Shown: positions 1 through 64,000 of the stretch, one piece after another | Layout: every line of letters starts with the position of its first letter | Position numbering within the stretch: position 1 is the stretch's first letter | Position numbers and translations under genes: made by a program | The notes under the pieces: model-generated | What the model was told of the DNA's origin: nothing | Database searches by the model: none | What the model saw: only the letters and a program-made list of their open reading frames with translations | Origin: Stegostoma tigrinum | Lineage: Eukaryota | Reading direction: 5' to 3' | DNA length: 64,000 nt | NCBI RefSeq assembly: GCF_030684315.1 | Contig: NC_081391.1 | Location: 21,474,629-21,538,628, forward strand

Positions 1-1629
1 ACAGTGAGGTGTTTACCAGCAATTTGTTCTGATGCCTTGGTGTTACTCATTTTCGTAAATCGTAAAATTCCTCCTCCAAAGAGTTAGATAGAATGCTTTT
101 CCGCAGTTTTTTTCTTTGACATAAGCAATTGCTTATTGCACTCTTCCCTGAGCTAGGGAATTAGTTTCTTCAGTACCTCCTTCTTACATGTCAGAGAAAG
201 GAAACATCTACCTTGTCTTACAATGCTAAAGATGAGGAACTGCGTTGGGAATGAAGCAGTGCCCCCCTTGTTGCCTGTGTGATAATTTCTATTATTACCC
301 TGCAACGAAGAGGTGACAAATACTGAGGATGCTTGGTGCAAAATCAAGCTAAAATGCAAAGAGCATGTGCAGAAATCAGCAGTTTCAATTTTCAAGCAGA
401 TCAGATCGCCTGCTGTCGACTGGCTGATCTGTGACTCCACACAGTGCACTGTGGGGGCCTAATCACTATCAATCAGTCCTGAATTACAATGTGACTGCTT
501 TGTGTAAGGGCTTTAACAGGATCAGGATATCACTGACGGGCAGCATTTATTATCCAGCTCTGATTACCCACCCAGCCCATGAGTCATTCAAATTAAACCC
601 CTTTGCTGTGGCCGTGGGGTTACACATAAGCCAGAGCAGGTAAGGATGGCAGTTTCTTACAAACAAGGACATTAGTGAACTAGAAGAGGCTTGTTTGCAC
701 CATCACTTCTGGAATGAGAATGATGTGCAGGAAATTCAGTGATGTCAGACAGAATCAGGAAAACAGGTAGCAGTCTAACACTCCAGAATGTTGACAGCCT
801 CCAGCAAACGAGCAGCCACTTTAGTCAATCCTTCCACCACTGACATATGCAGAGACTGCAATATATACCATCTACCAAATGCTGTAGGAATCCACCAAAG
901 CTCCTCAGACAACTTCTTAAAACCGTAACTACTTTCCATCGGACAAGGGCCGCAGAAATGTGGGAACACCACGCATCTCCACGTTCTACACTAAGCCACT
1001 GCTCATCTGGCGTTGGAAACATAGCCCACATTCCCTCCCTAACAGCAGTATGGCTTTGCCTACACCAAATGGGCAACAGTAACGCAAGAAGGAAAGTCAC
1101 CACGTTCTCGAAACTAATGTTAGCCCTGATCTCTGAGGGGTTCAAATACCTCTGGATGGAGAGGTTTTGGTGAAATTGTCAAGTTCCTGTTCAACCACAG
1201 CCGGAGTGCACAGTTCTGGCAGGTACGACCCCAACAATGGTCATGCACAGAATTTCTGGAAGTAACCTGGACAGAGAGATGGTTAATTCATCATAATGGC
1301 TTGTCCAGTCCCTCTGTGTAGAAGGTTAAGGGATGGCTGTAACTGATATTGTTCAGAGGACTAACGGATTTGACAGGGTAGAGAGGAAAGAACCCATTTC
1401 TTCTCAATGATCATCTCGGACTGTGCGGAGAATGGGATGACAATCTTCACATGAGAACTACATCATCCAGGATCACGTCAAAAACAGTTACTTTGTGGAA
1501 AGGACAACATTTGCACGCACAGATATTTACTGCACAAGGCTTGATGTTGCCAATCACTTTCCAATTTCAAGACATAAAAAAAAGTGAGTCATGCATTTTT
1601 GTCCAAGAAACACAGAAAGACAAAACAGG

Positions 1630-2330
1630 CTTGATGTTACAAATCTGATGTGAGTACAGGAGCTCAGAAGCTTTCGGTTTCAAGTATGCGATTATCTGAA
1701 AGTGGTCAGGCAGGATGAAGCTGTTATTAATGGAGATTGAGCCACCTATGTGAACCTTGTGTTTTCAAATTGAGGCATCGAGAATAAAAGCAATGAATTG
1801 ATATTGCACCTGTACAAATCATTAGTTAGACCACATTTCCATTATGTACTCAGTTCTGGGCATGGCATTCAAGGCACGACATGAAAAACCTCAAAAGAGT
1901 TCAAAGGAGATTTATTAGAATGACCCCAGGAATGAGGAATTTTAGATACACAGAAAGATGAAGGAAAATGGGCTAAATCTCCTTCCAGGTGACCTTGTTG
2001 ACATGATCAAAACTATGAACAATTTTGATAGAGTAAACACGATATTCTGATTTCAGCAGTTGACTTCTCAGTGACGAGGGGTCACAGTTTGTCAGTAGGG
2101 GAGATCAGAGAAAATGGGAAGAAACCTCTTTGCTCAAAGTTGTTCGGATTTGGAATGTGCTGCCTGGGAGAGTGACGGAGGTGGATTCCATGGGTGGTTT
2201 CAAAACAAGAGTTGGATATGTCCTTGGAAGTGACGAATTTAGAGAGGGACAGAGATAGGGCTGGAAAGTGGGACTAATCAGGTAGCTCTTTCAGAAGCTA
2301 ATACAGGAACGGTGGGCTGAACGGCCTCCT
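1630..2330 (+). mobile_element. Old degenerate CR1-like LINE 3' remnant; paralogues at about 13500-14058, 24410-25100, 31070-31770, 39219-39820, 45720-46415, 52390-52945, 59070-59880
   Basis: Broken frame resembling LYKSLVRPH...KRVQRRF...VRIWNxLP; duplicated with the ferritin unit; boundaries approximate. Confidence 0.75.
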
Positions 2331-2399
2331 GTTGTGAAGAACGCTCTGAATTTCCACCCAGGAAATTCTGAGAGTTTGGGGACGGGGTTTGAATTCCAC

Positions 2400-2735
2400 C
2401 TGTAGAAGGCACCTTTAATGTGGGAAAGCTGTTACACATCAGCAGAGACATGGTCCTTCACACAAGGTAGACCCAGTTCCACTGGCAAAGAAATGTTGAC
2501 TGGGGATCCCCCCACTGCTGGGCAACACCCACTGTCACAGCCAACGATCGCACACCCCTATCTTCCACCTGGATGGCCGCTGGGGACTGGTTTTGCATTG
2601 CACTTTATCAGGAGCCTCCCCTCGATCGTACCGTCCAGGGTGGCCCTGCCAGGAGGTGAAATCCTCTTCAGGTATCACTCTGAGAACCAACAGAACACTC
2701 GAGGCTCTCCATCACTGCGAGGTGACAATCCACAG
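2400..2735 (-). mobile_element. Probable RTE-clade LINE 5' UTR fragment; paralogues at about 31840-32175, 39890-40225, 53010-53345, 59945-60280
   Basis: Minus strand GGATTGTCACCTCGCAGTGATGGAGAG...CCTGGCAGGGCCACCC...GATAAAG resembles fish RTE (Rex3/Expander-type) 5' ends as I remember them; not database-checked. Confidence 0.45.
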
Positions 2736-2895
2736 GCAGGAGCTGGAGGCAGGGAGATTCTGCTCAGGTACAGACCCACCACAGAATCGGAGATTTGTTA
2801 TGGCATAGCAGGAGGCCATTCGGTCCTTTGTGCCTGTACTTGTTCTGGTTGTTTTCTAAATCTGCCTGTCGAGATGATTTAAGATCTCTGGATCT

Positions 2896-2961
2896 GGCAG
2901 GAATTTGTACCAAGGCCTCCTGGTCCAAAGCTAGGGACATTACCCCTAAACCACAAGACCC
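2896..2961 (-). mobile_element. tRNA-derived SINE head remnant, repeated in paralogous spacers
   Basis: Minus strand GGTCTTGTGGTTTAGGGGTAATGTCCC...GGTACAAATTCC with degenerate Pol III A and B boxes. Confidence 0.5.
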
Positions 2962-2984
2962 TGGCTGCGCTGGTTGCACAAACA

Positions 2985-3330
2985 TAGAATCATAGAAAAT
3001 AAATGTTGAGTCGGCCATTCATCCCTTGCAGCCTGCTCTGCCATTCCATGTGATTGTGGCTGATTCCATAACTCAGCACCATATTCTCACCCTCTCTGCA
3101 ATCCCTTTTGATCCAGCCCTCAAAGCTCTCCCCAATTCCTGTTTTAGCTTCAATCCTTTTCTGTGGCAGAGAATTCCACAGGTTCCACCACCCCGCCCCC
3201 CGAGGTGAAGAGATTTCTCCTCCCCTCAGTTCTAAATGTATCCTTAGATTGCAAACCCTGGTCCTGAACTCCCCCATAATCAGGAACATCCTTCCTGTCT
3301 TTTCCACAGCAGACACTGTTATAATTTTCT
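2985..3330 (-). mobile_element. Old CR1-like 3' end remnant, antisense; paralogues near 32425-32790, 40470-40830, 53600-53970, 60530-60880
   Basis: Minus frame ...RTEGRRNLFT...WNSLPQK and a TTCTATG-type tail. Confidence 0.65.
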
Positions 3331-3649
3331 ACGACCCAGAGACAATTTCCCAACTTTCTTTCCCAAATCCCAGCACAACAAGCTGAGAAACTGATGCCCC
3401 TCTTCCTCATTGAATCCCTCGTGCAGTTGCTCACAACCACCTTAATTTTTAAAAAATGTGTAACTTTTCTCAAACCATATTTACTTCTTTTAAAAAAGAA
3501 CCAAATAACACACGACCTGATTGAGTGGTGCAGAAGGTTTGAGATGCCGAATGGCCTCCTGCTGTTCCAATCACAGAATAACCATCCAGACCTGGCTCTC
3601 ATCTCCACCTCTGATCAGCTCTGCTTAACACACCCTCCCCCTCTCTCTC

Positions 3650-3757
3650 ATTGGTGCCTGTATGCATGGGTGGTTCCTGATTGGCCAGCAGCAACTGTCA
3701 GTCATCATCAGTTCTGCCTCTCTCTGTGTGACTGCAGGATGGTCCCAGGACTATAAA
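3650..3757 (+). promoter_or_regulatory. Core promoter of copy A: two inverted CCAAT boxes, TGACTGACAG (minus strand) and TATAAA
   Basis: ATTGG 3650 and 3680, CTGTCAGTCA 3695-3704, TATAAA 3752-3757; conserved before every intact copy. Confidence 0.75.
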
Positions 3758-3828
3758 TACAAGAGCCTGTGGGAGAGAGAGACTTAGTTCTAGAGTTTTC
3801 TTGGTGCTTGTGAGCAGGAATAGTGAAG

Positions 3829-6262
3829 ATGGTTTCCCAAGTGTGTCAGAACTACCACAAGGACTGTGAGGATGCTGTTAACAAGCAGATCAACCTGGAG
3901 CTCTATTCCTCCTATACTTACCACTCCATGGTGAGCTTTGTGGAATTGAAGCCTGTGCTATGATAGTGTTGACCTGTTTGGTTTTTATGCTGAGTTAATG
4001 AATTAGCTGTAACATGTATTATTTTCTGTTGCCCTTCCCCTGTTGCAATCTAGTGCAGGTCTTAACACTGACTCTCTGTTTAAAACCTGACCATTGTCTT
4101 CATGTCCAACTGGCTCCTGGATATGGAAGGCCAGCTTGCTGTCTCTGGACAATGTAACCCTTGGTGATTTTTCATCTAACTCTGGAGGGATGATGTGGTC
4201 TTTGTCAATAACTAACTTTTAAAATTGGTTGCATTCCTTTTCTCAACAAAAGCCTTCCCTGGTGGAAACTTTTCCTGACACAAATATACTCCTTTTTGTT
4301 TAAAACCTTGCCCCATTCACCAGACTGTCTTGTGCTCAGGATGTGAAGTTCCCTGAACTAAAAGAACAGCAGCTGCTGGACACTAAACACCAACAGAAAA
4401 GCTCTACACGTCTGGAAGAAAACCAAGCTCTGGGTCCACTGACCCTTTCTCAAGTGGCCTTGAGCTATGCAATGTGAGGAAAGAGGCACACTTTCACACT
4501 ATGTATGTGATTTTTTTTTTCTCTCTCTAACTAAGCAGTTAGAATTCTGTGGAGTGGATGGTAGGACACTGGGGTTATTCAGGTGGGTGATGGTGATAAT
4601 GAGGCTGCTGACTGAGCTTTCTGGCTGTGTTCACGAACACACGTCCCTTCATTCAGTTGGACAGGGGCCTAACTGGTCTCCACCTCCTGAACAATAGTGT
4701 TTCTAACCTGCAGAGCAGGGATGTCTAATGGCTGTAGACAGCTCTCCCCTTCATCAGGCACCATGCCACATGCACTGTCTCTCTCTCTCTCTCTCTCTCC
4801 TGAACACAGGCTAGGGATTGCATTTGGTTTTTGTCCTTGATTTCCAGAAAGCTGGTGAAATATCTGCACAAAGGCTGGTTAAGTATCTGTTGTTTGGGTT
4901 ATAATCCATGGAAGGTGACTTCCTGCTTTGTCTGTTTTTTACCACTTAAATGTGGAATCAAGATGGTGCCCAGGTTAGTTCCTGAGTGAGGAGTGTCATT
5001 CATGAATTTCAGACAGTTTCCTTTTAGCCTCTTTCTCCCCACAGTTCTCTTACTTTGACCGGGATGATGTTGCCCTGCATCACTTTGCTGAGTTCTTCAA
5101 GGAGCAGTCCCATGAGGAACGGGAACACACTGAGAAACTGATGGCATTCCAGAATAAACGTGGCGGTCGAATTGTGCTGCAGGACATTAAGGTTGGATTC
5201 TGAAGCCTTCTGTTTTGTGGCTTTTTGTGAGCAGCTACAATCGACTGGTTTCTCCAGCTAATTCAATTTAGCATTGAACAAATACTGTATGAAGGGGAGG
5301 TTGTTCACCAAAATAGGCTTCCTTTAGGTGAAAGGAAATAATCATCAATTGAGACTCACCAGAATAGTGAGTAGATATCAATGTGAATGACTCTCCTTTA
5401 GACAGAATAAGGGAACAAAAGCTAAGACAGGAAATTGTTGGAATGTGGAAAGTAGCAGTGTCCAGCCTTTCAGAATCTAGAAGATGTTTCTAATGCCACA
5501 ATCGTGAAGCCAGGAATTACTTCCATTGGTACCTATTCTCTGCATGTGAATTCTAAGAATCTACATGAACAGTAGAATGTGTTTAGAAAATTTCTTATTT
5601 CCCTCAGTACAAAATCTAGTTGTCTTGATCAAATTCAAGTTTGTAGTACCTCCCTACAATGATGAGGGATAACTAACTGGTGTAGACTGATGACTCAACT
5701 GCCTGCTGAACTGTGCTTTCTGTTCCCTCTTCCCTCCCTCCAGAAGCCAGAGCAGGATGAGTGGGGCAATGGTCTGGAGGCAATGCAGAGAGCTCTGCAG
5801 ATGGAGAAGGATGTGAACCAGAGTCTGCTGGATCTGCACAAACTGGCCTCTGGCCACATGGACCCTCATGTGAGTGTGGTGTATTTAAATCTGGGTTTTG
5901 AATTAAAAACAGGGATCAGACACTTGGTCCTTTTTGTGAGCCACAAGATCTCATTTGACACTGGAGGATTTTCTTGGGTTATACCAAGATCCTCCTGTTT
6001 GTAAAACTGAGCACTTTCTCGTGTGTATTTGGCAATCTCCATGACATCACTTCACTGTTCGGTCTCCCAAGCTGTATTTTGTCGGATTTAACCAGTTCCC
6101 CTCTTTGTCTTCCAGCTGTGTGACTTCCTGGAGAGGCACTACTTGGATGAGCAAGTGAGGATGATCAAGAAGCTGGGAGATCACATCACCAACCTGAAGA
6201 GACTGGGAGCCCCTGACAATGGCATGGGAGAGTACCTGTTTGACAGGCTCTCACTCAGTTGA
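3829..6262 (+). CDS. Ferritin subunit (H/M-type, ferroxidase centre intact), copy A; exons 3829-3930, 5045-5191, 5744-5869, 6116-6262; 173 aa
   Basis: Spliced translation [177 protein letters not shown] phase-0 introns at the vertebrate ferritin positions; TATA upstream; ATTAAA at 6331. Confidence 0.95.
4777..4799. repeat. (CT)n microsatellite in intron 1 of copy A
   Basis: Run of about 11 TC units. Confidence 0.8.
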
Positions 6263-7232
6263 ATGAGGTCAATAATGTGTATATTGTACATGGTGACATA
6301 ATGCTAGTAACTTGGTTGTGCTCTGAGCAAATTAAAATAGTGTTCACCATGGAACTGAGTACTTGGCATAATTTCACAGCTGACTCTGGCTCTTGGTATT
6401 GCTGTTTGACACCTGATCATTAATTCCTTTTCTGTTCTGATTAACCTTTGATTCAATGCCTGCCCCAGTGGTCTGCTCCTTTTCTCTTGTCTGTCGGAAT
6501 TAGGTGGGCAATCCTTGCAGTGGAAATTCCACAAGTGTTCAATTTGGGTTTTTGGCTAGTAAGCAGTGTTGTATTGACTCTTTTATTCCATACCAGCTTC
6601 TAGTCAATATCTTCAGTGAAACCAGCCCCCTGTCTCAATGTTAGACACTGCCCTTGGCAATGTTTAGGTCTCTTTTGTAAACAAGCAGGGGCAGGAAATA
6701 GTAGGTTTGGGGAGCCTCTGTGGAGAGAAAACTGTTCTCAGTCCCAGGTTCCAAGATACGTTATCATCTTGTGACAGACGTGGCCAGACCGGTGAGGCTT
6801 TCCAACAATTTTGTTGTCACACTTCAAATCTAATGATTTGAGCGTACATTGACTTTTTTGAACAGGAATATATATATATATAGTAGACCATCCAGCATTT
6901 CAGATGCTCAGATCTTTAGCATTTAGATAAGCCATTGTGTCCAGAGCAGGGAAATTGTTTTCTCTCTTTTGCTGCAGTGGTGGAAGGAGTGAGGGCAGTG
7001 GCTGTTTGTAGGAGAATGGCAAAGTTTGTTTTCTTGTGTATCAGTCTCTCTGCTTCTAGACAATGATCCTGATTAGGTAATGAAGCAGTCGCCACCTTCG
7101 AGCCCCTGTGGTAGAACTTCTATCACTTCTCTGCGGTCTAGAGACGTCAAATGCTCAGAACCCCTGGTGAAAATCAAGCTCGAACCCAACGGCCACTTGC
7201 AGAAAGCAGCAGTTCCTATTCTTAGCAAGGAA

Positions 7233-7334
7233 ATAAGCTCTCCTGCTGTCGACTGACCGGCCGCGCGGCTTCTGACACGGAAGATAAGCTCTCCTGCTGT
7301 CGACTGACCGGCCGCGCGGCTTCTGACACGGAAG
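7233..7334. repeat. Perfect 51-bp tandem duplication, CpG-rich
   Basis: ATAAGCTCTCCTGCTGTCGACTGACCGGCCGCGCGGCTTCTGACACGGAAG occurs twice (7233 and 7284). Confidence 0.9.
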
Positions 7335-8231
7335 TTAATGCTCCTTATCAGCTTTGTAATTCTAGAACTCCAGAGAGTTGTTGCACAGAATTAGGACATC
7401 AGTCCACCACTCCAGAAATGTGATGGCCTCCCGCTCCCACCAGCCACGAGATTCATTCTTTGCATGACTGACACACACAGAGTACACTGTGTACTGCCTC
7501 CCAAAAGCTGCAGAAATCCACCATTGCTCCTGAGACAATACTTTCCATAGCCCTAATTACGTGCCATGGGAGAAAGGCATCTGATACAGGGGAACACCAC
7601 TCCCTCTAACGACTCCACCAAGCGACATGCCATCCAGAGTTGGAAACGTGACCCGCCATGCTCCAGGGTCGGTGGATCAGAATCCTGGAATTCCCTCACT
7701 AGGAGGGATCTGACTACAGCAAATAGGCAACAGCAATTCAAGAAGGAAAGCCACCACATTCTCTCACGGTCACCCTGATCTCAGACCGGGTCCAGTACCG
7801 CTGGATGGGCCTTCTTTTGTGAAATTGTCAAGTCCTAGTTCGACCCCAGCTGGAGTGCACTGTTCCAGTAGGTGCAATCCAAAGATGCTTATGCACAGAA
7901 TTCCTGGAATGAACCTGGGCAGAAAGTTAATTGGCTACGATGATAATAGTTTTCCCAAGTCTCTCGGTGTAGAAGTGGAAGGGATGTCTGTGCTTGAAAT
8001 ATACAAGTGGATTCATGGACTTGATAGGGTAGATAGAGAGATCCTGCTTCTTTTCAATTCCATTCCAGGACCGAGAGTGGGGAATATGATTACATTCCTA
8101 GCAGTAGAAGTAAATCATCCATGATAAAGCAAAAAACAGCTGCTTTTTGGAAAGGGTGATATGTGAATGAGCAGTTAGATATTTATTCGGTAAGATGTTG
8201 ATGTTGCCAATCACTTTCCCATTGCAACATA

Positions 8232-9403
8232 CGACCAAACAGGTAGATGAGAGAAAACCGGTTGATGTGGTGTATATGGATTTCGGCAAGGCATTCGATT
8301 AGGCTATTGTACAAAATACGGAGGAATGGGTTTGTGGGAGATATAGCAGTTTGGATCAGAAATTGGCTTGCTGAAAGAAGACAGCGTGGTGGTTGATGGG
8401 AAATGTTCATCCTGGAGACCGGTTACTCGCGGTGTACCGCAAGGGTCCGTGTTGGGTCCACTGCTGTTTGTCATTTTTATAAACGTAGAAGGATGGGTGA
8501 GTAAATTTGCAGACGACACTAAGGTCGGTGGAGATGTGGATAGTGACGAAGAATGTTGTAGGTTACAGAGAGACGTAGATAAGTTGCAGAGCTGGGCTGA
8601 GAGGTGGCAAATGGAGGTTAATGCCGACAAGTGTGAGGTGATGCACTTTGGTAGGAGGAACCCGAAGGCAAAGTACAGGGCTAATGGTAAGATTCTTGGT
8701 AGTGTAGATGAGCAGAGAGATCTCGGTGACCATGTACACAGATCCTTGAAAGTTGCCACCCAGGTTGACAGGGTTGTTAAGAAGGCATACAGTGTTTTAG
8801 CTTTTATGAATGCAGGGATCAAGTTCCAGAACCAAGAAGTTATGCTGCAGCTGTACAAAACTCTGGTGCGGCCGCACTTGGAGCATTGCGTACAGTTCTG
8901 GTCACCGCATTATAAGAAGGATGTGGAAGTTTTGGAAAGGGTGCAGAGGAGGTTTACTAGGATGTTGCCTGGTATGGAGGGAAAGTCTTACGAGGAAAGG
9001 CTGAGGGACTTGAGGCTGTTTTCGTTAGAAAGAAGAAGGTTGAGAGGTGATTTAATTGAGACATCTAAGATAATCAAAGAGTTAGACAGGTTGGAGAGGG
9101 AGAGCCTTTTTCCTAGGACGGAGACGGCGAGCACGAGGGGGCATAGCTTTAAATTGAGGGGTGAAAGATATACGACAGATGTCAGAGCTAGTTTCTTTAC
9201 TCAGAGAATAGCAAGGGTGTGGAACGTTTTGCCTGCAACGGTAGTAGATTCACCAACTTTAAGTACATTTAAGTTGTCATTGGACAAGCATATGGACGTA
9301 CATGGAATAGTGTAGGTTAGATGAGCTTCAGATCGGTATGACAGGTCGGCACAACGTCAAGGGCCGAAGGGCCTGTACTGTGCTGTCATGTTCTCAGTTC
9401 TAT
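8232..9403 (+). mobile_element. 5'-truncated CR1-clade LINE (reverse transcriptase C-terminal part plus 3' UTR), young insertion
   Basis: ORF 8368-9315 with GVPQGSVLGP, KFADD and LYKTLVRPHLE motifs; GTTCT-type tail; target-site duplication AACATA at 8226-8231 and 9404-9409; absent from paralogous spacers. Confidence 0.92.
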
Positions 9404-10055
9404 AACATAAAAGATGAATGCATTTAAGATTATTTTCATTAGAAGGGTGATGGGGTCAGGGGGGAACCTGACTGAGGTCAACAAAATCATGAGAACGATA
9501 GACAAGGTGAATAGCAAGAAGCTTTTTCCCAGAGTCGGGGATTCAATGACTCGGAGTCATGAGTTCAAAATAAGAGCAAAGATTCGAGGGGATTTGGTTA
9601 GATTGCCTACAGTGTGGAAACAGGCCCTTTTAGCCAAAAATGTCCACACTGGCCCTTGAAGCATCCCACCAAAACCCCCCACACTTCTGAACCCTACGGG
9701 CAATTTATCATGTGGATGTGTGGCAAGCTCTTTACGCAGAGGTTGAAGGGTGCCTGGCACACGTTGCATGTGGAGGTGGTAGACAAAGTCACGCAAGTGT
9801 CTTTTTCAGATGTATCTGGACAGGTACATGGATGGGCAGGGAGCAACGGGATACTAACCCGAGAAAAGAGATGACAGACTTACACAGGATCTCGATCGGT
9901 GCAGGCTTGGAGGGCCGAAGGGCCTGCTCCTGTGCTGTGATTTTCTTTGTTCTTAAGTGTGCAATCAAGATGGTGACCAGGTTAGTTTCTGATTGAGGAG
10001 TGCCATTGATTAACTTCAGATATGTTTCCCTTTCCTGCCTTTCTCTTCCCCACGG

Positions 10056-11269
10056 TTCTCTTACTTTGACCGGGATGATGTTGCCCTGCGTCACTTTGCT
10101 GAGTTCTTCAAGGAGCAGTCCCATGACGTGCAGGAACACGCTGAGAACCTGATGGCTTTCCAGAATAAACGTGGAGGTCGAGTCCTCCTGCAGGACATCA
10201 AGGTTGGATTCCAAAGCCTTCTGTTTGCAGCTTTTCGTGAAATACCACTCAATTGTGGCTAGCTCAATCTGTTTAGCTTCAGGACTGAACAAATGCTGTA
10301 TGAATGGGGGGGTTGCTCACCACAATAGGATTCCCTTCACTAAAAGGAAACACTTTTGCACTTGTGATTGAACAACAGTTGGCAATTGTGATAATCCAGT
10401 ATTCTGGATGGTGAGCACATATCGGTGTCTAACGCTGCTTTGGACAAGATGAGGTGTCAAAAGGGAAAGCAGAAATCTTTCAGGTGTGGAAAGCATCAGT
10501 ATGAAGCCTTTATACATCGAGAAGATGTTTCTGATGCCTTGAGATCACTCTGATCACAGCATAGCAGGATCTGTTTAGAAATGTCCCCTTCAAGAACAGT
10601 ACCAAATACAGCAGGTGTTTCACCAAGGTCAAGTTGGCCTGTAGTACGTCCCTACAATGATGAGGGATAACTAACTGATCAGATGTAGACTAATGATACA
10701 ACTGCCTGCTGAGCTGTGCTTTCTGTTGCTGCTTCCCTCCCTCCAGAAGCCAGAGCAGGATGAATGGGGCAATGGTCTGGAGGCAATGCAGAGAGCTCTG
10801 CACATGGAGAAGGATGTGAACCAGAGTCTGCTGGATCTGCACAAACTGGCCTCTGGCCACATGGACCCTCATGTGAGTGTGGTGTATTTAAATCTGGGTT
10901 TTTGAATGAAAACAGGGATCAGACACTTGGTCCTTTTTGTTAGCCACAAGATCTCACTTGACATTGTGGAGGGTATTGTTGGGTTGTACCAAGATCCTCC
11001 TGTTTCTAAAACTGAGCACTTTCTCGCGTGTATTTGGCAATTTCCATGACATCACTTCACTGTTCGGTCTCCCAATCTGCATTTTGTCAGATTTAACCAG
11101 TTCCCCTCTTTGCTTTCTCCAGCTGTGTGACTTCCTGGAGAGGCACTACTTGGATGAGCAAGTGAAGATGATCAAGAAGCTGGGAGATCACATCACCAAC
11201 CTGAAGAGACTGGGAGCCACTGACAATGGCATGGGAGAGTTCCTGTTTGACAGGCTCTCACTCAGCTGA
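10056..11269 (+). pseudogene. Ferritin pseudogene, copy B; exons 2-4 only (10056-10202, 10747-10872, 11123-11269)
   Basis: No promoter or exon 1 upstream; exon-2 acceptor CAG mutated to CGG (10053-10055); ferroxidase segment SHEEREH changed to SHDVQEH. Confidence 0.9.
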
Positions 11270-14200
11270 ATGGGGTCAATATCTATATCTGTTGTACATG
11301 GTGAGTTAATTCTTCTAAATGACTAGTTGTGCTCTGAGCAAATTAAAATTGTGTTCACCATGGAACTGAGTACAGTGTTTTATTTTCATAGCTTCTGGTT
11401 CTTGGAGCTTTTTGTGTTTTAATGTCTGATCATCAATCCTTTGCTCTTTGTGACAACCTTGGATTCAATGCCTGCCCCAGTAACTTGATCAGTGTTTGAT
11501 TCTGCTGTGTCTGGGGATTCAGTGGGCAATCCTTTGATTGGAAATTCCATAACTGGTAAGGTTGTTGACAGATAAATCAGCATTACTGACATGTACTCAC
11601 AGGGACAAGTTTGCAGGACCAGCTTCTAATCAATACACTGACTGAAATCATTCCTTTGCCTAAAGGTTAGGCACTGATCTGATGCACTGCCCTTGGCCAT
11701 GTGTTTGGGTCTCTTTTAAAATCAGCAGTTTCTAGAAACCAGGATCAAAACCTGCTGGGAAATCTCAGGTTTGGCAGCATTGGTAGGGAGAAGGGTTGAA
11801 CAGAACCTGGACATGAGACACGTGATCATCTCTTGATTTGATTTTGTTTTTGTGTTGCCTGACAGTGAGGTGTTTTCCAGCAATTTGTTGTAATGCCTAG
11901 ATATTACTGACTTTAGTAGATTGTAAAATTCCTCCTTTTAAAGAGTAATATACACTGCTTTGCTGCAGGTTTTTCCTTTTGATAAGCAATTGCTTATGTC
12001 ACTATTCCTAGAGCTAGGGAATTAGTTGAATTAGTTTCTTCGGTATTTCCTTCTTAGATGTAGGAGAAAGAAAAACCTACCTTGTATTAGAATGCTAATG
12101 ACTAGGAACTGCCTTGGGAATGAAGCAGTGCCCACCTTGTTCCCTGTGTGATAATTTCTATTACTACCCTGCAAAGAGGTGACAAATACTGCGGATGCCT
12201 GGTGGAAAATCAAGCTAAAATGCAAATACCACGTGCAGAAATTGGCAGTTCCAATTTTTACCTTTGTGTTCAATTTTTCAAGCAGATCAGCTCTCCTGCT
12301 GCCGACTGGCTGACCTGTGACTCCACACAGTGCACCGGGGTGGCCTGATCACTATCAATCAGCCCTGAATTACAATGTGACTGGTTTGTGCAAGGGCTTT
12401 TAACAGGATCAGGATATCACTGACAGGCACCATTTATTATCCATCTCTGATTACCCACCCAGCCCATGAGTAATTCAAATTAAACCCCTTTGCTGTGGGG
12501 TTACACATAGGCCAGATCAGGTAAGGATGGCAGTTTCTTACGAACAAGGACATTAGTGAACCAGAAGAGGCTTGGTTGGACCCTGTCTTCTGGAATGAGA
12601 ATGATGTGCGTGAAATTCAGTGATGTCAGACAGACTCAGGATAACAGGTAGCAGTCTAACACTCCAGAATGTTGACAGCCTCCATCAAACGAGTAGCCAC
12701 TCTCGTCAATCCTTCCACCACTGACATACGCAGAGGCTGCAATATATACCATCTACCAAAGCTCCTTAGACAACTTCTTAAAACCATAACTACTTTCCAT
12801 CGGACAAGGGCTGCAGATATGTAGGAACACCACGCATCTCCACATTCTCCACCAAGCCACCGATCACCCGGCGTTGGAATCGTAACCCCACGTTCCCTCC
12901 CTAACAGCAGTATGGATTTGCCTACACCAAATGGGCTACAGTAATGCAAGAAGGCAAATCACCACATTCTCGAAACTAATGTTGGCCCTGATCGCTGAGG
13001 GGTTCAAATACCTCTGGATGGAGAGGTTTTGGTGAAATTGTCAAGTTCCTGTTCAACCACAGCCGGAGTGCACAGTTCTGGCAGGTTCGACCCAAAGATG
13101 GTTATGCACGGAATTTCTGGAAGTAACCTGGACAGAGAGATGGTTAATTCATGATAATGGCTTGTCCAGTCCCTCTGTGTAGAAGGTTAAGGGATGGCTG
13201 TAATTGATATTTTTCAGAGGATTAATGGATTTGACAGGGTAGAGAGGAAAGAACCCATTTCTTCTCAATGATCATCTCGGACTGTGCGTAGAATGGGATG
13301 ACAAAGTTCACATGAGAACTACATCATCCAGGACCATGTCAAAAACAGTTACTTTGTGGAAAGGACAATATCTGCGCGCACAGATATTTACTGCACAAGG
13401 TTTGATGTTACCAATCACTTTCCAATTTCAAGACATAAAAAAAGTGAGTAATGCATTTTCGTAGAAGAAACACAGAAAGACAAAACAGGCTCGATGTTAC
13501 AAATCTGATGTGAGTACAGGAGCTCAGAGACTTTCGGTTTCAAGTATGTGATTATATGAAAGTGATCAGGCAGGATGAAACTGTTATTAATGGAGATTTA
13601 GCCACTTATGTGAACCTTGTGTTTTCAAATTGAGGCATCGAGTATAAAAGCAACGAATTGATGTTACACCTCTACAAATCATTGGTTAGACCACATTTCC
13701 ATTGTGTACTCAGTTCTGGGCGTGGCATTCAAGGCGGGACATGAAAAACCTCAAAAGAGTTCAAAGGAGATTTATTAGAATGATCCCAGGAGTGAGGAAT
13801 TTTAGATACTTGGAAAGATTAAGGAAAATGGGGTAAATCTCCTTGCAGGTGACCTTGTTGACGTGATCAAAACTATGAACAATTTTGATAGAGTAAACAC
13901 GATATTCTGATTTCAGCAGTTGACTTGTCAGTGACGAGGGGTCACAGTTTGTCAGTGGGGGAGATCAGAGTGAAATGGGAAGAAACCTCTTTGCTCAGAA
14001 AGTTGTTCGGATTTGGAATGCGCTGCCTGGGAGAGTGACGGAGGTCGATTGCATGGGAATCCATGCCCCTCTTCCTCATTGAATCCCTCGTGCAGTTGGT
14101 CACAACCACCTTAATTTAAAAAAATGTGAAAACTGTTCCTAAACCAAATTAACTTCTTTTAGAAAAGAACCAAATGACCTATGACCTGATTGAGTGGTGC

Positions 14201-14348
14201 AGAAGGTTTGAGATGCCGAATGGCCTCCTGCTGTTCCAATCACAGAATAACCATCCAGACCTGGCTCTCATCTCCACCTCTGATCAGCTCTGCTTAACAC
14301 ACCCTCCCCCTCTCTCTCATTGGTGCCTGTATGCAGGGGTGGCTCCTG

Positions 14349-14426
14349 ATTGGCTAGCAGCAACTGTCAGTCATCATCAGTTCGGTCTCCCTCTGGGTGA
14401 GTGCCGGTTGTCTCAGGAGTAGAAAC
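14349..14426 (+). promoter_or_regulatory. Core promoter of copy C (CCAAT + TGACTGACAG, TATA degenerate)
   Basis: ATTGG 14349, CTGTCAGTCA 14364-14373, GTAGAAAC at the TATA position. Confidence 0.6.
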
Positions 14427-14495
14427 ACAACAGCTTTGGGGATTGAGGCCTTTGTTCCAGAGTTGTCCTTGTGATTGTGAGCAGGAATAGTGAAG

Positions 14496-16890
<2,395 letters not shown>

Positions 16891-18514
16891 ATGGGGTCAA
16901 TATCTATATCTGTTGTACATGGTGACCTCATTCTACTAAATGACTAGTTGTGCTCTGAGCAAATTAAAATAGTGTTCACCATGGAATTGAGTACAGTGTG
17001 TAATTTCCATAGCTTCTGGTTCTTGGAGGTTTTTGTGCTGTCATGTCTGATCATCAATCCTTTGTTCTTTGTGACATCCTTTGATTCAATGCCTGCCCCA
17101 GTAACTTGCTCAGTGTTTGATTCTGCTGTGTCTGGGGATTGAGTGGGCAATCCTTTTATTGGAAATTCCATAACTGGTAAGGTTGTTGACAGATAAGTCA
17201 GCATTACTGACATCTACTCGCAGGGACAAGTTTGCAGGACCAGCTTCCAATCAATGCACTGACTGAAATCAGTCCTTTGCCTAAAGGGTAGGCACTGATC
17301 TAATGCACTGCCCTTGGTCATGTGTTTGGGTCTCTTTTTAAATAAGCAGATTCTGGAAACCAGGATCAAAACCTGCTGGGAAATCTCAGGTTTGGCAGCA
17401 TTGGGAGGGAGCAGGGTTGAACAGAACCTGGCCATGAGACACGTGATCATCTCTTGTTTGATTTTGTTGCCTGACAGTGAGGTGTTTTCCAGCAATTTGT
17501 TCTGATGCCTTGGTGTTACTCATTTTCGTAAATCGTAAAATTCCTCCTCCAATGAGTTAGATAGAATGCTTTTCCGCAGTTTTTTTCTTTGACATAAGCA
17601 ATTGCTTATTGCACTCTTCCCTGAGCTAGGGAATTAGTTTCTTCAGTATCTCCTTCTTACATGTCAGAGAAAGGAAACATCTACCTTGTCTTACAATGCT
17701 AAAGATGAGGAACTGCATTGGGAATGAAGCAGTGCCCCCCTTGTTGCCTGTGTGATAATTTCTATTATTACCCTGCAACGAAGAGGTGACAAATACTGAG
17801 GATGCTTGGTGCAAAATCAAGCTAAAATGCAAAGAGCATGTGCAGAAATCAGCAGTTTCAATTTTCAAGCAGATCAGATCGTTGCTGTCGACTGGCTGAT
17901 CTGTGACTCCACACAGTGCACTGTGGGGGCCTAATCACTATCAATCAGTCCTGAATTACAATGTGACTGCTTTGTGTAAGGGCTTTAACAGGATCAGGAT
18001 ATCACTGACGGGCAGCATTTATTATCCAGCTCTGATTACCCACCCAGCCCATGAGTCATTCAAATTAAACCCCTTTGCTGTGGCCGTGGGGTTACACATA
18101 AGCCAGAGCAGGTAAGGATGGCAGTTTCTTACAAACAAGGACATTAGTGAACTAGAAGAGGCTTGTTTGCACCATCACTTCTGGAATGAGAATGATGTGC
18201 AGGAAATTCAGTGATGTCAGACAGAATCAGGAAAACAGGTAGCAGTCTAACACTCCAGAATGTTGACAGCCTCCAGCAAACGAGCAGCCACTTTAGTCAA
18301 TCCTTCCACCACTGACATACGCAGAGACTGCAATATACACCATCTACCAAATGCTGTAGGAATCCACCAAAGCTCCTCAGACAACTTCTTAAAACCGTAA
18401 CTACTTTCCATCGGACAAGGGCCACAGAAATGTGGGAACACCACGCATCACCACGTTCTACACTAAGCCACTGCTCATCTGGCGTTGGAAACATAGCCCC
18501 ACATTCCCTCCCTC

Positions 18515-18912
18515 TACTGTGTCACTTCATATCTGCTTCAGGTTGCTGTTTTAACACCCGATCACAAAATGGATTTTGTTCTTTGACAACCTTTTGATTC
18601 ACTGCCTGTCCCAGTAATTTGCTCGCTGTTTGCTTCTGAGTGTTTGTAGGGATTGAGTGGGCAATCTTGTCCTTGGAAATGCCACAACTGGCAAATATCT
18701 GCATTGCAGACAATGCCAGAACAAAATCTGTCCTCTGCTTCCCCAGGACAATTTTTCAGGACTAGCTTCTCGTCAAAACCATGACAGAAATCTGTCCTGT
18801 GCCTAAACGTTAGGCATTGCCAAGGCCCATCCATTCACTCAATCTTCAGCATTTTTGGAAAAATCAAGCTGACCCTGGAAACCAGGAACAAAAGCTGCTG
18901 GGAAATCTCAGG
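18515..18912 (+). other. Orphan ferritin 3' flank (gene body deleted)
   Basis: Nearly identical to 63833-64000 and similar to 35758-36160, but not preceded by exon 4. Confidence 0.85.
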
Positions 18913-19833
18913 CCAAGCAGCATCTCAGGGGCACAAAAGCTGACGTTTCGGGCCTAGACCCTTCATCAGAGATGGGGATGGGGAGAGGGAACTGGAATAA
19001 ACAGGGAGAGAGGGGGAGGTGGACCGAAGATGGAGAGTCAAGAAGATAGGTGGGGAGGGGATAGGTCAGTCCAGGGAAGACAGACAGGTCAAGGAGGTGG
19101 GATGAGGTTAGTAGGTAGATAGGGGTGCGGCTTGGGGTGGGAGGAAGGGATGGGTGAGTGGAAGAACCGGTTAGGGAGGCAGAGACAGGTTGGACTGGTT
19201 TTGGGATGCAGTGGGTGGGGGGGAAGAGCTGGGCTGGTTGTGTGGTGCAGTAGGGGGAGGGGACGAACTGGGCTGGTTTAGGGATGCAGTAGGGGAAGGG
19301 GAGATTTTGAAACTGGTGAAGTCCACATTGATACCATATGGCTGCAGGGTTCCCAGAGGGAATATGAGTTGCTGTTCCTGCAACCTTCGGGTGGCATCAT
19401 TGTGGCAGTGCAGGAGGCCCATGATGGACATGTCATCTAGAGAATGGGAGGGGGAGTGGAAACGGTTTGCGACTGGGAGGTGCAGTTGTTTGTTGCGAAC
19501 TGAGCGGAGGTGTTCTGCAAAGCGGTCTCCAAGCCTCCGCTTGGTTTCCCCAATGTAGAGGAAGGCACAGTGGGTGCAGTATACCACATTGGCAGATGTG
19601 CAGGTGAACCTCTGGTTCATGTGGAATGTCATCTTGGGGCCTGGGATAGGGGTGAGGGAGGAGGTGTGGGGGCAAGTGTAGCATTTCCTGCAGTTGCAGG
19701 GGAAGGTACCAGGTGTGGTGGGGTTGGAGGGCAGTGTGGAGCGAACAAGGGAGTCACGGATTGAGTGGTCTCTCCGGAAAGCAGACAGGGGTGGGGATGG
19801 AAAAATGTCTTGGGTGGTGGGGTCGGATTGTAA
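18911..19833 (-). mobile_element. 5'-truncated Penelope-like retroelement (GIY-YIG endonuclease region plus 3' terminal region)
   Basis: Minus-strand frame with FTCTSANVVYC..LYIGETKRRLGDRFAEHLR (GIY-YIG) and a preceding CxxxxCxxC linker; purine-rich low-complexity tract; hammerhead-like motif near the 3' end. Confidence 0.9.
18938..18973 (-). ncRNA. Minimal type-I hammerhead ribozyme motif of the Penelope element
   Basis: Minus strand reads CTGATGA-AGGGTCTAGGCCC-GAAA-CGTC-AG: intact core, stem II GGG/CCC, palindromic ACGT mini stem III, GUC site. Confidence 0.6.
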
Positions 19834-22224
<2,391 letters not shown>

Positions 22225-25200
22225 ATGGGGTCAATAATGTGTATGTTGTACATGGTGACATAATGCTAGTAACTCGGTTGTGCTCTGAGCAAATCAAAAT
22301 AGTGTTCACCATGGAACTGAGTACTTGGCATAATTTCACAGCTGCTTCTGGCTCTTGGTATTGCTGTTTTCACACCTGATCATTAAATCCTTTTCTGTTA
22401 CTTCTGATTAACCTTTAATTCAATGCCTGCCCCAGTAGTTTGCTCCTCTTTTGTCTGTACGAATTCAGTCGGCAATCAATGTAGTGGAAATCCCACAAGT
22501 GTTCGGGTTTTTTTTGTCAGTACAACACTGTTTACTAGCCAAACAACTTTTCAGGACCAGCTTCTAGTCAATAGCTTGACTGAGACCAGTCCCCTGCCGA
22601 AGTGTTGGGAACTGAACTGGAGCCCTGCCCTGTGCAATGCTTAGGTCTCATTGGAATAAGCAGCTGCAGGAAATCTCAGGTTTGGCTGCACCTGGGGGAA
22701 GAACTGTTCAGTCCCAAGACCTGAGACACATTATCATCTCCTGACAGATGTTGCCACACCTGTGACTTTTTCTAGCACTTGGAGTCCAATGATTTGAGCA
22801 TACATTCACTTTTCAAACAAGAATATAAAAAGGAAAAAAAATTTAGCCTGGAAGATGCACTGATCTCTTTAGCAATTGCTTATCTACAAAGGATACAAGT
22901 GGTTTCGCTCCCATTTCCTTTGCTCCTTTATCACTGGTGGAAGGAGTGAGTCTAATGGCTGCCTGTAAGAGAATGAGAAAACTTGTTTTCACTTGTCTCA
23001 GGCTCTCACGCGTGCACTCGCCAGAGAGAATGACCTGTTAGTCAAGGCAGCAGTGCCCACCTTGGAGCGGGTGTGGCACAACTTCTATCAGTGCTCTGCA
23101 ACGTAAAGATTACATAGGCTAAGAACACCAGGTGAAAGTAAAGTTAGAACCCAAATACCACGAGGAGAAATCAGCAGTTCCAATCTTTAGCTCTTTATTT
23201 TCAATGAAATCAGCTCTCCTGCTCTCAACTGACCTGCATGTGCCAGCACATGCACTGCTCTGTGCCTGCCTTGTTCCTGATGTTCAGGGGTGACAGTCTC
23301 CTCTATTAAAAGGATGTGGATGTCTCTGAGCTGACAGCATTTATTATCCATTTCAAATTGCCACAAGGCCAGGTCAGAGGTGCACACATCGCTGTGCTTG
23401 CAGGGTCATATGCAGGCCAGGCTCGGTAAGGATGGGTTTTTGACACTGAATTGAATGCTCCTCATTACCTTCTTAATTCCAGAGCGGTGTCAGATAGAAT
23501 CAGGAGATCAGGCCAACACTCCAGAAACTTGATGGCCTCCAGCTCCAAGCAATGACTGTCAAGCTCATTATTAGGTTCTTAATGCCAGAAGAGAGTTGTT
23601 CAGACAGAATCAGGTCAACGGGTATCGGTCCAACACGCCAGGAGCTTAAGAGCCTCCAGCTCAGAGCAGCCGCGAGATTCATTCTTTCCGCCACTGACAC
23701 ACAGGGACTACAATATGTGCAGTCTAACAAATGCTGTAGAAATCCACCAAATCTTCTTAGACAACACCTTCCAAAGCCCCCATTCATCCAGTGCTGGTGG
23801 ATCAAAATGCTGCCATTGCCTCACCAGGAGCATTGGGGATCTGCCTCCACTAAATCAACAACAGTTCAAGAAGGCAAGCCACCACATTCGCGAATCTAAT
23901 GTTAGGCCTGATCTCGGACCAGTTCAAATATCTCAGCGTGGAGGTTCTTTTGTTCTAGTTCAAACATATCTGGAGTGCACAGTTCTAGCAGGTTGGACCC
24001 AAAGATGGTTATGCACAGAATTTCTGGAATACCCCCGGACAGAAAGTTAATTGGTTACGATGATAATACTTTGCCCAAGTCCTTCTGTGTAGAAGTGTAA
24101 AGGACGTCTGTGCTTCAAGTTTCAAAAGTGGATTAATGCATTTGACAGGGTACACAGAGAGATCCTGCTTCTTTTCAATCCTCATCTAGGACTAAGAGTG
24201 GGGAATATGATTACAATCCTCGCATTAGAAGTAAATCATCTATGATAAAGCCAAAAACAGCTTCGTTTTGGAAAGGATAATATGTGAATCAGCAGATACA
24301 TTTTTATTTGGTCAGATTTGATGTTGCCAATTGCTTTCCAATTTGAACATAAAAGATGAATGCATTTTGCTTGAACAAACGTAGAAAGACAAAACAGGCT
24401 CGATGTTACAATTCTGAGGCGAGTACAGGAGCAGAGGGACTTTCAGTTTCAAGTATGTGATTACTGGAAAGACGCCGAGCCGGACAAAGCTGCTATGAGA
24501 AGGCTTTTGTGAAATGTGTGTTTTCAAATGGACACAGAGAGTATAAAAGCGAAGAATAGATGTTACACCTGTACAAATCATGGGTTAGACCACATGTGCA
24601 GTGTTGTGTTCAGTTCTGGGCATGGTATTTAAGGAAGGACATTAAAGCCCTGGACAGAGTTCAAAGGGCATTTACGAGAATGACACCAGGAATGAGGTAT
24701 TTCAGATACAAGGAAAGATGGAAGAAATTGGGGTAAATCTCCTTGGAGCATAAATGTTTAAGAGGTGACTCTGTGGAAGTGATCAAAATAATGAACAATT
24801 CTGTCAGGGTAAAGGAGGACATTCTGTTTTCACCAGTTGATTATGGCAGTAATGAGGGGGTCACAGTTTGTCAGTAATGGAGCTCTGAGATGAGAACAAA
24901 CCTCTCTATTCAGAAGGTTGTTAGGATTTGGAATGTGATGCCTGGGAGAGTGGCGGAGGTAGATCCCATAGGTGGCTTCAAAACAAGAGCTGGATATATA
25001 CTTGGGAGTGACGAATATAGACGGTATAGGGCTGGGGAGGGGGCCTAGGTGGGTAGCTCTTTCGGAAGCCGATACGGACATGATGGGATGAATGGCCTCT
25101 GTCATTAAAAATCCTCTGAATGTCCACCCAGGAACTTTTGTAAATTTTGGGTTTGTATTCCTCTCAGTCTTAAATGTCCAACCCAGTCCTCCTACATCAG

Positions 25201-25474
25201 GATACCCTGATCCTGGACTCCCCCCCCCCCCCCCCCTCATTGGGGGCATCCTTCCTGTCCTTGCCCCGTCTGATCCTGTCACAGTTTTCTATGACCCAGA
25301 GTCAATTTCCCACCTTTCTGTCTCATATCCCAGCACAACAGGCTGAGAAACTGACACCTCTTCTTCATTGACTTCCTCGTGCAGTTTGTCACAACCACCT
25401 TAATTTAGGAACAAAGTGTTAAAGCTTTTTTCAAACCAAATGCAGTTCTTTTTAAAAAAGAGCCAAATAACTTA

Positions 25475-25565
25475 TGAAGAAGTGTCCAGACCTGAAACAT
25501 CAGCTTTCCTGTTCCTCTGATGCTGCTTGACCTGCTGTGTTCATCCAGCTCAACACCTTGTTCTA
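25475..25565 (+). mobile_element. Short Penelope-derived terminal fragment in the upstream promoter of copy E
   Basis: TGAAGAAGTGTCCAGACCTGAAACATCAGC...GATGCTGCTTGACC resembles the reverse complement of 18911-18970; flanked by the imperfect duplication CAAATAACTTATGA/CAAATGACCCATGA. Confidence 0.65.
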
Positions 25566-25743
25566 CAAATGACCCATGACCTGATTGAGTGGAGCAACAG
25601 GTTTGAGATGCTGAATGGCCTCCTGCTGTTCCAATCACAGAAGAACCATCCAGACCTGATTATGATCTCCACCTGTGATCAGCTCTGCTTAACACACCCT
25701 CCCCCTCTCTCTCATTGGTGCCTGTATGCATGGGTGGTTCCTG

Positions 25744-25821
25744 ATTGGCTAGCAGCAATTGTCAGTCATCATCAGTTCTGCCTCTCCATGGGTGAGTGCA
25801 GGATGGTCCCAGGACTATAAA
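25744..25821 (+). promoter_or_regulatory. Core promoter of copy E
   Basis: ATTGG 25744, TTGTCAGTCA variant 25759-25768, TATAAA 25816. Confidence 0.65.
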
Positions 25822-25870
25822 TACAGAGCCTGTGGAAGAGCAACTCACTTCTTGAGTGGGAATAGTGAAG

Positions 25871-28821
<2,951 letters not shown>

Positions 28822-31800
28822 ATGGGGTCAATATCTATATCTGTTGTACATGGTGACCTCATTCTACTAAATGACTAGTTGTGCTCTGAGCAAATTAAAA
28901 TAGTGTTCACCATGGAACTGAGTACAGTGTTTTATTTTCATAGCTTCTGGTTCTTGGAGCTCTGTGTTTTAATGTCTGATCATCAATCCTTTGTTCTTTG
29001 TGACATCCTTTGATTCAATGCCTGCCCCAGTAACTTGCTCAGTGTTTGATTCTGCTGTGTCTGGGGATTGAGTGGGCAATCCTTTTATTGGAAATTCCAT
29101 AACTGGTAAGGTTGTTGACAGATAAATCAGCATTACTGACATGTACTCACAGGTACTTACAGGGACAAGTTTGCAGGACCAGCTTCTAATCAATACACTG
29201 ACTGAAATCAGTCCTTTGCCTGAAGGGTAGGCACTGATCCAATGCACTGCCCTTGGCCATGTGTTTGGGTCTCTTTGTAAATAAGCAGATTCTGGAAACC
29301 AGGAACACAACCTGCTGGGAAATCTCAGGTTTGGCAGCATTGAGAGGGAGAAGGGTTGAACAGAACCTGGCCATGAGACATGTGATCATCTCTTGATTTG
29401 ATGTTGCGTTGCCTGACAGTGAGGTGTTTTCCAGCAATTTGTTGTAATGCCTCGATGTTACTGATTTTAGTAGATTGTACAATTCCTCCTTTTAAAGAGT
29501 AATATACACTGCTTTTCTGCAGGTTTTTCCTCTTGATAAGGAATTGCTTATGTCACTGTTCCCAGAGCTAGGGAATTAGTTTCTTCGGTATTTCCTTTTA
29601 TACAGGTAGGAGAAAGAAAAATCTACCTTGTCTCAGAATGCTAATGACTAGGAACTGCCTTGGGAATGAAGCAGTGCCCACCTTGTTCCCTGTGTGATAA
29701 TTTCTATTATTACCCTGCAAAGAGGTGACAAATACTGCGGATGCCTGGTAGAAAATCAAGCTAAAATGCAAATACCACGTACAGAAATCAGCAGTTCCAA
29801 TTTTTACCTTGTGTTCAATTTTCAAGCAGATCAGCTCTCCTGCTGTCGACTGGCTGACCTGTGACTCCACACAGTGCACTGGGCTGGCTTGATCACTGTC
29901 AATCAGCCCTGAATTACAATGTGACTGGTTTGTGTAAGGGCTTTAACAGGATCAGGCTATCACTGACAGGCAGCACTTATTATCCATCTCTGATTACATT
30001 ATCCATCTCTGATTTTCCAGCCAGCCCATGAGTAATTCAAATTAAACCCCTTTGCTGTGGGGTTACACATAGGCTAGATCAGGTAAGGATGGCAGTTTCT
30101 TACAAACAAGGACATTAGTGAACCAGAAGAGGCTTGGTTGGACCCTGTCTTCTGGAATGAGAATGATGTGCGTGAAATTCAGTGATGTCAGACAGACTCA
30201 GGATAACAGGTAGCAGTCTAACACTCCAGAATGTTGACAGCCTCCATCAAACGAGTAGCCACTCTCGTCAATCCTTCCACCACTGACATACGCGGAGACT
30301 GCAATATATACCATCTACCAAAGCTCCTTAGACAACTTCTTAAAACCACAACTACTTTCCATCGGACAAGGGCTGCAGATATGTAGGAACACCACGCATC
30401 TCCACGTTCTACACCAAGCCACCGATCACCCGGCGTTGGAATCGTAACCCCACGTTCCCTCCCTAACAGCAGTATGGATTTGCCTACACCAAATGGGCTA
30501 CAGTAATGCAAGAAGGCAAATCACCACATTCTCGAAACTAATGTTGGCCCTGATCTCTGAGGGGTTCAAATACCTCTGGATGGAGAGGTTTTGGTGAAAT
30601 TGTCAAGTTCCTGTTCAACCATAGCTGGAGTGCACAGTTCTGGCAGGTTCGACCCAAAGATGGTTATGCACGGAATTTCTGGAAGTAACCTGGACAGAGA
30701 GATGGTTAATTCATGATAATGGCTTGTCCAGTCCGTCTGTGTAGAAGGTTAAGGGATGGCTGTAATTGATATTTTTCGGAGGATTAATGGATTTGACAGG
30801 GTAGAGAGGAAAGAACCCATTTCTTCTCAATGATCATCTCGGACTGTGCGTAGAATGGGATGACAATCTTCACATTAGAATTACATCATCCAGGACCATG
30901 TCAAAAACAGTTACTTTGTGGAAAGGACAATATCTGCACGCACAGATATTTACTGCACAAGGTTTGATGTTGCCAATCGCTTTCCAATTTCAAGACATAA
31001 AAAAAGTGAGTAATGCATTTTCGTAGAAGAAACACAGAAAGACAAAACAGGCTCGATGTTACAAATCTGATGTGAGTACAGGAGCTCAGAGACTTTCGGT
31101 TTCAAGTATGTGATTATCTGAAAGTGATCAGGCAGGATGAAACTGTTATTAATGGAGATTTAGCCACTTATGTGAACCTTGTGTTTTCAAATTGAGGCAT
31201 CGAGTATAAAAGCAACGAATTGATGTTACACCTCTACAAATCATTGGTTAGACCACATTTCAATTATGTACTCAGTTCTGGGCGTGGCATTCAAGGCAGG
31301 ACATGAAAAACCTCAAAAGAGTTCAAAGGAGATTTATTAGAATGACCCCAGGAGTGAGGAATTTTAGATACACGGAAAGATGAAGGAAAATGGGGTAAAT
31401 CTCCTTGCAGGTGACCTTATTGAGAGGTGACCTTGTTGACGTGATCAAAACTATGAACAATTTTGATAGAGTAAACACGATATTCTGATTTCAGCAGTTG
31501 ACTTGTCAGTGACGAGAAGTCACAGTTTGTCAGTAGGAGAGATCAGAGTGAAATGGGAAGAAACCTCTTTGCTCAAAGTTGTTCGGATTTGGAATGCGCT
31601 GCCTGGGAGAGTGACGGAGGTGGATTCCATGGGAGGTTTCAAAACAAGAGTTGGATATGTCCTTGGAAGTGACGAATTTAGAGAGGGACAGAGATAGGGC
31701 TGGAAAGTGGGACTAATCAGGTAGCTCTTTCAGAAGCTAATACAGGAACGGTGGGCTGAACGGCCTCCTGTTGTGAAGAACGCTCTGAATTTCCACCCAG

Positions 31801-33120
31801 GAAATTCTGAGAGTTTGGGGACGGGGTTTTTAATTCCACCTGTAGGAGGCACCTTGAATGTGGGAAAGCTGTTACACATCAGCAGAGACATGGTCCTTTA
31901 CACAAGGTAGACCCAGTTCCACAGGTAAAGAAATGTTGACTGGGGATCCCCCCACTGCTGGCCAACACCCACTGTCACAGCCAACGATCGCACACACCTA
32001 TCTTCCACTTGGATGGCCGGTGGGGACTGGTTTTGCATTGCACCTTATCAGGACCCTCCCCTCGATCATACCGTCCAGGGTGGCCCTGCCAGGAGGTGAA
32101 ATCCTCTTCACTTATCACTCTGAGAACCAACAGAACACTCGAGGCTCTCCATCACTGCGAGGTGACAATCCACAGGCAGGAGCTGGAGGCAGGGAGATTC
32201 TGCTCAGGTACAGACCCACCACAGAATCGGAGAATTGTTATGGCACAGCAGGAGGCCATTCGGTCCTTTGTGCCTGTACCTGTTCTGGTTGTTTTCTAAA
32301 TCTGCCTGTAGAGATGATTTAAGATCTCTGGATCTGGTAGGAACTTGTACCAAGGCCTCTTGGTCCAAAGCTAGGGACATTACCCCTAAACCACAAGACC
32401 CTGGCTGCGCTGGTTGCACAAACATAGAATCATAGAAAATAAATGTTGAGTCGGCCATTCATCCCTTCCAGCCTGCTCTGCCATTCCATGTGATTGTGGC
32501 TGATTCCAGAACTCAGCACCATATTCTCACCCTCTCTGCAATCCCTTTTGATCCAGCCCTCAAAGCTCTCCCCAATTCCTGTTTTGGCTTCAATCCTTTT
32601 CTGTGGCAGAGAATTCCACAGGTTCCACCACCCCGCCCCCCGAGGTGAAGAGATTTCTCCTCCCCTCAGTCCTAAACGTATCCTTAGATTGCAAACCCTG
32701 GTCCTGGCCTCCCCCATAATCAGGAACATCCTTCCTGTCTTTTCCACAGCAGACACTGTTATAATTTTTCTATGACCCAGAGACAATTTCCCACCCTTCT
32801 TTCCCAAATCCCAGCACAACAAGCTGAGAAACTGATGCCCCTCTTCCTCATTGAATCCCTCGTGCAGTTGCTCACAACCACCTTAATTTTTAAAAAATGT
32901 GTAACTTTTTTGAAACCAAATTGACTTCTTTTAGAAAAGAACCAAATGACCTATGACCTGAGTGAGTGGTGCAGAAGGTTTGAGATGCCGAATGGCCTCC
33001 TGCTGTTCCAATCACAGAATAACCATCCAGACCTGGCTCTCATCTCCACCTCTGATCAGCTCTGCTTAACACACCCTCCCCCTCTTTCTCATTGGTGCCT
33101 GTATGCAGGGGTGGTTCCTG

Positions 33121-33198
33121 ATTGGCCAGCAGCAACTGTCAGTCATCATCAGTTCTGCCTCTCTCTGTGTGACTGCAGGATGGTCCCAGGACTATAAA
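33121..33198 (+). promoter_or_regulatory. Core promoter of copy F
   Basis: ATTGG 33121, CTGTCAGTCA 33136-33145, TATAAA 33193. Confidence 0.7.
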
Positions 33199-33269
33199 TA
33201 CAAGAGCCTGTGGGAGAGAGAGACTTAGTTCTAGAGTTTTCTTGGTGCTTGTGAGCAGGAATAGTGAAG

Positions 33270-35657
33270 ATGGTTTCCCAAGTGTGTCAGAACTACCACA
33301 AGGACTGTGAGGATGCTGTTAACAAGCAGATCAACCTGGAGCTCTATTCCTCCTATACTTACCACTCCATGGTGAGCTTTGTGGAATTGAAGCCTGTGCT
33401 ATGATAGTGTTGACCTGTTTGGTTTTTACGCTGGGTTAATGAATTAGCTGTAACATGTATTATTTTCTGTGGCCCTTCCCCTGTTGCAATCTAGTGCAGG
33501 TCTTAACACTGACTCTCTGTTCAAAACCTGACCATTGTCTTCATGTCCAACTGGCTCCTGGATGTGGACGCCCAGCTTGCTGTCTCTGGACAATGTAACC
33601 CTTGGTGATTTTTCATCTAACTCTGGAGGGATGATGTGGTCTTTGTCAATAACTAACTTTTAAAATTGGTTGCATTCCTTTTCTCAACAAAAGCCTTCCC
33701 TGGTGGAAACTTTTCCTGACACAAATATACTCCTTTTTGTTTAAAACCTTGCCCCATTCACCAGACTGTCTTGTGCTCAAGATGTAAAGTTCCCTGAACT
33801 AAAAGAACAGCAGCTGCTGGACACTAAACACCAACAGAAAAGCTCTAAACATCTGGTTGAAAACCAAGCTCTGGGTCCACTGACCCTTTCTCAAGTGGCT
33901 TTGAGCTGTGCAATGTGAGGAAAGAGGCACATTTTCACACTATGTAGGTGATCTTTTTTCTCTCTCTAACAAAGCAGTTAGAATTCTGTGGAGTGGATGG
34001 TAGGACACTGGGGTTATTCAGGTGGGTGATGGTGATAATGAGGCTGCTGACTGAGCTTTCTGGCTGTGTTCACGAACACATGTCCCTTCATTCAGTTGGA
34101 CAGGGGCCTAACTGGTCTCCACCTCCTGAACAATAGTGTTTCTAACCTGCAGAGCAGGGATGTCTAATGGCTATAGACAGCTCTCCCCTTCATCAGGCAC
34201 CATGCCACATGTACTGTCTCTCTTTCTCGCTCACACAGGCCAGGGATTGCATTTGCTTTTTGTCCTTGATTTCCAGAAAGCTGGTGAAATATCTGCACAA
34301 AGGCTGCTTCAGTATTTGTTGTTTGGGTTATAATCCATGGAAGGTGACTTCCTGCTTTGTCTGTTTTTTACCACTTAAATGTGGAATCAAGATGGTGCCC
34401 AGGTTATTTCCTGAGTGAGGAGTGTCATTCACGAATTTCAGACAGTTTCCTTTTAACCTCTCTCTCTCTCCCCCCACAGTTCTCTTACTTTGAACGGGAT
34501 GATGTTGCCCTGCATCACTTTGCTGAGTTCTTCAAGGAGCAGTCCCATGAGGAACGGGAACACGCTGAGAAACTGATGGCATTCCAGAATAAACGTGGAG
34601 GTCGAGTCCTCCTGCAGGACATGAAGGTTGGATTCTGAAGCCTTCTGTTTGTGTAGCTCTTTGTGAGCAGCTACAATCGACTGGTGTCTCCCTCTATTTA
34701 GCTTTAGCATTGAACAAATACTGTATGAAGGGGAGGTTGTTCTGCAAAATAGGCTTCCTTGAGGTGAAAGGAAATAATCATCAATTGAGACTCACCAGAA
34801 TAGTGAGTAGATATCAATGTGAATGACTCTCCTTTAGACAGAATAAGGGAACAAAAGCTAAGACAGGAAATTGTTGCAGTGTGGAAAGTAGCAGTGTCCA
34901 GCCTAACAGAATCTGGAAGATGTTTCTAACACCACAATCGTGAAGCCTATTCTCTGCATGTGAATTGAGAATCGACATGAACAGTAGAATGTGTTTAGAA
35001 AATTTCTTATTCCCTCAGTACAAAATCTAGTTGTCTTGATCAAATTGAAGTTTGTTTGTTGTACCTCCTACAATGATGAGGGATACTAACCGATGTAGAC
35101 TAATGATACAACTGCCTGCTGAACTCTGCTTTCTGTTCCCACTTCCCTCCCTCCAGAAGCCAGAGCAGGATGAGTGGGGCAATGGTCTGGAGGCAATGCA
35201 GAGAGCTCTGCAGATGGAGAAGGATGTGAACCAGAGTCTGCTGGATCTGCACAAACTGGCCTCTGGCCACACTGACCCTCATGTGAGTTTGTAAACTGTA
35301 TTCTCTCTCTTCCTTGGAAGAAAGTGATGTGTTTGTGCACTCTCTCTTGGTTTAAAAATCCAATTACCTTCTCCAAGCTTCCTACCGGCTGGTAGAACCT
35401 TTCAAAGGCATCACCTAAGTGGACCTCCACGTGGTGGTGATGGTCACATCTGTCATGGGAAGTCACTTTCAGACACCTTTTTGATCCTCTGGACTAATTT
35501 TGTCTTCCAGCTGTGTGACTTCCTGGAGAGGCACTACCTGGATGAGCAAGTGAAGATGATCAAGAAGCTGGGAGATCACATCACCAACCTGAAGAGACTG
35601 GGAGCCCCTGACAATGGCACGGGAGAGTACCTGTTTGATAGGCTCACACTCAGCTGA
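33270..35657 (+). CDS. Ferritin subunit, copy F; exons 33270-33371, 34480-34626, 35157-35282, 35511-35657
   Basis: Open 173-aa spliced frame, canonical splice sites, TATA at 33193, AATAAA about 70 nt after the stop. Confidence 0.95.
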
Positions 35658-38027
35658 GTGGGGTCAATAATATCTGTTGTACATGGTGACCTCATTCTCG
35701 TGAATGGCTTTGGTTGTGCTCTGAGCAAATAAAAGTAGTGTTCACCATGGAACTGAGTACTGTGTCACTTCATAGCTGCTTCTGGTTGCTGTTTTAACAA
35801 GTGATCACATAATGGATTTTGTTCTTTGGCAACCTTTTGATTCACTGCCTGCCCCAGTTATTGGCTCGGTGTTTGCTTCTGCTGAGCGTCTGTCTGTAGG
35901 GATTGAGTGGGCAATCTTGACCTTGGAAATGCCACAACTGGCAAACATCTGCATTGCAGACAATGCCACAACAAAATCTGTCCTCCGCTTCCCCAGGACA
36001 ATTTTTCAGGACCAGCTTCTGGTCAAAATCATGACTGAAATCTGTCCTGTGCCTAAACAATTGGCATTGCCAAGGCCTGTCCATTCACTCACTCTTCAGC
36101 ATTTTTGGAAAAACCAAGCTGACACTGGAAACCAGGAACAAAAGCTGCTGGGAAATCTCAGGTTTGGTAGTGAGAAGTGTTGAACAGAACCGGGACACGA
36201 GACACGTGTTTATCTCTTGACTGATTTTGTTGGCAGGCCCTGAGGTGTTTTGCACCTACTTGTTCTCTTGCTTCAATTCTACTGACTTTAATAGGTCACA
36301 AAATTCCTCATTAGAAGAATATAAAGTTGACCAATCGTGCAAGGTACACCTGCTTTTCTGCAACTGTTTACCATTTACATGTTTCCTGAGCTAGAGAATT
36401 GGTTTCTCTCGTATGTCCTTTCCATTCACTAGAATGAAAGCTCTGCTTTCTCCCTGACAATGCTAATGACTATGGCCTCTATTAGGCAATGAAGCAGTGC
36501 CCACCTTGTAAAGCATCTGCTGTAACTCCTGTCCTTGCTCTGCAATGCAAAGGTGACAAATGCTGAGGACACCTGGTGAAAATCAAGCTAAAAACAAAAT
36601 ACCACTTGCAGAAGTCAGTAGTTCCAATTTCCTTTACATTTAATTGTGAAGAAAATCAGCTTTCTGGTGTAATCTGTCCTCCATGTGGCTCCACACACGC
36701 TGCATTGGGTCTAGCTCATTGCTGTCAATCACAATCAGTCACTGGTTTCTAATGGGTGACCACTGACAATTCCTTGACAGGATAAGGATGTCACTGACCA
36801 GGCAGCATTTATCCTCTGTCTGAACTGCCCATGGGACAATTAGTCAACCACAGTGCTTTAGGCTTGGTGTCATATACTGGCCAGACCAGGTAAGGATGGC
36901 AGTTTGGCAGTTCCCTTCCCTGAATGACTTCAGTGAAAAGGATATTTTATTCAGACTAGGAATTGCATGCTCATTTTTAGGTTCTTAATGCCCGAAGAGA
37001 GTTGTTCAGACAGAATCAGGACAATGGGCATCAGTCCAACACTCCAGAAGCTTAACAGTTGCCAGCTCAGAGCAGCCACGAGATTCACTCCTTCCACACA
37101 GGGACTGCAATGTGTACTATCACCAAATGTTGTAGAAATCCACCAAAGCTCCTTAGACAACACCTTCCAAAGCCCCCATTACTTGCCATGGGACAAGGGC
37201 AGCAAATACATGGAACACAACCGCCTCTAAGTTCTACACCAAACCATTCACCATCCTGAGTTGGAAACATGGTCCCATTCCCCTAGGTTGCTGGATCAGA
37301 ATCCTGGAATTCCCTCCCTAACAGCATTGGGGATCTGCCTACACCAAATGGGCAACAGCAATTCAAGAACGTAAGCCACCACATTCTCTCATCTAATGTT
37401 AGGCCTGATCTCCGAGGGTTTCAACTACCTCTGGCTGATGGTTCTTTTGTGAAATTGTCAAGTTCTAGCTCAACCACAGCTGGAGTGCTCAGTTCTAGCA
37501 GCTTCGACCCAAAGATGGTTATGCACAGAATTTCTGCAATGAACTTGGACAGAGAGCTGGTTCATTGATGATAACGGTTTGTCCCAGTCCCTCTGTGTAG
37601 AAGGTTAAGGGATGGCCGTGTTTGAAATTTCAAAGAGGATTAATGGATTTGACAGAGTGAACAGACAGAATCTATTTCTTTTCTATGGTCATTGAGGACT
37701 GTGTGCAAAATAGGATTATAGTTTTCACATTTCAACAAAATCATCCAGGATAATGTCAAAAACAGCTTCTTTGTGGAGAAGATAATATGTGCACGTGCTG
37801 TTAGATATTTATTGGGTAAGGCTTGACTTTGACAATCACTTTCTAATTTCAACACTAAAAATATGTGAATAACACATTTTGTTTGAGAAACATAGAAAGA
37901 CAAAACAGGCTCAATGTTACAAATCTGATGTGAGTACAGGAGCAGAGAGACTTTGGGTTTCAAGTATGTGATTATCTGAAAGTGACCAGCCAAGATGATG
38001 CTGTTATTGAGAAGGCTGTGGTGAACC

Positions 38028-39218
38028 AAGCATGTGGATGAGGGAAGGGCAGTTGACATGGTGTACATGGACTTCAGTAAAGCCTTTGATAAGGCTCCAC
38101 ATGGTAGGCTATTGGAGAAAATACAGAGGCACAGGATTGAGGGAGATTTAGCAGTTTGGATTAGAAACTGGCTTTCTGTGAGAAGGCAACGAGTGGTGGT
38201 TGATGGAAAATATCCAGCCTGGAGTCAGGTCACTCGTGGTGTGCCTCAAGGATCTGCTTTAGGACCACTGCTGTTTGTCATTTTTATAAATGACTTGGAC
38301 GCAGGCATAGGTGGATGGGTTAGTAAGTTTGCAGATGACACTAAAGTCGGTGGAGTGGTGGACGGTGTGGAAGAATGTTGCACGTTGCAGGGAGACTTGG
38401 ATAAACTGCAGAATTGGGCTGAAAGGTGGCAAATGGAGTTCAATGCAGATAAATGTGAGTTGATTCACTTTTGGGGGAATAGCAGGAAGGCAGAATACCG
38501 GGTCAATGGAAAGATTCTTGGCAGTGTGGATGTGCAGATGGCTCTTGGTGTCCATGTACATAGATCCCTGAAAGTTGTCACCGAGGTTGATGATGCTGAT
38601 AAGAAGGCTTACCGTGTGTTAGGTTTTATTAGTAGAGGGATTGAGTTCCGGAGCCGTGATGTCATGCTGCAACTGTACAAAACGCTAGTGCGGCCTCATT
38701 TGGAATATTGCGTGCAGTTCTGGTCACCCCATTACAGGAAGGATGTGGAAGCATTGGGAAAGGTGCAGAGGAGATTTACCAGGATGTTGCCTGGTCTGGA
38801 GCGCAGGGCCTATGAAGAAACGCTGAGGGACTTGGATCTGTTCTCATTGGAGAGAAGTAGGCTAAGAGGGGATTTAATAGAGACATACAAGATGATCAGA
38901 GGATTAGATAGGGTGGACAGTGAGAGTCTTTTTCCGAGGATGATGACTTCAACTTGTACAAGGGGGCATAGCTACAAATTGCGGGGTGGTACATTTAAGA
39001 CATTTGTCAGAGGCAGGTTCTTTACTCAGAGAGTGGTAAGGGCGTGGAAAGCCCTGCCTGCCAATGTAGTTAACTCAGCCACGTTTGGGGCATTTAAACA
39101 GTCCTTGGATAAGCATATGGATGATGACGGGATGGTGTAGGAGGTGGGGCTTGGATTAGCTCACAGGTCGGCGCAACATCGAGGGCCGAAGGGCCCGTTC
39201 TGCGCTGTATTGTTCTAA
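38028..39218 (+). mobile_element. 5'-truncated CR1-clade LINE, young insertion nested in an older CR1 remnant
   Basis: Uninterrupted 368-aa RT ORF 38034-39140 (DFSKAFD, GVPQGS, KFADD); target-site duplication GAACC at 38023-38027 and 39219-39223. Confidence 0.93.
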
Positions 39219-41168
39219 GAACCTTGTGTTTTCAAATTGAGGCATCGAGTATAAAAGCAATGAATTGATGTTACACCTCTACAAATCATTGGTTAGACCA
39301 CATTTCCATTATGTACTCAGTTCTGGGCGTGGCATTCAAGGAAGGACAAGAAGAACCTCCAAAAGAGTTCAAAGGAGATTTATCAGAATGAGCCCAGGAA
39401 TGAGGAATTTTAGATACACGGAAAGATTAAGGAAAATGGGGTGAATTTCCTTGCAGGTGACCTTATTGAGAGGTGACCTTGTTGACGTGATCAAAACTAT
39501 GAACAATTTTGATAGAGTAAACAGGATATTCTGATTTCAGCAGTTAACTTGTCAGTGACGAGAGTTCACAGTTTGTCAGTAGGGGAGATCAGAGTGAAAT
39601 GGGAAGAAACCTCTTTGCTCAGAAAGTTGTTCGGATTTGGAATGCGCTGCCTGGGAGAGTGACAGAGATGGATTCCATGGGTGGTTTCAAAACAAGAGTT
39701 GGATATGTCGTTAGAAGTGACGAATTTAGAGAGTGACAGAGATTGGGCTGGAAAGTGGGACTAATCAGGTAGCTCTTTCAGAAGCTAATACAGGAACGGT
39801 GGGCTGAACTGCCTCCTGTTGTGAAGAACGCTCTGAATTTCCACCCAGGAAATTCTGAGAGTTTGGGGACAGGGTTTGAATTCCACCTGTAGAAGGCACC
39901 TTTAATGTGGGAAAGCTGTTACACATCAGCAGAGACATGGTCCTTTACACAAGGTAGACCCAGTTCCACTGGCAAAGAAATGTTGACTGGGGATCCCCCC
40001 ACTGCTGGCCAACACCCACTGTCACAGCCAATGATCGCACACACCTAATCTTCCACCTGGATGGCCGCTGGGGACTGGTTTTGCATTGCACCTTGTCAGG
40101 ACCCTCCCCTCGATCGTACCATCCTGGGTGGCCCTGCCAGGAGGTGAAATCCTCTTCAGGTATCACTCTGAGAACCAACAGAACACTCGAGGCTCTCCAT
40201 CACTGCGAGGTGACAATCCACAGGCAGGAGCTGGAGGCAGGGAGATTCTGCTCAGGTACAGACCCACCACAGAATCAGAGAATTGTTATGGCACAGCAGG
40301 AGGCCATTCGGTCCTTTGTGCCTGTACCTGTTCTGGTTGTTTTCTAAATCTGCCTGTAGAGATGATTTAAGATCTCTGGATCTGGTAGGAACTTGTACCA
40401 AGGCCTCCTGGTCCAAAGCTAGGGACATTACCCCTAAACCACAAGACCCTGGCTGCGCTGGTTGCACAAACATAGAATCATAGAAAATAAATGTTGAGTC
40501 GGCCATTCATCCCTTCCAGCCTGCTCTGCCATTCCATGTGATTGTGGCTGATTCCAGAACTCAGCACCATATTCTCACCCTCTCTGCATTCCCTTTTGAT
40601 CCAGCCCTCAAAGCTCTCCCCAATTCCTGTTTTGGCTGCAATCGTTTTCTGTGGTAGAGAATTCCACAGGTTCCACCACTTCGCCCCCCCGAGGTGAAGA
40701 GATTTCTCCTCACCTCAGTCCTAAATGTATCCTTAGACTGCAAACCCTGGTCCTGAACTCCCCCATAATCAGGAACATCCTTCCTGTCTTTTCCACAGCT
40801 GACACTGTTATAATTTTCTATGACCCAGAGACAATTTCCCACCCTTCTTTCCCAAATCCTAGCACAACAAGTTGAGAAACTGATGCCCCTCATCCTCATT
40901 GAATCCCTCATGCAGTTGCTCACAACCACCTTAATATAAAAAAATGTGAAAACTTTTCTCAAACCAAATCACCTTCTTTTAAAAAAGAACCAAATGACCT
41001 CTGACATGAGTGAGTGGTACAGAAGGTTTGAGATGCTGAATGGCCTCCTGCTGTTCCAATCACAGAATAACCATCCAGACCTGGCTCTCATCTCCACCTC
41101 TGATCAGCTCTGCTTAACACACCCTCCCCCTCTCTCTCATTGGTGCCTGTATGCATGGGTGGTTCCTG

Positions 41169-41246
41169 ATTGGCCACCAGCAACTGTCAGTCATCATCAG
41201 TTCTGCCTCTCTCTGTGTGACTGCAGGATGGTCCCAGGACTATAAA
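41169..41246 (+). promoter_or_regulatory. Core promoter of copy G
   Basis: ATTGG 41169, CTGTCAGTCA 41184-41193, TATAAA 41241. Confidence 0.7.
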
Positions 41247-41317
41247 TACAAGAGCCTGTGGGAGAGAGAGACTTAGTTCTAGAGTTTTCTTGGTGCTTGT
41301 GAGCAGGAATAGTGAAG

Positions 41318-43586
<2,269 letters not shown>

Positions 43587-46500
43587 GTGGGGTCAATAAT
43601 ATCTTTGTTTATGGTGACATAATCCAAATAATTTGGTTGTGCTCTGTGCAAATTAAAGTAGTGTTCACCATGGAACTGAGTACTTTGCATAATTTCACAG
43701 CTGCTTCTGGCTCTTGGTATTGCTGTTTGACACCTGATCATTAAATCCTCCTGTTATTTCTGATTAACCTTTGATTCAATGCCTGCCCCAATAGTTTGCT
43801 TTTTTTCTCTTGTCTATAGGAATTAAGTGGGCAATCCTTGTAGTGGAAATTCAGTGAGCCTGTGGTGTTTTTGGGTTTGGCTAGTAAGCAGTGTTGTACT
43901 GAATCAATTTTTCAGGACCAGTTTCTAGTCAATACCCTGATTGAGCAGCCCCCTGTCTAAATGTTTGGCTCTGAGCTGCAGCCCTTCCCTGTGCAATGTT
44001 TAGGTCTTGTTGAGATAAGCAGCTACTGGAAATCTCCGGTTTGGCAGCTTTTGCACAGGGGAAACTGTTCTCGGTCCCAGGACCTGAGACACATCATCTT
44101 TTGACAAGTGTTGCTAGACCTGTGAGGTTTTTCCAGCAATTTGTTCTTTCACTTGGAATTTAATATTTGTGCGTACATTCACTCTTTCAAACAGGAATAC
44201 CAAGTAAAACATTTAGCATCTAAGATGCACTGCTTTTTTCAGTTTTTTTTGATAAGCAATTGCTTCCACAGGTAGGGAATCGGTTTCTCTCTCCTTTTCC
44301 CCTTTCTGCCTTATCAGTGGTGGAAGGACTTTGTCCAGTGGCTGCATCTTGGAGAATGGCAAAATCAGCTTTCCCTTGTATCAGTCTCTCTCGTCATTTA
44401 GAATGACCTGTATTTGGAAATGCAGCAGTGCGCACCTTGGAGCCCATGTGGTAGAACTTCTAGCATTGCTCTGCAATGCAGAGATAACAAATGCCAAGGG
44501 CACATGGTGAAAATAAAGCTGGAACCAAACTACCACTGGCAGAAAACAGCAGTTCAGATTTTTACTTTATTTACTTACAATGAAATCAGTGCTCCTGCTC
44601 CTGAGTGACCTGCACATGTGCTGCACTATGGCTGCCTAATTTGTGATGGTCTCCTTTTAATAAAAGGATAGTGTTTATTATCCATGTCTGATTGTCCCAA
44701 GGCCAGGCCAGAGTCAAACAATTACTGTAGTTGTAGGGTCATACGCAGGCCAGACTGGTTAAGGATGGGTTTTTGACACTTAAGCTAATGATTAGCATTA
44801 AGTTAATTCCAGAGTGTTGGTAGACAGAATCAGGAGAACAGTCCAACACTCCAGAAACTTGATTGGCTTCCATCTCCAAGCAGCCACTGGATTGCCTCTT
44901 TCCAACACTGATGTGTGGGGACTGCAATGGGTATCACCTCCCAATTCCTATACAAATCCAAAGCATTCTGAAGCCCCTATTACTTGCCATGGGAGAAGGA
45001 TATCTGATACATGGGAACATCACGCTCTGTAATTTCTACACCAAGCTACTTGCTGTGCTGAGTTGGAAACATAAACCCATTCCTCCAGCATTGGTAGATC
45101 AGAATCCTGGAATTCCCTCAAAGGCAACATTGTGGATCTGCCTGCGCCCCATGGGCAACAGCAATTCAAGAAGGCAAGCCACCATGTTCTCTAATCTAAT
45201 GTTAAGCCTGACCTCAGAGTGGTTCACATACCTCTGGACAGAAGTTCTTTGGTGAAATTGTCAAGTTCAATTACATGGGGACTCCACAGGTCTAGTAGTT
45301 TTGACCCAAAGCTGGTTATGCACAAAACTTCGAGAATGAACCTGGGCAGAGAGCTGCTTAATTGATTACAATGATAATGTTTGCCCAAGCGCCCCCCCCG
45401 ACCCTGTGTAGAAGTGTGAAGGATGCCTGTGCTTGAAGTTTCCAAGTGAATTTGAGAGGATAGATAGAGAGATCCTGCTTCTTTTCAATCCTCATCTAGG
45501 ATTGCGAGTGGGGAATATGATTACATTCCGAGCATTAGCTGTAAATCATCCATGATGAAGCCAAAAACAGCTTTGCTTTGGAAAGGATAATATGTGAATG
45601 AGCAGTTAGATTTTTTTTTTATTCAGTAAGATTTGATGTTGCCAATCGCTTTCAAATTTCAACATAAAAGATGAATGCATTTTGGTTGAAGAAACAGGGG
45701 AAAGACATAACAGGCTTGAGGTTACAAATGTGAGGTGAGTACAGGAGCAGAGGGACTTTGGGTTCAAGTGTATGATTATTGGAAAGTGACCGAGCGGGAC
45801 TAAGCTGCTGTGAAGAAGGCTTTTGTGAAATGTGTGTTTTTAAATAGACGCAGACAGAATAAAAGTGAGGAATAGATGTTACACCTCTACAAATCATTGG
45901 TTCGACCACATTTGCAGTGGTGTGTTCAGTTCTGGGCGTGGTATTTAAGGAAGGACATTAAAGCCCTGGACAGAGTTCAAAGCCCACTTACAAGAATGAC
46001 ACCAGGAATGAGGGATTTTAGATACAAGGAAAGATGAAACAAATTGGGGTAAATCTCCTTGGAGCATAAATGTTTAAGAGGTGACTCTGTTGAAGTGATC
46101 AAAATAATGAACAATTCTGTCAGGGTAAAGGAGAACATTCTGTTTTCACCAGTTGATTATGGCAGTAATGAGGGGTCATAATTTGTCAGTAATGGAGCTC
46201 CGAGATGAGGACAAACCTCTCTATTCAGAAGGTTGTTAGGATTTGGAATGTGATGCCTGGGAGAGTGGCGGAGGTAGATCCCATAGGTGGCTTCAAAACA
46301 AGAGCTGGATATATACTTGGATGTGATGAATAAAGAGGGTATAGGGCTGGAGATGGGGACTAGGTGGGTAGCTCTTTCGGAAGCCGATACGGACATGATG
46401 GGCTCAATGGTCTCTGTCATTAAAAATCCTCTGAATGTCCACCCATGAACTTTTGTAAATTTTGGGTTTGTATTCCTCTCTGTCTTAAATGTCCAACCCA

Positions 46501-46779
46501 GTCCTCTTACATCAGGATACCCTGATCCTGGACTCCCCCCATCATTGGGAACATCCTTCCTGTCCTTGCCCCGTCTGATCCTGTCACAGTTTGCTACGAC
46601 CCAGAGCCAATTTCCCACCTTTCTGTCTCATATCCCAGCACAACAGGCTGAGAAACTGACACCTCTTCTTCATTGACTTCCTCGTGCAGTTTGTCACAAC
46701 CACCTTAATTCAGAAACAAAATGTTAAAGCTTTTTTCAAACCAAATGCAGTTCTTTTTAAAAAAGAGCCAAATAATTTA

Positions 46780-46870
46780 TGAAGAAGTGTCCAGACCTGA
46801 AACGTCAGCTTTCCTGTTCCTCTGATGCTGCTTGATCTGCTGTGTTCATGCAGCTCAACACCTTGTTCTA
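46780..46870 (+). mobile_element. Paralogous Penelope-derived terminal fragment upstream of copy H
   Basis: Same insertion and site as 25475-25565; retains GAAACGTC. Confidence 0.65.
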
Positions 46871-47048
46871 CAAATGACCCATGACCTGATTGAGTGGAGC
46901 AACAGGTTTGAGATGCTGAATGGCCTCCTGCTGTTCCAATCACAGAATAACCATCCAGACCTGACTATCATCTCCACCTGTGATCAGCTCTGCTTAACAC
47001 ACCCTCCCCCTCTCTCTAATTGGTGCCTGTATGCATGGGTGGTTCCTG

Positions 47049-47127
47049 ATTGGCTAGCAGCAACTGTCAGTCATCATCAGTTCTACCCCCTCCATGGGTG
47101 AGTGCAGGATGGCCCCAGGAGTATAAA
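47049..47127 (+). promoter_or_regulatory. Core promoter of copy H
   Basis: ATTGG 47049, CTGTCAGTCA 47064-47073, TATAAA 47122. Confidence 0.7.
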
Positions 47128-47195
47128 TACAGAGCTTGTGGAAGAGCAACTCACTTCTTGAGTGGTTTTGGTTTTAGTCAGTGGGGATAGTCAGG

Positions 47196-50163
47196 ATGGT
47201 TTCCCAAGTGTGTCAGAATTACCACAAGGACTGTGAGGATGCTGTTAACAAGCAGATCAACCTGGAGCTCTATTCCTCCTATGTTTACCTCTCCATGGTG
47301 AGCTTTGTCACATTGAGGACCTGACCTCAAATTGAAGCCTGTGATAGACTTGCATTGACTCTCTTAGGTTTATTTTCTTGCTTAGTTTAATGATTTAGTT
47401 GTAGCATGTGTTTTGGTCTGTGGCCCTTCCCTGACTGAATCCAGTGAAATGGTTCACACTGACTCTGTTGGAAACTTGATGTTTGTCTTGTATTGCAACT
47501 GACTCCTGGGTGACAATGGCCACTTTGTTATCTCTGGACAATGTACCCCTTTTGTGATTTTTCTCCTTGCTCTGAAGGGATGAGCTGGTGTTGCTGATAA
47601 ACCTATATTTTCCTTTAAATTTGGTTGCAATTTTTTAAAGAAACACTCTTTTCCCTAGTGTAAATGTTTCTGTGCAAAATGTACTTGCACTCTTAAAATG
47701 TTGCTCCATTTGCCAGGCTGTCCTCTGCTCTGGCCCTAAATGAGTTTTTCTGTTCTAAAAGAACAGCAACTCCTGGAAATTAGGAACAGCATAAAGAGCT
47801 GGAATAGCTTTAAAGATCTGGCAGGACTTATAGAGAAATCAGTTCATGTTTTGCGTCCAGTGACCCTTCCTCAGAAGTCATCCTCCTAGCTATTCAGTAG
47901 GAGGAAAGACAAGTGTGGTATGTTCTCACACTCCAAATGTGAAATACTGAAGAAACAAGTTAGAACTTAGTGCTGGGGAGAAGGTAGGACAGAGTGGGGT
48001 TATTCAGGTGGGTGATGTTGGTAATGCTGGAGCTCACTGCGATTCATGGTTCTGTTCATCCATGTGTCCCTTCATCCACTGCAGCGTTCCTGATTGGCTG
48101 GTTCTATGTCCTCTCTTTTGGCTATAATCCATGGGAGAAGACCTCTTGTTTCTGCCTGTCTATCATGTTCCAGTAATTAAATGTCCAGTTCTGGTTGCCA
48201 CACTAACAAAAGGATGTGAATGCTTTGGAAGGGGTACAGAGGAGGTTCACCAGGATGTTGTCTGGTATGGACGGTGTGAGCTAGAAAGCAAGGTTGAGTA
48301 GATGAGGCTTATTTTCACTAGAAGGTGGGAGATTTGGGGGTGTGGTCCTGATTGATCCCCTCAAATTCATGAGGGGTGTAGACAAGGTGGATAGCAAGAA
48401 GCTTTTTCCTAGAGTGGGGGACTCAATTACAGGGGTCATGAGCTCAAAGTAAGAGCAGTAATGTTTTTAGGGGAGATTGGGTTAGATTCCTTTCAGTACG
48501 GAAACAGGCCCGTTAGCTCAAAGTCCACACTGGCCCTTGAAGCATCCCACCCAGACACATTCCCCTATATCCCCCATACTTCTGAATGCTATGGGCAATT
48601 TATCATGTGGATATGCTTGGAAAGCTCATTACGCAGAGGTTGGAGGGAGCCTGGCACACACAACCTGTGGAGGTGGTAGACGAAGTCACGCTAGTGTGTT
48701 AAGATCCAGCTGGACAGGTACATGGATGGGCAGGGAGCAAAGGGATACTGACTGCAGAAAAGAGATGACAGACGTAAACAGGATCTCAATCGGTGCAGGC
48801 TTGGAGGGCCAAAGGGCCTGTTCCTGTGCTGTGATTTTCTTTGTTCTTAAATGTGGAATCAAGATGGTGACCAGGTTAGTTTCTGATTGAGGAGTGCCAC
48901 TGATTAACTTCAGATATGTTTCCCTTTCCTGCCTTTCTCTCTCCCTCCCCACAGTTCTCTTACTTTGACCAGGATGATGTTGCCCTGCGTCACTTTGCTG
49001 AGTTCTTCAAGGAGCAGTCCCATGAAGAGCGGGAACACGCTGAGAAACTGATGGCTTTGCAGAATAAACGTGGAGGCCGAATCCTCCTGCAGGACATCAA
49101 GGTTGGATTCCAAAGCTTTCTTTTGCCGCTTTTTGTGAAATACCACTCAATTGTGGCTAGCTCAATCAGTTTAGCTTCAGGACTGAACAAATGCTGTATG
49201 AATGGGGGGTTGCTCACACAATAAGATTCCCTTCACTAAAAGGAAACACTTTTGCACTTGTGATTGAACAACAGTTGACAATTGAGATCATCCAGTATTC
49301 TGGATGGTGAGCAAATATCAGTGTCCACCGTTGCTTTGGACAAGATGAGGTGTCAAAAGGGAAAACCGAAATCTTTCAGGTGTGGAAACCATCAGTATGA
49401 AGCCTTTATACATCTAAAGATGTTTCTGATGCCTTGTGATCATTCTGATCACAGCATAGCAGGATCTGTTTAGAAATGTCCCCTTCAAGAACAGTACCAA
49501 ATACAGCAGGTGTTTTGCCAAGGTCAAGTTGGCCTGTAGTACCTCCCCTACAATGATGAGGGGTAACTAACTGATCAGATGTAGACTAATGATACAACTG
49601 CCTGCTGAGCTGTGCTTTCTGTTCCTGCTTCCCTCCCTCCAGAAGCCAGAGCAGGATGAGTGGGGCAATGGTCTGGAGGCAATGCAGAGAGCTCTGCAGA
49701 TGGAAAAGGATGTGAACCAGAGTCTGCTGGATCTGCACAAACTGGCCTCTGGCCACACAGACCCTCATGTGAGTGTGGTGTATTTAAATCGGGGATTTTG
49801 TATAAAACCAGGAATCAGACACTTGGACCTTTTCGTTAGCCACAAGATCTCAGTTGACATTGTGGAGGGTTTTCTTGGGTTATACCAAGATCCTCCAGTT
49901 TCTAAAACTGAGCACTTGCTCACGTGTATTTGGCAATCTCCATGACATCACTTCACTGTTTGGTCTCCCAAGCTGTATTTGGTCAGATTTAACCAGTTCC
50001 CCTCTTTGCTTTCCAGCTGTGTGACTTCCTGGAGAGGCACTACTTGGATGAGCAAGTGAAGATGATCAAGAAGCTGGGAGATCACATCACCAACCTGAAG
50101 AGACTGGGAGCCCCTGACAATGGCATGGGAGAGTACCTGTTTGACGGGCTCTCACTCAGCTGA
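47196..50163 (+). CDS. Ferritin subunit, copy H; exons 47196-47297, 48955-49101, 49643-49768, 50017-50163
   Basis: Open 173-aa spliced frame, canonical splice sites, TATA at 47122. Confidence 0.93.
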
Positions 50164-53100
50164 AAGGGGTCAATATCTATATCTGTTGTACAAGGTGACC
50201 TCATTCTACTAAATGACTAGTTGTGCTCTGAGCAAATTAAAATAGTGTTCACCATGGAACTGAGTACAGTGTGTAATTTCCATAGCTTCTGGTTCTTGGA
50301 GCTTTTTGTGTTTTCATGTCTGATCATCAATCCTTTGTTCTTTGTGACATCCTTTGATTCAATGCCTGCCCCAGTAACTTGCTCAGTGTTTGATTTTCTG
50401 CTGTGTCTGGGGATTGAGTGGGCAATCCTTTTATTGGAAATTCCATAACTGGTAAGGTTGTTGACAGATAAATCAGCATTACTGACATGTACTCACAGGG
50501 ACAAGTTTGCAGGACCAGCTTCTAATCAATACACTGACTGAAATCAGTCCTTTGCCTCAAGGGTAGGCACTGATCCAATGTACTGCCCTTGGCCATGTGT
50601 TTGGGTCTCTTTAAATAAGCAGATTATGGAAACCAGGAACACAACCTGCTGGGAAATCTCAGGTTTGGCAGCATTGGGAGGGAGAAGGGTTGAACAGAAC
50701 CTGGCCGTGAGACACGTGATCATCTCTTGTTTGATTTTGTTGCCTGACAGTGAGGTGTTTTCCAGCAATTTGTTCTAATGCCTAGGTGTTACTCATTTTT
50801 GTAGATCCTAAAATTCCTCCTCCCAAAGAGTAAGATACAATGCTGTTCGACAGTTTTTTTTCTTTTGACCTAAGCAATTGGTTATTGCACTCTTCCCTGA
50901 GCTAGGGAATTAGTTTCTTCAGTATCTCCTTTTATACATGGAAGAGAAAGGAAACATCTACCTTGTCTTACAATGCAAAAGATGAGGAACTGCTTTGGGA
51001 ATGAAGCAGTGCCCACCTTGTTCCCTGTGTGATAATTTCTATTATTACCCTGCAACAAAGAGGTGACAAATACAGAGGATGCCTGGTCCAAACTCAAGCA
51101 AAAATGCAAAGAGCAAATGCAGAAATCAGCAGTTTCAATTTTCAAGCAGATCAGATCTCCTGCTGTCGACTGGCTGATCTGTGACTCCACACAGTGCACG
51201 CTGGGGGCCTAATCACTATCAATCAGCCCTGAATTACAGTGTTACTGGTTTGTGTAAGGGCTTTTAACAGGATCAGGCTATCACTGACAGGCAGCATTTA
51301 TTATCCATCCCTGATTACCCACCCAGCCCATGAGTAATTCAAATTAAACCCCTTTGCTGTGGCCGTAGGGTTACACATAAGCCAGAGCAGGTAAGGATGG
51401 CAGTTTCTTACAAACAAGGACAGTAGTGAACCAGAAGAGGCTTGTTTGGACCATCACTTCTGGCATGAGAATGATGTGCAGGAAATTCAGTGATGTCAGA
51501 CAGAATCAGGATAACAGGCAGCAGTCTAACACTCCAGAATGTTGACAGCCTCCAGCAAACGAGCAGCCACTTTAGTCAATCCTTCCACCACTGACATACG
51601 CAGAGGCTGCACTATATACCATCTACCAAATGCTGTAGGAATCCACCAAAGCTCCTCAGCCAACTTCTTAAAACCATAACTACTTTCCATCAGACAAGGG
51701 CCGCGGATATGTGGGAACACCATGCCTCGCCACGTGCTACACTAAGCCACCGCTCATCTGGCGTTGGAAACAAAGCCCCACATTCCCTCCTTAACAGCAG
51801 TATGGATTTGCCTACACCAAATGGACAACAGTAATGCAAGAAGGCAAGTCACCACATTCTCGAAACTAATGTTAGCCCTGATCTCTGAGGGGTTCAAATA
51901 ACAAATGGAGAGGTTTTGGTGAAATTGTCAAGTTCCTGTTCAACCACAGCCGGAGTGCACGGTTCTGCCAGGTATGACCCCAAAAATGGTTATGCACAGA
52001 ATTTCTGGAAGTAACCTGGACAGAGAGATGGTTAATTCATCATAATGGCTTGTCCAGTCCCTCTGTGTAGAAGGTTAAGGGATGGCTGTAACTGATATTG
52101 TTCAGAGGACTAACGGATTTGACAGGGTAGAGAGGAAAGAACCCATTTCTTCTCAATGATCATCTCGGACTGTGCGTAGAATGGGATGACAATCTTCACG
52201 TGAGAACTACATCATCCAGGATCATGTCAAAAACAGTTACTTTGTGGAAAGGACAATATCTGCGCGCACAGATATTTACTGCACAAGGTTTGATGTTGCC
52301 AATCACTTTCCAATTTCAAGACATAAAAATAAAGTGAGTAATGCATTTTCGTCGAAGAAACACAGAAAGACAAAACAGGCTCGATGTTACAAATCTGATG
52401 TGAGTACAGGAGCTCACAGACTTTCGGTTTCAAGTATGTGATTATCTGAAAGTGCTCAGGCAGGATGAAGCTGTTATTAATGGAGATTGAGCCACTTAAG
52501 AAGATTTATTAGAATGACCCCAGGAATGAGGAATTTTAGATACACGGAAAGATGAAGGAAAATGGGGTAAATCTCCTGGCAGGTGACCTTATTGAGAGGC
52601 GACCTTGTTGACGTGATCAAAACTATGAACAATTTTGATAGAGTAAACACGATATTCTGATTTCAGCAGTTGACTTGTCAGTGACGAGGGGTCATAGTTT
52701 GTCAGTAGGGGAGATCAGAGTGAAATGGGAAGAAACTTGTTTGCTCAGAAAGTTGTTCGGATTTGGAATATGCTGCCTGGGAGAGTGACGGAGGTCGATT
52801 CCACGGGTGGTTTCAAAACAAGAGTTGGATATGTCCTTGGAAGTGACGAATTTAGAGAGTGACAGCAATAGGGCTGGAAAGTGGGACTAATCAGGTAGCT
52901 CGTTCAGAAGCTATTACAGGACGGTGGGCTGAATGGCCTCCTGTTGTGAAAAACACTCTGAATTTCCACCCAGGAAATTCTGAGAGTTTGGGGACAGGGT
53001 TTGAATTCCACCTGTACAAGGCACCTTTAATGTGGGAAAGCTGTTACACATCAGCAGAGACATGGTCCTTTACACAAGGTAGACCCAATTCCACTGGCAA

Positions 53101-54310
53101 AGAAATGTTGACTGGGGATCCCCCCACTGCTGACCTTCACCCACTGTCACAGCCAACGATAGCACACGCCTATCTTCCACCTGGATGGCCGTTGGGAACT
53201 TGTTTTGCATTGCACTTTACCAGGACCCTCCCCTCGATCGTACCGTCCTGGGTGGCCCTGCCAGGAGGTGAAATCCTCTTCAGGTATCACTCTGAGAACC
53301 AACAGAACACTCGAGGCTCTCCATCACTGTGTGGTGACAATCCACAGGAAGGAGCTGGAGGCAGGGAGATGCTGCTCAGGTACAGACCCATCACAGAATC
53401 GGAGAATTGTTGTGGCACAGCAGGAGGCCATTCGGTCCTTTGTGCCTGAACCTGTTCTGGTTGTTTTCTAATTCTGCCTGTAGAGATGTTACAAAATCTC
53501 TGGATCTGGTATGGACTTGGACCAAGGCTTCCTGGTCCACAGCTAGGGACATTACCCCTGCATCACAATACCCTGGCTGCACTGGTTGTACAAACTTAGA
53601 ATCATCGAAAAAAAATTGTTGGATTCGGCCATTCAGCCCCCTCCAGACTGCTCTGCCATTCCATGTGATTGTGGCTGATCCCCTAACTCAGTCCCATCTT
53701 CCCACTCTCTCTCCATACTCTTTGATCCCTGCAGCCCTCAAAGCTACACCCAACTGCTCCTGGAAAACATTCAAAGTTTTGGCCTCAAATGTTTTCTGTG
53801 GCAGAGAATTCCACAGGCCCCCCACTCTGTCGGTGAAGAGATTTCTCCTCATCTCAGTCCTAAATGTGTCCTTAGGCTGTGACCCCTGGTCCTAAACTTT
53901 TCCATCATCAGGAACATCCTTCCTGTCTTTTCCACAGCTGACACTGTTACAATTTTCGATGACCCCGAGCCAATTTCCCACCTTTCTTTCCCAAATCCCA
54001 GCACAACAGGCTGAGAAACTGACACTCCCCTTCCTCAATGAGTCCCTTGTGCAGTTGATCACAACCACCATAATTTAAAAACAAAACGAGCAATCTTTTC
54101 TCAAACCATATTTACTTCTTTTAAAAAAGAACCAAATGACCTCTGACCTGATTGAGTGGTGCAGAAGGTTTGAGATGCCGAATGGCCTCCTGCTGTTCCA
54201 ATCACAGAATAACCATCCAGACCTGGCTCTCATCTCCACCTCTGATCAGCTCTGCTTAACACACCCTCCCCCTCTCTCTCATTGGTGCCTGTATGCAGGG
54301 GTGGTTCCTG

Positions 54311-54388
54311 ATTGGCCAGCAGCAACTGTCAGTCATCATCAGTTCGGTCTCCCTCTGGGTGAGTGCCGGTTGTCTCAGGAGTAGAAAC
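54311..54388 (+). promoter_or_regulatory. Core promoter of copy I (TATA degenerate)
   Basis: ATTGG 54311, CTGTCAGTCA 54326-54335, GTAGAAAC 54381. Confidence 0.6.
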
Positions 54389-54457
54389 ACAACAGCTTTG
54401 GGGATTGAGGCCTTTGTTCCAGAGTTGTCCTTGTGATTGTGAGCAGGAATAGTGAAG

Positions 54458-56852
54458 ATGGCTTCCCAAGTGTGTCAGAACTACCACAAGGACTGTGAGG
54501 ATGCTGTTAACAAGCAGATCAACCTGGAGCTCTGTTCCTCCTATGTTTACCTCTCCATGGTGAGCTTTGTGGAATTGAAGCCTGTGTGATAACAGTGTTG
54601 ACCTGTTTGGGGTTTTTATGCTGGGTTAATGACTTAGCCGTAGCATGTATTGTTTTCTGTGGCCCTTCCCCTGATGCAATCTCGTGCAAGTCCTAACACT
54701 GACTCTCTGTTCAGGTTTTGAACACTGTCTTAATATACAACTGGCTCCTGGGTGTGGATCCCCAGTTGTCCATCTCGGGACAGTGTAGCCTTTGGTGATT
54801 GTTTTCGTTGAACTCTGGAGGGTTGAGCTGGTTTTGCTGATAAATTTAACTTGGTTATATCCCTTTTCTTCAGAAAACCTTCCCTGGTAGGACACAAATG
54901 TATCCTTTTGTTTGAACCTTGCCCCATTTGCCAGACTGGCTTATGTTCAAGATCTAAAGTTCCCTTAACTAAAGACAGCAACTGCTGGAAATCAAACAGC
55001 AACAAGAATAGCTAGAAAAGTTCTACAGATCTGCAAGGAATGGTGGAAGAAATCCGGTCAAATTTTGGGTCCACTGACCCTTGCTCAGTGTGTTTTGTGA
55101 GCTATGAAAAGTGGCACACACTTGAAATATTAACTCGTGTACAACAAAGCAGTTAGAATTCTGTGTGGAGTGGGTGGTAGGACACTAGGGTTATTCAGGT
55201 GGGTGATGGTGATAATGAGGCTGCTGACTGAGATTTCTGGCTGTGTTAATGACTGACTGCATTATTCATAGCATTTCATTCAGTTGGACAGGGGTCTAAC
55301 TAGTCTCCACCTTGCGAACAATAGTGTTTTATCACCTGCAGAACAGGGATATCTAATGGCTATAGACAGCTGTCTCCTTCATTGTGCACCATGCCACACT
55401 CTATCGCACCATTTTAGCAAAACACAGGTGAGGGATTGCATTTGGTTTTTGTCCTCTATTTCCAGAAGTCTGGCTAAGTATCTGTTACATGGGTTATAAT
55501 CCATGGAAGGTGACTTCCTGGCTCTCTCTAGTTTTGCCCACTTAAATGTGGAGTCAAGATGGTAACTGGGTTAGTATCTGAGAAGAGGCATTGATGTATT
55601 TCAGTCATTTCCCTTTATTGCCTCTTTCCACCGACAGGTCTCTTACTTTGACCGGGATGATGTTGCCCTGCATCACTTTGCTGAGTTCTTCAAGGAGCAG
55701 TCCCATGAGGAGCGGGAACACGCTGAGAAACTGATGGCTTTCCAGAATAAACGTGGAGGCCGAATCCTCCTGCAGGACATCAAGGTTGGATTCCAAAGCT
55801 TTCTTTTGCAGCTTTTTGTGAAATACCACTCAATTGTGGCTAGCTCAATCTGTTTAGCTTCAGGACTGAGCAAATACTGTATGAATGGGGGGGGGTTGCT
55901 CACCACAATACGATTCCCTTCACTAAAAGGAAACACTTTTGCACGTGATTGAACAATAGTTGGCAATTGTGATAATCCAGTATTCTGGATGGTGAGCAAA
56001 TATCGGTGTCTACCGCTGCTTTGGACAAGATGAGGTGTCAAAAGGGAAAACAGAAATCTTTCAGGTGTGGAAAGCATCAGTATGAAGCCTTAATACATCT
56101 AGAAGATGTTTCTGATGCCTTGTGATTACTCTGATCACAGCATAGCAGGATCTGTTTAGAAATGTCCCCTTCAAGAACAGTACCAAATACAGCAAGTGTT
56201 TCACCAAGGTCAAGTCGGCCTGTAGTACTTCCCCTACAATGATGAGGGATAATTAACTGATCAGATGTAGACTAATGATACAACTGCCTGCTGAGCTGTG
56301 CTTTCTGTTCCTGCTTCCCTCCCTCCAGAAGCCAGAGCAGGATGAGTGGGGCAATGGTCTGGAGGCAATGCAGAGAGCTCTGCAGATGGAGAAGGATGTG
56401 AACCAGAGTCTGCTGGATCTGCACAAACTGGCCTCTGGCCACACGGACCCTCATGTGAGTGTGGTGTATTTAAATCAGGGATTTTGAATTAAAAACAGGG
56501 ATCAGACACTTGGTCCTTTTCGTTAGCCACAAGATCTCCTTTGACATTGTGGAGGGTTTTCTTGGGTTATACCAAGATCCTCCTGTTTCTAAAACTGAGC
56601 ACTTTCTTGAGTGTATTTGGCAATCTCCATGACATCACTTCACTGTTCGGTCTCCCAAGCTGTATTTTGTTGGATTTAACCAGTTCCCCTCTTTGCTTTC
56701 TCCAGCTGTGTGACTTCCTGGAGAGGCACTACTTGGATGAGCAAGTGAAGATGATCAAGAAGCTGGGAGATCACATCACCAACCTGAAGAGACTGGGAGC
56801 CACTGCCAATGGCATGGGAGAGTACCTGTTTGACAGGCTCACACTCAGCTGA
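54458..56852 (+). CDS. Ferritin subunit, copy I; exons 54458-54559, 55638-55784, 56329-56454, 56706-56852
   Basis: Open 173-aa spliced frame; near-duplicate of copy C including the TATA-less promoter and the LELCSSY variant. Confidence 0.9.
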
Positions 56853-59501
56853 AGGGGGTCAATATCTATATCTGTTGTACATGGTGACCTCATTCTACTA
56901 AATGACTAGTTGTGCTCTGAGCAAATTAAAATAGTGTTCACCATGGAATTGAGTACAGTGTGTAATTTCCATAGCTTCTGGTTCTTGGAGGTTTTTGTGC
57001 TGTCATGTCTGATCATCAATCCTTTGTTCTTTGTGACATCCTTTGATTCAATGCCTGCCCCAGTAACTTTCTCACTGTTTGATTCGACTGTGTCTGGGGA
57101 TTGAGTGGGCAATCCTTTTATTGGAAATTCCATAACTGGTAAGGTTGTTGACAGATAAGTCAGCATTACTGACATCTACTCGCAGGGACAAGTTTGCAGG
57201 ACCAGCTTCCAATCAATGCACTGACTGAAATCAGTCCTTTGCCTAAAGGGTAGGCACTGATCTAATGCACTGCCCTTGGCCATGTGTTTGGGTCTCTTTT
57301 TAAATAAGCAGATTCTGGAAACCAGGATCAAAACCTGCTGGGAAATCTCAGGTTTGGCAGCATTGGGAGGGAGAAGGGTTGAACAGAACCTGGCCATGAG
57401 ACACATGATCATCTCTTGTTTGATTTTGTTGCCTGACAGTGAGGTGTTTTCCAGCAATTTGTTCTAATGCCTTGGTGTTACTCATTTTCGTAAATCGTAA
57501 AATTCCTCCTCCAAAGAGTAAGATGGAATGCTTTTCTGCAGTTTTTTTCTTTGACAGAAGCAATTGCTTATTGCACTCTTCCCTGAGCTAGGGAATTAGT
57601 TTCTTCAGTATCTCCTTCTTACATGTAAGAGAAAGGAAACATCTACCTTGTCTTACAATGCTAAAGGTGAGGAACTGTGTTGGGAATGAAGCAGTGCCCC
57701 CCCCTTGTTGCCTGTGTGATAATTTCTATTACCCTGCAACGAAGAGGTGACAAATACTGAGGATGCTTGGTGCAAAATCAAGCTAAAATGCAAAGAGCAT
57801 GTGCTGAAATCAGCAGTTTCAATTTTCAGGCAGATCAGATCGTTGCTGTCGACTGGCTGATCTGTGACTCCACACAGTGCACTGTGGGGGCCTAATCACT
57901 ATCAATCAGTCCTGAATTACAATGTGACTGCTTTGTGTAAGTGCTTTTAACAGGATCAGGATATCACTGATGGGCAGCATTTATTATCCAGCTCTGATTA
58001 CCCACCCAGCCCATGAGTCATTCAAATTAAACCCCTTTGCTGTGGCTGTGGGGTTACACATAAGCCAGAGCAGGTAAGGATGGCAGTTTCTTACAAACAA
58101 GGACATTAGTGAACTAGAAGAGGCTTGTTTGCACCATCACTTCTGGAATGAGAATGATGTGCAGGAAATTCAGTGATGTCAGACAGAATCAGGAAAACAG
58201 GTAGCAGTCTAACACTCCAGAATGTTGACAGCCTCCAGCAAACGAGCAGCCACTTTAGTCAATCCTTCCACCACTGACATACGCAGAGACTGCAATATAT
58301 ACCATCTACCAAACGCTGTAGGAATCCACCACAGCTCCTCAGACAACTTCTGAAAACCGTAACTACTGTCCATCGGACAAGGGCTGCTGATATGTGGGAA
58401 CACCACGCCTCTCCACGTTCTGCACTAAGCTACCGATCATCTGGCATGGGGAACATAGTCCCACATTCCCTCCCTAACAGCAGTCTGGATTTGCCTACAC
58501 CAAATAGGCAACAGTAATGCAGGAAGGCAGGTCTCCACATTCTCTAAACTAATGTTAAGCCCTGATCTGAGGGGTTCAAATACCTCTGGATGGAGAGGTT
58601 TTGGTGAAATTGTCAAGTTCCTGTTCAACCACAGCCGGAGTGCACAGTTCTGACAGGTTCGACCCCAAAAATTGTTATGCACAGAATTTCTGGAAGTAAC
58701 CTGGACAGAGAGATGGTTAATTCATGATAATGGCTTGTCCAGTCCCTCTGTGTAGAAGGTTAAGGGATGGCTGGAATTGATATTTTTCAGAGGATTAATG
58801 GATTTGACAGGGTAGAGTGCAAAGAACCCATCTCTTCTCGATGATCATCTCGGACTGTGCGTAGAATGGGATGACAATCTTCACATTAGAACTACATCAT
58901 CCAGGGTAATGTCAAAAACAGTTTCTTTGTGGAAAGGACAATATCTGCACGCACAGATATTTACTGCACAAGGTTTGATGTTGCCAATCACTTTCCAATT
59001 TCAACACAGGAAAAAAAGTGAGTAATGCATTTTCGTAGAAGAAACACAGAGACAAAACAGGCTCGATGTTACAAATCTGATGTGAGTACAGGAGCTCACA
59101 GACTTTCGGTTTCAAGTATGTGATTATCTGAAAGTGGTCAGGCAGGATGAAGCTGTTATTAATGGAGATTGAGCCACTTTTGTGAACCTTGTGTTTTCAA
59201 ATTGAGGCATCGAGTATAAAAGCAACGATTTGATGTTACACCTCAACAAATCATTGGTAAGACCACATTTCCATTATGTACTCAGTTCTGGGCGTGGCAT
59301 TCAAGGAAGGACATGAAAAACCTCAAAAGAGTTCAAAGGAGATTTATTAGAATGACCCCAGGAATGAGGAATGTTAGATACATGGAAAGATTAAGGGAAA
59401 TGGGGGAAATCTCCTTGTAGGTGACCGTATTGAGAGGTGACCTTATTGACGTGATCAAAACTATGAACAATTTTGAAAGAGTAAACAGGATATTCTGATT
59501 T

Positions 59502-59601
59502 CACTTTCCAGCCTTATCTCTGTCACTCTTGAAATTCGTCACTTCCAAGGACATATCCAACACAAGGTTCACAAAAGTGGCTCAATCTCCATTAATAACA
59601 G
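59502..59601 (-). repeat. Locally templated inverted insertion (two segments)
   Basis: Reverse complement of 59756-59815 joined to the reverse complement of 59153-59194. Confidence 0.9.
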
Positions 59602-61224
59602 TTGACTTGTCAGTGACGAGGGGTCACAGTTTGTCAGTCGGGGAGATCAGAGTGAAATGGGAAGAAACCTCTTTGCTCAGAAAGTTGTTCGGATTTGGAA
59701 TGTGCTGCCTGGGAGAGTGACGGAGGTCGATTCCATGGGTGGTTTCAAAACAAGAGTTGGATATGTCCTTGGAAGTGACGAATTTCAAGAGTGACAGAGA
59801 TAGGGCTGGAAAGTGCGACTAATCAGGTAGCTCTTTCAGAAGCTATTGCAGGAACGGTGGGCTGAACGGCATCCTGTTGTGAAAAACACTCTGAATTTCC
59901 ACCCAGGAAATTCTGAGAGTTTGGGGACGGGGTTCGAATTCCACCTGTACAAGGCACCTGTCATGTGGGAAAGCTGTTACACATCAGCAGAGACATGGTC
60001 CTTTACACAAGGTAGACCCAGTTTCACTGGCAAAGAAATGTTGACTGGGGACCCCCCCACTGCTGGCCAACACCCACTGTCACAGCCAGCGATAGCACAC
60101 GCCTATCTTCCACCTGGCTGGCTGCTGGGGACTGGTTTTGCATTGCACTTTATCAGGACCCTCCCCTCGATTGTACCGTCCTGGGTGGCACTGCCAGGAG
60201 GTGAAATCCTCTTCAGGTATCCCTCTGAGAACCAACAGAACACTCGAGGTTCTCTATCACTGCGAGGTGACAATCCACAGGCAGGAGATGGAGGCAGGGA
60301 GATTCTGCTCAGGTACAGACCCACCACCAAATCGGAGAATTGTTATGGCACAGCAGGAGGCCATTCGGTCCTTTGTGCCTGTACCTGTTCTGGTTGTTTT
60401 CTAAATCTGCCTGTAGAGATGATTTAAGATCTCTGGATCTGGTAGGAACTTGTACCAAGGCCTCCTGCTCTACAGCTAGGGACATTACCCCGAAACCACA
60501 AGACCCTGGCTGCGCTGGTTGCACAAACATAGAATCATAGAAAATAAATGTTGAGTCGGCCATTCATCCCTTCCAGCCTGCTCTGCCATTCCATGTGATT
60601 GTGGCTGATTCCAGAACTCAGCACCATATTTGCACCGTCTCTGCATTTCCTTTTGATCCAGCCCTCAAAGCTCTCCCCAATTCCTGTTTTGGCTTCAATC
60701 CTTTTCTGTGGCAGAGAATTCCACAGGTTCCACCACCCCGCCCCCCGAGGTGAAGAGATTTCTCCTCACCTCAGTCCTAAACGTATCCTTAGGCTGCAAA
60801 CCCTGTTGCTGGCCTCCCCCATAATCAGGAACATCCTTCCTGTCTTTTCCACAGCTGACACTGTTACAATTTTCTATGACCCAGAGACAATTTCCCACCC
60901 TTCTTTCCCAAATCCCAGCACAACAAGCTGAGAAACTGATGCCCCTCTTCCTCATTGAATCCCTCGTGCAGTTGCTCACAACCACCTTAATTAAAAAAAA
61001 TGTGAAAACTGTTCTCAAACCAAATTAACATCTTTTAAAAAAGAACCAAATGACCTATGACCTCATTGAGTGGTGCAGAAGGTTTGAGATGCTGAATGGC
61101 CTCCTGCTGTTCCAATCACAGAATAACCATCCAGACCTGGCTCTCATCTCCACCTCTGAGCAGCTCTGCTTAACACACCCTCCCCCTCTCTCTAATTGGT
61201 GCCTGTATGCAGGGGTGGCTCCTG

Positions 61225-61302
61225 ATTGGCCAGCAGCAACTGTCAGTCATCATCAGTTCTGCCTCTCTCTGTGTGACTGCAGGATGGTCCCAGGACTATA
61301 AA
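61225..61302 (+). promoter_or_regulatory. Core promoter of copy J
   Basis: ATTGG 61225, CTGTCAGTCA 61240-61249, TATAAA 61297. Confidence 0.7.
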
Positions 61303-61373
61303 TACAAGAGCCTGTGGGAGAGAGAGACTTAGTTCTAGAGTTTTCTTGGTGCTTGTGAGCAGGAGTAGTGAAG

Positions 61374-63732
<2,359 letters not shown>

Positions 63733-64000
63733 GTGGGGTCAATAATATCTGTTGTACATGGTGACCTCATTCTCGAGAATGGTTTTGGTTGTGCTCTGAG
63801 CAAATTAAAATAGTGTTCACCATGGAACTGAGTACTGTGTCACTTCATATTTGCTTCTGGTTGCTGTTTTAACACCCGATCACAAAATGGATTTTGTTCT
63901 TTGACAACCTTTTGATTCACTGCCTGTCCCAGTAATTTGCTCGCTGTTTGCTTCTGAGTGTTTGTAGGGATTGAGTGGGCAATCTTGTCCTTGGAAATGC

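Follow-up and report, generated by a model that had tools for sequence, protein, structure and literature searches.

In vertebrates, IRPs repress ferritin translation through an iron-responsive element (IRE) that lies within the 5' UTR (PMC2896125), and this element, which is taken to be a defining feature of cytosolic ferritin genes in vertebrates, has served as a screen for genuine vertebrate ferritin genes (PMC4117605). The 64-kb stretch of shark DNA analyzed here, referred to throughout as the window, contains a series of ferritin genes for which an initial annotation proposed that all copies lack the IRE and that the family is uncoupled from cellular iron sensing, being controlled by transcription and copy number instead. 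Two questions are raised by this locus, namely whether an IRE is truly absent from these genes and, if so, what would set their output in its place.

Organization of the ferritin array

A local search of the window identified a tandem array of ten ferritin copies, designated A to J, all of which lie on the + strand at a spacing of one per about 6-7 kb. Eight of the ten are intact, and in each of these four coding exons (102, 147, 126 and 147 nt), separated by three GT-AG introns, encode 173 residues. Coding-sequence identity among the eight ranges from 93.5 to 99%, and a tree of their coding sequences is mostly unresolved. The broken copies, B and D, are both devoid of a promoter and a start codon. 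The ten copies are as follows.

Gene A, coding exons 3829-3930, 5045-5191, 5744-5869 and 6116-6262, + strand: GT-AG introns, 173 aa, ATTAAA at 6331-6336
Copy B, 10056..11269, + strand: exons 2-4 only, with GG replacing AG before exon 2
Gene C, 14420..16890, + strand: intact, ATG at 14496, TAGAAACA at the TATA position, C/I leader without an IRE
Copy D, 19834..22224, + strand: promoter absent, codon 1 is ATA, reading frame shifted by 1 nt at the exon 3 end
Gene E, 25816..28821, + strand: intact, TATA at 25816, ATG at 25871, predicted leader of about 24 nt
Gene F, 33193..35657, + strand: intact, TATA at 33193, ATG at 33270, A-type leader, no IRE
Gene G, 41241..43586, + strand: intact, TATA at 41241, ATG at 41318, A-type leader, no IRE
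Gene H, 47122..50163, + strand: intact, TATA at 47122, ATG at 47196, E/H leader, CAGUG word without a stem or bulged C
Gene I, 54382..56852, + strand: intact, ATG at 54458, TAGAAACA at the TATA position, no IRE
Gene J, 61297..63732, + strand: intact, TATA at 61297, ATG at 61374, A-type leader, no IRE, Lys in place of Glu61

Exon 1 and a promoter were sought for copy B and none was found, LINE-like DNA being located upstream. That two of ten copies are broken suggests that the array undergoes birth-and-death turnover. Codon 1 of copy D adjoins an upstream GIY-YIG-like element (window 18900-19833; E 0.023, below the cut-off), which is presumably of the Penelope type. Among 8000 candidates scored, the best named eukaryote matches to a LINE reverse-transcriptase ORF come from Chiloscyllium and Stegostoma (65%), with rays at 50-57% and birds and turtles at up to about 51%; matches that rank similarly or higher include CR1-like LINE proteins under Klebsiella and Proteus labels on contigs of about 1.6 kb, and these look like vertebrate contamination in public records. 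The LINE thus points, indirectly, to a shark as the likely host.

A separate observation concerns intron 2, in which a C/D-box-like motif (RTGATGA ... CTGA) is located at window 5655-5711, some 35 nt ahead of the acceptor of exon 3, with intron 2 equivalents at 10653, 16272, 28207, 42996, 49549 and 56235. The Rfam sR1 model matches seven copies below threshold (best 27.1 bits versus a gathering score of 45), and the motif aligns in nine of the ten copies, the end of the intron being different in J. This motif is possibly an intronic snoRNA, and possibly a chance occurrence.

Promoters and leaders of the intact genes

The region upstream of the first coding exon is set out here for gene A.

3567..3687, + strand: upstream promoter block, with CCAAT at 3567 and inverted CCAAT at 3650 and 3680
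3677-3687, + strand: Y-box-like CTGATTGGCCA, enclosing the inverted CCAAT at 3680
3752..3759, + strand: TATA box TATAAATA, with the ATG at 3829-3831
3782..3828, + strand: predicted 5' UTR of 43-47 nt from an inferred start, with an initiator-like motif at 3784-3790, no IRE and no upstream ATG

Each of the eight promoters contains three CCAAT boxes, the nearest of which lies inside an 11-mer that resembles the Y-box consensus. This 11-mer has eight matches in the window versus 0.21 expected, though these are copies of one element. Counted from the initial T at the TATA position up to the A of the start codon, the spacing is 77 nt in A, F, G and J, 76 nt in C and I, 74 nt in H and 55 nt in E, a range across the eight intact genes that is close to the 50-75 nt or so originally claimed. 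Similarly, the proposed division into three leader types (A/F/G/J, C/I and E/H) is upheld by alignment, and a promoter tree recovers both E/H and C/I (100/100 each). The presumption that every leader follows a TATA box holds for A, E, F, G, H and J but not for C and I, which read TAGAAACA at this position (14420-14427 and 54382-54389, respectively), have no initiator match and keep the CCAAT block; these two may represent weaker or TATA-less copies. In the other six genes an initiator-like motif is found 31-34 nt past the TATA box, so that the predicted leader measures about 43 nt in A, F, G, J and H and 24 nt in E.

Comparison between leader types reveals that conservation is distributed unevenly across this region. 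Specifically, identity is 96.6% (A/C/H) and 95.5% (A/C/E) in the CCAAT block, 95.4% (A/C/H) and 92.2% (A/C/E) in exon 1, 70.9% (A/C/H) and 80.6% (A/C/E, with 27% gaps) in the predicted UTR, and 68-74% in intron 1. As the leader appears to drift at the rate of an intron, it is unlikely to contain a selected RNA element.

Encoded proteins

Under the residue numbering of the salmon ferritin paper (PMC4117605), the ferroxidase residues E24, Y31, E58, E59, H62, E104 and Q138 are invariant in all eight intact genes, while the nucleation residues E54 and E61 are present in eight and seven, respectively, gene J having Lys at the latter position. These diagnostic residues follow the M-chain pattern of that paper, and by them the encoded proteins are provisionally placed as M/L-type, ferroxidase-competent cytosolic subunits. 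Genes C and I share Cys26 and Val35. Vertebrate H chains typically have Arg at positions 6 and 19; exon 1 of all eight intact genes encodes Cys6 and Lys19. Position 19 is a contact for NCOA4 in ferritinophagy, and Lys at this contact could result in slower ferritin turnover.

These data bear on the proposal that neutral loss of the IRE took place in a founder copy and has no adaptive meaning, the array being largely redundant and decaying. Consistent with such a history, two of ten copies are broken, the TATA box is degenerate in two more, amino-acid variants are many and the spacers are rich in transposons. The invariance of the seven ferroxidase-centre positions argues against it, as do a pooled pN/pS of 0.34, which shows moderate constraint only (37 non-synonymous versus 30 synonymous alleles; 28 non-independent pairs), and a promoter block conserved as well as the coding sequence, a pattern that gene conversion could mimic in part. 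Additionally, ferritin clusters are reported to be shared by the Greenland and great white sharks across about 250 million years (bioRxiv 10.1101/2024.09.09.611499). Neutral loss is, on this evidence, distinctly unlikely.

Search for an iron-responsive element

As defined for SIREs, an IRE consists of a CAGWGH apical loop in the 5' UTR, carried on a 5-bp upper stem with an unpaired C8, and tolerates at most one mismatch or bulge and at most two G.U pairs (PMC2896125). These rules were coded for canonical loops and applied with a Markov control of 30 resamples, alongside Rfam scans. Across the whole 64 kb, Rfam returned no match at the gathering score and nine at E<=10, none of them an IRE, the model having been run without a positive control. 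Short-window Rfam scans of the leaders of A (four matches), C (one) and H (none) likewise contained no IRE; the leader of gene E was covered by the whole-window Rfam scan and the SIREs-rule scan only. With canonical loops, the SIREs-rule scan found no match in any of the eight leaders or the ten 3' ends. A single match was returned on the + strand of the 64 kb (40269, intergenic, MFE -1.8), where the control gave a mean of 1.53 and a range of 0-4. This candidate was rejected, as it is located about 1 kb upstream of G, folds weakly and is at chance level.

Inspection of individual loop words yields a similar picture. CAGWGH words are absent from A, F, G and J and present in the leaders of C, I and H, as well as just behind the TATA box in E and H. 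Five canonical words lie near ATGs, one each in C, I and E and two in H; in all five, position 8 is a U in place of the bulged C, and one or two of five pairs form. A few variants of the 16 SELEX loops have no match in the leaders, and the predicted leader of gene E leaves no room for an IRE that includes a lower stem. The word TTGGTGCTTG, put forward in the initial annotation as the nearest relic of an IRE, was discarded as a product of chance: its 7-mer core recurs at three unrelated sites in the window, where simple arithmetic predicts about four, and the word is missing from the C/I and E/H leader types.

Absence of the IRE from the leaders is thereby borne out by the Rfam and SIREs-rule scans, which identified none in eight. 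The broader wording, that all copies lack a leader IRE, stands for these eight and does not extend to B and D, which have no leader at all. The eight intact genes encode an M-like protein but are not canonical IRE-regulated vertebrate ferritin genes. At the 3' ends, where the ten copies contain no IRE, a CPE-like hexamer is present in only two (B and E) and a strict Pumilio site in none, such that a maternal control code in the 3' UTR is unsupported.

It could be argued that the real mRNA acquires an IRE through an upstream start or a non-coding exon, or that IRPs bind a non-canonical hairpin within the leader. The start site is a predicted one, and a donor-like GGTGAGT lies shortly upstream of the TATA position in C, E, H and I, overlapping an MRE-like motif in E and H. 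In addition, a loop-agnostic scan recovers one to three hairpins near each ATG, all of them imperfect and unconserved. Set against these points, the sequence upstream of each gene is its own spacer only, the one IRE-like match is at chance level and upstream of G alone, in none of the eight genes is there a pyrimidine-rich acceptor at 80 nt or less from the ATG, and the leaders are unconserved.

A further argument comes from sequencing runs, four of which, out of six listed, were aligned to window 3000-6500; two (X1 and X2) are presumed to be RNA and one (X6) is DNA-like. Run X1, which comes from a relative, contains a contig of 693 nt from which all three introns are missing and whose four aligned segments carry 28 other letters in total. 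The alignment begins at 3810 and covers leader positions 3810-3828; beyond it the contig extends for nine further letters, of which five match the window in register by eye. The spliced contig, which comes from one study only, begins 28 nt before the ATG, an end that is a contig end and not a start. Colinearity with the window 5' of the ATG, across the nearest CAG, means that no foreign upstream exon is visible, and the contig shows no sign of an IRE. Coverage in run X2 falls outside exon 1 and the leader. Three contigs of run X6 lack intron 3, being joined 5869-6116 exactly at GT..AG, and suggest that processed ferritin copies exist in that organism; a retrocopy could therefore mimic the spliced contig of X1. 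Considering both sides, a hidden or non-canonical IRE is very improbable. Over exon 2, runs X1 and X2 additionally reveal another, more divergent ferritin, which in X1 differs at 11 of 58 nt, and the presence of this second ferritin in a relative makes IRE-bearing ferritins elsewhere in the organism probable.

Comparison with known ferritin systems

The Greenland shark genome is reported to contain 155 'FTL' and 179 'FTH1' copies, about 80% of which are found in three clusters, the largest displaying ovary-specific expression (bioRxiv 10.1101/2024.09.09.611499). These clusters and the window are alike in consisting of tandem, mostly full-length ferritin genes; the published copies are labelled FTL/FTH1, and their UTRs are not discussed. 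The terms 'IRE', 'UTR' and 'iron' each occur 0 times in the preprint (10.1101/2024.09.09.611499). The window genes most likely belong to the published ovary-expressed shark ferritin clusters.

Salmon M1-M3, representatives of the teleost and amphibian M chain, share with the window genes an organization of four exons and three introns, a full ferroxidase centre, Glu54 and Glu61, and the existence of several paralogues (PMC4117605). In contrast to the window genes, all five salmon isoforms have a 5' IRE, and their ORFs measure 531-537 bp, compared with 173 aa here; the M chain is placed with tetrapod L (PMC4117605).

Mammalian FTMT, the IRE-independent vertebrate case documented in the papers cited here, resembles the window genes in being outside IRE/IRP regulation but is a retrogene that has no introns and neither TATA nor CCAAT, whereas the window genes keep introns and CCAAT boxes (PMC7760355, PMC5312872). 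Their N-terminus is polar by inspection, and the 173-aa protein has no N-terminal extension comparable to the FTMT targeting signal. FTHL17 is likewise not known to carry an IRE. This germline ferritin, encoded by six genes in mouse, is ferroxidase-inactive, while the window genes keep their ligands (PMC7760355, PMC5312872). Since introns, promoter and ligands are all retained in the window, the IRE would have been lost without retroposition.

Outside the vertebrates, the yolk ferritin of the snails Biomphalaria and Lymnaea is likewise without an IRE and provisions eggs, with ordinary soma ferritins alongside, but that protein is secreted and possesses both a signal peptide and an insertion of 42 aa (PMC10799875), neither of which is present in the window genes by inspection. 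A search of the open-access and bioRxiv literature recovered no report that the shark clusters, or any vertebrate array with introns and a complete catalytic centre, had lost the IRE.

A model for IRE-independent ferritin production

Considered as a whole, the data make it probable, though well short of certain, that the window is a shark tandem cluster of IRE-less, promoter-driven M/L ferritins that are expressed in the ovary and serve as a maternal iron store or buffer. Transcription would start about 30 nt after the TATA box, and IRP1/2 would find nothing to bind, such that translation would not be held back at low cytosolic iron. If the mRNAs are translated whatever the IRP activity, output would be set by promoter activity and gene number. 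CCAAT/Y-box promoters have been linked to oocytes, and the cluster may be switched on in the ovary, in oocyte or follicle, a step suggested jointly by this promoter type and by the shark preprint. Many copies without a translational brake would generate a large stock of ferritin in eggs, which could be used to load yolky eggs with iron or to protect long-lived oocytes against free iron; somatic iron would be left to ordinary ferritins that bear an IRE and lie elsewhere. An abundance of ferritin mRNA in vertebrate ovaries is supported in general terms (PMC1488847).

The claim that the family is uncoupled from cellular iron sensing can be retained in part. The sequence gives good support for an escape from translational repression by IRP1/2, given the absence of an IRE, the short leader drifting at the rate of an intron and the conserved promoter, and control by copy number is plausible. 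The claim does not hold beyond translation: transcription and turnover could still respond to iron, and an MRE-like motif is present in the E/H promoters.

This same motif is compatible with a different function, in which the array would be an IRE-less somatic family supplying antioxidant or stress dosage as opposed to an ovarian store. The precedent is fthl27 of the hadal snailfish, like the window a tandem ferritin expansion in a fish, where 14 copies are read as gene dosage, expression is broad and high in most tissues, and overexpression lowers ROS; the term 'IRE' occurs 0 times in the available part of that paper (PMC10746142). Against such a role, the shark cluster with expression data is the ovary-specific one (10.1101/2024.09.09.611499), and a pattern scan that covered 330 nt from each of the eight ATGs returned no ARE, AP-1 or HRE. 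A somatic stress family is accordingly unlikely.

Returning to a maternal store, a more ambitious history may be sketched tentatively, although it is more doubtful than the store itself: an intron-containing M/L gene would have shed its IRE, gained an oocyte-type CCAAT/Y-box promoter and expanded to >100 copies, giving rise to an ancient shark class of maternal ferritins that converges on the logic of snail yolk ferritin. Within this history, loss of the IRE would have made amplification useful, because IRE-bearing copies in such number would either be subject to IRP repression or titrate the IRPs.

Significance

Shark ferritin clusters are already known, as are the IRE-independent ferritins FTMT and snail yolk ferritin. 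The findings presented here are a caution against interpreting the number of ferritin copies in sharks in terms of longevity or somatic iron biology. They also suggest a straightforward check on further ferritin arrays in fish, namely whether the IRE is absent from the expanded copies. The locus would gain in interest should IRE loss prove to mark the cluster clade as a whole and eggs prove to contain the product. If the proposed reading is true, an intact, intron-bearing and catalytically complete family of IRE-less genes would explain how the huge ferritin clusters of sharks can work.
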